Shown here piece by piece: positions 1 through 64,000 of a stretch of 64,000 bases of DNA. Position 1 is the first letter of the stretch; each line of letters starts with the position of its first letter. The notes under the pieces are model-generated. The model did no database searches, had not been told where the DNA came from, and worked only from the letters and a program-made list of their open reading frames with translations. The stretch spans positions 736,001 to 800,000 of the forward strand of contig JBMNLH010000001.1 in NCBI GenBank assembly GCA_050952625.1, in the 5' to 3' direction. The DNA is from Bacillota bacterium. GTDB taxonomy: Bacteria > Bacillota > Ch66 > Ch109. Made by a program: the position numbers and the translations under genes.

Positions 1-1230
1 AAACATTTGCAGGACCCGATTATTCCCCCGCGTGAGCTTGACCCCACCATACCTGAGCCAGTAGAACAGGTCATTTTGCGGGCTCTCAATAAAGATCCCA
101 AAAAACGTTTCAGCTCGGCCCGGGAAATGTTGAAGGCTCTTAAAGCTGCCGGCCGCGGCGAAACAATTGATTTTCTCCTGGAGCCATATGATGAAGGTAC
201 GGCAGAAGGCAGGCAGCCGCTTCCAGACAATAATAACCCAACCTGGCAGGATGAAACTCGTTCTTTTGAACGACCGGCCGGCCAGGTAAACAAAACGAAA
301 AAAAAGCCGCGACCAATAACCTGGGTTTTGCTATCCTTGTTGATTTTAGGCTTATTTATCGGTCTGGTTTATGCTGGCAGTAAGTTGGTGATGGTGCCAG
401 ATGTCACCGTACCCAACGTTCAGGGCAAACTAGCCGAGGAGGCGATTCGAGAACTGCGGATTGCCGGTCTGGAAGGCGTGGTGGTTAGCAAACCTTTTAA
501 TAACGAAATTGAAAAAGATCGGGTGATCTCACAAAAACCGCTGCCCAATGAACTAGCGAAAAAGGGAAGACAGGTTGAACTGATAGTTAGTCAAGGGGCC
601 CAATTAGATGTGGTACCTAATGTTAAGGGCCGCAACGCAACGGAAGCCGGGATTTTGTTAAGCAACCGGGGATTTAAGTCTGAAGTGGAAGAGGTTTATG
701 ACTCCCTGACCGCTAAAGGCTTAGTAATCAGCCAAACGCCAGCCGCGGACTCCCAGCAGCCTATCGGCACAACGGTTCACTTGTATGTCAGTCTCGGGCC
801 TGAACCTCAGGACATTTATATGCCTGATTTAGTTGGTAAAAAATTGGAAGAGGCGCAGGCCAAGCTAACTCAAATGGGACTAACCCTGGGTTCGGTGACG
901 GAAGAAGCGAGTAACCAGTATTTTGTCGGGCAAGTGGTCAATCAGGACCCGGCCGTGAATAAGCCGGTACCGCCAGGCGGTGTGGTTAACTTGAAGGTCA
1001 GTAAAGGACCAGGTCCTTTTCCGTTATCGGAGGAGATCGAGCTAGATGTACCTAAGACGGGTACGAAACATGAAGTCGTGATAGTAGTTGAGGATTTGAA
1101 AGGTACCCGAGAAGAATACAGCCGGCTCCATGAGCCGGGGGATCGGGTTAAGACCATGGTTCGTTATTACGGTCAAGCTAGAATCCGGGTATTACTGGAT
1201 GGAAAACAAGTTGAAGAGAAAAATTTATAA
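1..1230 (+). CDS. prkC: PASTA-domain Ser/Thr protein kinase, 3' part (5' end lies before the window)
   Basis: Kinase C-lobe end (VILRALNKDPKKRFSSA), one TM helix, three PASTA repeats (VPNV/MPDL...VSxG); upstream of rsgA-rpe. Confidence 0.92.
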   Translation, partial: KHLQDPIIPPRELDPTIPEPVEQVILRALNKDPKKRFSSAREMLKALKAAGRGETIDFLLEPYDEGTAEGRQPLPDNNNPTWQDETRSFERPAGQVNKTKKKPRPITWVLLSLLILGLFIGLVYAGSKLVMVPDVTVPNVQGKLAEEAIRELRIAGLEGVVVSKPFNNEIEKDRVISQKPLPNELAKKGRQVELIVSQGAQLDVVPNVKGRNATEAGILLSNRGFKSEVEEVYDSLTAKGLVISQTPAADSQQPIGTTVHLYVSLGPEPQDIYMPDLVGKKLEEAQAKLTQMGLTLGSVTEEASNQYFVGQVVNQDPAVNKPVPPGGVVNLKVSKGPGPFPLSEEIELDVPKTGTKHEVVIVVEDLKGTREEYSRLHEPGDRVKTMVRYYGQARIRVLLDGKQVEEKNL

Positions 1231-1240
1231 TGAGGGGAAT

Positions 1241-2116
1241 ATGCAGGAAGGGATTATTGTCCGAGCTTACTCCAGCTTCTACTACGTTAAGGTAGACCAG
1301 GAAATTTGGGAATGCAAGCTCAGAGGTAAATTTCGACAGACCAAGGAGCGGGTATTAACCGGTGACCGGGTGCTCGTGCAAGCGATTGCGTCGGGACGTG
1401 GAGTAATTGAAAAGGTTCTCCCGCGTGATCGAGAGTTAATTCGGCCGCCAGTGGCTAACGTGCATCAGGTCGTCATTGTGATGGCCTTAACCAGTCCGGA
1501 CCCGAATCTGGGTTTGCTGGATCGACTGCTGGTCCTAACCGAAGAGGAGTCGCTGGAACCAGTAATTGTTTTTAATAAGGCAGACCTTGCCACCCCCGAG
1601 AGACGCGCGGATTTAGTTCAGCTGTACAGCCGAGCCGGCTATCCGGTCCTGTTGACTAGTGCGTTTACCGGCCAGGGCATCGCTGAACTTAAAGACTGCT
1701 TAAAGGAAAAGATATCGGTTTTAGCCGGCCCCTCCGGTGTCGGCAAATCGTCTTTGCTTAACCAGGTTCAGCCTGGCTTGACTCTGCGGACGAGCGAGGT
1801 TAGCCGAAAGATCGGCCGGGGTCGGCATACCACTCGTTTTGTGGAGTTGCTTTCGCTGGAGGATGGTGGGTTAGTGGCTGATTCTCCTGGCTTTAGCGTT
1901 CTTTCCTTGCCGCGAATGAAGCGAGAAGAATTGAGTGGCTACTTTCGGGAACTAGCCGAGTTTACTGGCCGCTGCCGCTTTAATTCTTGCCTGCACCGCA
2001 GCGAACCAAGCTGCCAGGTAAAACAGGCTCTCGAAGAAGGCTTGATTGATGAACGACGCTACGAAAGCTACCTGACCCTGCTTCAAGAAGTGATCGAAAA
2101 TGAGCAGCGGTATTAA
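1241..2116 (+). CDS. rsgA: Ribosome small subunit-dependent GTPase A
   Basis: Circularly permuted GTPase motifs NKAD, GPSGVGKS, GRHTT, DSPG; C-terminal CRFNSCLHRSEPSC Zn site; start moved to ATG 1241 after GAGGGG. Confidence 0.96.
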   Translation: MQEGIIVRAYSSFYYVKVDQEIWECKLRGKFRQTKERVLTGDRVLVQAIASGRGVIEKVLPRDRELIRPPVANVHQVVIVMALTSPDPNLGLLDRLLVLTEEESLEPVIVFNKADLATPERRADLVQLYSRAGYPVLLTSAFTGQGIAELKDCLKEKISVLAGPSGVGKSSLLNQVQPGLTLRTSEVSRKIGRGRHTTRFVELLSLEDGGLVADSPGFSVLSLPRMKREELSGYFRELAEFTGRCRFNSCLHRSEPSCQVKQALEEGLIDERRYESYLTLLQEVIENEQRY

Positions 2117-2272
2117 ATATTTATGATAATTTTTACACAGTGGAGGATTTTACGCTTGCTTCACCTTGCACCACTCAAAGTCACAAACGAAGCATGACAT
2201 TTTTTGTAATTTTGTAATAAAGATATATTAGGTAATTAACAAATATATTCAATCAGAAAGGTTACAATAATT

Positions 2273-2956
2273 ATGCTCAAGATTGCTCCATCGATTTTAT
2301 CTGCAGATTTTAGCCGACTTGCTGAACAGGTAAAACTAGTTGAAGAAGCTAAGGCTGACTATCTACACCTGGATGTGATGGACGGTCATTTTGTCCCCAA
2401 TATTACCTTTGGTCCTTTGGTCGTAAGTGCCTTGCGTTCGGTTTCGGGACTTTTTTTTGACACCCATCTGATGATTGAGAACCCGGAGCGGTATGCTGAA
2501 GACTTTGTTAGTGTCGGGGCAGATCTAATCACGATCCACGCGGAGGTTTGTCCGCATTTGCACCGGTCCGTGCAGCAGATTAAAGATTTGGGCGTTAAGG
2601 TAGGCGTAGCCCTCAACCCGGCAACTCCTCTGACGGGTTTAGAATACATCCTGGAGGAACTGGATCTGGTTCTCTTAATGACAGTAAACCCGGGCTTTGG
2701 TGGGCAGAACTTTATCCCAGCTGTTTTGCCGAAAATTCGCCAGCTTAGGCAGATGATTAATGAACGTGGATTAACTACCGAACTAGAGGTAGATGGCGGC
2801 GTTAACCTGGAAACAGTCCAGGCGGTCGTTGAGGCCGGAGCCGACGTGCTGGTGGCTGGGTCAGCAGTGTTTAAGGCCCCAGACATTCCGCAAGCTGTCA
2901 GGGATTTGCGGGAGAAGGGGTTATTAATGAAAGGAAAGGGAGAAATCCAACCATGA
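2273..2956 (+). CDS. rpe: Ribulose-phosphate 3-epimerase
   Basis: [36 protein letters not shown] motifs. Confidence 0.97.
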
Positions 2957-3192
2957 TTAGTAAAGAATTGATTGAACGGATTAATTATTTAGCTCGCAAA
3001 AGTAAAACCGAGGGCCTCACCCCCGAAGAAAAAGAAGAGCAGGCCCAGGTTAGGCGGCAGTATCTGGATGCCATCAAAGCCCGGGTTACTGACACCCTGG
3101 ATCGAGTGAAGTTTGTCGATCAAAAACCAACCGAATGTTCTTGCGACTATCTGCACCCGGGACCCTGCTCACAGCATAAAATAAGGCATTAG
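2953..3192 (+). CDS. DUF896 (YnzC-like) family protein
   Basis: [30 protein letters not shown] signature; ATGA overlap with rpe. Confidence 0.85.
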
Positions 3193-3261
3193 AGGTTAAA
3201 CTTTTCCATTTTTCCTTCCATAGTTCCAAAGTGGAGAGTTTGAGTTGGGGGGTGATCGATA

Positions 3262-4125
3262 ATGTGGTTAAACAAACCAGTCTTATTTGCAATTATCTTT
3301 ACCCTATTAGTCGCTTGTGGTTTCATTATGTTCAACTGCGCTAAAAAAGCAGAGCGGGTAAGTGCCGATCAAACCAAATGGCTGACCAGCACCTTAATCG
3401 CCCATCGAGGAATGCATAGCGAGAGCGAAAATATCCCGGAGAATACCCTGCTGGCATTTGCCAGGGCTATTGAAAACGGTTACATTATTGAGCTTGATGT
3501 AGCCATGACCAAAGACAAGAAACTAGTAGTCTATCACGATAAGAAATTGAAGCGCTTGTTTGGCCTGGAAGCGTATATAAGTGAAATGGATTATAGTGAG
3601 TTAGCCGAATTACGATTTGCTAATTCTACAGAAAAGATACCCTTATTTGAGGAAGTCCTGGCTTTAGTGAACGGGCAAGTTCCCCTGTTGATCGAGATTA
3701 AGAATGAGGGTGCCGTGGGGGAATTAGAGAGCCAGCTTTACGATCAATTAAAGAGCTATTCTGGGCAGTACGCAATTCAATCCTTTAATCCATATTCCGT
3801 GGCTTGGTACCGAAAAAATGCCCCAGAGGTGCTTCGGGGACAGCTTTCCGGGAGTTTTGAGGTCAGTGATTATGAGGTTGAGTACGCGGGAACAACACGC
3901 CTACCCTGGTATCAGAAAATACTCCTTTCAAACTTGTTGCTGAATTTTGAAAGCAGACCCAATTTTATCGCCTATGAGATTAATAACAATGATATTGACA
4001 AACTGAATAGCTTAAGAAAACTGGATGTGCCAGTTTTGGGTTGGACCGTAAAAAGTGTGGAAGAATATGAAAGAGTGAAGTCGGTGTTTGATAACTTTAT
4101 TGTTGAGGAATTTGCGTTGGAATAG
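3262..4125 (+). CDS. Glycerophosphodiester phosphodiesterase family protein with N-terminal membrane anchor/signal
   Basis: IAHRG, PENT, IELDV, VYHD, IEIK motifs. Confidence 0.9.
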   Translation: MWLNKPVLFAIIFTLLVACGFIMFNCAKKAERVSADQTKWLTSTLIAHRGMHSESENIPENTLLAFARAIENGYIIELDVAMTKDKKLVVYHDKKLKRLFGLEAYISEMDYSELAELRFANSTEKIPLFEEVLALVNGQVPLLIEIKNEGAVGELESQLYDQLKSYSGQYAIQSFNPYSVAWYRKNAPEVLRGQLSGSFEVSDYEVEYAGTTRLPWYQKILLSNLLLNFESRPNFIAYEINNNDIDKLNSLRKLDVPVLGWTVKSVEEYERVKSVFDNFIVEEFALE

Positions 4126-4172
4126 AAATGCTGGAATAAAAATGATAGAAGGAAATAAATCATATATCTAAA

Positions 4173-4210
4173 GTCGTCTCCTGTTAGATTTAGCAAGAGG
4201 CGGTTTTTTT
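4173..4210 (+). terminator. Intrinsic terminator after the GDPD gene
   Basis: GTCGTCTC...GAGGCGGT imperfect stem followed by a T run. Confidence 0.55.
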
Positions 4211-4327
4211 CATTCAATGCTGTTCACATTTACGTGATCGGTTAAAGAAATCTATCAAAATTCCTGATCTGTTTGCAAATTATCTAGTATTATAATGTAT
4301 ACGAGCAGAAAAAAGGTGTTGAACAGA

Positions 4328-4690
4328 ATGAATTTTATTGGTAATATCATTTGGCTGTTAATTGGTGGCATCATTGCTTTTGTTGGCTGGGTATTAGCTG
4401 GTTTGATTTTGTGTGTAACAGTTATTGGTATACCCTTCGGAGTGCAATGTTTCAAGATTGCTCAATTTGTATTATGGCCTTTTGGAAAAGAGATAGAACT
4501 TGGTCATTTTGGAGCAGGGGGATTGATTTTTAATATTATCTGGCTTATCTTTTTTGGTTGGGAGTTTGCCATAGCTCATCTGATTATAGGTGCTATCTTT
4601 TGTATAACAATTGTCGGTATACCATTTGGAATTCAGCATTTTAAATTTGCCAAACTTGGGCTCATCCCTTTTGGAGCGAAAATACGCTAG
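4328..4690 (+). CDS. YccF-domain inner membrane protein
   Basis: Two repeats of N-I-I-W-L-x-x-x-G ... C-x-T-x-x-G-I-P-F-G-x-Q-x-F-K ... PFG. Confidence 0.9.
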   Translation: MNFIGNIIWLLIGGIIAFVGWVLAGLILCVTVIGIPFGVQCFKIAQFVLWPFGKEIELGHFGAGGLIFNIIWLIFFGWEFAIAHLIIGAIFCITIVGIPFGIQHFKFAKLGLIPFGAKIR

Positions 4691-4905
4691 ACACAATGCG
4701 GCTTCCACGTAGATTCATAAGTTGTTATAACATCTGGGCGAATGCTGATCAAGGCGAGTCACTAAGGCTAAATATAGAAATAAAATGCGGCGAAATACAA
4801 TATACAAACTTTCCGTGCCAGTCCCCAGGCAACGAGTGGTAGTAACCATAGCAATATTGGATGAAATCTTCGTTTTTAGAACGGTAAGGAAAGAGAGGCC
4901 CAAAC

Positions 4906-5337
4906 GTGCAAAGAGAATACAAGATCCGGAAGGTTAAAAGCTCAATAATGGGAACTCGCGCCTATGAATTCGGGGAGTGCTTTGTCATGGTCGGGCGGGA
5001 AGATATCGGGTCCGGCAATTATCAATGGCATTTAAGCATTAGCCATCCAAACCGCTACCCAACCTGGGACGAAATACGAGATGCCAGGGATCGATTTGTT
5101 CCGGATCATGTAACGATGGTGATGTTCTTGCTATCCAGAGCCGATTATGTGAACACTTACGAAAATTGTTTTCATTTATGGGAATTAGATGAAAAGCGAG
5201 CACTAACGGAAAATACAGTGGAGAAAAACTCAAATCCAGCGAGGGAAAACAAAGTAACTTGCCCAGATTGCCATCAAGCCATGATCAAAACGCAAATAGA
5301 ACCAGGGATTTATGGCTGGATCTGTGGCTGTGAATGA
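4906..5337 (+). CDS. Phage-type hypothetical protein with C-terminal zinc-ribbon-like tail
   Basis: WHLSISHPNRYPTWDE...YVN...NCFHLW motif recalled from phage proteins; CPDC...CGC tail; GTG start after GAGAGG. Confidence 0.6.
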   Translation: MQREYKIRKVKSSIMGTRAYEFGECFVMVGREDIGSGNYQWHLSISHPNRYPTWDEIRDARDRFVPDHVTMVMFLLSRADYVNTYENCFHLWELDEKRALTENTVEKNSNPARENKVTCPDCHQAMIKTQIEPGIYGWICGCE

Positions 5338-5345
5338 TGGCCAAA

Positions 5346-6287
5346 CTAATTAATTCTGGCAATGTATACGTTATTTATATTGACACTGCCATACTTTTTT
5401 GAATTGCTATTTAATACATTGAAATATTCAGTTTTATAATTAATGCCATTGGTCGATTCTTGACTTGACCAGTATTTAAGCCCGATGATTTTTCCATTAT
5501 CTCTAATCCAATTAATAAAGACAGCTGTATGCCCGGTATTGTTTTCTCTGGAGAAATCGATAAAATCTCCCGCTTTAGCCTCTTCCAAATTGGTTATTCG
5601 CTTGCCGATGCCATATTTCTCCACGGCAACGGCAATATTACTAACTGATTTCTTGCCTTTTGCGACATACCAGGTTAACATAAAGTCATGCAACTCTTCC
5701 CAGGTCATTCCATTAAAATTATTAATTGAAACCCCTAAATCTCGATTTCTCTGCTGCATCGCTTTGAAAAACACTTCAAAGGTTATCCCCGAGCAGTGGG
5801 ACGCTCTGTTCCCGCTGGGGTGAGCTTTGGCGATAATTCTACCCTGATAAACCAGGGTAGAAGTTACTCCATTGTAGTTATTATAATCATTATTCATTAA
5901 ATAAGGGTAATTCCCGATTTTATATGTATTTATAACATTTAAAACATATTTATTTAAGTTTTGACTTTGCGGTGAATTAGTCCTAGCTGGTTTGTCGGAA
6001 ATGTTTTTTATTGGTTTGTTAATAGATTGAGCATTAGCATTATTTATTTCATCAGGTTTTTCGTTAGGCTCTTCATTGAGACCTTCATTCGCGATCGATA
6101 GTTCATGCTCATCGGTTAAGTTTGTGTTTGTTTGAGTATCAGCTAGCGCAATATCTTGGTGATCCATAATCACTTCGGCTTCCTTTTGGGGCCCAGTTAA
6201 ATCAAGGCTTGTCCGGGCAGTCTTTATCGAGCTATAACCAGCTAGGAGTAGACTTATGACGAGAATTGGAAGTAAAAGTTTTTTCAT
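5346..6287 (-). CDS. Secreted hypothetical protein with putative papain-like Cys-His (NlpC/P60-like) domain
   Basis: Signal peptide MKKLLLPILVISLLLAG, N/E-rich linker, HCSG and GDFIDF...GHTAVF motifs. Confidence 0.6.
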   Translation of the reverse strand: MKKLLLPILVISLLLAGYSSIKTARTSLDLTGPQKEAEVIMDHQDIALADTQTNTNLTDEHELSIANEGLNEEPNEKPDEINNANAQSINKPIKNISDKPARTNSPQSQNLNKYVLNVINTYKIGNYPYLMNNDYNNYNGVTSTLVYQGRIIAKAHPSGNRASHCSGITFEVFFKAMQQRNRDLGVSINNFNGMTWEELHDFMLTWYVAKGKKSVSNIAVAVEKYGIGKRITNLEEAKAGDFIDFSRENNTGHTAVFINWIRDNGKIIGLKYWSSQESTNGINYKTEYFNVLNSNSKKYGSVNINNVYIARIN

Positions 6288-6578
6288 AACAGCATACCTT
6301 TGCCTATATTTTTCTTTAATTTTGTTGGTAATCTAGATCTGCAATTTACTTTAAAGTATGAATTTGCTAATTATACCTAGTATAGCATTGATGATTTGGC
6401 AAGTGTAACGACAATTGTTGGAAGTTGTCTCCTGATGTTTCACTACAAATATTTGAGCCTAATAGTGTATAATGTACCATAACAATAATAATGATAAATC
6501 GCATTGACGATCTCTGCGGCATCACCTTCAAAGTGCGTATAATATGTGGCTTGAGCGGGGAGGGGGAACGGGAAGCAT

Positions 6579-9500
6579 ATGCTGCGTATGGGATTAGATG
6601 TGGGATCGACTACGGTCAAGTTAGTAATAATGGACGATAACGGAGCCATAATTTATCAAAACTATCAGCGGCACTATGCAGAAACCATTAAACATACCAA
6701 GGAGCTTTTGATTAATGCCTTTAAGCAGATTGGCAACCGACCACTAACGGTGATGATTACTGGTTCGGCTGGGCTCGCTATCTCCTCCTGGTTGGGCATT
6801 AAACACGTTCAAGAAGTAATTGCCTGTAATCAGGCCATTGAAAGATTCATTCCTCAGACCGATGTGGCGATTGAACTGGGAGGCGAAGATGCGAAAATTA
6901 CTTTTTTCCGGGGCGGTTTGGACCAGCGAATGAATGGGATCTGTGCCGGGGGAACCGGGGCTTTTATTGATCAAATGGCTACCTTGCTCGGGACCGATTC
7001 TCTTGGCTTAAACGAATTGGCTAAACGTTATTCTACTATCTACCCAGTGGCCGCCCGCTGCGGCGTTTTTGCCAAAACAGATATTCAGGTCCTTTTAAAT
7101 GAAGGGGCACGGAAAGAAGACGTTGCCGCTTCTGTGTTTCAAGCGGTTGTCTATCAGACAATCAGTGGTTTGGCCTGTGGTAAGTCAATCACTGGTCAAG
7201 TTGCCTTTCTCGGAGGCCCTTTGCATTTCTTGTCTGAGCTACGGCAACGGTTTAAAGATACCTTAAAGCTTAACGACCACCAGGCCTTGTTTCCGGACCG
7301 GGCACAGTTCTTTGTCGCCATCGGGGCTGCTCTAGCCTCCAGAGGCAGCAGTGCCATTAATCTGCCCGCCTTGATTAGACGGTTAGAGGAATTAGACATA
7401 TCTGACCACCATGAGCTCTCTCGGTTACAGCCTTTATTTAATAATGTAGACGAGTTGGTTAGTTTTCGTCAAAGACATGAGGCCCATCAGGTAACCAGAA
7501 GGGATTTGGCCACCTTTGCCGGGGATTGTTTTTTGGGTCTGGATGCCGGTTCAACAACGACAAAGGCGGTTTTGATTGATGAAGAAGGATCATTGCTTTA
7601 TTCTTTCTATGGTAATAATACCGGCAGTCCCTTGAGCTCAGCCTTAAATATTTTACAGGATTTGTACCGTCAGCTACCAAGTGCGGCTAAAATTGCGAAA
7701 GCAGTTGTAACTGGCTATGGTGAAGGGCTATTAAAAGCCGCCTTGCGCTTTGATGTGGGAGAAGTGGAAACCATCGCCCACTATACAGCCGCGCAGTTTT
7801 TTAATCCCGGGGTTGATTTAATCTTAGATATTGGCGGCCAGGACATGAAGTGTCTTAAGATTAAAGACGGAGTCATTGAAAATGTTATGCTCAATGAGGC
7901 CTGCTCATCCGGGTGCGGTTCCTTTATTGAAACTTTTGGCCATTCCCTAAATATACCAGTTCAAGATTTTGCCGAGTTAGCGTTAAGCGCGGACAAACCA
8001 GTTGATTTAGGAACTAGATGTACGGTCTTCATGAACTCAATGGTGAAACAAGCCCAGAAAGAAGGAGCAACGGTTGGGGATATTTCGGCCGGGATAGCTT
8101 ATTCGGTGATTAAAAATGCTTTGTTTAAGGTAATGAAGCTTAGAAAGGCCGAGGACTTAGGGGAAAAAATCGTAGTTCAGGGCGGAACCTTTAAAAATGA
8201 TGCGGTTCTCCGCAGCCTGGAGCTTATTACCGGCAAAGAAGTAGTTCGACCCAATATTGCGCCTTTAATGGGAGCTTTTGGAGCAGCCCTGATTGCCCGC
8301 AATCGTCACCAAAAAGGGCAGCAAAGTACCCTGTTATCCCCTGAACAGCTAGAGCAGTTTTCTATTCAAACCCGATTAAATCGTTGTAGCGGCTGTGGCA
8401 ACAATTGTTTACTTACCATAAACAGATTCAAGGACGGCGGCCGATTTATTTCCGGTAATCGTTGCGAAAAAAGCTTGGGCAAAGAAAGCAACCGTTCTAT
8501 CCCCAATCTGTATGATTATAAATATAAACGACTTCTGAGCTACGAAGCACTACCGGAAGAGGAAGCCCCGCGAGGGGTTATTGGCCTTCCCATGGTCCTG
8601 AATATGTATGAAAACTATCCTTTCTGGTTTACGTTTTTTACAGAGCTGGGTTTCCGGGTGCAGCTTTCTCCTCGGTCTTCCCGGGCTCTTTATGAGCTAG
8701 GTACAGATACTATTCCTTCAGATACAGCCTGTTTTCCGGCCAAGCTAGTGCACGGCCATATTGCTTCTCTGATCCAGCAAGGGGTAAAGACGATTTGGTA
8801 TCCTTCAATTATTCACGAACGTCAAGAGCAGTTAGAGGCTAACAACAACTTTAATTGTCCCATGGTTATTTCTTATCCGGAAGTAATCAAAAACAACATG
8901 GACATGATCTTGGAAAACGATGTGCACTTAATGAACCCTTTTTTACCTTACAATAATCAAAAGCAGCTAGTAAAACGGCTGCACCAGGAACTCTCTGCCT
9001 GGCAGATTTCCAAAAAGGAAGTGGCGCGCGCTGTTAACAAAGCCTGGCAGGAAGATTTGCGTTTCAAAGAGGACATCCGGCAAAAGGGAGCGGAAATTTT
9101 GGCTTACCTTGAAGAAACCGGGCAGCAGGGCATTGTCTTGGCTGGTCGACCTTACCACATAGACCCGGAGATTAATCATGGTATCCCTGAGATTATTACT
9201 TCGCTGGGCGTAGCAGTTCTGACTGAAGACGCTGTAGCCCATTTGGGGAAGGTTGAACGCCCGATTCGGGTGATTGACCAATGGATGTATCATTCTCGGC
9301 TTTATGCTGCTGCGAGTTTCGTGAGCCACCAGGCTAATTTGGAACTAGTCCAACTTAATTCCTTTGGCTGCGGACTCGACGCGATTACAACCGATCAGGT
9401 TCAAGAGATTTTAAGTGCGCACGGGAAGATTTATACCGCTCTGAAAATTGATGAAGGAGCGAATCTCGGGGCCGCCAAAATTAGACTGCGTTCCCTCCTG

Positions 9501-10856
9501 GCAGTGATTAGGGATCGGGTACCGGTCAGCCGGCCCAAAGAAGCGGCGTCTTCTGTGCTTAAACGGATCGTTTTCACCGAAGAAATGAGGCAGCAGCATA
9601 CTATTCTGTGTCCCCAGATGGCCCCGATTCATTTTGATTTTTTAGAAACTGTTTTTAATAGTGAAGGATTTAATATTGAATTACTGCCCACCGTAGACAA
9701 GCAGGCCATAGATGAAGGGGTTAAATATGTCAACAATGACGCTTGCTACCCGGCGATTGTGGTTATTGGGCAGCTGTTAACCGCTCTGCAGTCGGGCAAA
9801 TATGATCTGAATAAGACCACCGTCGTTATCAGTCAGACTGGCGGGGGGTGCCGCGCGACTAACTATATCGGCTTATTACGGAAAGCCCTCAAAGAGGCAG
9901 GATTTCCCAATATTCCGGTCTTATCAGCTAACCTTTATGGAGCCGAAGACAATCCCGGATTCAAAATTACCCGCAAACTGCTACGGAAGGCAGTGAACGG
10001 GGTTGTTTATGGGGACTTATTGATGCGGGTCTTGCACCGGGTGAGGCCTTACGAAAAGATTCCGGGTTCGGCAGATTTGCTCTATAAGAAATGGGCCGAA
10101 CGCTGTAAAGAGCAGCTTATAATTGGCGATAAAAAGGGCTTTAAAGAAAACTTAAGGGGCATTGTTGAAGAATTTGACCAGTTGGAAATATCAAATGTCG
10201 CAAAACCGCGGGTGGGTGTGGTCGGGGAAATCCTGGTTAAATACCATCCGGCGGCTAATAATAATATCGTGCGGCTTTTGGAAGAAGAAGGAGCGGAAGT
10301 ACTGCTGCCCGACTTGTTGGATTTTTTCTTGTACTCTGCTTACGATAAAATCTTTATCTCAAAGGTTTTATCAGGAAAGATCAGCGATTTATTAGCGGGT
10401 AAATTGTTTGTCCATTATTTGCAAAGCAGTCGAAAATTCATGAATTTATGTTTGGATCAAAGTCATCGGTTTAGTGCACCCAGCTCAATCTATCATAAGG
10501 CCAGTCTAGCCAGCCAGATTATGTCGTTGGGACATCATTGTGGTGAGGGTTGGTTTCTAACTGCGGAAATGATTGATTTAATCAAGCACGGAGTGTCAAA
10601 CATCGTGTGTGTGCAACCTTTTGGTTGTCTGCCTAACCATGTCACTGGAAAAGGGATGATCAAAAAAATAAAAGCCAATTATCCGCAAGCCAATATAACG
10701 GCCATCGACTATGATCCGGGTGCCAGTGAGGTTAATCAGTTGAATCGTCTGAAACTCATGCTATCAGTTGCCTTTAAAAATATGCTGTCAACTGATGAAT
10801 CTTATCCTACTCTTAGTCTGCCGACGATGTCTTATGTGCCGATTTCTCAGCAATAA
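6579..10856 (+). CDS. 2-hydroxyacyl-CoA dehydratase activator-related multidomain protein (two BadF/BadG/BcrA/BcrD ATPase domains plus DUF2229-type domains)
   Basis: [10 protein letters not shown] and [52 protein letters not shown]. Confidence 0.9.
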
Positions 10857-10883
10857 CCGGCCGGAGTTTATAATGCTTTCTCA

Positions 10884-10922
10884 AACAAAGACCCTGTCGC
10901 TCACGTCGACAGGGTCTTTGTT
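10884..10922. terminator. Bidirectional terminator between convergent genes
   Basis: Perfect 16-bp stem AACAAAGACCCTGTCG / CGACAGGGTCTTTGTT. Confidence 0.8.
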
Positions 10923-10944
10923 AATCAATGAGAAATCACAAGCG

Positions 10945-13023
10945 TTACTGTTTTTGGATCCGACAAGGGAGATGTTTTAGATTCGGCGTCCCAAATTCCT
11001 TACCTAACTTATCGATCGAGGTAAGCATATTCAGGTTTGATTTACGCCACTCGTACTGTTCGGTCGGGTCTCCTTCCGGATACCACCACCCAATCGCCGC
11101 ACAAATAACTTGGGGCAGGATAGTGTCCGTAACTCGGGCTACCTGGACGATCTTGCCTTTCTTAGTTTCGATAAGGACATTATCCCCGTTGTTGATCCCA
11201 TTGGCGGCCGCCGTCTCAGGGTGGATTTCCACAAAGGGGTGAGGTTCTTGTTGTCGGAGTCTATCCACCCACCGATAGGAAGAATGGAGGAAATAACGAC
11301 TTTTGGCACTGATTAAAGTCAAAGGATACTCGGGATCTTGCTCCTCGGGCAACCCGGTGAATTCCGGCAGTGGTTTTAGTTTAAATTTTTCCGCGGTACT
11401 CAGTTTTAATTCTACCTTTCCGGTTGGTGTTCGAAAACCTTTTTCCAGATAAGACCGAAAACGATCTGGCCCTTTTAAATAGCCTTTGGCCACGAACTCT
11501 TTATAGCTTAACCCGGCTGGTCGCAGCAGATCCTCCAGGAATTCCTCATGATCCTCGTGCCATAATTCTGGGGAGGATACTCGTTTGCCCAGCTCATTCA
11601 TAATCTTCATGTCCGGCCAGCACTCTCCCGGCGGGTCGACAATCTTTGGTCGGGCAAAGATCATACCATGTCCGATACCGTAGTGACCAATATCATTCAT
11701 CTCATACTGGTGAGCCACCGGGAAAACAATATCTGCCAACGCAGCACTCGGGGTCATAAACATGTCGGCAATCGCGATAAAATCAAGACTCTTAAAAGCT
11801 TCATAGGTTACCTGGCTGTCAGCCCAATTCACTAGGGGATTCGTACACATGCCGTAGTATCCGCGAACCGGATAGGGAATTCCTTCGAGCACTGCCTTTC
11901 GGAAATAGGCCGGAGCAATGGTCATTAATCTCGGAATAACCCGGTGGTAGGCACTAATCATCTCTTTTGCTTTGGTAGGAATAAGATCGGCGCGAACGAA
12001 TTGTCCTAAGCCCATGATCTTGGGATCGTGAGCATGGATATTGCCCCCTGGCACTTCCAGATTGGCGGTAATGCCCATCAGACAAACCAAGGCCCGGGTA
12101 TAGTCGAAAGTGTGAATCGAATGTTCGATCGCATTGCCCCACATGATAGTAGCCGGTTTTGCTTCGGCATACATTCGAGCCGCTTGACGAATAAGATCTG
12201 CTGGCACACCGGTGATCTCTGCCACCTTTTCTGGACTGTAGTTTTCGACATGCTGGGCTAGTTCCTCAAATCCATAAGTGTACTGGTCAACAAATTCATG
12301 ATCGTATAAAGATTCCTTAATAATTACATTTAAGAACCCTAAGGCCAAGGCTGGTCCAGTCCCAGGCTTGAGCTGCAGCCAGAGATCTGCCCTAGCGGCC
12401 AAGTCAGTCTTGCGGGGATCGACCACAATCAGCTTGGCCCCTTTTTTAACTTGGTCCAGGACGAGAACACCTATCTGTCCTTCCTCGTTGGTGGCCAGTG
12501 AATTTGTCCCCCAGGCCAAAATTAGGTTGGTCGGGTTGTGAAGGTCAGCCACTGGGTAAAAACCACAGGTATGCACCCCTGTCATTTCTCTAGGGGCATG
12601 ACAGACATCTTGAGAGGCAATAACGTTTGGGGAACCAAATATATTAGCCAGCCTAATCAGTACGAAATGCTCGAGTCCTTTAGGCATTCCCACCCCAAAG
12701 CCTACGGCCTTGGCCCCGTATTTCTCCTTGATTTCTAATAGATTATTAGCTGTCTCCTCAAGTGCCTCATCCCAGGAAATGCGTTGCCATTTCCCCCCGC
12801 CTCGTTTACCCGCTCGTTTGAGTGGATGCTGGAGACGATCTGGGTGAGTTAGTCGATCGGCCGAGGCTCGTCCTTTGAAGCAGGTATATCCATGGTTCAA
12901 ATAGCCATCAGGGTCACCTTTGATTTTTTCGATTCGGTTGTTCTTAACTCCTACTAACAGAGCACACCCCCCATGGTCCATTCGGGCACAGTGTGTTTTC
13001 ACCCAACGGATTTCTTCTGTCAT
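10945..13023 (-). CDS. Molybdopterin (bis-PGD) oxidoreductase, acetylene hydratase-like subgroup
   Basis: N-terminal Fe-S motif (C..DHGGC...C.KG), HPDRL.HPLKR, VVDPR, ADIVFP, C-terminal EIHPETA...GI..GD dinucleotide-binding domain; no TAT signal. Confidence 0.88.
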   Translation of the reverse strand: MTEEIRWVKTHCARMDHGGCALLVGVKNNRIEKIKGDPDGYLNHGYTCFKGRASADRLTHPDRLQHPLKRAGKRGGGKWQRISWDEALEETANNLLEIKEKYGAKAVGFGVGMPKGLEHFVLIRLANIFGSPNVIASQDVCHAPREMTGVHTCGFYPVADLHNPTNLILAWGTNSLATNEEGQIGVLVLDQVKKGAKLIVVDPRKTDLAARADLWLQLKPGTGPALALGFLNVIIKESLYDHEFVDQYTYGFEELAQHVENYSPEKVAEITGVPADLIRQAARMYAEAKPATIMWGNAIEHSIHTFDYTRALVCLMGITANLEVPGGNIHAHDPKIMGLGQFVRADLIPTKAKEMISAYHRVIPRLMTIAPAYFRKAVLEGIPYPVRGYYGMCTNPLVNWADSQVTYEAFKSLDFIAIADMFMTPSAALADIVFPVAHQYEMNDIGHYGIGHGMIFARPKIVDPPGECWPDMKIMNELGKRVSSPELWHEDHEEFLEDLLRPAGLSYKEFVAKGYLKGPDRFRSYLEKGFRTPTGKVELKLSTAEKFKLKPLPEFTGLPEEQDPEYPLTLISAKSRYFLHSSYRWVDRLRQQEPHPFVEIHPETAAANGINNGDNVLIETKKGKIVQVARVTDTILPQVICAAIGWWYPEGDPTEQYEWRKSNLNMLTSIDKLGKEFGTPNLKHLPCRIQKQ

Positions 13024-13208
13024 TTTTGTAACCCTCCCTTATATATTGTTTGCCGCATCTAGCGACTACGACAGCCTGAGTAAATAACAAAAATTATCCA
13101 ATCTGTTGCTTCAATAATGCAATTAAGGTAATTGCATTTAATGCAATGTTGCAATATTATAATTTTTTGTTTTAGGTTAAGGCTAAAAAATGTCAAATCG
13201 ATGTTGGT

Positions 13209-13538
13209 TTATATTATTTGGGCTATCCAGTTGCTAAGAGCCATAATCCCTATTCCAACGACGAGCGTGTAAAAAAGGCTCCGGGTATAAATGGCGACCA
13301 ACATAGTGGGAATAAAGACCCAGATATAGCGGTTGCTGACACTGATATCCAGGGTGCCATGAGGGGCTAAAATACTGACAGCCAGCAAAGCACCAAGCAC
13401 AGCGGGAGCAATATAGGACAACCACTCTTTCAATTTCTCAGGAAATTCAAACCGGGAAAATATTATTACCGGTAAAACTCTAGGAATTGCTGTCGCTAAG
13501 GACATACCAATAATTAACCAGAATAGATCAGTCTTCAT
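13209..13538 (-). CDS. azlD: AzlD-family branched-chain amino acid export small subunit
   Basis: IIGMSLATAIPRVLP...LSYIAPAVLGAL; overlaps the azlC stop. Confidence 0.85.
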   Translation of the reverse strand: MKTDLFWLIIGMSLATAIPRVLPVIIFSRFEFPEKLKEWLSYIAPAVLGALLAVSILAPHGTLDISVSNRYIWVFIPTMLVAIYTRSLFYTLVVGIGIMALSNWIAQII

Positions 13539-14221
13539 CGCTTAAATAACACTCCTGCAGTTGCAGCCACCACGGCAGCCACAATTATATTAGAAAGATT
13601 ACTCAGAGTGACTGGAAAAACATAAGCCATGATTAAACAAACAGCAACGGCAATTAACGCGGTAATTAGGTGACGTTGGCTGGTAATCACTAAAACCAGC
13701 AGAATTGCATACATACCCGGTAATGCAAAATCCAGACCGAACCGGGAAGGATCGGTTATTAGATAGCCAAAGGTGGCCCCGGAAAAGCCGCTGATGACCC
13801 AGGAAGCGTAAGAAGTGAGGTTTAGACTAGCGATATAGGGAACACTAGCCGGTTTCTTCGCGTAATAAACCATCGACACTGCATAAGTCTCATCAGTTAA
13901 CCCTAGCATTAAGGCGGCAGCACTTCTGGTAGGGAGTATTTTAAGGTAAGGAATCAGTGAAGTGGAAAACAAGGCATAACGCAGATTAACCAATAGATTC
14001 GCTAAGATAATTGTAATAGGTGATGCTCCGGCCGCCAGGAGACCTAAAGCGATGTATTGTCCAGCCCCGGTGAAACACATTATGGACATAAAGGTAGCCT
14101 CTGCAACCGTAAGGCCAGTTTCGCTAGCTAGTACCCCAAAGGCAAACCCTAAGGGTACATATCCAAGTACAACCGGGACGGCGTCTTTTATTCCCTCGGC
14201 AACTGCATTTTTCTGCGGCAA
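13535..14221 (-). CDS. azlC: AzlC-family branched-chain amino acid export permease
   Basis: GYVPLGFAFG, FTGAGQ, VNLRY, LTDETYA, GLDFALP. Confidence 0.9.
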   Translation of the reverse strand: MPQKNAVAEGIKDAVPVVLGYVPLGFAFGVLASETGLTVAEATFMSIMCFTGAGQYIALGLLAAGASPITIILANLLVNLRYALFSTSLIPYLKILPTRSAAALMLGLTDETYAVSMVYYAKKPASVPYIASLNLTSYASWVISGFSGATFGYLITDPSRFGLDFALPGMYAILLVLVITSQRHLITALIAVAVCLIMAYVFPVTLSNLSNIIVAAVVAATAGVLFKR

Positions 14222-14327
14222 TTAAAACGTTCCTTTCATCAATGACTTGTCATGAATACTTAGATATTGGTGTGGATACACTTGTCATGAAGTCTTATTC
14301 TTATAATGCTTAATGTATTTCTCTGGT

Positions 14328-14443
14328 TTTATCTGAATCAATAGACTCCCGCTTCTATAAGTGGGGGTTACCTTGTTTAAACTTCAGGTGGAGTAGAGTC
14401 TCCATCTGAAGCCTCGAGGTTCAGCGAAGCTGAACGAGTTCAC
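14328..14443 (+). mobile_element. Non-autonomous palindromic miniature element (IS200/IS605-end-like), copy A
   Basis: TTTATCTGAATCAATAGACTCCC... three hairpins ... ends GAAGCCTCG...CGAGTTCAC; homologous copies at 33477, 35886 and 39296. Confidence 0.75.
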
Positions 14444-14898
14444 TAAACGGGCTGGTCTTTTACTCTGCGTTGAAAATATAGAAATACCGGGAAGGGGATC
14501 ACGATCCAACCAAAGCTTTTTATGAGGCTATTGATGGCTCTTTCTTTGATTCGTGTTTTTTCATTAGCTACCATTTGGTCATATTGACTTTTAAGTTCGG
14601 CATCGGGCAAAGTTTGTTCTTGTTTTAACTGCCTGAGCTTATAGTCTTCAAAACTCTGATAATAACCGGTTGGAGAAATAAGGTCCGCAATCGACATAAA
14701 GGCAGCCACCGTGCCGCCGATCGTCATCATTAAGGTTGCAAAAAGAACCAAGTAAACATAGACGGTTTTGATCATCTCGTGACCCCTTTCCACATTTTCT
14801 TCATTAATCCTTTTTATCCCGGACGCACCGGCGATAATGAAAAAAATGATAACTAATAATAGCAGACTAAAGGCAATAGTCACCGCTATTCTGACCAC
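14443..14898 (-). CDS. Hypothetical membrane protein
   Basis: Three hydrophobic helices; YVYLVLFATLMMTIGG...YYQSFEDY pattern; start uncertain. Confidence 0.7.
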   Translation of the reverse strand: MVRIAVTIAFSLLLLVIIFFIIAGASGIKRINEENVERGHEMIKTVYVYLVLFATLMMTIGGTVAAFMSIADLISPTGYYQSFEDYKLRQLKQEQTLPDAELKSQYDQMVANEKTRIKERAINSLIKSFGWIVIPFPVFLYFQRRVKDQPV

Positions 14899-15047
14899 CT
14901 CGCATTTAGAAATTGTTTTCTAAGCTAACACTATTGTAGTTTAAATTCTCCGAATTCCCTCGGAATCCTTCTAGAATTGCTTTACAGGGCAATGTTTTTA
15001 CATAATATGTTTTGTGGGATAACGCCCTATCGCCTGAGACACTGATG

Positions 15048-15077
15048 TTGACGGCTTGTTTCAATAAGTGTTATAAT
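15048..15077 (+). promoter_or_regulatory. SigA-type promoter of the rib operon
   Basis: TTGACG-N18-TATAAT with extended -10 TG, just upstream of the FMN riboswitch. Confidence 0.7.
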
Positions 15078-15097
15078 ATATTCCAAATCAAATATTG

Positions 15098-15240
15098 CGT
15101 TTCCTTCGGGGACTGGTGAAATTCCGTACCGGCGGTGAGCTGATTCAGCGAGCCCGCGAGCCTACGATTATGATTAGTGGTGGGCTGATCTGGTGAAATT
15201 CCAGAGCCGACAGTGATAGTCTGGATGGGAGAAGGATAAA
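15098..15240 (+). ncRNA. FMN riboswitch (RFN element)
   Basis: CTTCGGGG..GGTGAAATTCC..ACCGGCGGT..AGCCCGCGAGC..GATCTGGTGAAATTCCAGAGCCGACAGT..AGTCTGGATGGGAGAAG; upstream of ribD. Confidence 0.96.
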
Positions 15241-15390
15241 AAGCAGGGCAAAAGGTCTGAGTTTTAGTATGGCTATCTGCAAGGGCATGCAGTGTTGGCC
15301 ATTTAACAGGGCGTGATTTTAAGGATTAACGCTTATTGAGGTATGTCTTGAAAACTCTTTTGTCATGTTTTATATTTCTTTTTTCATTTC

Positions 15391-15412
15391 CCCGAGACTC
15401 TCGGGTTTTTTT
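15391..15412 (+). terminator. Attenuator terminator of the FMN riboswitch leader
   Basis: CCCGAG-ACT-CTCGGG followed by T7. Confidence 0.75.
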
Positions 15413-15417
15413 ATTTC

Positions 15418-15512
15418 ATAATCAAAAAGTATCAGTGGCCTTTCTGATTATAAGTAAGTGCAACTAAGCTTCTTCCTGCGCCAAAGGCTTGACGTAAGCC
15501 AAGTTTTCTTTA
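15418..15512. repeat. Palindromic REP/MITE-like insert in the rib leader
   Basis: Nested inverted repeats ATAATCA/TGATTAT and GGCTT/AAGCC, ending AAGTTTTCTTT; single copy in the window. Confidence 0.4.
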
Positions 15513-15571
15513 AGTTGACTGAAAAATTTTCGACTAGAGAGTTAGTTAAGCTTAAATTTAAGGGGGCTTGA

Positions 15572-16705
15572 TTGTTGCTCAGCCAACTTGATTATGATCA
15601 GTTTTTTATTAAATACTCGTTGAAGCTGGCAGCCCGGGCCATAGGCCGCACCAGCCCCAATCCGATGGTTGGTGCGGTAGTGGTTAAGGAGGGGCAGATT
15701 CGAGGGGAAGGATACCATCAAAAAGCGGGCACCCCACATGCGGAGATTCATGCTCTGCATCAGGCTGGAGAAGCAGCCCGAGGGGCAACGTTATACGTTA
15801 CTCTGGAGCCCTGTTCTCATTATGGTCGAACTCCACCTTGCAGCCAGGCAGTTATTCAAGCCGGGATTAAACGGGTGGTTGTGGCCATGGTTGATCCTAA
15901 TCCAGAGGTATCCGGTCGGGGTTTGCAACAACTGGCGAACGCGGGGATTGAAGTAGTCAGCGGAGTTATGGAGGAAGAAGCCAGACAATTAAATGAAGTC
16001 TTTATCAAGTATATCACTACTCGGTTACCGTTTGTCGTGCTGAAGAGTGCCATGACTCTGGATGGTAAGACAGCGACGCGAACCGGACATGCTTTTTGGG
16101 TAACCGGAACTGAAGCAAGGGAAGAGGTTCACCGCCTGCGTGATCGCTATGATGCCATTATGGTCGGTATTGGTACAGTATTGGCTGATGATCCCCAACT
16201 GACTACGCGGTTGTCTAATGGGCAACCAGGGAAAGATCCGATCCGAGTGGTGGTTGATAGTTCCCTTCGTTTGCCAAAAACGGCACGAGTAATAAACCAT
16301 CTTTCTAGTGCCCCAACGATAGTGGCTACTACGCATCAAGCTCCCCGGGAACGGAGACGGATGCTAGAGGCACGAGGGGTTGAAGTAGTCGTGGTTGATG
16401 GTGAAGGTGATCGAGTTAATCTAAAAAATCTGATGGCCTTACTGGGCAGTCGAGAAATTACATCGGTTCTCCTCGAGGGTGGAGCTACCTTAAATGCTTC
16501 GGCTTTAGAGGCTGGAGTGGTGGATAAACTAATTACTTTTATTGCTCCCAAGATTATCGGGGGCAAAGAGGCCCCCGGTATGGTGGGTGGCTTAGGTCAG
16601 GCACGAATGGACGACGCTTACTTGCTGGAAAGAATTAAGGTTGCCCATTTTGGTGAGGATCTCATGCTTTCCGGTTATATACAAAAGGATAAGGATGTGA
16701 TTTAA
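15572..16705 (+). CDS. ribD: Bifunctional diaminohydroxyphosphoribosylaminopyrimidine deaminase/reductase
   Basis: PNPMVG, HAE, TLEPCSHYGRTPPC, TLDGK, EGG motifs. Confidence 0.96.
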   Translation: MLLSQLDYDQFFIKYSLKLAARAIGRTSPNPMVGAVVVKEGQIRGEGYHQKAGTPHAEIHALHQAGEAARGATLYVTLEPCSHYGRTPPCSQAVIQAGIKRVVVAMVDPNPEVSGRGLQQLANAGIEVVSGVMEEEARQLNEVFIKYITTRLPFVVLKSAMTLDGKTATRTGHAFWVTGTEAREEVHRLRDRYDAIMVGIGTVLADDPQLTTRLSNGQPGKDPIRVVVDSSLRLPKTARVINHLSSAPTIVATTHQAPRERRRMLEARGVEVVVVDGEGDRVNLKNLMALLGSREITSVLLEGGATLNASALEAGVVDKLITFIAPKIIGGKEAPGMVGGLGQARMDDAYLLERIKVAHFGEDLMLSGYIQKDKDVI

Positions 16706-16706
16706 A

Positions 16707-17423
16707 CTGTTCACCGGATTAGTTGAAGAAATGGGCCGAGTGCATAGTATACGGCACGGATCGCGTTCAGCCCGGTTGATAATTAAGGCTGACGTGGTAC
16801 TACCGGGAGTTAAACTAGGAGATAGTATCGCGGTCAATGGGGTCTGTTTAACGGTTACTGAGTTTAATGCCTCTACTTTTGTAGTGGATGTAATGGCGGA
16901 AACCTTAAAACGGACCAATCTAGGTCGCTTGGTTCCGGGTGATCGAGTTAACCTGGAACGGGCACTACGAGTTGGGGATCGGCTCGGAGGGCATATTGTA
17001 AGTGGCCATATAGATGGAGTGGGCAGTATCCTGCGTGAAGAGAAGCAGGACATTGCCAGGATAATTGAAATAAGTGCGCCACCCGGAGTTGCCCGCTACA
17101 CGATTGAAAAAGGTTCGATAACTGTGGATGGGATTAGTTTGACGATAGTCAGCGTAACTGACCACAGTTTTACTTTGTCTCTGATTCCTCATACCGCCAA
17201 TATGACTACGCTGGGTTTTAAGGGAGTTGGTGATACGGTTAATTTGGAAGCTGATATTATCGGAAAATACGTTGAAAGACTGCTTGGTCGTGGAAGACTG
17301 GGAGAATTTGGCGAAATCAATGAGGCTCAAACCGATTCCCATTTCCCTGATGCCACTGGAAGTACTGTGGCCGGTGGCGGTTTAACGCTGGAAATGTTAG
17401 TTAAGTCAGGCTTTCTTGAATAG
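16707..17423 (+). CDS. ribE: Riboflavin synthase (alpha chain), probable CTG start
   Basis: CTG-TTC-ACC-GGA gives the invariant MFTG N-terminus; GDSIAVNGVCLTV, VNLERAL, GGHIVSGHID. Confidence 0.95.
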   Translation: MFTGLVEEMGRVHSIRHGSRSARLIIKADVVLPGVKLGDSIAVNGVCLTVTEFNASTFVVDVMAETLKRTNLGRLVPGDRVNLERALRVGDRLGGHIVSGHIDGVGSILREEKQDIARIIEISAPPGVARYTIEKGSITVDGISLTIVSVTDHSFTLSLIPHTANMTTLGFKGVGDTVNLEADIIGKYVERLLGRGRLGEFGEINEAQTDSHFPDATGSTVAGGGLTLEMLVKSGFLE

Positions 17424-17539
17424 GCTTAATCTCACCTAAGCAGTGCCATCAGTAAATGAAGAATCAACATCACGTTAATTGTCAGTTGTTTTTCCATGTA
17501 GGTCAAAATAGTAAGACAAGTGGAATAGGAGGGGGTTTC

Positions 17540-18739
17540 GTGAAATTAAATACCATTGAGGAGGCTATCCAGGATATTCGAGAAGGCAAAATGGTCATTG
17601 TTGTTGACGACGAGGACCGCGAGAACGAGGGCGACCTATTAATGGCTGCTGAAATGGTGACCCCAGAGGCGATTAATTTTATGGCCACCTATGGCCGAGG
17701 GTTAATCTGCATGCCGATTTGCGGTGAGCGTTTAGATGAACTAGAAATCCATGACATGGTAACCCAGAATAGTGATTACCTTGGAACAGCTTTTACTGTT
17801 TCTATTGATGCCATGGACACGACTACTGGGATTTCTGCCTTTGAACGAGCCCACACCGTTAAGAAAGTGTTGGATAAACAGACTCGACCTGAGGATATTC
17901 GACGGCCCGGCCATGTTTTTCCGTTGCGTTATAAGGAAGGAGGAGTTTTGCGTCGGGCGGGTCATACCGAGGCTTGTGTTGATCTGGCCAAGCTAGCCGG
18001 GTTTTATCCGGCTGGGGTGATTTGTGAGATAATGAATGAGGACGGAACCATGGCTCGGTTGCCTCAACTGCGGGTTTTTGCCAAAGCACACGGCTTGAAG
18101 ATTATTACAATTGCTGACTTGATTGAATACCGACGCCGGAATGAAAAACTAATCCGCCGGGTAGAAGCCGTCATGATGCCTAGTATGTATGGAAACTTTT
18201 CGGCGGTCGCTTATGAGAGTTTGTTAGACAAGCAGTGTCATATTGCGATGGTAAAAGGAAATATTTCTGAGAAAGAACCAGTGTTAGTCCGAGTCCATTC
18301 CGAATGTTTGACCGGCGATGTCTTTCGGTCTCGGCGTTGTGACTGTGGCGACCAACTTGCTCAGGCCTTAGCGATGATTGAGTCGGAAGGAGCCGGTGTT
18401 TTACTTTACATGCGCCAAGAAGGCCGTGGCATTGGTTTGCTGAATAAGATAAAGGCTTACAAGTTGCAGGAGCAGGGAAAAGATACCGTTGAGGCCAATG
18501 AAGCCCTGGGCTTCCCGGCAGACCTACGGGATTATGGAATTGGTGCTCAGATTTTGGTTGACCTCGGGGTGCGCAAGATGCGCTTGATGACCAATAACCC
18601 CCGCAAAGTAGCCGGGTTAGAAGGCCATAACCTGGAGATAGTAGAGCGGGTGCCGATAGAAATACGGCCGCAAAAAGATAATCAGCGTTACCTGCGCACC
18701 AAGAAAATAAAGTTGGGACACATGCTAGCGTCTATTTAA
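17540..18739 (+). CDS. ribBA: 3,4-dihydroxy-2-butanone-4-phosphate synthase / GTP cyclohydrolase II
   Basis: [39 protein letters not shown]; GTG start after AGGAGG. Confidence 0.96.
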
Positions 18740-18931
18740 GATACTTTTTAGGATACTTCAGCTATTTCACTAGACCCCTTTATGCTGCCATACACTAACT
18801 GGAAATAATAAATGATAATTGCGCAGTTTTGCAATAAAGTCGGTGATTGGTAGTTTCATCAATAACGGGGACAGCCACGGATATGCCGGTATCAGAATTT
18901 ATAAGATCTACAATTACAGGAGGTTTTCACG

Positions 18932-19399
18932 TTGACAAAGGTTTTCGAAGGTAAGTTAGTGGCAGAAGGGTTAAGGTTTGGTCTGGTGGTTGCACGTTTT
19001 AATGAATTTATTACTAGCAAACTATTAAGTGGTTGTATGGATGCCTTGCAGCGACATGGAGTTGAGGAAGATCAGATTGAAATGATCTGGGTTCCGGGAG
19101 CGTTTGAGATACCGCTAGCAGCCCAGAAATTGGCTAGTAAAGATTATGACGCGGTTATCTGCTTGGGGGCGGTCATTCGAGGGGCCACGCCTCATTTTGA
19201 GTATGTTGCTGCCGAGGTAACCAAAGGGATCGCTCAGGTGTCTTTACAATCAGCTAAACCGGTAGTTTATGGCGTGATTACAGCGGACACAATCGAACAA
19301 GCCATCGAACGGGCTGGTACCAAAGCGGGGAATAAAGGTTGGGATGCAGCGGTGACGGCGATCGAAATGGCTAACCTCTTACGCGAACTGGATCGATAG
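18932..19399 (+). CDS. ribH: 6,7-dimethyl-8-ribityllumazine synthase
   Basis: [37 protein letters not shown]. Confidence 0.97.
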
Positions 19400-19434
19400 A
19401 CTTGATCATCAGCAACTAAATATTTAGATACAAC

Positions 19435-19469
19435 GCCACTACTGAACATTAGTTAAGTAGTGGCTTTTT
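19435..19469 (+). terminator. Terminator of the rib operon
   Basis: GCCACTACT / AGTAGTGGC stem plus T5. Confidence 0.75.
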
Positions 19470-19588
19470 AATAAATCATCGGATAATCGGTGATTTGACA
19501 AACGATTTTGCGTCAATACCATAAATATGGTAATCTAGAACTTGATAATTTGGATTAATATGATGATTTACAAAGTGAGGGAAATAGT

Positions 19589-20497
19589 TTGTCTAATTTA
19601 GGACCAACTGAAATAACTGGTGATTACGTGGTTCGGGCAACAGCCTTAGATGGACAAATTCGGGCTTTGGTCGGGCAGACTAAAGAGTTAGTCGAAGAAG
19701 CCCGGCAAAAACACCATACATCTCCTATAGCTACCGCTGCACTTGGACGAACCTTAACCGCCGGGTTGCTTTTGGCTCAAGATCTAAAAGGGGATAATAC
19801 TTTGACAATTCGGGTTATGGGGGATGGTCCGCTTGGGGGTATAATTGTAACCGCCGATGCTGCTGGTGGAGTGAGGGGTTACGTTCAAGAACCGGAGGTG
19901 TATTTGCCGTCGCGAGAAGGAAAACTCGATGTCGGTGGAGCCGTAGGTAAAAACGGCACGTTGCACGTTAGTAAGGACCTGGGGATGAAGGAGCCCTACG
20001 TCGGAAGTGTTCCGCTGGTTTCGGGGGAGATTGCTGAGGATTTAACTTACTATTTGGCAGCCTCAGAGCAGATCCCGTCGGTCACAGCCCTGGGGGTATT
20101 GGTGAATACTGATGGTCGGGTAATAGCAGCCGGCGGATTTATCCTTCAGCTGATGCCGGGAGCCACAGAATCGACGATTTCTTGGTTGGAAGGGCGTCTG
20201 GTGAATTTAGAACCAGTTTCAACAATGCTGGCCCGTGGGCTTTCACCAGCCGATATCCTTCGGGAAGTTCTGGGGGAATCTACGGAGATAAAGATTCTAG
20301 GGAGTCAAGCAGTATCTTTCCGATGTCAGTGCTCTCGGGAAAAGCTGATGACCTTGCTGGTTAGCTTGGGACGGGAGGAGCTAGCGAACATTCGGCAGGA
20401 AGAGGGTCAGGTGGAGGTGCGCTGTCACTTCTGCAACGAAGTCTATTCGTTTGCTGGACCTCTGCTCGAACAACTCATTGAGGAATCAGGTAATTAG
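19589..20497 (+). CDS. hslO: Hsp33 redox-regulated chaperone
   Basis: AALGRTLT, GDGPLG, SEQIPS, CQCS...CHFC zinc motif. Confidence 0.95.
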   Translation: MSNLGPTEITGDYVVRATALDGQIRALVGQTKELVEEARQKHHTSPIATAALGRTLTAGLLLAQDLKGDNTLTIRVMGDGPLGGIIVTADAAGGVRGYVQEPEVYLPSREGKLDVGGAVGKNGTLHVSKDLGMKEPYVGSVPLVSGEIAEDLTYYLAASEQIPSVTALGVLVNTDGRVIAAGGFILQLMPGATESTISWLEGRLVNLEPVSTMLARGLSPADILREVLGESTEIKILGSQAVSFRCQCSREKLMTLLVSLGREELANIRQEEGQVEVRCHFCNEVYSFAGPLLEQLIEESGN

Positions 20498-20558
20498 CTG
20501 CATGCTGGTTGTATTCATAGCAATGACCCTAGTTAGTCGTTGTCATTAGAGGAAAAAA

Positions 20559-20586
20559 TAAAGCTTTGGATTTATCCAAAGCTTTA
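20559..20586. terminator. Bidirectional terminator between hslO and rpmB
   Basis: TAAAGCTTTGGAT / ATCCAAAGCTTTA perfect inverted repeat. Confidence 0.65.
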
Positions 20587-20669
20587 AGTGACTCAAAACT
20601 TATTTTCTGCTAGCTCCATTTTACGGATATAGTAAAAACGGTTGTTTTAGCCTAAGTTTAAAGTTGCCC

Positions 20670-20858
20670 CTAGACAGCCCGGGTTACCTTGCCAGACTTC
20701 AGACAGCGGGTACAAACTTTGATTCTCCGAGGAGACCCATCAATGATAGCCTTAACCGTCTGAATATTAGGGGACCAGGTGCGTTTGGTGCGAATATGGG
20801 AGTGACTTACTTGAAAACCACTAACAACTCCTTTACCACATACAGCACACTTGGCCAT
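20670..20858 (-). CDS. rpmB: 50S ribosomal protein L28
   Basis: MAKCAVCGK...[15 protein letters not shown]...[11 protein letters not shown]; RBS GGAGGTG. Confidence 0.97.
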
Positions 20859-21052
20859 GCTTAACACCTCCTTCCGGACAATCACTTTATTATTATAACC
20901 GTCGAAACAGGCTTTGGCAACCAGAGACCGGGTATAACCGATAAAATTATAATACTAGGAGGAATCAACTGGTTTAGTGTGGAATTATTTATTTAAAAAG
21001 TAAATGTTATCAGATTAGACTACTCCACTACCACCAATAAGGGGGTGCTCAA

Positions 21053-21442
21053 GTGAGAGGGAATAAATCCGAAAAAATTCCCAGTATAAAAAATGACTAC
21101 GGCATGATAACTTTGGCCGAAGAAGTAGTGACTAGTATTGTTGGTCTGGCTGCTTCTGAGTGTTACGGAGTAGTAGGAATGGCTCCGCGCCGGATGACGG
21201 AAGATCTGGGTGATATCTTGAAACGGGATTCCCTGGGCCGTGGAGTCGAGGTAGAGTGGAAAGACGGGAAGCTGTTTATTAAGGTATTTATCACAGTTGG
21301 TTATGGCACCCGGATTTCTGAAGTGGCAAATAACGTAATTAGACAGGTTCATTACTCTGTTGAACACATTACGGGCTTATCAGTAGGCCAGGTAAATGTT
21401 ATGGTTCGAGGGGTCAGAGTAATGAATGGCAAACGTGGTTGA
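21053..21442 (+). CDS. Asp23/Gls24 family protein (YloU)
   Basis: ECYGVVGM, YGTRISEVA; divergent from rpmB and upstream of the DAK2 gene. Confidence 0.92.
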   Translation: MRGNKSEKIPSIKNDYGMITLAEEVVTSIVGLAASECYGVVGMAPRRMTEDLGDILKRDSLGRGVEVEWKDGKLFIKVFITVGYGTRISEVANNVIRQVHYSVEHITGLSVGQVNVMVRGVRVMNGKRG

Positions 21443-23236
21443 ATGGGGGAGCAGGTAGTGCTAATTAAGTTAAATGGGGCCATATTGTATAATATGTTTC
21501 GCCGGGGGTTAATGGTACTAGAAGAAAATCGGGAAGCGGTTGATATTTTAAATGTGTTTCCGGTCCCAGATGGTGACACCGGAACAAATATGGTTTTGAC
21601 AATGCGGTCTGCCCTTAAAGAAATGGAAAAGGCTGAATCCAATAACCTCCCGGAGTTGGTTCAGGCTGCCTCTCTTGGTTCATTAATGGGGGCACGCGGT
21701 AATTCCGGAGTCATCTTGTCTCAGCTATTACGGGGATTTGCTAAAGGCCTAGAAGGTAAGACCGAGGTTAACGCTCTAGAATTTGCCCAGGCCATGCAAA
21801 TCGGGGTTAATACTGCCTACAAGGCAGTGATGAAACCGGTAGAAGGGACCATTCTGACTGTCTCCCGGGAAGCCGCCCAAGGAGCCTTGGAGATTGCCAA
21901 AAAGTCGAATGATATTCTAGCAGTCCTGGATGCTGCTGTGACTAACGGAGAAGAGGCCTTATTACATACTCCCGACCTTTTGCCGGTTTTAAAACGGGCC
22001 GGGGTGGTTGATGCTGGCGGAAAGGGATTTATTTTTATCTTACGTGGACTGCGCGAAGCAGCGGATAACGCGGGTGAAGATAAAGACCTGGAGGGTCAAC
22101 CAACGGATTCTGTCCGGCCAGAAATTAAAATGGACATAGCTCGATTAACTCAGAGCCAGCCGGCTGCTGAGTCTGATTCTGTCATTGAATTCCAGTACTG
22201 TACTGAGGTAATCGTCAAGGGGCAGCAACTACCGTTAGAACAACTGCGGCAGGATTTAGCTTTATTAGGGGATTGTTTGCTGGTTGTAGGGACCGAACAG
22301 CTAGCCAAGGTGCATCTGCATTCAAACAACCCCGGATTGGTTCTGGAAAATTGTCTAAAGTTTGGTTCTTTACATCAGATTAAAGTTGATAACATGCAGG
22401 AACAGCATCGGGTATTAGGTGAGTCAGGGTTGGTCCGTGATCTAGCCCAGTCAGAGTCAATAAGCGCGGAAACCATCGATGTTGCTGCAAAACCAGTTGT
22501 AACCAATGATTCTGCTCAAGATCAATTTTCACACCGGCAGATAGAATCTCCATCCGCAATTATTTCAGAACAGGTTGACAAGAAGGTCGGTCTGGTCGCT
22601 GTGGCTGTCGGTCAAGGGATCGGGGAGATCTTACGTAGTTTAGGAGTAGATGAGGTGGTTGAAGGTGGCCAAACCATGAATCCAAGTATTGAAGACCTAG
22701 TACAGGCAATTAATCGAATCTCGACCTCTCAGGTAATTATTTTGCCAAATAACAGTAATATAATTTTGGCCGCTGAACAGGCCGCTAACTTGGTAGAAAA
22801 AGAGGTTAAGGTAGTACCGACCCGGAGTTTAGCCCAGTCAATTAGTGCCCTCGTTGCTTTTGACTTAGATGCCTCCCTTGAAGATAATTATCAGAGTATG
22901 TTGGCCGGAAGCAAACGGGCAAAATCAGGAGAAGTCACCTGCGCGGTTCGTGATTGTCAGCTGGATGACTTGGATATTAAAGCCAATCAGATAATCGGAA
23001 TTGCTAACGGAACAATAAAGGTAGCCGGCGAAGATCCTGCCCAAGTCGTAAAGGATCTGCTCCAGCAAATGGTTGAGGAAGAAGACGAAATCATCACCAT
23101 ATTCTATGGGGAAGACGTAGAAGCCAACCAGGCCGAAGAACTAGCCGCCGCATTAAGCCAAGACTTTCCCAATTGTGAAATAGAACTCCACCAAGGCGGC
23201 CAGCCATTATACCATTATTATATAGCTGTAGAATAG
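21443..23236 (+). CDS. fakA: DAK2-domain fatty acid kinase subunit (YloV/FakA)
   Basis: LNVFPVPDGDTGTNM, GARGNSGVILSQ, KPVEGTILTV, GVVDAGG, GGQTMNPS, GGQPLY. Confidence 0.92.
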   Translation: MGEQVVLIKLNGAILYNMFRRGLMVLEENREAVDILNVFPVPDGDTGTNMVLTMRSALKEMEKAESNNLPELVQAASLGSLMGARGNSGVILSQLLRGFAKGLEGKTEVNALEFAQAMQIGVNTAYKAVMKPVEGTILTVSREAAQGALEIAKKSNDILAVLDAAVTNGEEALLHTPDLLPVLKRAGVVDAGGKGFIFILRGLREAADNAGEDKDLEGQPTDSVRPEIKMDIARLTQSQPAAESDSVIEFQYCTEVIVKGQQLPLEQLRQDLALLGDCLLVVGTEQLAKVHLHSNNPGLVLENCLKFGSLHQIKVDNMQEQHRVLGESGLVRDLAQSESISAETIDVAAKPVVTNDSAQDQFSHRQIESPSAIISEQVDKKVGLVAVAVGQGIGEILRSLGVDEVVEGGQTMNPSIEDLVQAINRISTSQVIILPNNSNIILAAEQAANLVEKEVKVVPTRSLAQSISALVAFDLDASLEDNYQSMLAGSKRAKSGEVTCAVRDCQLDDLDIKANQIIGIANGTIKVAGEDPAQVVKDLLQQMVEEEDEIITIFYGEDVEANQAEELAAALSQDFPNCEIELHQGGQPLYHYYIAVE

Positions 23237-23401
23237 GAGCACCGTATCTAAGCCTACAGGAAAAAACTGAATGATAAAGAAGCAGAACTTTAGCACCGCA
23301 GAAACTGCATAAAAGGAAAGAGGCGCGACTAGTTAAATAGAAATAGGAGTGCCGTATCTAAGTCTACAGGAAAAAACTGCATTAAATAGAAGTAGAACTT
23401 T
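23232..23401 (+). repeat. Imperfect ~60-bp direct repeat, two copies 110 bp apart
   Basis: AATAGGAGYRCCGTATCTAAGYCTACAGGAAAAAACTG...GAAGYAGAACTTT at 23232 and 23342. Confidence 0.8.
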
Positions 23402-23492
23402 TAATTTATTATTAGAACTTTAGGTGCCGCAAGGCACCCGTTTTTATGCCGGAAGTCCCTATTTCTCTTGCGCAAAAATTAAGGGAGAAGTA

Positions 23493-25973
23493 ATGAATAC
23501 GGAATTAGTTGATCGATTAAAGAACATATTAATAACAGAAAAACGGCTTAATTGTACTAATTCCTCAGTTTACGGTGGTTTTACGAATTTTATCGAAAGA
23601 GAAGCCCGGCAATGGCTGGCGCAATTTGATGAACAGTCTATTACTCCGCCTATTATTGATACTCGACCATACTGGCAGCGATTAATCGAGCTGGCTCAGG
23701 TTTATCTAGAAGTGCCGCCGGCTCATCGGCTGACAAAGTTGGAAGAGATGGAAAGAATAGTAGGCTTAATCCAAATGAGCAGCCCAGGTAACGAAACAAG
23801 GGTCAATTCAGGTGAGAATCCATCAAACCAGACTGTCGGATTCCAAGCAGGGTATTTGTCTGAGTTGCTTCCGCCTAAAAAAAATTACCCCGACCAGGTT
23901 AATTCATACCATGACCCCTCTGGTACTAATATTCAATTTCTGCGGGGAGTTGGTCCGCAGCGGGGAAAATTGCTGAATCGACTGGGGATCAAGACAGTCT
24001 TTGATTTATTGCGGTATTATCCGCGCGATTATGAGGATCGCACTCAGGTGCCACTTCTTAAAGATGTCCGTCCGGGTGAAAGACCAGTTACAGTAATCGG
24101 CACAGTACAGGCGGTTAGCAGAATTCAGACTTCTTCGAAGGTTGTGGTTATCAAGGTTCTTCTGGTTGACCAGAGCGGGAGTCTTAACGCTGTTTGGTTT
24201 AATCAGCCTTATTTAATGAGAAATATAAAACCAGGCCAAAAATTACTAGTTACTGGTAAGATAGTGCCGGCTCTTAAGGGTGGCTGGGAAATCCAAGTTC
24301 GGGAGTATGAGCAGTTTGATGAAACTGCTGCTCAATCTAACAGTCAAATTGTCCCTGTTTATACCGCCACAGACGGACTGCCTAGTCGCATCCTGCGCAG
24401 CTTAGTGCAACGAGCCCTACCAGATTTTTTAAACAGATTACCGGAAACCTTACCAGAGGAGATACTAAACCGTCATGGACTGTTACCATTGACAGAAGCG
24501 TTAAGCCAAATTCATTTTCCCTCGAACTGTCAGATGCTTGAGGCGGCCCGACGCCGCCTCTGTTTTGAGGAGTTGTTTTTCTTTCAATTAGGCTTAGCAC
24601 TACTTGGCAAAGGAAGACGGACTCAAGCTGGTTACGCGCACCGGGTAGATCCCGAAAGGTTGCATTTGTTTTCTCGTTCCCTAGGTTTTTGTTTAACACC
24701 GGCTCAGCAAAGAGTACTGTCTGAGATTCTCGCGGATATGCATCGGCCGGTGGCCATGAGCCGACTTTTACAAGGCGATGTCGGCTCGGGTAAGACAGTT
24801 ATAGCCGCCGCCGCGTTAGTAGTAACTGTATCCAATGGTTTACAGGGAGCTCTGATGGTTCCGACGGAAATTCTGGCCGAACAACACCAGCAAACCCTGG
24901 CTCAAATGCTGGCCCCGCTGCAAATTCCGGTAGTTCTCCTTAAAGGCGGTCAACCCCGAGCTGAGAGAAGATCAATTGAGGCCGGTCTCAAAGCGGGCAC
25001 AATTCCAGTGGTGGTTGGGACCCAAGCCCTTATTCAGGAGGGAATAGAGTTTCAGCAATTAGGGTTGGTAGTGATTGATGAGCAGCACCGTTTTGGCGTT
25101 AGGCAGCGAGTCAAGCTGCAGCAAAAAGGCAAAGCACCGGATCTCTTGGTGATGACGGCTACACCAATTCCGAGAACACTGGCCTTAACTCTGTACGGTG
25201 ATCTTGATCTATCAATCCTCGATGAATCGCCTCCCGGCCGAAAACCAGTGCGGACCTATGTGGTTAATGAAAGCTACCGGCTGAGATTGAACCGGTTTGT
25301 CCGAGAGCAGGTCCAGTTGGGCCGGCAGGCTTATTACGTGTGTCCCCTGGTTGAAGAATCAGAAAGCCTGGATTTAGAAGCAGCCAGTAGTTTGGCCGTA
25401 GATTTGCAAGAAAAGGCTTTTCCCGATCTGAGGATTGGTTTGGTCCATGGTCGCTTACGGCCTGATGAAAAAGAACAAGTAATGAAAGCTTTTCGACTGG
25501 GGGAGATAGATATCCTGGTATCAACTACCGTAGTTGAGGTAGGAGTTAACGTCCCTAATGCGACAGTAATGGTAATTGAGGGAGCCGAACGGTTTGGGCT
25601 GGCTCAACTTCATCAGCTGCGGGGTAGAGTAGGTCGGAGTGAACATCAGGCTTATTGCATTTTAGTCAGCCAGAACACTTACCCAGAGGCTCGACAACGG
25701 CTGGCAGTTATGGCTGGGACTAACAACGGTTTTGTTATCGCGGAGGAAGACCTTAAGATCAGAGGGCCGGGCGAGTTTTTTGGCCTGAAACAGCACGGTT
25801 TACCTAATCTCAAGCTGGCTAACCTGGTTCGAGATTATAAGCTCTTGGAAATTGCCAGAGCAGAAGCCCAAGCACTAATTAAGACAGATCCCGATTTAGA
25901 GCGAAGTGACTATCAAAAATTATATCTCCTGGCTCGGGAAAGCCTTGGCGGCTTGGATATCCCTCGAAACTAG
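23493..25973 (+). CDS. recG: ATP-dependent DNA helicase RecG with N-terminal extension
   Basis: LQGDVGSGKT, DEQHRFG, TATPIPRTL, QLHQLRGRVGR, RGPGE; wedge domain. Confidence 0.96.
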   Translation: MNTELVDRLKNILITEKRLNCTNSSVYGGFTNFIEREARQWLAQFDEQSITPPIIDTRPYWQRLIELAQVYLEVPPAHRLTKLEEMERIVGLIQMSSPGNETRVNSGENPSNQTVGFQAGYLSELLPPKKNYPDQVNSYHDPSGTNIQFLRGVGPQRGKLLNRLGIKTVFDLLRYYPRDYEDRTQVPLLKDVRPGERPVTVIGTVQAVSRIQTSSKVVVIKVLLVDQSGSLNAVWFNQPYLMRNIKPGQKLLVTGKIVPALKGGWEIQVREYEQFDETAAQSNSQIVPVYTATDGLPSRILRSLVQRALPDFLNRLPETLPEEILNRHGLLPLTEALSQIHFPSNCQMLEAARRRLCFEELFFFQLGLALLGKGRRTQAGYAHRVDPERLHLFSRSLGFCLTPAQQRVLSEILADMHRPVAMSRLLQGDVGSGKTVIAAAALVVTVSNGLQGALMVPTEILAEQHQQTLAQMLAPLQIPVVLLKGGQPRAERRSIEAGLKAGTIPVVVGTQALIQEGIEFQQLGLVVIDEQHRFGVRQRVKLQQKGKAPDLLVMTATPIPRTLALTLYGDLDLSILDESPPGRKPVRTYVVNESYRLRLNRFVREQVQLGRQAYYVCPLVEESESLDLEAASSLAVDLQEKAFPDLRIGLVHGRLRPDEKEQVMKAFRLGEIDILVSTTVVEVGVNVPNATVMVIEGAERFGLAQLHQLRGRVGRSEHQAYCILVSQNTYPEARQRLAVMAGTNNGFVIAEEDLKIRGPGEFFGLKQHGLPNLKLANLVRDYKLLEIARAEAQALIKTDPDLERSDYQKLYLLARESLGGLDIPRN

Positions 25974-26053
25974 TCATAAATTTGTTGTATCTTATTTTTA
26001 TGCAACTTTATTATTCCAAGGTAATCAGCATCAATTAAAGCAAATACTTACTC

Positions 26054-26082
26054 GAATATAAATAAAATTCAGAGACATAATA
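26054..26082 (+). promoter_or_regulatory. Putative SigG-type forespore promoter of the SASP gene
   Basis: GAATA-N17-CATAATA upstream of an alpha/beta SASP gene. Confidence 0.5.
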
Positions 26083-26243
26083 AGATCAAGAAAGCAAGGT
26101 GTTACCGATGAGGCAAAGGCAACTGGGCTTCGGATGGTTCAAAACCTTGCTTTCTCCTCTCCAAATTCAGTCCGGTGACTAACTGGCGAGACAGGATTAA
26201 ACAAGAAAACCGAGTAATCGGAACTTTGAAAGGAGGTGCGAAA

Positions 26244-26528
26244 ATGCCACGTAATCGGAATAATGCGGTTGTCCCGCAGGCCCGTGCAGCTTTGGATAAA
26301 TTTAAATTCGAAGTAGCCAATGAAATTGGCCTGGGCCAAGCATACCAGTCCGGTGATTTGGGAAATCTTACCTCACGACAGAATGGTGCCGTGGGGGGAT
26401 ATATGACCAAGAAGATGATCCAGTTGGCAGAACAGCAACTGGCTAATGACCCGAACTTCACCCAGCAACTAGCAAGTTCGGCAGGGCAAGATCATCGACA
26501 AGGTGCAACTTTACAATCTGGTCGGTAA
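26244..26528 (+). CDS. Alpha/beta-type small acid-soluble spore protein with C-terminal extension
   Basis: VVPQARAALDKFKFEVANEIG...GNLTSRQNGAVGGYMTKKMI; RBS AAAGGAGGTG. Confidence 0.92.
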   Translation: MPRNRNNAVVPQARAALDKFKFEVANEIGLGQAYQSGDLGNLTSRQNGAVGGYMTKKMIQLAEQQLANDPNFTQQLASSAGQDHRQGATLQSGR

Positions 26529-26609
26529 AGCTAGCTAGCCCAAATTACTTCTTTCGTGGTTATAGAACTAAGGTTCGGGAGGTCTGGGTTTATTCTCAGA
26601 CCTCTTTTT

Positions 26610-27575
26610 CTATTGTAAATAGAAACTTAGATTTGACGGAGTAACGCTTGGATGAAGAGCCTGGTTAATTCCCCTGGCGATGGTTTTAGCCAGATTCTCA
26701 ACCATCGAATCAATTTCTTTAGGCGTTACGGTTAAACTACCGCCAAATGGAGACAGGACGTTGCTAATAACATCGTTTATTATCGGTGGACGTAGACCTT
26801 GATACATATTTAATTCTTGAAACAACTTAAGGATTACTTCTTCCATAATAATCGCGGCGTGGACCACGGTTGGACACCCGATGGCAATAACGGGTATCCC
26901 CATGGTTTCTTGGTTAATTCCCGCTCGTTGATTACCAACTCCAGAACCCGGTGAGATTCCCGTATCAGCAATTTGAATCGTACTGCCAATTCGATCAATA
27001 CTTTTAGCCGCAAGGGCGTCAACCACGACCATGATATTGGGTTGAACTTTTTCGACTACTCCGCGAAGTATCTCCGCTGTTTCAATTCCGGTTATACCTA
27101 ACACCCCTGGTGCTAAAGCACAGACAGAACGCAGGCCGGGTGTTAAAGCCTCGGGTGCATAGTTATATAGGTGTCGAGTAACCACGCTTTGATCGATTAC
27201 TTTTGGCCCCAAGGCATCCGGGGTGGCGTTCCAGTTTCCCAGGCCGACCAATAAAATGTTTAGTTGTTCACTGGTCGGAATAAGCTCCTGTAATTTTCTG
27301 GCTAGCACATTACTGATTTCAGTTTGAATTTCTGGGTCAATAATCCTTAAATTTGGAGCTTCAATTGTAATATATTTACCTAATGGTTTATTCATCATTC
27401 GAGCACCCTCAGGAGAGAGGATGGTCACTGTGGTTACCGTGGCATTTGATAGTTCTTCTTTATCTTCCCTAACCCCAGGGATTTCTTGGCCAGTGGCACC
27501 GCGCAGAAGTTCGTGGGCTTCCAGAGCTAGATCAAGATTAATGCCCAATTGTTGATACAAGCTAGGATTATTCAT
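26610..27575 (-). CDS. gpr: GPR endopeptidase (germination protease)
   Basis: DLALEA, VGLGNWNATPDALGP, PGVLGITGIET, VVDALAA, GISPGSGVGN, VTPKEID. Confidence 0.93.
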   Translation of the reverse strand: MNNPSLYQQLGINLDLALEAHELLRGATGQEIPGVREDKEELSNATVTTVTILSPEGARMMNKPLGKYITIEAPNLRIIDPEIQTEISNVLARKLQELIPTSEQLNILLVGLGNWNATPDALGPKVIDQSVVTRHLYNYAPEALTPGLRSVCALAPGVLGITGIETAEILRGVVEKVQPNIMVVVDALAAKSIDRIGSTIQIADTGISPGSGVGNQRAGINQETMGIPVIAIGCPTVVHAAIIMEEVILKLFQELNMYQGLRPPIINDVISNVLSPFGGSLTVTPKEIDSMVENLAKTIARGINQALHPSVTPSNLSFYLQ

Positions 27576-27819
27576 CGTTTCCTCCTAGTAAGCAAAGGAT
27601 ACTTTTTTGCTAGGAATTACACAGTCTGCCAATTCGACTTCTTACTCGTAATTTCCCCTTGTTTCGCGTAATTATTCTAGTTTAAAGAATATTTTTTATC
27701 CAATAAACTGTTAATCATATAACATTAAGTCGAGTTACTACTGTATTTATGCTATAATTTTGGATGATGCTTAAGGATAACTAATTTCGTTTAATACCTA
27801 ATACCATAAGGATGACTGG

Positions 27820-28380
27820 ATGTTAAGAGTTATTGCTGGAATTAACGGTGGGCAGAAATTAAAAACTTTAAGGGGTCGAGATACCAGGCCGACGGCAGAC
27901 CGGGTGCGAGAAGCATTGTTTAATGTTTTGAGTACCCGGATAATTGGCTGTCAATTCCTAGATTTATTTGCGGGAACCGGCGCAATCGGTATTGAGGCCC
28001 TTAGTCGGGGAGCAGAGCGGGTGATTTTTATCGAAAGCAACCCGGCAGCTGTTCGGATTATTCAGGATAACCTGACAATAGTGGAGAAGCAGGAACAAGC
28101 AGAAGTATTACGTCGAAAATTGCCTGAGGGATTGGCAGCAGTAGCCGCTCAAGGTCTTAAATTTGATATAATATTTTTAGATCCTCCTTATTGGAAACAG
28201 ATGACTGAAAATACCTTAGCCAATCTGGTGCATCTTAATTTAGTGACCCCAGAGGGATGGGTGGTTGTTGAATCAGCGGCCAAAGAACCATTGCCGTCTG
28301 TAATTCAGGGAAGATTAGAGACTTTTAAGGATAAGCATTATGGAGATACCAGATTACGATATTTTCGATGGATGAGTTAA
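27820..28380 (+). CDS. rsmD: 16S rRNA (guanine(966)-N2)-methyltransferase
   Basis: TRPTADRVREALF, LDLFAGTG, EALSRGA, DPPY. Confidence 0.95.
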   Translation: MLRVIAGINGGQKLKTLRGRDTRPTADRVREALFNVLSTRIIGCQFLDLFAGTGAIGIEALSRGAERVIFIESNPAAVRIIQDNLTIVEKQEQAEVLRRKLPEGLAAVAAQGLKFDIIFLDPPYWKQMTENTLANLVHLNLVTPEGWVVVESAAKEPLPSVIQGRLETFKDKHYGDTRLRYFRWMS

Positions 28381-28394
28381 ATGGGGGGATAAAT

Positions 28395-28871
28395 TTGAAG
28401 CTTATGACATTATTAGAGGAGTTTGAACAGTATATTGAAAACAGCCGCCGGATACCAATGACGGGTAAACTGATAGTGGATGGGGATCAATTACTGGACT
28501 ATATTGATCAGATCCGGGAGGCTCTCCCGGACGAAGTCGCGGAAGCGCAACGTATTGCCAGAGACAGGGAAAGAATGTTAAAAGAAGCCAAACGGGAAGC
28601 GGAGCAGATGGTAGAGGATACCCGGCTGCATATGACCCGGATGGTAGATGACCACGAAGTAAGCCGTCATGCTCAAGATGTAGCAGAAAAAGTAGTATCA
28701 GATGCTCAGCAAGTGGCCAAGGAGATTCGGCTAGGGGCTAACGAATATGCTGATGAGGTCCTAAAAAGTATTGAATCAGTTTTGGATCAAGTTTTAGAAA
28801 CTATTGAAAAGACTGCTAGTTCAGTGCACCGTGATCGAGAGGAATTAAACCGAACAAAGGTTAACTCTTGA
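28395..28871 (+). CDS. Conserved coiled-coil protein (DivIVA/ATPase subunit-like), usually downstream of coaD
   Basis: IPMTGK..VD...LLDYIDQIREALP.E...A..YADEVL pattern; TTG start after GGGGG. Confidence 0.75.
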   Translation: MKLMTLLEEFEQYIENSRRIPMTGKLIVDGDQLLDYIDQIREALPDEVAEAQRIARDRERMLKEAKREAEQMVEDTRLHMTRMVDDHEVSRHAQDVAEKVVSDAQQVAKEIRLGANEYADEVLKSIESVLDQVLETIEKTASSVHRDREELNRTKVNS

Positions 28872-30102
28872 ACTTTAGACGATGAAGACTACGTGCGGAT
28901 TGATTAGTTATTGTGGTAATTAATCCAACTATTAGCAGGATGCCTAGGGAGTAAAGCAAGAATTTCCCGGAATGCCAGATTGCAACGCTGAAAGATAGAT
29001 GTTCAGTTATGACAGTTGACCACGCTGGTTCAGATAGCTTAAGAATTTCCCAGCGAAAAGCCCCAATAAAAATCAGGCTGGATAAGACGGCGTGGGTTAA
29101 GCGGGCTACGATAAAGGGACCGAGGCGAATATCAGTATCGGCAATAAAACTGGCGATTTGAGCATGAATTGCAAGACCGCTCCAGCCTAAGATAGCACTT
29201 ACTAAGGTCAACCGGGTTTCTAAGGAAAGGGGTAATTGACTGGCAGACTTTGTTCCCAGAGTTATTTCCCAGAAACCAATGGCGAGGGAATGACACATTA
29301 ACGAATCGATTCCAGGGAACAGTCTAGTTATTAAAGCAGCCAACCAATTTAGTACTCCGAGAAGACTTAGTATTTTCATCAAAACAGAAAAGAAAATAAT
29401 AAACCCGCCAATAGTCAGCAGATTGGACATAGCTTGACGCACGGCATCCCCCAATAATTGGCCAATCGGACGTCCATCCTGGTGGCGCGCCTCGATTAGA
29501 GCACGCCAGGGACTAGTTCTCGAGTTTGTTTGCGGCGAAAAAGATTTTCGCTCAGGGTCACGCCGACAATAAAAGCGCATGGCCCAACCTATTATCAAGT
29601 TAGTACCATAATGAATTGCGGCTAGACTCATTCCAATAGAGGGCAGACCGAACATACCTACCGGTATGGCAACTAACATAAACAAAGGACTAGCATTATT
29701 CGTAAAACTAATCAGACGTTCTGCTTCAATCCGGGTACAAAGACCTTCCCGTCGCAAACGACCAGTCAGAATTGCGCCGACCGGGAATCCGGAAGTATAC
29801 CCCATTGCGGCGACAAAAGCACCTGGACCAGGGATATTAAAGATTGGACGCATCAGGGGTTCCAGTAGTTTTCCCAGAAAGTGGACTACTCCTAAACCCA
29901 TCATTAGTTCAGAAGCAATTAAAAATGGGAGGATTGAGGGGAGAACAATCTGAAACCAAAGAAGTAATCCCTCGGTTGAGGCGGCCAAAATTTCGGCCGG
30001 GTTAAATATCATAATTAACACTAAAAAAACAAACACACTAGCGGCTAAGACAATTAGCAGATCAGAAATCAGTGATTTTTTTGCGGCGAATTGTATTTTC
30101 AT
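28861..30102 (-). CDS. ylbJ: Sporulation integral membrane protein YlbJ
   Basis: GLLLWFQIVLPSILPF, SGFPVGA, NNASPLF, GFWEITLG, GWSGLAIHAQ. Confidence 0.93.
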   Translation of the reverse strand: MKIQFAAKKSLISDLLIVLAASVFVFLVLIMIFNPAEILAASTEGLLLWFQIVLPSILPFLIASELMMGLGVVHFLGKLLEPLMRPIFNIPGPGAFVAAMGYTSGFPVGAILTGRLRREGLCTRIEAERLISFTNNASPLFMLVAIPVGMFGLPSIGMSLAAIHYGTNLIIGWAMRFYCRRDPERKSFSPQTNSRTSPWRALIEARHQDGRPIGQLLGDAVRQAMSNLLTIGGFIIFFSVLMKILSLLGVLNWLAALITRLFPGIDSLMCHSLAIGFWEITLGTKSASQLPLSLETRLTLVSAILGWSGLAIHAQIASFIADTDIRLGPFIVARLTHAVLSSLIFIGAFRWEILKLSEPAWSTVITEHLSFSVAIWHSGKFLLYSLGILLIVGLITTITNQSARSLHRLKFKS

Positions 30103-30237
30103 ATCTGACCTCCAAAAACAATTCTCTTATAAATCTGCGATGAAGATCTTTTTAGGTTTTTATTGGGAACACTAAAGTATACGGTTGTTTCTGTCTTAAT
30201 ATAACTATTTAGGAAGGAAAAGGAGAAGGGGGGTGAG

Positions 30238-31008
30238 ATGATGGGTTGCAAGAAGTTGGGCTTAGTATTAGGGGCAGGTAGTGCCCGGGGACTGGCGCAC
30301 ATTGGGGTAATTCAGGTCCTGCAAGAGGAAGCAATTCCGATCAATTTGGTGGTTGGTAGTAGTATGGGGGCAGTCATCGGTGCTTGTTATGCGGCCGGAA
30401 CAGATATGTACCTTTTACCGCAACTGGTTGCCGAGATGAATATTAACCAGCTAATTGACATGCAGATCCCGCGGAAAGGCTTTATCGCCGGCAATAAAAT
30501 ACAGGAATTAATTAAATTATTAACCCACGGGAAAAATTTTGATCAATTATCAATTCCCCTGGCTGTATTAGCCACGGATCTTGAAGCTGGAAAAAGAGTC
30601 GTCTTCCAAGATGGACCGGTTTACCAGGCGGTGAGGGCCAGTATCTCTATTCCCGGCATCTTTCAACCCGTAGAGCTAAATAATCGTCTATTAGTTGATG
30701 GGGCAGTAACTGAACGGTTACCGGCAAACATCGCCAGAGAACTAGGTGCCGAGGTTATTATTGCAGTCGATGTAACCTTTGGTAATCATGAGATGAAGAT
30801 AAACTCAATTTTGGATATTTTTCTCCAGTCGATTTCCCTCCTGGAAAGACAGATCCACGATAGCCGGATTCAAGAGATTGATATTTTGATTCAGCCGGAA
30901 GTGGGGAATCTGGGGATGAAACGATTCGATTTGGTTGAGGAGGCAGTACAAGCCGGGAGGGAAGCAACCAAACCGTTTTTACCCTTGATCAAAGAGTTGT
31001 TAAGTTAG
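30238..31008 (+). CDS. Patatin-like phospholipase (YlbK family)
   Basis: LGAGSARGLAHIGV, GSSMG, ASISIPG, VDG. Confidence 0.92.
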   Translation: MMGCKKLGLVLGAGSARGLAHIGVIQVLQEEAIPINLVVGSSMGAVIGACYAAGTDMYLLPQLVAEMNINQLIDMQIPRKGFIAGNKIQELIKLLTHGKNFDQLSIPLAVLATDLEAGKRVVFQDGPVYQAVRASISIPGIFQPVELNNRLLVDGAVTERLPANIARELGAEVIIAVDVTFGNHEMKINSILDIFLQSISLLERQIHDSRIQEIDILIQPEVGNLGMKRFDLVEEAVQAGREATKPFLPLIKELLS

Positions 31009-31169
31009 ATTGAGTTTTTAATCCTTTTTTAGACTGAGCTTGAATGGAAGTTCTTACTTTCTTAATCCTAATAAAATAGGGTTCCATTATGTACCACGGT
31101 AAGTTATAATTAATTCTGATAAGCTTCTTGGTTGTTCGACAAATAACATATAATGAAGGAGGGCTTACT

Positions 31170-32165
31170 ATGACTTTGCTCGAGCAAATTAGACAAAAAG
31201 CTGCGAGCAACAAAAAGACTATCGTTTTACCAGAAGGGACCGAAGAAAGAACAGTTAAAGCGGTCGAAACAATTATTAAGGATCAGTTGGCTAACGTGAT
31301 TCTTCTGGGGGATCCCAGCGAGATTTCCGCAGTAGCCAAGAAGGTTGGCTCTAACATTGACGGAGCAACAATTATGGATCCCCGGAAATCTGAGCTTTAC
31401 AACGAATGTGTAGAACAGTTCTTCGAGATGCGCAAGAGCAAAGGCATGACTCTGGATAAAGCCCAAGCTTTAATGAGTGATCCGCTGTATTTTGGTTCTA
31501 TGTTAGTCCATAAAGGAGTGGCGGATGGCCAAGTTGCAGGGGCGCGCAATACAACCGGCGACGTGCTCCGACCAGCCTTACAGATTATTCGGACTGCTCC
31601 CGGGATGACTTCAGTCTCCGGTGCTTTCATTATGATTGTCCCTGATTGTGAATTTGGAGACAACGGTCTTTTCATTTTTGCTGACTGTGCGGTAACACCG
31701 AACCCGTCCGCAGAACAGTTGGCTGAATTTGCTTTCCAATCAAGCCAGACAGCAAAAGCTGTGGCTGGTATCGAAAACCCAGTCATCGGCATGATGTCTT
31801 TCTCCACTAAGGGTAGTGCCAGTCACGAGTTTGTCGATAAAGTAGTCAAGGCAACCGAAATTGCGAAGCAACGCTGGCCGGAATTGGCCCTGGATGGTGA
31901 ATTCCAGGCTGATGCGGCTCTAGTTCCGAAAGTTGGTGCCTCTAAGGCTCCCGGCAGTGCGGCAGCCGGAAAAGCAAATATACTTATCTTCCCTGACCTG
32001 GATGCTGGCAACATCGGCTACAAGCTGACGCAGCGTTTAGCGAAGGCGGAAGCGATTGGGCCAATTCTCCAGGGTATGAATAAACCAGTCAATGATTTAT
32101 CTCGTGGATGCAGCGTCGAGGACGTAGTCAATGTGGTGGCCATAACTGCAGTCAAGGCTCAATAA
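31170..32165 (+). CDS. pta: Phosphate acetyltransferase
   Basis: IVLPEG, FADCAV, SFSTKGSA, DGEFQADAA, FPDLDAGNIGYK, NDLSRG. Confidence 0.97.
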   Translation: MTLLEQIRQKAASNKKTIVLPEGTEERTVKAVETIIKDQLANVILLGDPSEISAVAKKVGSNIDGATIMDPRKSELYNECVEQFFEMRKSKGMTLDKAQALMSDPLYFGSMLVHKGVADGQVAGARNTTGDVLRPALQIIRTAPGMTSVSGAFIMIVPDCEFGDNGLFIFADCAVTPNPSAEQLAEFAFQSSQTAKAVAGIENPVIGMMSFSTKGSASHEFVDKVVKATEIAKQRWPELALDGEFQADAALVPKVGASKAPGSAAAGKANILIFPDLDAGNIGYKLTQRLAKAEAIGPILQGMNKPVNDLSRGCSVEDVVNVVAITAVKAQ

Positions 32166-32210
32166 TTAATTTCCCATACGATAAATACTTGAGGGAGGGT
32201 CTTGTGTAAA

Positions 32211-33419
32211 ATGAGTTTTAACGTATTGGTTGTCAACTGTGGCAGTTCATCAATTAAGTATCAGGTCATTGATATGGATTCTAAGCAGGAAATGGCTAGC
32301 GGTCTAGTAGACCGCGTCGGTATTCCCGGAACAGTGCTTACCCATAAGCCTGAAGGCAAGGATAAAGCAGTTATTGAAAGAGATTTACCGGATCATACTG
32401 CCGGTATGCAATTAGTGCTGGAAACTTTGGTTCATCCGGAATATGGGGTAGTCAAAGATTTAGCAGAAATCAAAGCAGTCGGTCACCGCGTCGTGCATGG
32501 AGGAGAGAACTTTGCTGAGTCAGTTTTGATTACTGACGATGTTAAAAAAGTGATTCGTGATTGTTTTGATATTGCACCTTTGCATAATCCACCTAACCTT
32601 ATGGGGATTGAGGCTTGTCAGACACTCATGCCAAACGTACCTCATGTTGCCGTTTTTGATACCGCTTTCCATCAAACTATGCCCCCGGAAAACTTTATGT
32701 ATGCTCTGCCCTTTGAGTTATACGAAAATTATAAAGTTCGCCGTTATGGTTTTCATGGCACTTCTCATTACTATGTCACCCACCGAGCCGCCGCCCTTTT
32801 GGGAAAACCGGTTGAGCAAACTAAAATTATTACCCTGCATCTCGGCAATGGTGCCAGCGTAGCTGCCGTGGATGGCGGCAAGGTTATTGATACCTCGATG
32901 GGCTTTACACCATTGGAGGGTCTGGTCATGGGCACTCGCAGCGGGGACATCGATCCGGCAATCGTTTTCTTCATTATGGAGAAACTTAACATGGGACCCG
33001 CTGAAATTAATAATTACCTAAACAAGAAGGCCGGGGCCTTAGGCCTTTCCGGGGTCAGTAATGATTTCCGGGATATCGGGGATGCCGCTGATGCTGGTAA
33101 TAAGCGAGCTCAGTTAACTCTGCAAGTTTACGTCAACCGGGTTAAGAATTATATCGGTGGCTACATGGCGAAGTTAAACGGCTGTGATGCCATTGTCTTT
33201 ACCGCTGGTTTGGGCGAAAATGGCATTCCGATCCGGCAAATGATCTGTGACAATATGGACTTCTTGGGAATTAAGATGGATGCTGAAAAGAATAAGGTCC
33301 GGGGTAAAGAGATTGATGTAGCAACTGAAGACTCCAAGATTCGGATTTTCGTTATCCCAACCAACGAAGAATTAGTTATTGCTACGGATACCTATAATAT
33401 TGCGATGAAACAGAAGTAA
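32211..33419 (+). CDS. ackA: Acetate kinase
   Basis: NCGSSSIKY, GHRVVHGG, APLHNP, RRYGFHGTSH, HLGNG, GTRSGD, PTNEE. Confidence 0.97.
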   Translation: MSFNVLVVNCGSSSIKYQVIDMDSKQEMASGLVDRVGIPGTVLTHKPEGKDKAVIERDLPDHTAGMQLVLETLVHPEYGVVKDLAEIKAVGHRVVHGGENFAESVLITDDVKKVIRDCFDIAPLHNPPNLMGIEACQTLMPNVPHVAVFDTAFHQTMPPENFMYALPFELYENYKVRRYGFHGTSHYYVTHRAAALLGKPVEQTKIITLHLGNGASVAAVDGGKVIDTSMGFTPLEGLVMGTRSGDIDPAIVFFIMEKLNMGPAEINNYLNKKAGALGLSGVSNDFRDIGDAADAGNKRAQLTLQVYVNRVKNYIGGYMAKLNGCDAIVFTAGLGENGIPIRQMICDNMDFLGIKMDAEKNKVRGKEIDVATEDSKIRIFVIPTNEELVIATDTYNIAMKQK

Positions 33420-33476
33420 ACAAAGGTCACCGCTTAATCCTGGATTTTGGATAAACGATTTGGCCCATTGGGGATA

Positions 33477-33599
33477 TTTAATCCGATTCCAAAGACCCCC
33501 ACTTCTATATTAAGTGGGGGTTAATTTTTTGAACTTTTTCAGGTGAAGTAGAGTCTCCATCAAGAAGTCTCGATATTCAGTGAAGACGAACGAGTTCAC
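33477..33599 (+). mobile_element. Miniature IS200/IS605-end-like element, copy B (degenerate)
   Basis: AGACCCCCACTT..AAGTGGGGG, CAGGTGAAGTAGAGTCTCCATC, ends CGAGTTCAC; aligns with copy A. Confidence 0.72.
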
Positions 33600-33610
33600 T
33601 GGTCCTATTC

Positions 33611-33640
33611 TTGACAAGTGGTATAATGCCTCGGTATAAT
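33611..33640 (+). promoter_or_regulatory. SigA-type promoter of yceD-rpmF
   Basis: TTGACA-N18-TATAAT. Confidence 0.75.
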
Positions 33641-33659
33641 TAACCGTGGTAAAAGGCAG

Positions 33660-34208
33660 GTGATTCCTGTGCTGGTTAACTTGGCGGAAATTAGAAAAAA
33701 TTTTGGCTTGACTAGGAACTATCATTTTGAAGAACAGTTTCCGCCATTATCATTAATGGGTGAGGAGATAACGTTTTCCACCCCGGTCCTGGCGGACGTT
33801 ACCGTGCACAACACTGGCATGGTTTTGCAAATGAAGGGGTCAATAAGGACCCGGGCTCTTCTGGCTTGCGGCCGGTGTCTTAAGTTAGTGGATTATCCGA
33901 TTCAAATAGAATTTGAGATCCCCTATGTTCACCAGGATGATCTTAATGAGATTGGGATTCAGGTTGAGCCGGGTGAAGATCCTGACAACTATGAAATATT
34001 TGGGGAACAGCCAATTAACCTGCGGGATATTATTACGGAAAACATTATCATGGCTATTCCGATGAGTTTTCTCTGTCACCCAGATTGTCGCGGTTTGTGT
34101 GTTCAGTGTGGTCAGGACCTGAATCAAGCAGAGTGCGACTGTCAACCAGAGCAGATTGATCCTCGACTAGCGGTGCTGCAAGAATTATTAAAATTCAAGC
34201 AAGAATAG
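33660..34208 (+). CDS. YceD/DUF177 family protein
   Basis: CGRCL, LCHPDCRGLCVQCG.DLN...C.C, IDPRLA; directly upstream of rpmF. Confidence 0.92.
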   Translation: MIPVLVNLAEIRKNFGLTRNYHFEEQFPPLSLMGEEITFSTPVLADVTVHNTGMVLQMKGSIRTRALLACGRCLKLVDYPIQIEFEIPYVHQDDLNEIGIQVEPGEDPDNYEIFGEQPINLRDIITENIIMAIPMSFLCHPDCRGLCVQCGQDLNQAECDCQPEQIDPRLAVLQELLKFKQE

Positions 34209-34241
34209 TAATCAAGGTCTTCGTTGAAGGGGGTGCAAAGG

Positions 34242-34418
34242 ATGGGAGTTCCAGCCAGGAGAAGGTCTAAAACCAGGACCAACCGGAGAAGGGCAATGCA
34301 AAAAATCAGCGCCCCCGGATTGAATGAGTGTCCACAGTGCCATGAGTTAAAGTTGCCACATCGGATTTGTCCCAAGTGTGGCTACTATCAGGGTCGAGAA
34401 GTCCAGAGTCAGGCATAA
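34242..34418 (+). CDS. rpmF: 50S ribosomal protein L32
   Basis: MGVPARRRSKTR...CPQC...PHRICPKCGYY. Confidence 0.96.
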   Translation: MGVPARRRSKTRTNRRRAMQKISAPGLNECPQCHELKLPHRICPKCGYYQGREVQSQA

Positions 34419-34506
34419 AGTCGGTTAATTAATGGTACAAAGTGCTGCCCTAACAAGCAGCACTTTTCCATATCAGGATTATGGGATTGGAGGGCTGGTA
34501 TAAAGA

Positions 34507-35520
34507 ATGAGGGTGGCTTTAGATGCCATGGGAGGGGATTTTGCTCCCCGGGAACTAGTCGCTGGCGCGGTAGAGGCAATTAATAATCTGGAACTGAGGA
34601 TTCTGCTGGTCGGTCAAGAAGAGCTATTGCAGGAAGAGATTTCCTTTTTAGTCGAACAAAAAAGAATTGAACGTAGCCTGCTTGAGAAAAGATTGACAAT
34701 AATTCCAGCCAGCCAGGTAATAGGAATGGATGAGGAGCCGGTGATGGCTCTAAGAAAGAAGAAAGATGCCTCAATTGTCGTCGCTACTCGGCTGGTGAAG
34801 GATGGTCTGGCCGAGGCAGTGGTTTCAGCCGGGAGTACTGGGGCTCAAATGGCGGCGGCACTATTGATTTTGGGAAGGATGGCTGGTGTCGAACGACCGG
34901 CGATTGTGACCGTTTTACCAGGGAAAAATGGCCCCAAGTTACTGCTGGATGCTGGGGCTAACGTGGATTGCCGGCCTAAACACCTTGAACAGTTCAGCTT
35001 GATGGGCAGTATATATGCATCTACGGTTCTTGGTCTGAAAAATCCGGGAGTAGGCCTGCTGAATATTGGCGAAGAGGAAGGTAAGGGGAATGAATTAACT
35101 AAGCAGACCTATCAGTTGCTTAAAGAGGCTCCGGTCCGCTTTATCGGTAATATTGAAGGTCGGGAACTGCTCACCGGTGAAGCGGATATTATTGTCTGTG
35201 ATGGATTTATTGGTAATGTGGTCCTCAAGCTAACCGAAGGATTAGCTAAGACCCTGTTCGAAATGATTAAGGAAGAATTAAGCCGTAATGCTCGGGCACG
35301 GGCTGGGGCGGCGTTAATCCTCCCCGGGTTAAAGAATTTGAAACAGCGGCTTGATTATGCTGAATATGGGGGAGCACCACTGCTGGGGGTTAAGGGTATC
35401 AGTATTATTTGTCATGGCAGTTCTCAGGCCAGGGCGATTTATAATGCGATTCGGGTGGCGAAAGAGAGTATTGAAAACAGACTAGTTGACCAATTGTCAA
35501 GTGTCCTAGTCGACAAATAG
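34507..35520 (+). CDS. plsX: Phosphate acyltransferase
   Basis: ALDAMGGD, SAGSTGA, LDAGANVD, LLNIGEE, CDGFIGN, YGGAPLLG, CHGSS. Confidence 0.96.
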   Translation: MRVALDAMGGDFAPRELVAGAVEAINNLELRILLVGQEELLQEEISFLVEQKRIERSLLEKRLTIIPASQVIGMDEEPVMALRKKKDASIVVATRLVKDGLAEAVVSAGSTGAQMAAALLILGRMAGVERPAIVTVLPGKNGPKLLLDAGANVDCRPKHLEQFSLMGSIYASTVLGLKNPGVGLLNIGEEEGKGNELTKQTYQLLKEAPVRFIGNIEGRELLTGEADIIVCDGFIGNVVLKLTEGLAKTLFEMIKEELSRNARARAGAALILPGLKNLKQRLDYAEYGGAPLLGVKGISIICHGSSQARAIYNAIRVAKESIENRLVDQLSSVLVDK

Positions 35521-35596
35521 TCTGGCATTATAACAATGAAAGCTGATGCAGTCGTATTATCAAACTAATTAGATCCTGAGGGGAGGAATTTATCAA

Positions 35597-35836
35597 ATGG
35601 AAAATATTTTGGAAAAGGTTAAAGTCATCATGGCGGAGCATCTTAATATTGATCCTCAAACAATTACTCTGGACACCACCTTTCAGGAATTAGAAGCTGA
35701 TTCGCTGGATGTGGTGGAAATGGTCATGACCCTTGAAGATGAATTTGATATTGAGATTCCGGATGAGCAGATAGAAAATATCAAGGACAAGGATGTCAGA
35801 CAAATCGTAGACTACATTTATGGGGTACTGAAATAG
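35597..35836 (+). CDS. acpP: Acyl carrier protein
   Basis: ADSLDVVEMVMTLEDEFDIEIPDE. Confidence 0.95.
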   Translation: MENILEKVKVIMAEHLNIDPQTITLDTTFQELEADSLDVVEMVMTLEDEFDIEIPDEQIENIKDKDVRQIVDYIYGVLK

Positions 35837-35885
35837 ACGATACTGGGGAATGAAAGGGGTCCCCGTGATTGTCTGCGGGGCTCTA

Positions 35886-35991
35886 TTTATTCAATTCAGC
35901 TGCTATGAGTGGGGGTTGCCTCGTTTAACTTCGGATGGAGTAGAGTCTCCATCTGAAGCCTTGATGTTCAGCGAAGCTGAACGGAGTTCAC
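35886..35991 (+). mobile_element. Miniature IS200/IS605-end-like element, copy C (first hairpin partly deleted)
   Basis: GAGTGGGGG, CTTCGGATGGAGTAGAGTCTCCATCTGAAG, GTTCAGCGAAGCTGAAC, GAGTTCAC. Confidence 0.72.
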
Positions 35992-36013
35992 TTAGTTTGG
36001 AGTGTGGGCAATT

Positions 36014-36751
36014 ATGGACAAAAACCGTCTCGCTGAATTAAAAAAAATGTCCGAAACCTGGCAGTTGCCAGAGATCAATCTAGAATTACTAAATCGAGCC
36101 TTAATCCACCCTTCTTATGCTTTTGAAAATCAAGGACGGACAATTGAGCACAATCAACGGTTGGAGTTTTTGGGCGATGCCGTACTTGGGTTAATTGCCG
36201 CTGAATACCTTTATCAATCTTTCCCTGATCTTTCAGAAGGAGATTTAACTAAAATACGGGCTTCCGCAGTTTGCGAATCAACTCTGGCCGCCGTCGCCCG
36301 GTTGATCGGCTTAGGGGATTATCTTTGTTTGGGGAAAGGCGAGGAGCTAAGCGGCGGTCGAGAACGGCCCTCAATCCTGGCCGATGCCCTGGAAGCAGTA
36401 ATTGGTGCTATTTATCTATCCGGGGGCTTTGAGCCAGTTCGTTCTTTTATCTTACGCTATTTAAAGGATAGTTTGAGTCAACCCCCTGGAGGCCATCTAG
36501 GTGACTATAAGACCACTCTCCAGGAAACGGTCCAACAGCGGGGCAGTGAAAGTGTATCGTATAAAATAATGCAAGAATTTGGTCCGGACCATAATAAGCG
36601 GTTCATCGCCGGAGTTTTTTATCGTGGCCGGTTGCTCGGGCAGGGTGAAGGCCGGACCAAAAAAGAAGCTGAACAGCAAGCAGCCCGGATCGCTCTGGAA
36701 AAAACCCAATGGAATTTGATTTTTCAACGGGCAGGGGAAGCAAATGACTAA
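36014..36751 (+). CDS. rnc: Ribonuclease III
   Basis: NQRLEFLGDAVL, ADALEAVIGA, C-terminal dsRBD (DYKTTLQE...KKEAEQQAA). Confidence 0.97.
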   Translation: MDKNRLAELKKMSETWQLPEINLELLNRALIHPSYAFENQGRTIEHNQRLEFLGDAVLGLIAAEYLYQSFPDLSEGDLTKIRASAVCESTLAAVARLIGLGDYLCLGKGEELSGGRERPSILADALEAVIGAIYLSGGFEPVRSFILRYLKDSLSQPPGGHLGDYKTTLQETVQQRGSESVSYKIMQEFGPDHNKRFIAGVFYRGRLLGQGEGRTKKEAEQQAARIALEKTQWNLIFQRAGEAND

Positions 36752-37862
36752 GCAGTGGAGTATTATTCCTTTTTTTATTCCCCATCAGGGTTGTCCGCAT
36801 GCCTGTGTTTTTTGCAATCAACGTAAGATCAGTGGCCAAGAATTAAAACCAACCGGGGTTGAGGTGGCCTCCCGAATTAGGGAGTATCTCCGCACTATTC
36901 CCTCTAACCGTCGGGTAGAGGTCGCTTTTTATGGCGGAAGTTTTACCGGGGTGTCGCCTGAACTCCAGGAGGAACTGTTATGGCCGGCTTTTCAAGCTTA
37001 TCAACAAGGTTGGATTGATGGAATTAGGGTATCCACCCGGCCAGACCTGATCGACCAGTTGGTAGTAAGACGGTTAATCAACCGCGGCGTAAAGACAATC
37101 GAACTAGGGGTGCAGTCGCTTGACCCGGAAGTTCTCCGGGCATCGAGGCGAGGTCATGGAGTTAACGAGGTAGCCCAAGCAGTCGAGATTATTCGCGAGG
37201 CTGGCTTAAATCTAGGTTTACAAATGATGATTGGCTTACCTAGAGATAACCGAGAGCGGACACTAGCGACTGGTCAGGCCTTAACAAAGCTGGGTCCGGA
37301 TTTTGTACGGATTTATCCAACGGTGGTAATTCGAGATACCTATTTGCATAAGATGTTGCAGCACGGAGATTATCGCCCTTTAACTTTAACCGAGGCGGTT
37401 GACTGGGCTACTTCTTTGTACTTGCAATTTGCGAGACACGAAATCCCGGTTATTCGAATCGGGTTACAGCCGACAGAAAATCTGCTGACCGCGGGTGACC
37501 TAGTCGCCGGCCCTTTTCATCCGGCGTTTGGGGAGTTAGTCGAGGCGGCGGCAGCGCAAAAACAGTTAACGACCTTATTAAACATGTGGACTGATTCAGA
37601 AAGATTAGAGTTTAGACCAATCAACAATCCCCCAATTTCCGGTCCTCCTAAACTAACCTTATTTCTCAATCCCCGCTACTGGTCACGAATTGTCGGTCAG
37701 AAACGAAGTAATCTAATCTACCTTGAAAGGAATTGGCAGATATCCTTAAAATTACAAAGCGACGGCCTTCTTCCTTTGCGTGATCTTAGGCTAAAGTCAG
37801 AACCGGAAAAACGAGAATATTATTTATCGTGGGAGGGATTTTTAACCAATTGTCGAATATAA
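36744..37862 (+). CDS. Elp3-like radical SAM protein
   Basis: GCPHACVFCNQ, AFYGGSFT, ELGVQS, RIYPT, AGPFHPAF. Confidence 0.9.
   Translation: MTKQWSIIPFFIPHQGCPHACVFCNQRKISGQELKPTGVEVASRIREYLRTIPSNRRVEVAFYGGSFTGVSPELQEELLWPAFQAYQQGWIDGIRVSTRPDLIDQLVVRRLINRGVKTIELGVQSLDPEVLRASRRGHGVNEVAQAVEIIREAGLNLGLQMMIGLPRDNRERTLATGQALTKLGPDFVRIYPTVVIRDTYLHKMLQHGDYRPLTLTEAVDWATSLYLQFARHEIPVIRIGLQPTENLLTAGDLVAGPFHPAFGELVEAAAAQKQLTTLLNMWTDSERLEFRPINNPPISGPPKLTLFLNPRYWSRIVGQKRSNLIYLERNWQISLKLQSDGLLPLRDLRLKSEPEKREYYLSWEGFLTNCRI
37833..37860 (+). promoter_or_regulatory. Putative SigH promoter of spoVS
   Basis: GAGGGATTT-N10-GTCGAAT; spoVS is SigH-dependent in Bacillus. Confidence 0.5.
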
Positions 37863-37935
37863 TTTGGTAATGAACTACTTAATGTTTTAGTAATTCACTT
37901 CTAAACCTATTTTATATTTTAAGGAGGACGGACCA

Positions 37936-38196
37936 ATGGAAGTACTAAAGGTATCAGCTCATTCAAACCCCAAGTCGGTAGCGGGGGCTCTAACCGCTGT
38001 ATTGCGTGAAAAAGGAAGGGCTGAAGTTCAGGCAGTCGGAGCCGGTGCGGTTAACCAGGCGATTAAAGCGATTGCAATTACTCGAGGGTTTGTCGCCCCT
38101 AATGGTATGGATTTGGTCGCAGTACCGGCGTTTGTGGAAATCAATATTGAAGGGGAAGACAGGACAGCAATCAAATTTATTATTGAGCCCAGGTAA
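37936..38196 (+). CDS. spoVS: Stage V sporulation protein S
   Basis: MEVLKVSA.SNPKSVAGAL...GAGAVNQAIKAIAI.RGFVAP. Confidence 0.96.
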   Translation: MEVLKVSAHSNPKSVAGALTAVLREKGRAEVQAVGAGAVNQAIKAIAITRGFVAPNGMDLVAVPAFVEINIEGEDRTAIKFIIEPR

Positions 38197-38329
38197 TAGA
38201 TGATTATGTTAGATCAGAATAAGAATTTATCACCTGAGGACGGATGCTTATACTGCTAAAAGCAGTTTTTTTTTGTGCTTTTGGTATAATAAGAAAATAG
38301 TTCTATTTACTCCTTGGGGGGATTTTGGG

Positions 38330-39295
38330 TTGAAAAAAGAATTGCTTTTAATTTTGAGTCGCTCCTCAGAATTTGTTTCCGGTGAGCAGTTAAGCCAGAT
38401 AATGGGGGTTTCCCGCACCGCAGTTTGGAAGCAGATTCAAAGTTTGCGCGAGCAGGGCTATCGGATTGAGGCCCAGCCCCGGCTTGGTTATCGTCTGTTA
38501 AGCCGGCCGGATCGTCTATTGCCGGAAGAAGTTACCTTTGGCTTGAGAACTAAGTACCTGGGACAGGCAGTTATCTATTATGACGAAATCGAGTCAACGA
38601 ATGATGCCGCTCGACGCTTGGCTCAACAGGGGGCTCAAGAAGGAACTTTAGTGGTGGCGGAAAGGCAAACCCAAGGGAAAGGTCGGCTGGGGCGGCTTTG
38701 GGTAACCCCGCGGGGTGAAGCTCTGTCTTTTTCTTTCATCCTCCGTCCCCAACTCCTGCCTCAAGAAGCACCCCGCGCCACTTTAGTTTCGGCCGTCGCG
38801 GTTGCTCAAGCTTTGCGGGCCCTTACCGGGCTGGAGGTTAAGATTAAATGGCCAAATGATCTGCTCATTGAAGGCAAGAAGATAGTCGGCATTTTGACCG
38901 AGATGAATTCGGAAATAGATCGGATTAACTACTTGGTGGTTGGAATCGGCATTAATGTCAACATGGATCCAGACATCTTTCCGCCAGATTTTAGGGATAG
39001 AGCTACCTCGCTCCGGGCTCAATTACAGCAGCCGGTTTCTCGCTTGGCAGTCCTGCAGCGATCTTTGGAAGAATTAGAGAGGTGTTATGAATCCTGGAAG
39101 ACGGGAGAGTTTAGCGAACTCTTACGGGAATGGAGAGAGCTTTCAGACACCCTGGGGAAAACAGTTCGGGTAAATGACCTGGAGCGGGTAATTGAGGGCT
39201 TGGCGGAAGATATAGAGGAAGACGGCAGTCTTCGTTTGAGGCTAAGTGATGGGACGATTTATCGGGTTATTGTGGGCGATGTTTTGTTTGGGTAA
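38330..39295 (+). CDS. birA: Bifunctional biotin ligase / biotin operon repressor
   Basis: N-terminal wHTH (VSGEQLS...VSRTAVWK), STND, QTQGKGRLGR, IKWPND, KIVGIL. Confidence 0.95.
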   Translation: MKKELLLILSRSSEFVSGEQLSQIMGVSRTAVWKQIQSLREQGYRIEAQPRLGYRLLSRPDRLLPEEVTFGLRTKYLGQAVIYYDEIESTNDAARRLAQQGAQEGTLVVAERQTQGKGRLGRLWVTPRGEALSFSFILRPQLLPQEAPRATLVSAVAVAQALRALTGLEVKIKWPNDLLIEGKKIVGILTEMNSEIDRINYLVVGIGINVNMDPDIFPPDFRDRATSLRAQLQQPVSRLAVLQRSLEELERCYESWKTGEFSELLREWRELSDTLGKTVRVNDLERVIEGLAEDIEEDGSLRLRLSDGTIYRVIVGDVLFG

Positions 39296-39332
39296 TCCCT
39301 CACTTATGTGGGAGTCTTTTGATTCAGATAAA
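39296..39332 (-). mobile_element. Truncated left end of the miniature element, copy D (inverted)
   Basis: Reverse complement reads TTTATCTGAATCAAAAGACTCCCACATAAGTGAGGGA, matching the start of copy A. Confidence 0.6.
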
Positions 39333-39340
39333 GGAGTGCC

Positions 39341-42300
39341 ATGTTTTTAAAGAGATTAGAAATTCAGGGTTTTAAGACATTTGCTGACCGGTTGGACGTT
39401 GAGCCGGTCGGCCAGATTACCGCTATTGTCGGGCCTAATGGTTGTGGCAAGAGCAATATCGTAGATGGGATTCGTTGGGTCCTGGGCGAACCTAATGCCC
39501 GGACCCTCAGAGGCACCCGAATGGAGGATATTATATTTGCTGGTAGTGATCGAAGAAAGCCGGTGGGTATGGCTGAGGTATCCATAACCCTGGATAATTC
39601 CCTAAAGATACTGCCCATCGACTATAATGAAGTGCGGATAACGCGGCGGGTTTACCGTTCGGGAGAAAGCGAGTTCCTGATCAATCGGGCCCCCTGTCGG
39701 CTGCGCGATATTCAAAACCTGCTCCAAGATACGGGTATCGGTTATGAGTCTTTTTCGATAATTGGTCAGGGAAAGGTAGATGCCATCCTTAGTTCGCGCC
39801 CTGAGGAAAGACGGCGGCTGGTCGAAGAGGTAGCGGGCATTACTCGACACCTGACCCGAAAGCAAGATTCGTTAAGAAAACTTGAGGAGACCAAGAATGC
39901 TTTAATCCGTTTAGAGGACGTTCTGGAGGAATTGGGCGAGCAGTTGGGGCCTCTGGAAGAACAAGCTGTTCGGGCGAAAAGTTACCGTAAGCTGCAGGCG
40001 GAGTTGGCCGCTCTTGAAACTAAGCTCTGGCTGCGCGAATGGTATCAGCTGGAAGGGCGACACCAAAAAAACCGCCTAATCTGGGAAGATATTAAACAAA
40101 AGTGTGAGGATCAGGAACGCGAACTGCAACTGGCAACTGAACAATTAGCCTTACAGCGGTTGGTTTGGCAGGAAGCCCGAGAGGAATTAGAAAAGGAAAC
40201 AGAAGCGTTACACGAGGCACAGCAGGCTGCGGAACGCGCTAAGCTGACCGGTCAGATGTTGCGTCAAAAATATGAGGCCTATCAGGAACAAGAGGCAGAA
40301 GCAAAGCGGCAAACTTTGGAATGCCGGGGTGTGCTGGATAAGTTGCTGGATGAAAGAGTTCAAGCAGAAAAGAGAAGACAGCAACTGCAAACCAGATTAG
40401 CCGAACAGCAAGAGAAACTGGAGCAATTAACCGGTCAGGAAGCTAACCTAAGTAAAAGCTGTTCCACAAAAAGCCAAGAGATTGAGCAGATAAAAAGTGA
40501 TTTAATTGAAAATTTGAAGCTAGCAGCGGAAAAACGCAATGTCATAACTCGGCTAAGAATCCAGGAAGACAATAGAGAACGGCGGGCGGTCCAAATCAGG
40601 CAAGAGAAGCAAGCCCGTTTAACCCGAAGAGAAGAGCTGAGGAAACAGATTTGGGGAATTGAGCAAACAATGGCTGAGCAAGCCAATCGGTTACTTCAAA
40701 TCAAGCAATTAAAGGATGAGCTCCTCAACCGAGATCAATGGTTAAGTCAGAAGCTGATTAAGTGGACTGAGGAAAACAGGCGTCGAGAAGACCGTTCCCG
40801 ATTCATTGAATCTAGATTGCAAGTGCTGCGGGAAATGGAACAAACTTATGAAGGGTATTCCCAGGCGGTACGAGAGATTATGCGGTGTCGTCAAACCGAG
40901 AGCTTTGGGGCTGGGATTCGTGGAGTAGTAGCCGAACTAATTGAGTTTCCAACCCAGTATGAAAAGGCGATCGAAGTAGCCCTAGGTGGAGCGGTCCAAA
41001 ATGTGGTGACTGATACGGAGCGGATTGCCCGAGAGGCAATCCATTTTCTTAAAACCGGTAAACATGGCCGCGTCACCTTTCTCCCGCTTGATACTATTAG
41101 ACCATTGTCGTTGGAGGATAGTCGAGCAATTCAATCCGGCATGGGAATCTTGGGCAGGGCGGTTGACCTGATTAAATATAATCCGATTTATCGGCCGGTG
41201 ATGGAATTTCTGCTTGGTCGGGTTTGGGTAGCCGAAAGTATGGAAGCGGCTGCGAACTGGGCCAGACAGCAAGGGTTTACCAGACGTGTGGTTACCCTGG
41301 ACGGTGAAGTCTTTAACCCCGGGGGTTCATTAACCGGTGGCAGCCTGCCAGATAAAAAAAGACATATTTTCGGACGGCGTCGAGAAATAAAAGAGTTAGA
41401 AGCTGCTTCAATTCGGGAACAGGAGATTTTACAGTTACAGCAAAAAGAAATGGAAGACCTGAAGCAAAAAATTCAGGATTTAAAAAAGAGTAGGGCTGAC
41501 TTAGAACAGGAACAATACCAATTGGAACTGGTGCGAATATCCGGCCAAAAAGATTTAGTCCATCTCAAACAAGAATTGGATAAGTTATTAGAACGTTTAA
41601 CCATAATTGACTACGAAGAAAAAGATTTGACCGAGCAGGGCAGTGGTTTGCATCAGGAAATCCAACTGCTTGAACAGGAATTATCTTCTTTAACCCAGAG
41701 AGAAACGGTAACCCGGGAGGAGCTGGAAATAATTCAGTTGACCTGGGAGGAAGAGCGGCGACAGTTAAAAACTATAGAGAATAATATTTCCAACCTACGA
41801 GAAGCCCGCGCCGCCGGAAAACAACGCTTGTTGGGACTAGAGGATAATCTGAGCCGTCTGGAACGAGAGGAAGACAGACTAAAGCAGAAACTGGCTGCTT
41901 ATCAGCAGCGAATCCAAGAAACAACTGCTCAATTGGGGAAGCTTAGAGATGGGCTAGCCGTGGAAGCCAGTCAGTTAAACGCGGCTGAGGATAGGGCGAA
42001 TATTTACCAAGCCAAGGTAATTTCGATTCGGAATCACTTCCTGGTCCAACAGAATAACGTCCAACACCTTGAACAAAGCTGTCAGCAAAAACGCTTGGAG
42101 TTAAACCAGCTCCTTAATCAAAAACATAGTTTGGAAGTTCAGATAACTAAACTGGAAGCCGAAGGGCAGGGATGGCTTGAGCGATTATGGGAGGTTTACC
42201 AAATATCGCGGGATCAAGCTCAATACTTGATTAATGAAGAAGCGACAAAAATAACTGCCTTTAATTCCAGGGAGGCTAGGCACCGGATAAAAGAACTGCA

Positions 42301-42931
42301 ACAGGAAATTACGGCCTTGGGCGAGGTTAATCTGGGTGCGGTGGAAGAATACGAAAGAGTTAGCCATAGAGAGCATTACTTAAGAACCCAGCAAGCAGAC
42401 CTGCGTAAAGCATGTCACGGATTGGAACAGATTATTGTTGAGTTAGACCGGGTAATGGCCGAACGTTTTCAAACAAGCCTTGATAAAATTAACCAGAACT
42501 TTGATTTGGTTTTTCGGGATATCTTCGGGGGTGGCAAGGCCAGGCTGTATTTGACTAATCAGGATAGTCCACTGGATTCTGGATTAGAGATTATCGCCCA
42601 ACCCCCAGGTAAAAAGCTCCAGCCCCTTTCATTATTATCCGGGGGTGAAAGAGCCCTAACCGCGATCGCTTTGCTCTTTGGCATCCTTCAGGTTAAGCCC
42701 GGCCCCCTGTGCATCCTGGATGAGATCGAGGCCGCCCTTGACGAGGTGAACGTGAAGCGGTTTGCCCAGTTTTTGAGGAGGTTTGCCGAGAAAACCCAGT
42801 TTATTGTGATTTCCCACCGGAAAGGAACTATGGAAGTTGCGGATGCTTTGTATGGATTAACCATGGAGGAGAAAGGCGTTTCCAAACTAATCTCGGTCCG
42901 CTTGGTAAACCCAATCGAGCAGGTGGTTTAG
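39341..42931 (+). CDS. smc: Chromosome segregation protein SMC
   Basis: GPNGCGKSN Walker A, long coiled coils, hinge (GRVTFLPL, GGSLTGG), LSGGE, LDEIEAALD. Confidence 0.97.
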   Translation: MFLKRLEIQGFKTFADRLDVEPVGQITAIVGPNGCGKSNIVDGIRWVLGEPNARTLRGTRMEDIIFAGSDRRKPVGMAEVSITLDNSLKILPIDYNEVRITRRVYRSGESEFLINRAPCRLRDIQNLLQDTGIGYESFSIIGQGKVDAILSSRPEERRRLVEEVAGITRHLTRKQDSLRKLEETKNALIRLEDVLEELGEQLGPLEEQAVRAKSYRKLQAELAALETKLWLREWYQLEGRHQKNRLIWEDIKQKCEDQERELQLATEQLALQRLVWQEAREELEKETEALHEAQQAAERAKLTGQMLRQKYEAYQEQEAEAKRQTLECRGVLDKLLDERVQAEKRRQQLQTRLAEQQEKLEQLTGQEANLSKSCSTKSQEIEQIKSDLIENLKLAAEKRNVITRLRIQEDNRERRAVQIRQEKQARLTRREELRKQIWGIEQTMAEQANRLLQIKQLKDELLNRDQWLSQKLIKWTEENRRREDRSRFIESRLQVLREMEQTYEGYSQAVREIMRCRQTESFGAGIRGVVAELIEFPTQYEKAIEVALGGAVQNVVTDTERIAREAIHFLKTGKHGRVTFLPLDTIRPLSLEDSRAIQSGMGILGRAVDLIKYNPIYRPVMEFLLGRVWVAESMEAAANWARQQGFTRRVVTLDGEVFNPGGSLTGGSLPDKKRHIFGRRREIKELEAASIREQEILQLQQKEMEDLKQKIQDLKKSRADLEQEQYQLELVRISGQKDLVHLKQELDKLLERLTIIDYEEKDLTEQGSGLHQEIQLLEQELSSLTQRETVTREELEIIQLTWEEERRQLKTIENNISNLREARAAGKQRLLGLEDNLSRLEREEDRLKQKLAAYQQRIQETTAQLGKLRDGLAVEASQLNAAEDRANIYQAKVISIRNHFLVQQNNVQHLEQSCQQKRLELNQLLNQKHSLEVQITKLEAEGQGWLERLWEVYQISRDQAQYLINEEATKITAFNSREARHRIKELQQEITALGEVNLGAVEEYERVSHREHYLRTQQADLRKACHGLEQIIVELDRVMAERFQTSLDKINQNFDLVFRDIFGGGKARLYLTNQDSPLDSGLEIIAQPPGKKLQPLSLLSGGERALTAIALLFGILQVKPGPLCILDEIEAALDEVNVKRFAQFLRRFAEKTQFIVISHRKGTMEVADALYGLTMEEKGVSKLISVRLVNPIEQVV

Positions 42932-43124
42932 CCTCACTATCCATTTATCACCCAAAAGGTTGAGCAGCCCAGATAACACACCAAAAGTAGTCGGATACCA
43001 CCAAATCCAGGGCCTAATTTTATGTTAACTAAGAATGAGATAGTAGGCCAAGCTGGGTATCGCATATAGTGTTTTAGAAGATAATATGGATAAAGCTTGG
43101 AGGGGAAAGGATGGATTGGATCTC

Positions 43125-45305
43125 ATGGCTAGAAAGTTAAATATTGCCTTTCTCTGGCACATGCACCAACCTTGTTACAAGGACCTGCATACCAATCGGT
43201 ATCATCTGCCCTGGGTTCGTTTGCACGGAATCAAGGGTTACTATGACATGGGGCGTATTGTTGAGGAAGTGGAGGCAGCCCGAGTTACTTTTAATTTTGT
43301 TCCTTCTCTGCTAGAACAGCTATCGGATTATGCCGATGGCATTGGCACCGATATCTATCTTGAACATACGTTAAAGCACCCAAGTGACTTATCTAGAGAG
43401 GAAAAGATTTTCCTACTTAGCAATTTTTTTCACGCCCATCCGGATCATATGATTCGGCCTTATCCCCGGTATGCGGAATTAGAGGCAATGCGGGGAGACC
43501 CGTATCGGGTGGGGGAACGGGTGGATCAGTGGACCGGCCAAGATTACCTTGATCTCCAAGTCTGGTTTAATCTGACTTGGTTTGGTCAAACGGTTAAAGA
43601 CCGTGATGAGGAGATTCAGGGACTGATTCGCAAAGGAAGAGGCTATTCTGTAGCCGATAAAGAGCGAATTATCGTTAAGCAGCGGGAAGTCCTCAAGGAG
43701 GTGGTACCACTTTACCGTCGGTTAACTGAGAGTGGTCGAATTGAATTAACCACGACTCCTTACTACCATCCAATTCTGCCACTCCTTTGTAATACGGATG
43801 AGGCTCGAAATTCGATGCCCGGGGCTCCTTTGCCCAAAACACGTTTTGCTTATCCTGAGGATGCAGATGCTCAAATCAGAGGTGCCCTCGCCTATCACGA
43901 AGCAATGTTTGGGCGACGTCCCCGGGGGATGTGGCCATCAGAAGGTTCAGTCAGCGATGCGGCCCTTGATTTAATTGCGCGAAACGGGATCGTCTGGACC
44001 GCCTCAGATGAAAACATCCTGATGAATACTTTGCGCCGAAGTGGTCGGGAAATACACGGACGGGATTACCTCTATCGGCCTTATTTGTGGGAATCTGAGG
44101 GAGGGCAACTGGCTGTCTTCTTTAGGGATCACCTTATTTCTGATTTAATTGGTTTTGTCTATCACCGTTGGTTTACGCCAGATGCAATTGGAGATTTTTT
44201 ATATCGTCTATCTAACCTAAGCCGGGAATTACCCCAGGACCGCCCCAATCTGCTTTGTATTATCTTAGATGGCGAGAATGCTTGGGAATACTACTACCGT
44301 CAAGGTTATGACTTTCTGACTGGTATCTATCGCGGCTTGGGTGAGCACCCAGAATTAGAGATGGTTACTTTTTCTGAGTATCTTTGGCGGCATCCGATTG
44401 GGGAAAGAACGACCCGGATTTATCCTGGTTCCTGGATTAATGCGGATTTTGGCACTTGGATCGGCCAGCCGGCCAAAAACCGGGCTTGGGAATACTTGGC
44501 TCGAACCAGACGGGATTTGGAAGAGTATTCTCCTGAGCAACATTCAGATGACAAGGTAGAATTAGCCTGGCAAGAGATGATGATTGCTGAAGGCAGTGAC
44601 TGGTTCTGGTGGCTGGGTGATACTCATTCCAGTGCCCTGGACGCTGAGTTTGATGAACTATTTCGGATCCACCTGAAGAATGTCTATTTGGCTCTTGACC
44701 GCCAACCCCCGGACTACCTTAACCACTCCGTGGCTGGGGCGGAGGACCATCACGGCCAGGAACCGAAGGGGTTGATTCACCCGGTCATTGATGGTTGTAT
44801 CACTCACCTTGATGAATGGAAACTATCGGGATCTTATGTTTTTAATCAGGGGGCCGGAGCGATGCAGCGTTCTAGCTATCTGGTTGAAAGATTGTATTTT
44901 GGATTTGATCCAAATTACTTATATCTGCGGTTAGAGGGAAATGGCTGTTCCTGGTTGCGCGGAGATGAGCCGGGAATGACAGATACCTTCGGGGAGCAGC
45001 CACAGATCCAAATTATTGTATCCCACCAAGATTCTTTTGTGATTCGGGCAGCTGCCGCGGATAATGGAGAAGCTGGGGTTATCACCGACCTAATTCCCGG
45101 GACTGACGGGCAGAGTGTTGAACGTTTACAAGCTGGTTCCTTGAACGGAATTCTGGAAATAGCAGTACCGATGAATAAGATAGGTCTCGAGCAGGGACGG
45201 AAATTTAATTTACAAATCGTAGTTTTAAACGAAAAGGGTGAGCTGGAGCGATGGCCTAGTCATGAACCGCTGCAGATCATTGTACCAGAAATAAATAGTA
45301 TGTAA
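43125..45305 (+). CDS. Glycoside hydrolase family 57 (amylopullulanase-like)
   Basis: WHMHQP, PYYHPILP, WPSEGS, LDGENAWE, AEGSDWFWW. Confidence 0.9.
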   Translation: MARKLNIAFLWHMHQPCYKDLHTNRYHLPWVRLHGIKGYYDMGRIVEEVEAARVTFNFVPSLLEQLSDYADGIGTDIYLEHTLKHPSDLSREEKIFLLSNFFHAHPDHMIRPYPRYAELEAMRGDPYRVGERVDQWTGQDYLDLQVWFNLTWFGQTVKDRDEEIQGLIRKGRGYSVADKERIIVKQREVLKEVVPLYRRLTESGRIELTTTPYYHPILPLLCNTDEARNSMPGAPLPKTRFAYPEDADAQIRGALAYHEAMFGRRPRGMWPSEGSVSDAALDLIARNGIVWTASDENILMNTLRRSGREIHGRDYLYRPYLWESEGGQLAVFFRDHLISDLIGFVYHRWFTPDAIGDFLYRLSNLSRELPQDRPNLLCIILDGENAWEYYYRQGYDFLTGIYRGLGEHPELEMVTFSEYLWRHPIGERTTRIYPGSWINADFGTWIGQPAKNRAWEYLARTRRDLEEYSPEQHSDDKVELAWQEMMIAEGSDWFWWLGDTHSSALDAEFDELFRIHLKNVYLALDRQPPDYLNHSVAGAEDHHGQEPKGLIHPVIDGCITHLDEWKLSGSYVFNQGAGAMQRSSYLVERLYFGFDPNYLYLRLEGNGCSWLRGDEPGMTDTFGEQPQIQIIVSHQDSFVIRAAAADNGEAGVITDLIPGTDGQSVERLQAGSLNGILEIAVPMNKIGLEQGRKFNLQIVVLNEKGELERWPSHEPLQIIVPEINSM

Positions 45306-45349
45306 GAAGATGGGTGGTGTAGTGAATTAAGATGGGAAAAGGACCGGAG

Positions 45350-47521
45350 ATGAAGAAAAGAATAAACCTACTTTTTGGTATTCATTGTCACCAGCCGGCA
45401 GGCAACTTTGATTTTGTCTTCGAACAGGTGTATCAGCAGGCTTACCTGCCTTTCGTGGAAGTTATCGCTAGACATCCTCAAGTAAAGATTACCCTTCACT
45501 ATACCGGTGGCCTGCTGGAGTGGATTACTGACCGTCATCCGGAGTGGTTTGAAATAGTCCGGCCGATGGTTGAGTCAAATCAGGTTGAATTACTGGGTGG
45601 AGGGTTTTATGAACCAATCTTAGCCGTAATCCCGGAAGCTGATCGTCGGAGTCAGGTTACCCTCCTTTCTGACTATTTAATGGACAAGTTTGGCCAAAGG
45701 CCCCGGGGAATGTGGCTAGCCGAACGAGTGTGGGAATCTTCAATTGTCCCGGCTATAGTTCGGTCCGGGATAGAGTATGTGTTGGTGGATGATTTTCATT
45801 TTATCTGTGCTGGCTTAGATCCAACCGAACTTTATGGTTACTATTTAACTGAAGAGGAAGGTTATCGGTTGGGTGTCTTCCCGATTGACGCTAAATTAAG
45901 GTATTTGACCCCTTTTCAATCAGTGGAGAAGTCTTTAGAATACCTGGCTGAGATTGCTGATGAAACCGGCCAGCGTTGTGCGATAGTGGCTGATGATGGT
46001 GAAAAATACGGTAGCTGGCCGGACACTTATGACTGGGTCTATCGCCAGGGTTGGTTAGATCAGTTTTTAACTGCTTTAGAGCAGAATCAAGATTGGATTA
46101 AGACTATGACTTATTCTGAGGTACTGGACACAATTCCGCCTTTAGGCAGAATTTATCTGCCTACCGCCTCCTATTTTGAAATGGGGCAATGGTCTTTGTC
46201 CGCTCCCAAAGCTAGAGCCTTGGGCAATATCCATCGAGAACTGGAAGATAAGGGCCGTCTGGAAGAAATCCGACCCTTTTTACGTGGCGGCATTTGGAAA
46301 AACTTCCTGGTTAAGTACCCGGAGAGCAATTTAATGCATAAAAAGATGCTTTACTTAGCCGACCGGGTTAAACAGTTGCCCGAATCGGAGGAAAAAGAGG
46401 CAGCCCAAAAATTAATTTACAAAGCCCAGACTAACGATGCTTATTGGCATGGGGTTTTTGGCGGTTTATACCTGCCGCACTTAAGACAGGCGATTTACCG
46501 CTACCTGATTATAGCAGAAAGATGCTTAGATGCCGCCAGATTAAGAGAGGATCGCCAATCTGGGATCAGATCCGCCAGCGTAGTTAAGCCAGAGTTTCTA
46601 GATCTGGACAAGGATGGACGCGAAGAAGTCATGGTCGCTACTCCTTTTTACACCTGTGGGGTGACCCCGCACAATGGCGGACAGGTTTATGAGTTCAGTA
46701 TTAAACCCCTGGGCGTAAATCTGTTAAATACTTTACGTCGACACTATGAGCATTATCACGAAAATCAGGTTGAACAAGCCACTGAGCCTCCAGATGGTAA
46801 TGGGGTACAAACCATCCACTCCCGGGAAACGGAGTCTGACCAAGCTTTGCGTAACGAAGTGTACCATGACTGGTATGCCAGAACGGCCTTTATCGATCAT
46901 TTTTTGGGAAAACACGTTGATCTTAAGGAGTTTGCCCGTAGTACCTATCCTGAACAGGGTGATTTCGTCAACCAAACTTATTTGATTCAATCGCCGCCAG
47001 AGCCTGATCAAATTAAAGAAAACGGCCACTCGTGGGAGCTGATTTTACGTCGACTCGGCGGAGTCTGGGAAGGGGATTCTCGTATGCCAATCGAAATAGT
47101 CAAGTCTTTTACCTTCCTGGAGAAAAGCTTGATCGTTAAGTACTCAATTTCTAATGCTTCCGATAAATCAGTTTCGCTTCGCTTCGGGGTAGAGTGCAAC
47201 TTGGCTATGCCTTCGTGTGGGGGGCCGGGGGGTAAATATCGAATTGATGGTCAACCTGGCTCTGAAGAAAGCTTTGCTTCATGGGGTGAGCATGCTGCGG
47301 TTAAACGGTTAGAATTAACCGATGACGTACTCAAAGGAACTGTCAGCCTGGAATGGGATCAACCAGCTACCCTCTGGAAATTCCCGGTTGAAACAGTCTC
47401 GCAGTCCGAAAGCGGTTGGGAGAAAACCTATCAGTCCTCAATGATCATGCCCATCTGGTATTTGGAATTAAATCCCGGCGAGGCCTGGCCGATAAGTTTG
47501 AGCCTGCGGGTTGATTGGTAA
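45350..47521 (+). CDS. GH57 alpha-amylase / 4-alpha-glucanotransferase with C-terminal domain
   Basis: HCHQP.GNF, WLAERVWE, DDGEKYG.WP, NDAYWHGVFGGLY. Confidence 0.9.
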   Translation: MKKRINLLFGIHCHQPAGNFDFVFEQVYQQAYLPFVEVIARHPQVKITLHYTGGLLEWITDRHPEWFEIVRPMVESNQVELLGGGFYEPILAVIPEADRRSQVTLLSDYLMDKFGQRPRGMWLAERVWESSIVPAIVRSGIEYVLVDDFHFICAGLDPTELYGYYLTEEEGYRLGVFPIDAKLRYLTPFQSVEKSLEYLAEIADETGQRCAIVADDGEKYGSWPDTYDWVYRQGWLDQFLTALEQNQDWIKTMTYSEVLDTIPPLGRIYLPTASYFEMGQWSLSAPKARALGNIHRELEDKGRLEEIRPFLRGGIWKNFLVKYPESNLMHKKMLYLADRVKQLPESEEKEAAQKLIYKAQTNDAYWHGVFGGLYLPHLRQAIYRYLIIAERCLDAARLREDRQSGIRSASVVKPEFLDLDKDGREEVMVATPFYTCGVTPHNGGQVYEFSIKPLGVNLLNTLRRHYEHYHENQVEQATEPPDGNGVQTIHSRETESDQALRNEVYHDWYARTAFIDHFLGKHVDLKEFARSTYPEQGDFVNQTYLIQSPPEPDQIKENGHSWELILRRLGGVWEGDSRMPIEIVKSFTFLEKSLIVKYSISNASDKSVSLRFGVECNLAMPSCGGPGGKYRIDGQPGSEESFASWGEHAAVKRLELTDDVLKGTVSLEWDQPATLWKFPVETVSQSESGWEKTYQSSMIMPIWYLELNPGEAWPISLSLRVDW

Positions 47522-47595
47522 ACGGGGCAATTGCACGAACAGCCCCGTTATGGTAAGCTGTATCCAAAAGTGGGTAAAGGAGTTCGGGTTCGGTT

Positions 47596-48600
47596 ATGGG
47601 GCTGTTCAGCAAACTCAAGGATACCATAAAGGAAACGAAAGAAAGCATTAAGGATACGTTAAAGGAGACCAAGGATAGTATCAAGGACACCTTGTCGGCA
47701 GCTCGGTTAAAGGAAGGTCTGACGAGGACCCGCCAGGAGTTAGTGGAAAAGGTTGAACAGATAATTACCTTTCGAAAAACTATCGATGAGGAACTTTATG
47801 AGGAATTGGAAGAGGTGTTGATTCAAGCCGATGTAGGGGTTAATACCACACTCCAACTGATTGAGGGATTGCGCCAAAAAGTGAAAGAACGAAAGATTAC
47901 CGAGCCAAGCCAGTTGAAAGACCTGCTGAAAGAGGAGATCGCTCAGGTTTTTGAGTATGAGCAAGCAGCCCTTAATCTGTCGGCCGGACAACCAGCTGTG
48001 TTTCTGGTAGTGGGAGTCAACGGCGTCGGCAAGACAACGACGATCGGTAAATTAGCTTATCGTTATCGTCAAGAGGGCAAACGGGTAGTCGTCGCAGCGG
48101 CTGATACCTTTCGGGCTGCGGCCATTGACCAGTTAGAGATTTGGGGTGATCGGGCCGGGGTCGAAATAATTAGCCACAAAGAGGGGGCTGATCCAGCGGC
48201 GGTTGTGTTCGATGCTTTACAAGCAGCTCGCTCCCGTCAAGCGGATATTTTGCTTGCCGATACAGCCGGTCGTTTACATACCAAGGTAAATCTAATGGAA
48301 GAGCTGAAAAAGGTACGTCGAGTCGTCGAACGGGAGTATCCGGGTGCTCCGCATGAAGTCCTCTTAGTCCTGGATGCGACAACCGGACAGAATGCTATTC
48401 AGCAGGCAAAAATGTTTACTGAGGCCACCGGGGTGACGGGGATTGTCCTGACAAAATTGGATGGGACCGCTAAAGGTGGGATTGTCATCGCGATTGCGGC
48501 TGAACTGCAGATCCCTGTCAAACTGATTGGGATCGGTGAACAAATGGATGATCTGCGTGATTTCTCAGCTCAAGAATTTATTGAGGCTTTATTTGATTAA
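47596..48600 (+). CDS. ftsY: Signal recognition particle receptor FtsY
   Basis: [31 protein letters not shown]. Confidence 0.97.
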
Positions 48601-48637
48601 TTGTAACTTTAACACGGCAAATGAAAGGAAGGATATA

Positions 48638-49444
48638 ATGAGCGCAAGAATCGCGATCATTGGGGGAACCGGGGTCTATGATCCAGCAATTCTGACAGAT
48701 ATTAGGGATGAAATAGTGAAGACGCCTTTTGGCGAGGTTCGGGTGAAACTGGGAAACTACGCTGGCCGGGAAGTTGTTTTTGTTCCTAGACATGGGGAGA
48801 AACATTCGGTTCCCCCTCACCGCATTAACTATCGAGCAAATATTTGGAGCTTAAGAGAACTGGGGGTAGAACGAGCAATTGCCACAGCTGCGGTTGGCTC
48901 ATTAAATACTGACATGAAGCCCACAGATCTGGTCATGGTTGACCAGTTTCTTGATTTTACCAGGGGCAGAGAACAATCGTTTTACGAAGGCGGGGAGGAT
49001 GGCGTCTTTCATGTTGATGTTACCAACCCATACTGTCGTGAGCTAAGGCAAACTCTATTTCGCAGTGCCAAAGATTTATCATTACGGGTCCATTTTAACG
49101 GAACTTATGTCTGTACCGAGGGACCCCGTTTTGAAACTGCGGCCGAGATTCGGATGTACCGTCAATTGGACGGAGATGTGGTCGGCATGACCAGTGTCCC
49201 TGAGGTAGTTTTGGCTCGGGAGTTGGGGATTTGTTACGCGACTATTGGCATGGTTACGAACTATGCCGCGGGCATATCACCTAATCCGCTGACCCACAGT
49301 GAGGTTGTGGAAGTAATGGCCAAGAACGTAGCCAACTTGCGGGATCTAATTATGAAATCGTTAAAAAACATGTCGTCGCAGCGCTGCTCAGATTGCGCAG
49401 CGGTTATCAAAGAGGCTCCGATACGGGTGGGTCGTAGAGATTAG
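48638..49444 (+). CDS. mtnP: Methylthioadenosine/methylthioinosine phosphorylase
   Basis: IIGGTG, RHG..H..PPH.INYRAN, EGPRFETAAE, VGMT, VTNYAAG. Confidence 0.92.
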   Translation: MSARIAIIGGTGVYDPAILTDIRDEIVKTPFGEVRVKLGNYAGREVVFVPRHGEKHSVPPHRINYRANIWSLRELGVERAIATAAVGSLNTDMKPTDLVMVDQFLDFTRGREQSFYEGGEDGVFHVDVTNPYCRELRQTLFRSAKDLSLRVHFNGTYVCTEGPRFETAAEIRMYRQLDGDVVGMTSVPEVVLARELGICYATIGMVTNYAAGISPNPLTHSEVVEVMAKNVANLRDLIMKSLKNMSSQRCSDCAAVIKEAPIRVGRRD

Positions 49445-49484
49445 ACCCGTGATGTCATTGCGGTGAAGGAGAGACGGAAGGATA

Positions 49485-50537
49485 ATGGTTAAGGCAATTA
49501 CCTGGCAAGATGACTTTCTTAGACTAATTGATCAAACGAAATTACCTTTGACGACAGAGTATATAGATTGTCGAGATTACCAATCCGTAGCCCAGGCAAT
49601 TCGAACGATGCGCGTTAGAGGGGCCCCGGCCATTGGGGCCGCAGCCGCTTTCGGGATAGTCCTGGCGGCGAAAAGATTGCTTGAGGCCCAACCTAGCGTT
49701 AACCGGCCGGATTATTTAGCTCTGCTTCAAACAGCGGCCAGCGAACTGCAGGCAACCCGTCCGACCGCAGTTAATCTTTTTTGGGCAGTCAAGCGGATGC
49801 TGCAGCGATTAAATGAGGTTGCCACCGAAACTCCAGCGGAGATTACCCGACTGCTGGAGAAGGAAGCCCAGTCTATTTGGGCAGAAGATATTGCCATGAA
49901 TCATCGGATTGGCCAGTTTGGCCTGTCGTTAGTTCCAGAAGGGGCCAGAATCTTAACTCATTGTAATGCTGGAGCTCTAGCGACAGCTGGTTACGGGACC
50001 GCTTTGGGGGTTATTCGGGCGGCTCATGCGGCGGGTCGCCGAATTTCAGTGTGGGCAGATGAAACTAGACCCTTGCTGCAAGGAGCACGCTTAACCGCTT
50101 GGGAACTGTTGGAAGACGGCATTCCCGTAGCCCTGATTACCGATAGTATGGCCGGTTACCTGATGCAACAGGGAAAAGTAGACTTAGTCATTGTGGGGGC
50201 TGATCGCATCGTGGCCAACGGCGATGTTGCCAATAAGATAGGTACTTACACCTTGGCTGTTCTGGCTCAGATGCACGGTCTGCCTTTTTATGTGGCGGCA
50301 CCATGGTCTACGGTCGATTTGTCGTTAAGCTCCGGTACGGAAATTCCGATTGAGGAAAGAAGTCCCGAAGAGGTTCGAATGGTGGCGGGCCAGTACATTG
50401 CCCCCCCGGCAGTACCAGTATACAACCCGGCGTTTGATCTAACCCCCAGTCGGTTAGTTACAGCGATTATTACGGATCGAGGAATTATCGGGCCGCCCTA
50501 TAATGAGAGTTTGTCGGAATTGGCCGACCGTAATTAG
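49485..50537 (+). CDS. mtnA: S-methyl-5-thioribose-1-phosphate isomerase
   Basis: VRGAPAIG, TRPTAVNL, THCNAGALAT, ETRPLLQG, ANKIGT, NPAFD. Confidence 0.96.
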   Translation: MVKAITWQDDFLRLIDQTKLPLTTEYIDCRDYQSVAQAIRTMRVRGAPAIGAAAAFGIVLAAKRLLEAQPSVNRPDYLALLQTAASELQATRPTAVNLFWAVKRMLQRLNEVATETPAEITRLLEKEAQSIWAEDIAMNHRIGQFGLSLVPEGARILTHCNAGALATAGYGTALGVIRAAHAAGRRISVWADETRPLLQGARLTAWELLEDGIPVALITDSMAGYLMQQGKVDLVIVGADRIVANGDVANKIGTYTLAVLAQMHGLPFYVAAPWSTVDLSLSSGTEIPIEERSPEEVRMVAGQYIAPPAVPVYNPAFDLTPSRLVTAIITDRGIIGPPYNESLSELADRN

Positions 50538-50555
50538 ATTAAGGGGGACCGCTTA

Positions 50556-51329
50556 ATGAACGAGGGTTGTCAGTCTGACTGCCGAAACAACCCAATTGAT
50601 CGGCTGGCGGACCAGATCTTATGGGCAGCTCGCGAAATGTTTCAGCGAGGTTTAGTGGTCGGTGCCTGGGGAAACATTAGCCTTCGGTTAGCAACCCGCT
50701 GCGGTGACGGACGCTTTTTGCAAAATGGTCTGGCTGCTGCTTCCTCTCCCGGAGCATTGGCTTCAAACAGTCAATCGGACATTGACCACGATAACCTGAT
50801 TCTGATTACCCCGAGCGGAATGGATTATAATCAACTGCAGAAAACTGACCTGGTAGCGATTAATTTGGAAGGCCAGATTATCCGGGGACACCGTCGTCCT
50901 TCAACTGAGATGGCTCTTCATCTTGCCATCTACCGGCAACGCCCGGAGATCCGGGCCATCGTCCATACGCATAGCGTTTTCGCCTCTGCTCTCGCTGTAG
51001 CGAGAATTCCTCTCCCCCCTATCTTAGAAGAACTAGCGCAGTTGCTAGGCCAAGAAGTACCCGTAAGTGAATACGCCCTAGCCGGGACCGAAGGCCTGGC
51101 GGAAAATGCGGTCAGAGCTCTCGGCCAGGGACCGGCTGTATTACTGACGAATCATGGTTTAGTTGGGGTAGGCAAGACTGTGCGTGAAGCCCTCATGATC
51201 TGTCAGGTGGTGGAAAAAGGGGCTCAGGTCTATATCTTTTCCCGAATTTTAGGTTCACCTCGCGTCCTAAGTTCAGGGGAAGTAAGGCAGCTGCGAGAGG
51301 AGTATTTATATCATTACGGTCAGAAGTGA
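50556..51329 (+). CDS. Class II aldolase/adducin family protein (FucA/Ald2-like)
   Basis: GNIS.R, ITPSG, PSTE...H, HTHS, LLTNHG. Confidence 0.9.
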   Translation: MNEGCQSDCRNNPIDRLADQILWAAREMFQRGLVVGAWGNISLRLATRCGDGRFLQNGLAAASSPGALASNSQSDIDHDNLILITPSGMDYNQLQKTDLVAINLEGQIIRGHRRPSTEMALHLAIYRQRPEIRAIVHTHSVFASALAVARIPLPPILEELAQLLGQEVPVSEYALAGTEGLAENAVRALGQGPAVLLTNHGLVGVGKTVREALMICQVVEKGAQVYIFSRILGSPRVLSSGEVRQLREEYLYHYGQK

Positions 51330-51490
51330 TTAGACGCAGGTTCTTATATTTTAATGATTGCTAGTTTCCTGTATTCAGGGCCAAACAGATAATTAGCCCA
51401 ATAGCGTCAAGATGCTAACTTGCTTAAATTCTAACCCTAGATATAAAAATAATAATTTTGTTGACGGTTCAGTTTAAGGGGGAAGTAGAA

Positions 51491-52810
51491 ATGAGAATCC
51501 TAATTCGCGACTGTGCCATATTGCCCATGACTGGTAAAGGTGATTATCTTCCCCAGGGCGATATTGCCATTGAAGGGAGTTTGATTCGCGGGGTAGCCCC
51601 GACTGGAGAATTAACTAAATCCGGACAGCTACCGGCTGACTGGCAGCCGGAGCGAACGATTGAAGCCAGGGGCAAGGTGGCCTTGCCCGGTTTGGTTAAT
51701 GTCCATACCCATGCGGCTATGACTTTATTGCGCGGTTATGCGGATGATATGGCTTTAATGCCTTGGCTGCAGGAAAAAATTTTCCCGGCGGAAGACCGTT
51801 TAACCGGCGAGGATGTTTACTGGGGAACGTTGCTGGCCAATCTGGAAATGCTGAAATCAGGCACTACCTGCTTTGCGGACATGTATTTCTTCATGGATGA
51901 GGTGGCCAAGGCCGTCGATATTTCAGGTATCCGGGCTTCGTTATCTCGTGGCTTGGTTGGCGTCGGACCCAACGCAGAACAAGCTCTGGCCGAAGGAGCT
52001 GCTTTTGTTCGGAATTGGGATGGACAGGCTCAGGGAAGAATTACTGCCCGGTTGGGGCCTCATGCGCCTTATACCTGTCCCGTTGAGTATTTGAAGAAAG
52101 TGATCACCCGATCTGACGAGCTGGGGGTAGGGATCCACATCCACCTAGCCGAAACTCGAGACGAGGTTAAGAATATCGTCAATGAGCACGGTCTGACCCC
52201 GGTCCAGTTAATGGAGCAAACTGGGCTTTTTCAGCGGCCCGTTCTGGCTGCTCATTGCGTCCACCTGAATGACCAGGATATCAAGATTCTTAACCAACGT
52301 GCCGTTGGTGTCGCCCACAATCCGGAGAGCAATATGAAGTTGGCCAGCGGAGTCGCGCCGGTACCGCAAATGCTGCAAAAAGGGATCGCCGTTGGTCTGG
52401 GTACTGACGGAGCTGCCAGTAATAACAATCTTGATCTGCTGCAAGAGATGCGCAGTGCGGCTCTGTTGCACAAAGTCTTTACTAATGATCCAACTGTTTT
52501 ACCAGCCTATCAGGCTTTAGAGATGGCTACTTGGGGCGGGGCTCGGGCTTTAGGACTAGAGCAAGAGATTGGTCGCTTAATCCCTGGTTATAAAGCAGAT
52601 CTAATCTTAATTGATCTGAATAAACCTCATTTTTGTCCGCGCCACGATATCGTCTCCCATCTGGTTTATTCAGCCCTCGCTTCGGACGTAGAATTAGTGG
52701 TGGTAGACGGCCGAATAGTTGTCGAAAGCAAACAGGTACTGACGCTCAATGAAAAAGAGATTATGGCCAGTGTTGAAGAACGAGCGCAGCGGCTGGTGCT
52801 TGATCTGTAA
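51491..52810 (+). CDS. mtaD: 5-methylthioadenosine/S-adenosylhomocysteine deaminase
   Basis: PGLVNVHTH, PHAPY, HIHLAET, AAHCVH, HNPESNMKLASG, GTDGAASNN. Confidence 0.92.
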   Translation: MRILIRDCAILPMTGKGDYLPQGDIAIEGSLIRGVAPTGELTKSGQLPADWQPERTIEARGKVALPGLVNVHTHAAMTLLRGYADDMALMPWLQEKIFPAEDRLTGEDVYWGTLLANLEMLKSGTTCFADMYFFMDEVAKAVDISGIRASLSRGLVGVGPNAEQALAEGAAFVRNWDGQAQGRITARLGPHAPYTCPVEYLKKVITRSDELGVGIHIHLAETRDEVKNIVNEHGLTPVQLMEQTGLFQRPVLAAHCVHLNDQDIKILNQRAVGVAHNPESNMKLASGVAPVPQMLQKGIAVGLGTDGAASNNNLDLLQEMRSAALLHKVFTNDPTVLPAYQALEMATWGGARALGLEQEIGRLIPGYKADLILIDLNKPHFCPRHDIVSHLVYSALASDVELVVVDGRIVVESKQVLTLNEKEIMASVEERAQRLVLDL

Positions 52811-53086
52811 AGTCGTTATTTGTCGGTCATACTCTTTTTTGGTCGTTGCTTGCCATTAAGGGTTTACCAATAGATTATAAGCTAAATATAATAGTTATAT
52901 TATGGTTGCCCCAAATTAAGTATACAGTATTTATGGTTTACAGGTATTTGTTTCGCGGTAAACATCTGATATTCTTATATTAAAATACTGAATAATTTTA
53001 TGCTTAGGTTAAAGAGCTAATAATTTTTTGGATAAATATAGGGAGTTTGACGGATATACACTCAACCTGGGTGATATATAAGCAAA

Positions 53087-53238
53087 CTGAGGTATTATTG
53101 AGAACACCGGAACATTTATTAGCTAACCAGCAGATACAGGATTGCAGCCGGGCAGATAGAGCGCGAGAATTGTCGTATTCTGCGCTAGGTAGGCCGGAGC
53201 TAATACCTGCCAAAAGTATTAGCTCCGGCTTTATTTTG
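53087..53238 (+). ncRNA. Putative cis-regulatory leader (Na+-riboswitch-like core plus terminator), copy 1
   Basis: Shares CCGRGCAGAYAGAGC-stem-GCTAGGTRGGCCGG and the terminator with 59826-59932; upstream of oadG-oadB. Confidence 0.6.
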
Positions 53239-53556
53239 TATACAAAAAGCTTGGTCTAGGGTCTATACACATTAATTAATATTTGATAAGCTGAAGACGG
53301 TGTTTGTCAATGGTTCACTGTGATTAATAATACTTAAAAACTATATATTTGAATTAATTAAAGATATTTTGTCGAATTTAATAGTTTGGGAAAGGGTGAT
53401 GCAGTAGATTAGGCGGGAGTAGTTTTATTTGTGTCTAGGAATTTATTTTCGACTTAATCCGTAAATTGTTGAGTGGCGAAGGTTGTTGAACTTTCTGAAT
53501 TTAATGGATTCCTTGAACAATCTAGTTCTTATAACAATAACCAGGCAGGGAGGGAT

Positions 53557-53694
53557 ATGATGTTTTCCGGTATAGAGTGGGATTTGGTTTGGCGTGTTTG
53601 CATTTATGGACAATTAAGCGTTTTTATCGTGCTGACATTATTGATGATTTCTGTATATGCCACTTCATTTATCATTAGTCGAATAACTGAGTGA
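53557..53694 (+). CDS. OadG-like small membrane subunit
   Basis: 45 aa, single TM helix (GQLSVFIVLTLLMISV), RBS GGGAGG, directly upstream of oadB. Confidence 0.7.
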   Translation: MMFSGIEWDLVWRVCIYGQLSVFIVLTLLMISVYATSFIISRITE

Positions 53695-53774
53695 ATTTTA
53701 TTATGTAATTTTTATTTTGTAATTACAAATTTTGAATTGATTAATACACTATACAAAATAGGGAGAGGCTAGGG

Positions 53775-54896
53775 ATGTTAGAGATTTTTCGGGAGTTGTT
53801 TGAGGCCAGCGGATTATCGGTGTTGACAATCAAACAGGTAATTATGTGGCTGATTGCTATGATTGTCATGTATTTAGCTATTAAAAAGGAATTTGAACCC
53901 TTGTTATTGCTGCCGATTGGCTTCGGGATCTTATTAGCTAATTTACCTAAGGCGCATCTTATGGAAGAAAACATGCTGCTCTGGTTTTTTTATAACTACG
54001 GAATTAAAACAGAAATAATCCCTTGTTTGATCTTTCTAGGACTCGGGGCTTTAACTGATTTTGGTCCGTTGATTTCCAATCCGAAGAATTTGCTTCTAGG
54101 AGCAGCTGCTCAGGGGGGAGTCTATATTACTTATTTTGGGGCCATCCTAGCCGGCTTCACCATCAAAGAAGCAGCCGGGATTGCCATAATTGGGGGAGCC
54201 GATGGACCGACGACCATCTATGTCCTGTCTTATTTGGCACCATACCTTATGGGGCCTTGTGCGGTGGCCGCTTATTCCTACATGGCGATGGTCCCGCTGA
54301 TTCAGCCCCCGATTGCCCGACTCCTGACAACCAGGAAGGAACGATTGATTCGGATGCCGATGTTACGGCCGGTTAGTAAAACAGAGAAAATTATTTTTCC
54401 CATTGTCTCCACGATTGTCATCGTTATCTTAGTGCCCACAGCTGCTCCTTTAATCGGTCTGTTTATGCTGGGCAACCTGTTTAGAGAATCTGGAGTGGTG
54501 GAACGGCTGAATGATGTAGCTCAGAACGCTTTATTGAATATTGTAACCGTCTTTTTGGGGGTAGCCGTTGGCGCAACGATGAGTGCCGAAACCTTCCTGG
54601 ATCCTCAGGTGCTGTTTATCTTTGCCCTGGGAATAGTAGCCTTTGCGGCGGCAACTGCCATGGGGATAATTTTTGCTAAGATCATGAACCTGTTCCTAAA
54701 GGAAAAAATCAACCCCTTAATTGGCGCGGCCGGGGTTTCAGCGGTACCGATGGCCGCTAGGACAATGCACCGGGTCGCTCAGGCAGAGGACAAAAAGAAT
54801 TATATTCTGATGCAAGCGATGGGGCCAAATGTCGCCGGGGTGATTGGAACCGCTGTGGCGGCCGGGATGTTTATTGCGATGTTAGCTGATAAGTAG
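53775..54896 (+). CDS. oadB: Sodium ion-translocating decarboxylase beta subunit
   Basis: FEPLLLLPIGFG, LLLGAAAQ, IIGGADGPT, VAAYSYMA.VP.IQPP, GVSAVPMAAR, AMGPNVAG. Confidence 0.93.
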   Translation: MLEIFRELFEASGLSVLTIKQVIMWLIAMIVMYLAIKKEFEPLLLLPIGFGILLANLPKAHLMEENMLLWFFYNYGIKTEIIPCLIFLGLGALTDFGPLISNPKNLLLGAAAQGGVYITYFGAILAGFTIKEAAGIAIIGGADGPTTIYVLSYLAPYLMGPCAVAAYSYMAMVPLIQPPIARLLTTRKERLIRMPMLRPVSKTEKIIFPIVSTIVIVILVPTAAPLIGLFMLGNLFRESGVVERLNDVAQNALLNIVTVFLGVAVGATMSAETFLDPQVLFIFALGIVAFAAATAMGIIFAKIMNLFLKEKINPLIGAAGVSAVPMAARTMHRVAQAEDKKNYILMQAMGPNVAGVIGTAVAAGMFIAMLADK

Positions 54897-54914
54897 TTGG
54901 CTAAGCTAAGTAAC

Positions 54915-54970
54915 GCAATAAAATAAGCAGGAAGGTCCTTTCCGGTAAGGGTCTGCCTGCTTTTTATTGC
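54915..54970. terminator. Bidirectional terminator after the first oadB
   Basis: GCAATAAAA.AAGCAGG...CCTGCTTTTTATTGC long stem. Confidence 0.75.
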
Positions 54971-55139
54971 TAATACCTTCATATTGATCCATTGATACTA
55001 GAGGTTTATAATTCTACTCTAAAAATTAGGCTGCGCTTGGGTAATAACTTGATCAAACACCGCACGATCATAATTTTTCGTGGTCTGATAAGGCTGTCGA
55101 GCGGCATGGGGTCTACTCGCGATTATTGGCTTGCCTTGT

Positions 55140-55634
55140 CTAGGTTTTTTCTAGTTCTTTCTCCAGTATTTGTTTGAGACAAATAACTTGCTCTTGCTTA
55201 AAGGGGCCAATCAAGTGACTTTCTGCCGGTTCTCCCTGCAGCGTTAACCACAAACTTCCGCACCGGCTTAATTTTTCAAGGGGTGAGTGCCCTAGCTCTA
55301 TTCGCTTAATGTGCTCAAGCGGGATTGTTGTCCGAGTCATCTGCTTTCTAGGACAGATAAGGAGACTTTTGTTTGTCAGAATAACTATTTCCTGTGATTC
55401 TCGGTAGATGGTCAAAATAGCTAAAAGGATCACGATGCTAAAAATAATCCCAGAAAAATTCATAATCCAGGTGGTCCGGCTATTAATCAAAGAATTAGGG
55501 AGCCGGCTAGGCCAAATAAACCAGAATAATACAAGCGCAATTACTGCCAGGAGAGTTATTCCACCGGCAAGCAGATAATAACGGGAATCTCTTTTAAGGC
55601 TTACAATAACCTCTTGAGTATGCGGGCTCTTCAT
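55140..55634 (-). CDS. Membrane protein with bacterial PH-like domain
   Basis: Two TM helices, then ILTNKSLL...TIPLEHIKRIEL...SPLEK...GSL pattern. Confidence 0.65.
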   Translation of the reverse strand: MKSPHTQEVIVSLKRDSRYYLLAGGITLLAVIALVLFWFIWPSRLPNSLINSRTTWIMNFSGIIFSIVILLAILTIYRESQEIVILTNKSLLICPRKQMTRTTIPLEHIKRIELGHSPLEKLSRCGSLWLTLQGEPAESHLIGPFKQEQVICLKQILEKELEKT

Positions 55635-55645
55635 TAGGCTCCCCC

Positions 55646-56149
55646 CTATTGTACGTGAAATTGTCGCGCAGCTATATTTTCGTCTGCTCGGTAAATTCGG
55701 AGTAAGTATTGTCCCGGCGGCAGACCAGGAATGGTACCTAAAACATTTTGTTTTCCTGCCTCAACCGGTAGAGTGCAACTAAAAATGGGTGACGGTTGGT
55801 CTTTCGGGATATCCTGGGTTAAGTTGTGCAATTCAGCCGTCAACTCATTAACTCCGTAGCCTCCAAAACTTCTGACTGAAAAAAAGATCGGGCTGCCGGT
55901 CGGTAGTGGAGCGGAAGTGGTCCGTACCGTGGCCCGGGCGTGATCAGCTTCGGTTCCGATTAGAACAGCCGCCGGGTATTTTTTATCTTGCGGAATAGAT
56001 GTCGCCGGCTGGGCTGAATTCTTGTCAGATGGAACGCTACATCCCGTTAGGACAATACAGAGCATCGATATCAGGAGGTAGGTTCCAATAATTCTATAAT
56101 GGCCCTGTTTTTGACCGGGGTTGGTTAGCTTCACTTCAATCACTTCCAT
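55646..56149 (-). CDS. Hypothetical lipoprotein
   Basis: Hydrophobic stretch ending in lipobox LTGC; beta-rich C-terminus (LPPGQYLLRIY). Confidence 0.6.
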   Translation of the reverse strand: MEVIEVKLTNPGQKQGHYRIIGTYLLISMLCIVLTGCSVPSDKNSAQPATSIPQDKKYPAAVLIGTEADHARATVRTTSAPLPTGSPIFFSVRSFGGYGVNELTAELHNLTQDIPKDQPSPIFSCTLPVEAGKQNVLGTIPGLPPGQYLLRIYRADENIAARQFHVQ

Positions 56150-56373
56150 ATTTGCAGTTTTTCTACTCCGTTAACTATATTAGCAGGCTTGAATGTTTTT
56201 GTATAGAGGATGCGGGAATCGTGATAAAAACTGCCCTTCAAGTCGTAATTTTTAAATTCAATCAAAAATCCGCTTATCATTATCTTCCTTTCTTATTCTT
56301 GATTATGGTACTATTTTTCTAAACCCTAACACAGAACCGTTTTTCACACTCTAAGTAGAAGGGGGAATGAGCA

Positions 56374-56814
56374 ATGCTGAAAAAAATTTTAGTGCCAACT
56401 GATGGCTCAAAGAGTGCAATCAAAGCGGTTACTTATGCTAGACAAATGCTGCAGGAAGGAATAGCTGAAAAAATAACCCTTTTACACGTTGGTCCAGCAA
56501 TTGAAGAGCGATGGGGGTATTATGGTTTAGCCAATGCCGATGTAGAGTTGAGGTATCAATGCGTTTTAAGTGATGAAGGAAAACGAATATTGCGCATTTC
56601 CAAGAGACCATTTGAAGAAGCCGGTTTGCCAGTAGAAGTTATTCATCTGTGTGGTGATTCGGCTGAAACTATTATCAGTTACGCCGAAGAAAACAAGTTT
56701 GACCTAATAGTTATCGGCAGCCGTGGTTTGAATAAACTGGCAGAGTTATTGTTGGGCAGTGTTTGTGATCGGGTCATTCGGCTGTCTACGGTCCCGGTTT
56801 TAATCGTAAGGTAA
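56374..56814 (+). CDS. Universal stress protein
   Basis: KKILVPTDGS, DLIVIGSRG...LLGSV...VPVLIVR. Confidence 0.93.
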   Translation: MLKKILVPTDGSKSAIKAVTYARQMLQEGIAEKITLLHVGPAIEERWGYYGLANADVELRYQCVLSDEGKRILRISKRPFEEAGLPVEVIHLCGDSAETIISYAEENKFDLIVIGSRGLNKLAELLLGSVCDRVIRLSTVPVLIVR

Positions 56815-57186
56815 ATATTAAATACCGGAGATGGCCGAAATCCTAAGGTATATCGAGGATACGGAGTTTATACGTTCAGGAATAAGAAATACAAGCATCA
56901 ATAGTTGTAAATAATAGATTATTAGCTTTTGCATTTCTTAACCAAAAAATATATACTCTCCGCAGAGGCTTTAATGCGGTGAGTGGTTAAAGCAAAGCAA
57001 AATGGTTGTCCTAATGGAAATCTGAATGGCAGCACTGAAAAACCGTTGCTCCCGGTTTTTCTTTACTCGATTATATATGGTTAATAACTTTTTGACTCTT
57101 AACTAATATTAGTCGCAATTTCCTGGCTGTTTTGTGTTTACTATTATATAATATAGTTTGTAGTAATCACTGAGGCTTGGTGAATT

Positions 57187-57220
57187 GCCGGTACTAAGCT
57201 AATTTTTTAGTACCGGCTTA
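57187..57220 (+). terminator. Leader hairpin/attenuator upstream of hppA
   Basis: GCCGGTACTAA / TTAGTACCGGC, similar to the oad-leader terminators. Confidence 0.55.
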
Positions 57221-57451
57221 ATCATGTACTAAATAACATAAATGTTCCCAATAAAATTACAAGGAGGAGATAGATATCAAATAAGTTATCGCTATAGTTA
57301 AATATCAGGGTACTACATATTTTAATCGTCAATAATATCTAATGAAATTTCAAAATAGGAGGTCCTGGACTGCTAAATAAAATAATGGTCAAATGAAACA
57401 ATGCTTAGTTGGGTAGTTTTATTATATTGATTCCAGGAGGCAGAAGTTATT

Positions 57452-59437
57452 ATGTCAGAAAACTTACAAATGGTATTATTGTACGGGGCACCGGCTGTGG
57501 GAATTTTTACTTTATTATTTGCTTGGATGCAAATCCTAAAGGTAAAACGCGAGCAGCCAGGCAATGCCCGCATGCAGGAAATTGCCGGGGCTATTCACAG
57601 TGGGGCCATGGCCTTTTTACGTCGTGAATATACGACTTTGCTTGCCTTTATAGCGGTGCTTTTTTTAATCTTAGCCTTAAAAATTGATCTGCGAACCGCG
57701 ATTTGCTTTATGGTCGGGGCCTTTTGCTCAATGACTGCGGGCTTTATTGGGATGACAGTTGCGACTATGGCTAATGTGCGGACCGCTAATGCGGCGCAGC
57801 ACTCACAGAACCGGGCTTTAGGGATTGCCTTTTCCGGGGGATCCGTGATGGGAATGTGCGTAGCTGGACTAGGTCTGCTCGGTTTAGGTGTTCTTTATCT
57901 GATTTATAAGGACCCGAATATTGTGAATGGTTTTGCGCTGGGCGGGAGCTCAATCGCTCTGTTTGCCCGGGTTGGCGGCGGAATATATACTAAAGCAGCC
58001 GATGTCGGGGCTGACCTAGTGGGTAAGGTTGAGGCCGGTATTCCGGAAGACGATCCCCGCAACCCGGCCGTGATTGCCGACAACGTAGGAGACAATGTCG
58101 GTGATGTGGCTGGCATGGGGGCTGACCTTTTCGAATCATTTGTCGGCTCAATTATTGCCTCGATGGTGTTGGGGATAACCCTTTTCTCCGCGGGTCAGCA
58201 GTTTAATGCAGTCATGTTTCCTTTGATGATTGCGGTGGCTGGTACCTTGGCCTCGATTTTGGGAACCTTCTTTGTTCGTTCGGATGAAAAGTCTAGCCCA
58301 CAGAAGGCTTTGAACTATGGAACTTTTGGGAGTGCCGCTTTAGTTATTCTCTTTTCTTACTTTGCGTCTAAGCAATTAATGGGTGAGATAAGCTACTTCT
58401 GGGCGGTGTTAGCCGGGATTCTTACCGGGACCGCGGTAGGTTTAATCACCGAATACTATACCTCCGGTGATTATAAGCCGGTTAAGGGGATTGCCGAACA
58501 ATCACAAACTGGACCGGCTACAACGATTATTTCCGGGATGGCGGTCGGGATGATGAGTACGGCTTTGCCGATTCTGGTTATTGCCGCTGGTATTTTAGTC
58601 GCCTTTAAATTTGCCGGCCTTTATGGAATCGCTCTCGCAGCGGTCGGGATGCTATCGACCACGGCCATGGTGGTTTCGGTTGATGCCTACGGACCAATTG
58701 CCGATAATGCCGGTGGTATTGCCGAAATGGCGGAGATGGATCCCGGTGTCCGCAAAATAACCGACCGGCTGGATGCAGTTGGCAATACAACAGCGGCGAT
58801 TGGGAAGGGATTTGCCATTGGTTCAGCGGCCCTCACCGCTCTAGCCCTATTTTCTGCCTTTACAAGTTCAGTAGGTCTTGCCAGCATTAGTCTTCTAGAT
58901 CCGCAGGTCATGGTTGGTCTATTGATTGGCGGGATGCTGCCCTTCTTGTTCTGCGCTTTAACCATGAGTGCCGTGGGTCGAGCGGCTTATCGGATGATTG
59001 AGGAGGTTCGGCGCCAATTCAAGTCCATCCCAGGCTTAATGGAAGGTAAAGCCAAACCTGACTATGCCCATTGTGTCGATATTAGTACCAGCGCAGCCAT
59101 TAAAGAAATGGTTATTCCCGGACTGATGGCTGTAGTTATTCCGCTGCTGGTCGGGATGGTTCTGGGCAAGGAGGCCCTTGGCGGGCTATTAGCCGGAGCG
59201 TTGGTCGCGGGGGTTCTATTGGCGGTAATGATGGCCAATGCCGGTGGGGCCTGGGATAATGCCAAGAAGTATATTGAGAGTGGCAATTACGGGGGAAAAG
59301 GGACCCCAACTCACGCTGCAGCCGTAGTGGGAGACACGGTGGGGGATCCTTTCAAGGATACCTCTGGCCCTTCGTTAAACATTTTGATAAAACTAATGTC
59401 TATTGTATCTCTCGTTTTTGCTCCACTATTTATGTAG
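57452..59437 (+). CDS. hppA: Membrane-bound K+-dependent pyrophosphatase, probably Na+-translocating
   Basis: [50 protein letters not shown] (Ala = K+-dependent), [14 protein letters not shown]. Confidence 0.95.
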
Positions 59438-59486
59438 CAAACCTTCATTACAAAACCATCATTAAAATTAAAAATCATGTTTGTTG

Positions 59487-59525
59487 AGCCCAGTATTTAA
59501 GATGCTAAATACTGGGTTGTTTTTT
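59487..59525 (+). terminator. Terminator of hppA
   Basis: CCCAGTATTTA / TAAATACTGGG stem plus T run. Confidence 0.75.
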
Positions 59526-59825
59526 ATCGTAGCCATGATTGTTTTTTGTTGGTTTGCAATAAGAGGCAAAAAGGGGCATCAGATAGACATAACTTATGAA
59601 TATTAACTATATCACTGTTATCTGACGATAATCAGCACTTTGCTTTTTGCGTGGCAAAAGATATACTCACGATTAGAGCTGGGTAGATTTAGCTGAAAAT
59701 TTAGATGCAATGATACCAACGGCAACACAGAAAGGTAACCAAGCAAAAAGGGCTTTTCCTGAGAAACTAGCAGGCACGACGTTAAAACGGCGAAGTGTGG
59801 GCAGTTAGGTTAGGTGACAGTGTCG

Positions 59826-59932
59826 TGAGGTATATCAGCGATGAGTTTATGAACCGAGCAGACAGAGCGAGCGAAAATCCTGTTTTCAGGTGCTAGGTGG
59901 GCCGGTGCTAATAGTATTAGCACCGGTTTTTT
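59826..59932 (+). ncRNA. Putative cis-regulatory leader (Na+-riboswitch-like core plus terminator), copy 2
   Basis: TGAGGT..ATCAGC, CCGAGCAGACAGAGC..GCTAGGTGGGCCGGTGCTAATA.TATTAGCACCGG-T6. Confidence 0.6.
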
Positions 59933-60017
59933 ATGCTAAAATAAAGTGAATATTATTTTTTACTTTTGTTCTACCGCAAGTGAATTTCGGTAGATTGATA
60001 GAGAGCGAGGGGTAACC

Positions 60018-60426
60018 TTGTCATTGCGGGTGAAGATTGAAGGGGAGATTTCCCGAGCGATGACTAAATACTACCGGGAGATGTTAGGGAAGGGACCAGA
60101 GGAGACAAAAGTATATATTATTGAGGATATGGTACTGGTCCGTTTTCGTGGCATCCTCACTAGAAAAGAGCAGCAATTAGTCAGAACTCAACGGGGCTGT
60201 GAATTGGTGAAAGAGATGCGTCAGGTTCTCCGCGATTCAAACATAGATGAGGAAGAAAGAATTATTACGGATTGTACCGGTTTTTCAGGTTATCAGCAGT
60301 CACTGCGACTTAAGTACGAAAACCGGCGAGATGGTTATAATCTTTATCATGGATCAAAATGTTGGTCGGATATTCAGTGGAAAGTCCTGCGGAAAAGAAA
60401 TGGTTGTATCCCGGCATCCGGTTTAA
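60018..60426 (+). pseudogene. DUF2294 (MpsC-like) gene with a frameshift in a T5 run
   Basis: N-terminus EISRAMTKYYREMLGKGPE..KVYIIEDMVLVRFRGILT..EQ.L; the family C-terminus (VISSHCDLSTKTGEMVIIFIM) is in the next frame after 60281-60285. Confidence 0.75.
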
Positions 60427-60561
60427 GCCGGAACCTTTTTATTATTAAAAGTATATAGTATATAGGAATTCAGAACGCCCCGGGGCCATTGTGCAGATTG
60501 GAAAGGTCATGAGAATAAAAAGCCGGCCTAGTTGCTTGTTGACTAATTCGTAAAAGGGTGG

Positions 60562-61683
60562 GTGCTGTCACACATGGACCAACTTCTAATAGGCTTTCTG
60601 GGGCTAAGCTGGAAACACTTTGTTATGTTTGGGATTGGGTTTCTTTTGATTTACCTGGCGATTGCCAAGGAATATGAACCGGTTCTTCTTTTGCCCATTG
60701 GTTTTGGAGCTTTATTGTGCAACATACCGTTTTCCTCGGCCGTCGGACCTGAGGGACCATTGACTATCTTGCACCATGCTGGAATAGTAACCGAGCTTTT
60801 CCCTTGCCTTATTTTTGTCGCGGTAGGGGCAATGTGTGATTTTTCCCCTATGCTAAAAAATCCTGTCCTGATGTTATTCGGAGCAGCGGCTCAGTTTGGC
60901 ATTTTTGCTACTATTATATTTGCTGCCTGCCTTGGTTTTAACATTAATGAAGCGGCTTCAATTGGGATAATTGGGGCGGCTGATGGGCCGACAACGATTT
61001 ATGTGGCGACTAAGCTTGCTCCGGATCTATTGGCTCCCTTATCAGTCGCGGCTTATTCTTACATGTCACTGGTGCCAATTATCCAGCCGCCGGTGATTAA
61101 AGCTTTAACTACAAAGAAAGAACGCTCATTATTGATGCCAGTTAAAGAAGATATCCCAGTCTCCCGGATGGTTAAGATTCTCTTTCCTATTGTCGTAACT
61201 CTAGTCGCGGGAATAATTGCTCCAATCAGTGTTGCCCTAGTAGGGATGCTTATGTTTGGGAATTTAATCAAGGAATGTGGCGTTGTCGAACGGCTTTCCC
61301 GGGCCTCTCAAGAGGAACTGGCTAACCTTGTTACCCTTCTTTTAGGGATAACCATTGGGGCTACAATGACCGCCGAACAGTTTTTAAATGTTAAAACTAT
61401 TATGGTAATAGGCATGGGGATCGTTGCGTTTGTTTTTGATACTGCCGGTGGAGTTTTATTTGCTAAAGGGTTGAATCTATTGTTAAAAGAAAAAATTAAC
61501 CCTATGATTGGGGCCTGTGGTATTTCTGCCTTTCCGATGTCCGCCCGGGTGATTGCGAAAATGGCTCTGGCTGAGAATAAGCGAAACTATATCATCATGC
61601 ATGCGGTGGGAGCTAATGTATCCGGGCAATTAGGTTCAATTATCGCCGGGGGTCTGGTTTTGGCTATTGTGGTTGGCATATAG
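60562..61683 (+). CDS. oadB: Sodium ion-translocating decarboxylase beta subunit (divergent paralog)
   Basis: YEPVLLLPIGFG, FGAAAQFG, IIGAADGPT, VAAYSYMSLVPIIQPP, GISAFPMSAR, AVGANVSGQ. Confidence 0.92.
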   Translation: MLSHMDQLLIGFLGLSWKHFVMFGIGFLLIYLAIAKEYEPVLLLPIGFGALLCNIPFSSAVGPEGPLTILHHAGIVTELFPCLIFVAVGAMCDFSPMLKNPVLMLFGAAAQFGIFATIIFAACLGFNINEAASIGIIGAADGPTTIYVATKLAPDLLAPLSVAAYSYMSLVPIIQPPVIKALTTKKERSLLMPVKEDIPVSRMVKILFPIVVTLVAGIIAPISVALVGMLMFGNLIKECGVVERLSRASQEELANLVTLLLGITIGATMTAEQFLNVKTIMVIGMGIVAFVFDTAGGVLFAKGLNLLLKEKINPMIGACGISAFPMSARVIAKMALAENKRNYIIMHAVGANVSGQLGSIIAGGLVLAIVVGI

Positions 61684-61714
61684 TTTGTTAGGGTGAGTTT
61701 AAGGGGGGTCTAGC

Positions 61715-61852
61715 GTGGATTCGACGATAATGGAGGCACTTAATGTGGCAGCTATTGGCCTTCCGGTTATGTTCGGGGTTATTATTCTCTTCGCCGCCTT
61801 AGGTCAAACCTTACTGAAAATATTTCCGGAAAAATCTAATACTGCCAAATGA
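61715..61852 (+). CDS. OadG-related small membrane subunit (not in the ORF track)
   Basis: GTG start after AAGGGGGG; MDSTIMEALNVAAIGLPVMFGVIILFAALGQTLLKIFPEKSNTAK, 45 aa with one TM helix. Confidence 0.75.
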   Translation: MDSTIMEALNVAAIGLPVMFGVIILFAALGQTLLKIFPEKSNTAK

Positions 61853-61900
61853 TTGCTTTGATGTTGTCCTGGTAATATAAACGATTTGGCGGTAGAACCC

Positions 61901-61937
61901 GACCCCGGTCTTAGAAGTCTATTACCGGGGTCATTTT
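61901..61937 (+). terminator. Terminator of the DUF2294-oadB-oadG operon
   Basis: GACCCCGGT / ACCGGGGTC stem followed by ATTTT. Confidence 0.65.
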
Positions 61938-61954
61938 GTTTTAGTGCTTATTTC

Positions 61955-61983
61955 TTGACTTTTTTTCTAGGCTAACGTAAAAT
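61955..61983 (+). promoter_or_regulatory. SigA-type promoter of ylxM-ffh
   Basis: TTGACT-N17-TAAAAT. Confidence 0.7.
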
Positions 61984-62035
61984 ATTCAAGAAATACTCTG
62001 TAAAGTAATAAACCTTGACAGCTGGAGGGATCGGC

Positions 62036-62404
62036 TTGCTGGAAAAGGTTAGCCGGATGGCCCTTTTATTGGACTTCTATGGCGGATTATTGACGGATAA
62101 ACAACGCCGAGTATTTGAACTTTATTATGACCACAATCTTTCTTTGGGAGAAATCGCCGAAGAATGTGGGATCAGCCGGCAAGCAGTGCATGATCTCTTA
62201 AAAAGATCCGAAAAGTCTTTGGAGTCATATGAGCTGCGGTTAGGCCTGCTCGATAAATTTCAACGAAATCATCGTATAATTAAGGAGGCCTTGAATTGGT
62301 TGAAGACCCTGCCTCAGGACGGCCAAGGGGTAGAGACCATAGACCGAATCTCAAATTTGCTGTATGAGGTCATGGATGTTGAGGATGACTCGCCTAGGTT
62401 TTAA
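62036..62404 (+). CDS. ylxM: YlxM family DNA-binding protein
   Basis: LLDFYGGLLTDKQ...YYDHNLSLGEIAE..GISRQAVHD.LKR; upstream of ffh. Confidence 0.94.
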   Translation: MLEKVSRMALLLDFYGGLLTDKQRRVFELYYDHNLSLGEIAEECGISRQAVHDLLKRSEKSLESYELRLGLLDKFQRNHRIIKEALNWLKTLPQDGQGVETIDRISNLLYEVMDVEDDSPRF

Positions 62405-62526
62405 CCCGGTCTCAGCAATGGCGGGAAGTTGTCAGATGCGTTATGGTTTTCTCGTGTTGGTTTTCAATTGTTTATCTTTAATTTTTTTATTAGAGATAAC
62501 CTCAAACAAGATTGGAGGTGAGGGTT

Positions 62527-63879
62527 ACGGTATTTGAAGGATTGGCGGAAAAGCTGCAGGATACTTTTCGCAAATTGCGGGGTAAGGGGAAATTAACCGA
62601 AGCGGATGTAAGTGCGGCCATGCGCGAGGTTCGATTAGCTTTACTGGAGGCCGATGTAAACTTTAAAGTGGTGAAAGATTTTGTCGCTCGGGTTCGGGAA
62701 CGGGCGATTGGCCAGGAGGTCATGCAGAGTCTAACTCCCGGTCAACATGTCGTCAAGATTGTTTATGAAGAAATGACGAACCTGATGGGGGGAGCCCAGA
62801 GTCGACTTAATACTTCGCCTAAACCACCAACCATCGTGATGCTGGTCGGTCTTCAGGGCTCTGGAAAAACGACTACCTGCGGTAAACTGGCTAATTTGAT
62901 GCGGAAGCAAGGACGACGCCCTCTATTAGTAGCGGCGGACATTTATCGACCGGCGGCCATCAAACAGTTACAGGTCTTAGGGGCTCAACTGGATATCCCG
63001 GTCTTTACGCTGGGTCAGGTTAATCCGGTCGATATTGCTCAGGGTGCTCTGGAATATGCTTTTTCACATGGGCGAGACTTAGTCATCATTGATACAGCTG
63101 GTCGACTCCACATTAATCAGGAGTTAATGGATGAATTAAAGGCGGTCAAAAGCGCAGTTAATCCCCACGAAATCTTGCTGGTCGTTGATTCGATGACCGG
63201 GCAGGATGCCGTTAATGTGGCTAAATCTTTTCATGAACAATTAGGTCTGGACGGCGTGGTCCTGACTAAGCTAGATGGAGATACTCGGGGCGGGGCCGCC
63301 CTTTCTGTCAAAGCAGTTACCGGTTGTCCCATTAAGTTCGCTGGTGTTGGTGAAAAGCTGGATGCCCTGGAACCATTCTTCCCTGATCGTATGGCTTCCC
63401 GGATTCTAGGGATGGGCGATGTTTTAAGCTTAATTGAAAAGGCTCAATCCAACCTGGATGCGGAAAAAGCTAGGGAATTAGAAAAAAAGATTAGAAAACA
63501 GGAGTTTACGCTCGAGGACTTTTTGGAACAACTGTCTCAGGTTAAATCAATGGGCCCTTTAGATCAAATATTAGGGATGATTCCAGGGATGGGAGGGGCC
63601 CGGGAACTAAAAAAAATGCAACAGGAAATCGATCCCAAAGAACTATCCCGAGTTGAGGCAATCATTAATTCCATGACCCCGGCGGAAAGGCGTCGCCCGG
63701 AGATTATTAATGGCAGTCGGCGCAAAAGGATTGCTTTAGGAAGCGGTACGCGGGTGCAGGATGTTAACCGGTTGTTAAAACAGTTTGAAGAAATACGGCG
63801 GATGATGAAACAGTTGACCGAAGCCGGTTTTGGTAAAAAGAAGAAAGGTCTTAAACTACCGTTTCTTCCCTTTAAATAA
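62527..63879 (+). CDS. ffh: Signal recognition particle protein Ffh (probable ACG start)
   Basis: FEGLAEKLQ, ALLEADV, GLQGSGKTT, DTAGR, TKLDGDTRGGAALS, M-domain SRRKRIALGSG. Confidence 0.97.
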   Translation, partial: TVFEGLAEKLQDTFRKLRGKGKLTEADVSAAMREVRLALLEADVNFKVVKDFVARVRERAIGQEVMQSLTPGQHVVKIVYEEMTNLMGGAQSRLNTSPKPPTIVMLVGLQGSGKTTTCGKLANLMRKQGRRPLLVAADIYRPAAIKQLQVLGAQLDIPVFTLGQVNPVDIAQGALEYAFSHGRDLVIIDTAGRLHINQELMDELKAVKSAVNPHEILLVVDSMTGQDAVNVAKSFHEQLGLDGVVLTKLDGDTRGGAALSVKAVTGCPIKFAGVGEKLDALEPFFPDRMASRILGMGDVLSLIEKAQSNLDAEKARELEKKIRKQEFTLEDFLEQLSQVKSMGPLDQILGMIPGMGGARELKKMQQEIDPKELSRVEAIINSMTPAERRRPEIINGSRRKRIALGSGTRVQDVNRLLKQFEEIRRMMKQLTEAGFGKKKKGLKLPFLPFK

Positions 63880-64000
63880 AATAGCCTAACAATGCTGTAT
63901 TAACGCTATACCTGCGGGATACAACCATCAATGAAAACCATGTCTTGCGTAATAACTTTTAACTAAATGGTAGTGTGCTGAAAGGAGGTGAATTGATTGG

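Follow-up and report, generated by a model that had tools for sequence, protein, structure and literature searches.

A candidate antiterminator hairpin ahead of two oadB loci and its association with mpsC (DUF2294) genes

Two oadB loci in a 64-kb window (the whole stretch of bacterial DNA that we analyzed, 64,000 nucleotides) each carry a leader in which a hairpin and an intrinsic terminator draw on the same strand. Helix P1 of the hairpin and the terminator are mutually exclusive, and the structure is conserved with covariation. Sequence comparison indicates that the copies belong, as a divergent subtype, to a more extensive RNA family that is absent from Rfam 15, and elements of this family co-occur with, and lie adjacent to, mpsC genes. 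On balance, we favor a factor-stabilized antiterminator hairpin at each locus, with MpsC as the likeliest factor because the RNA family is physically tied to mpsC (DUF2294) genes. We infer that MpsC would bind the RNA, and the signal and the direction of regulation given below are proposed on the same footing. The features of the two loci are:

53087..53145, + strand: modules (a) and (b) of copy 1, outside the conserved element
53146..53202, + strand: putative antiterminator hairpin domain, copy 1 (R3 41.4 bits, fold, covariation)
53191..53237, + strand: intrinsic terminator, copy 1 (stem 53191-53206 with 53216-53231, U-rich tail to 53237)
53557..53694, + strand: small membrane protein resembling an oadG-type subunit, judged from its translation; first gene after copy 1, ~320 nt downstream
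53775..54896, + strand: oadB-type Na+-translocating decarboxylase beta subunit, copy 1 (PF03977 511 bits, TIGR01109 505 bits)
57452..59437, + strand: Na+-translocating membrane pyrophosphatase, upstream of copy 2 (NF001960 1034.7 bits, cut-off 546)
59826..59851, + strand: modules (a) and (b) of copy 2, outside the conserved element
59852..59910, + strand: putative antiterminator hairpin domain, copy 2 (R3 45.8 bits, fold)
59899..59932, + strand: intrinsic terminator, copy 2 (14-pair stem 59899-59929, T run to 59932; terminator scan and folds)
60018..60458, + strand: mpsC (DUF2294, PF10057), first gene after copy 2, read in two frames
60562..61683, + strand: oadB-type Na+-translocating decarboxylase beta subunit, copy 2 (PF03977 497 bits, TIGR01109 430 bits)

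Direct reading of the two leaders agrees with the preliminary description that four modules, (a) to (d), recur in the same order at both loci. Module (a) opens with TGAGGT at 53087 and 59826 and contains ACCAGC in copy 1 and ATCAGC in copy 2; module (b) is 16 nt long in copy 1 and 14 nt in copy 2, and the two sequences are unrelated. Module (c) starts with CCGGGCAGATAGAGC (copy 1) or CCGAGCAGACAGAGC (copy 2), continues with a hairpin that differs between the copies, and ends after this variable hairpin with GCTAGGTAGG or GCTAGGTGGG, respectively. Module (d) reads CCGG-A/T-GCTAATA ... TATTAGC-T/A-CCGG in both copies, followed by a T run, and the compensatory A-T/T-A swap noted earlier in the terminator is present (pair 72-99). 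In the folds, the copy 1 terminator is a 16-pair stem followed by UUUAUUUU; that of copy 2 has 14 pairs and was called by the terminator scan. A promoter scan placed a promoter-like site, GTGATA-16-TATTAT, at 53071-53098.

The pattern GCAGAYAGAGC-N5-35-GCTAGGTRGG has exactly two matches in the whole 2.9-Mb genome, and its reversed control has none. Covariance model R3 (58 positions, 19 pairs), whose training set included both window copies, likewise finds two matches and no others on both strands of the entire window with filters off (45.8 and 41.4 bits). The conserved unit is ~58 nt long, spanning 53146-53202 in copy 1 and 59852-59910 in copy 2. The element boundaries given earlier need correction: the element starts at the CCG just 5' of GCAG (53148 and 59853) and not at TGAGGT, and beyond the genus modules (a) and (b) show no conservation. 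A conserved core was rightly recognized; the imperfect P1 ascribed to it was not borne out, as the core folds as a continuous rod.

The order along this rod is P1, an AG x AG/GG loop, P1a, an AG x AG loop, P2 and a variable distal hairpin. In the window type, P1 pairs CCG(R)GC with GCCGG, P1a pairs AY with GU, and P2 pairs AGCG(C) with (G)YGCU. P1 of copy 1 joins C53148, C53149, G53150, G53152 and C53153 (G53151 is bulged) to G53193-G53197; the loops set AG 53154-55 against AG 53191-92 and AG 53158-59 against AG 53187-88, with P1a (A53156 U53157 with G53189 U53190) between them, and P2 (53160-53164 with 53182-53186) carries the distal hairpin 53166-53181. P1 of copy 2 joins A59853-G59856, G59858 and C59859 (A59857 is bulged) to G59901-U59906; here AG 59860-61 faces GG 59899-900 and AG 59864-65 faces AG 59895-96, P1a is A59862 C59863 with G59897 U59898, and P2 is 59866-59869 with 59891-59894, the distal hairpin lying within 59870-59890. 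In the sister species U59891 is replaced by C, so that a G-U pair in P2 of copy 2 becomes G-C. Across 23 elements the first purine loop of the rod, which has three small loops in all, is 2x2 or 3x3.

The ON-switch overlap proposed earlier holds: the bases that form the P1 3' strand (53193-53197 in copy 1) also form the foot of the 5' arm of the terminator. When the 5' part of copy 1 is folded alone, the rod has a predicted energy of -21.6 kcal/mol (RNAfold); at full length (-41.6 kcal/mol) the terminator is formed and P1 is lost. Copy 2 behaves in the same way (-17.5 kcal/mol for the 5' part, -30.5 kcal/mol for the full length, terminator formed and P1 lost). The part before the 3' arm of the terminator folds into the same rod in 23 of 23 elements. 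At full length, 21 of them, both window copies included, form the terminator and lose helix P1; in the remaining two (L089 and G002_L065), the P1 region stays partly paired.

Covariation was assessed on two alignments, of which A10 leans towards the model; for both, the structure was derived from the same sequences, which favors the structure in the comparison with slid partners. In A8, a MAFFT alignment of 23 elements with 19 pairs, 77.0% of cells are paired, compared with 61.8% in shuffles and 24-46% with slid partners, and both sides have changed in 74 cells, compared with 33.4 +/- 4.6 in shuffles (0 of 500 reach 74). In A10, which was fitted to the model and holds 33 elements, 80.0% of cells are paired (63.8% in shuffles), both sides have changed in 112 cells (43.4 in shuffles), and compensatory change occurs at 18 of the 19 pairs. 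RNAalifold on A8 recovers the terminator, with compensatory change in 10 of its 12 pairs. The best evidence for competition between P1 and the terminator is that the shared strand changes, from lineage to lineage, along with the two strands that it pairs with. In the order P1 5' strand, shared strand, terminator 3' arm, the sequences are CCG..GC, GCCGG and CCGGC in the window type, UUGGC, GCCAA and UUGGC in genus g121, and UUGGA, UCCAA and UUGGA in the main class. The leaders are what the preliminary description took them for, structured cis-acting elements under selection on structure: the paired core is kept by compensatory change while loops and flanks diverge.

Close relatives delimit the window type. 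Both copies are present in the sister species, with a few informative changes. Orthologs of both loci also occur in G004, a genome from a different genus within the family; there the copy-1 type precedes oadG-oadB, and copy 2 lies ahead of mpsC, its start separated by 2 nt from the stop codon of a Na+-pyrophosphatase gene. The spacer after copy 1 shows nothing conserved between genera (115 of 368 columns identical). On metagenome contig L037 the order is pyrophosphatase, element, mpsC, oadG, oadB; on L060 a consensus TTGACA-17-TATAAT promoter is followed ~25 nt on by the element, its terminator and htpX. The strict pattern matched 14 stretches on genome contigs, four of them in Syntrophomonadaceae bacterium records and the other ten in unrelated records without an R1 match, and 31 stretches on metagenome contigs, two of which (L037 and L060) have an R1 match.

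The check suggested at the outset, a covariance model from homologs, was carried out with R2 and R3, which recover elements in other families. R2, which was made from eight window-type sequences only, matched two elements further afield: a divergent copy at L065, in genus g2, and a copy in an unrelated family. In the latter lineage, which belongs to another order, the element begins 3-5 nt after the mpsC stop codon; 11 of 13 genomes from that order have it, and the 12th species of the unrelated-family genus also has it (R3, 57.2 bits). On the 30 best mpsC loci, R2 gave a match at E<1 adjoining mpsC in seven, and reading the flanks of mpsC loci revealed the same motif directly 3' of mpsC in further loci. 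Three loci matched by R1 or R2 (L017, L066 and L068) were dropped, as their alignments cover the terminator only, and four candidates seen by eye (L087, L099, L106 and L108; R3 <=19.8 bits) were left out of every count. Members outside the R3 training set score 31.5-52.5 bits.

The family consensus is YUGGMAGRC ... AAGGG-hairpin-CRGUU ... GYARKCCRR, followed by a terminator. The window subtype has the bulged P1 CCG(R)GC and the 3' side AGGURGGCCGG. The inner loop AAGGG ... CRG between P2 and the distal hairpin is present in genus g121 and the main class and absent from the window copies and their orthologs in G004 and L037; for this reason we file the window copies as a variant subtype, and the missing loop weighs against the preferred reading. 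A search of the literature on DUF2294, riboswitch candidates, oxaloacetate decarboxylase, sbtA and bicarbonate riboswitches found no description of this RNA.

The element keeps close company with mpsC. PF10057 occurs in 125 of 401 sampled genomes of the phylum. R3 gave 15 matches in 11 of 151 genomes of a phylum sample, all 11 of them mpsC-positive, and 16 matches in 11 of 67 further mpsC-positive genomes; at the same settings, 67 mpsC-negative genomes gave none. The comparison of 11/67 with 0/67 yields a one-sided Fisher P of 3.1e-4, with the proviso that the genomes are kin and the counts overstate independence. As 56 of the 67 mpsC-positive genomes have no R3 match, either the pairing with mpsC is not universal or R3 is blind to other subtypes. 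In G002, a genome that is 94% complete, a divergent element is present and mpsC was not found. Both observations count against the link.

The element occurs in at least 17 families, ahead of unrelated operons, and an intact mpsC (DUF2294) is its direct neighbor in 23 of 35 loci. The ORF directly upstream is mpsC in 19 loci, in 18 of which it ends 1-24 nt before the element, and the first downstream ORF is mpsC in five, one locus being counted on both sides. Broken mpsC remnants lie at two further loci. Nine of the 35 are orphan sites, among them copy 1, before oadG-oadB; copy 2 adjoins a same-strand mpsC (PF10057) 85 nt downstream. At one locus (L120, in G024) mpsC lies on the opposite strand, convergent and 142 nt off, which is neither the "before" nor the "after" layout. 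Three layouts occur, namely regulator gene-terminator-structural genes, a site before the regulator gene, and additional orphan sites, and all three are known from protein antitermination systems.

The RNA and the protein also appear to have diverged together. In a tree built from 45 MpsC domains, 7 changes of the label "element adjacent" are required, compared with 14.9 in shuffles (0 of 500), a clustering that is inflated by near relatives. Paralogs in one genome (G173, G381) fall in MpsC clades with and without the element, and the RNA subtypes track three element-bearing MpsC clades, as judged by eye. G173 also holds a second, weaker R3 match (28.8 bits; L134 498-549, - strand), ~1 kb from its mpsC-adjacent element. 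At L086, a c-di-AMP riboswitch (1934-2065, - strand, 104.8 bits) lies directly upstream of mpsC and the attenuator follows mpsC, an arrangement of two switches in series.

Beyond the window, the downstream genes include Sbt_1 (SbtA) bicarbonate-type permeases, once with a P-II protein; PurE, PurK, archaeal-type PEP carboxylase, GTP-PEPCK and biotin carboxylase; CO_dh/POR-type 2-oxoacid:ferredoxin oxidoreductases and an aldehyde:ferredoxin oxidoreductase; NuoE/NuoF-like proteins with a molybdopterin enzyme; and a CitMHS-type transporter, an MFS transporter, DUF1275 and htpX. In the window's family they are oadG-oadB and an HMGL-like carboxyltransferase. DUF4914 is the downstream gene in two lineages (L113 and L133, genus g121 and G240). 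The common thread of the controlled genes is CO2/bicarbonate and carboxyl-group chemistry, to which the window's family adds Na+-pumping decarboxylases. In genus g121, a 141-aa ORF without an assigned family precedes DUF4914. An HtpX-type M48 protease gene lies downstream of the element at L060 (1206-2099), and a gene that is HtpX-type by its N-terminal sequence only lies upstream of mpsC at L115 (2068-2901, - strand).

The Na+ transport context pointed out in the preliminary description is confirmed: the neighboring genes encode the beta subunits of two Na+-pump decarboxylases and, in addition, a pyrophosphatase that translocates Na+. The oadB genes are paralogs of each other. The product of 53557..53694 has no Pfam or NCBIfam match; small ORFs like it also precede oadB in L006 and L037. 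The mpsC gene after copy 2 is split between frames, with profile positions 4-87 at 60033-60284 and 84-111 at 60274-60357; relative to the intact gene of the sister species it has an extra T near 60281, which is a frameshift or an assembly error. If real, the frameshift would leave this genome without an intact factor, and it speaks against the MpsC reading. In another lineage (L067 1078-1510, from G135 of genus g121), the first ~20 mpsC residues are in another frame, and the gene is intact in G156.

We propose the following mechanism. Soon after transcription starts, a ~58-nt rod (P1, 2x2 purine loops, P1a, P2 and the distal hairpin) could form, whose P1 3' strand (GCCGG) would double as the base of a strong intrinsic terminator. 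With no factor bound, the terminator would win and the transcript would stop before oadG-oadB (copy 1) or mpsC-oadB (copy 2). A factor that keeps the hairpin closed would cost the terminator its bottom 5-6 pairs beside the U tract and allow read-through. This factor would most likely be MpsC, possibly loaded with a signal of inorganic-carbon (CO2/bicarbonate) or Na+ status, and its mode of action may resemble that of the HutP or BglG/LicT antiterminators.

HutP of the Bacillus subtilis hut operon is a small regulator encoded by the first gene, thought to prevent formation of a terminator ahead of the structural genes. The main class shares this layout, with mpsC, then the element and terminator, then the target genes. 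The system here differs in that its RNA forms a rod containing 2x2 purine loops and in that the predicted MpsC model gave no structural match to HutP or to any RNA-binding protein. The RAT sites of the BglG/SacY/LicT/GlcT family are short imperfect hairpins with internal loops that overlap the 5' arm of a terminator and need a bound protein. Like them, the element lies before the regulator's own gene (copy 2, mpsC) and before other operons (copy 1, oadGB). Domains of the BglG/SacY/LicT/GlcT family are not in the genes here, where the neighbor is DUF2294, and RAT targets serve sugar uptake, whereas those of the element are carboxylation, inorganic-carbon and Na+-pump genes.

The components of the proposed system would be a 60-nt RNA and a protein of 120-140 residues. 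The predicted MpsC model (pLDDT 87.9) has a duplicated helix-plus-hairpin unit. Foldseek against the PDB found no RNA-binding relative of this model (best E 0.02; TRAPP Bet3/TPC6, YslB and H-NOX-like proteins), VIA-align gave a best Z of 6.6, and the results of both searches are within the noise range; the MpsC sequence matched no solved structure below E 0.18. In Staphylococcus aureus, deletion of mpsC is described as giving no phenotype, and the role of the gene is left open, in the excerpted text of the report (PMC6689103).

A wider reading, which we put forward tentatively and with doubt slightly outweighing belief, is that MpsC/DUF2294, a small and widespread protein, may be an RNA-binding antiterminator that senses inorganic carbon, or Na+ coupled to it, and may form with the hairpin-terminator element an undescribed regulon that in anaerobic bacteria serves bicarbonate uptake, carboxylases, decarboxylases and Na+-pumping decarboxylases. 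The window would then hold a co-diverged protein-RNA subtype recruited to oadGB. If this is true, DUF2294/MpsC gains a function, and inorganic-carbon and carboxylation genes gain a dedicated RNA-level control; our literature search found no published riboswitch or attenuator for such genes.

The preliminary description had read module (c) as Na+-I-like and joined to a second input, module (a). We give next to no credence to a variant or tandem Na+-I (DUF1646) or Li+ riboswitch of this kind, attractive as it is with neighbors in Na+ bioenergetics. Excerpts of the published description place Na+-I riboswitches upstream of oxaloacetate decarboxylase genes, and describe them as genetic ON switches whose sensor overlaps the terminator with its 3' part (PMC9337991); the window element shares both this gene context and this design. 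In the same excerpts, Na+-I has two stems, P1 with conserved nucleotides at its base and P2 with conserved nucleotides in its loop, and P2 and a terminator compete (PMC9337991). The window element departs from this architecture in being a single rod with a terminal loop that differs in every lineage. Li+-I is described, again in excerpt, as resembling Na+-I, and Li+-II as having no similarity to Li+-I (PMC9646797). Module (c) has no match to the Na+-I covariance model, as far as the Rfam 15 library holds it. At gathering score, Rfam 15 matched neither leader locus in the whole window and returned an FMN riboswitch elsewhere; with permissive filters at E<=10, the segments 52850-53800 and 59440-60100 gave chance-level eukaryotic and viral families only, and the Li+-I and Li+-II (nhaA-I, nhaA-II) models, as far as the library holds them, gave no match at that threshold. 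Across eight related loci at E<=0.1, the sole match was the c-di-AMP riboswitch of L086, which is not the element. Module (a) is not conserved: it is absent from the orthologous loci of G004 and contigs L037 and L060, and in the sister species ACCAGC of copy 1 has become ACCATC with a 6-nt insertion and ATCAGC of copy 2 has become ATTAGC. A pairing of module (a) with GCUAGGU was rejected, as the sister-species changes break it. An outer helix seen by hand (purine strand AGAYANAG with the U tail) was dropped because a U tract offers pairing to purine runs of every kind and the register varies between lineages. If our reading is right, it corrects the filing of these leaders as a Na+ riboswitch, which is attractive but wrong. 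A direct-sensing riboswitch of a new class is another matter. In such a switch, the rod itself would bind Na+, bicarbonate or a carboxylation-linked metabolite, and mpsC would merely be the commonest co-transcribed gene. We regard this as unlikely, though it is the main rival: the architecture is that of known ON riboswitches ending in a terminator, the short helices adjoin unpaired purines that are strictly conserved, the genes have a coherent theme (Sbt_1, PurE/PurK, PEP carboxylase, PEPCK, POR-type enzymes, biotin carboxylase, oadB), and oxaloacetate decarboxylase genes have, in the excerpts cited, a Na+-I precedent (PMC9337991). Yet in the R3 surveys the element was found only in mpsC-positive genomes, even though in 18 loci it lies 1-24 nt after the mpsC stop codon and so does not control mpsC. 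A direct sensor would be expected to keep a constant ligand pocket, but the window subtype has lost the inner loop and the RNA subtypes follow MpsC clades. The element is, moreover, small and rod-like, and no junction or pseudoknot was detected in it.

Two further explanations dispense with a dedicated sensor. The leaders could be a stand-alone small RNA, or a plain terminator with flanks left over from a segmental duplication of oadB, and no switch at all. The distant start codons (~320 nt after copy 1 and ~85 nt after copy 2), the paralogy of the oadB genes and the cover by RNA-library contigs, which include the copy 2 leader in four runs and the following bins in two (uncovered bins not being evidence), all fit this explanation. 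It is nonetheless improbable, since flanks, loops and spacer have diverged and the paired core has been kept with compensatory changes, the same element stands before unrelated operons in at least 17 families, and the way in which the shared strand varies jointly with the P1 5' strand and the terminator 3' arm would be difficult to account for if the two helices did not compete. Alternatively, attenuation could be coupled to translation: a ribosome that reaches the end of the upstream ORF (mpsC, or in G004 the pyrophosphatase gene) would cover the P1 5' strand and so choose between hairpin and terminator, and no dedicated factor would be needed. This mechanism suits the 18 loci in which a stop codon precedes the element by 1-24 nt, and copy 2 of G004, where the stop codon is 2 nt from P1; we nevertheless judge it highly improbable, because in both window copies, L037 and L060 the distance to any upstream ORF is 95 to >300 nt, the element in L060 has a consensus promoter of its own ~25 nt upstream, and coupling gives no reason for the upstream ORF to be mpsC. 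We therefore retain the factor-stabilized hairpin, with MpsC as the likeliest factor, as our preferred reading.

RNA-library (metatranscriptome) contigs from three studies cover 59685-59903 and begin at 59685-59715. The copy 2 leader, module (a) included, is accordingly represented in RNA libraries by sequence that starts upstream of module (a), with the qualification that such contigs cannot show starts, ends, levels or termination and may include DNA carry-over. The interval between the oadB loci holds a gene for a universal stress protein at 56374-56814 (+ strand), and two adjacent ORFs at 55140-56149 (- strand) encode proteins of 164 and 167 aa that have no clear family and a weak bPH_2 match. 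The FMN riboswitch of the window, at 15098-15240 (+ strand), is full length and scores 119.5 bits, compared with a gathering score of 66.2.
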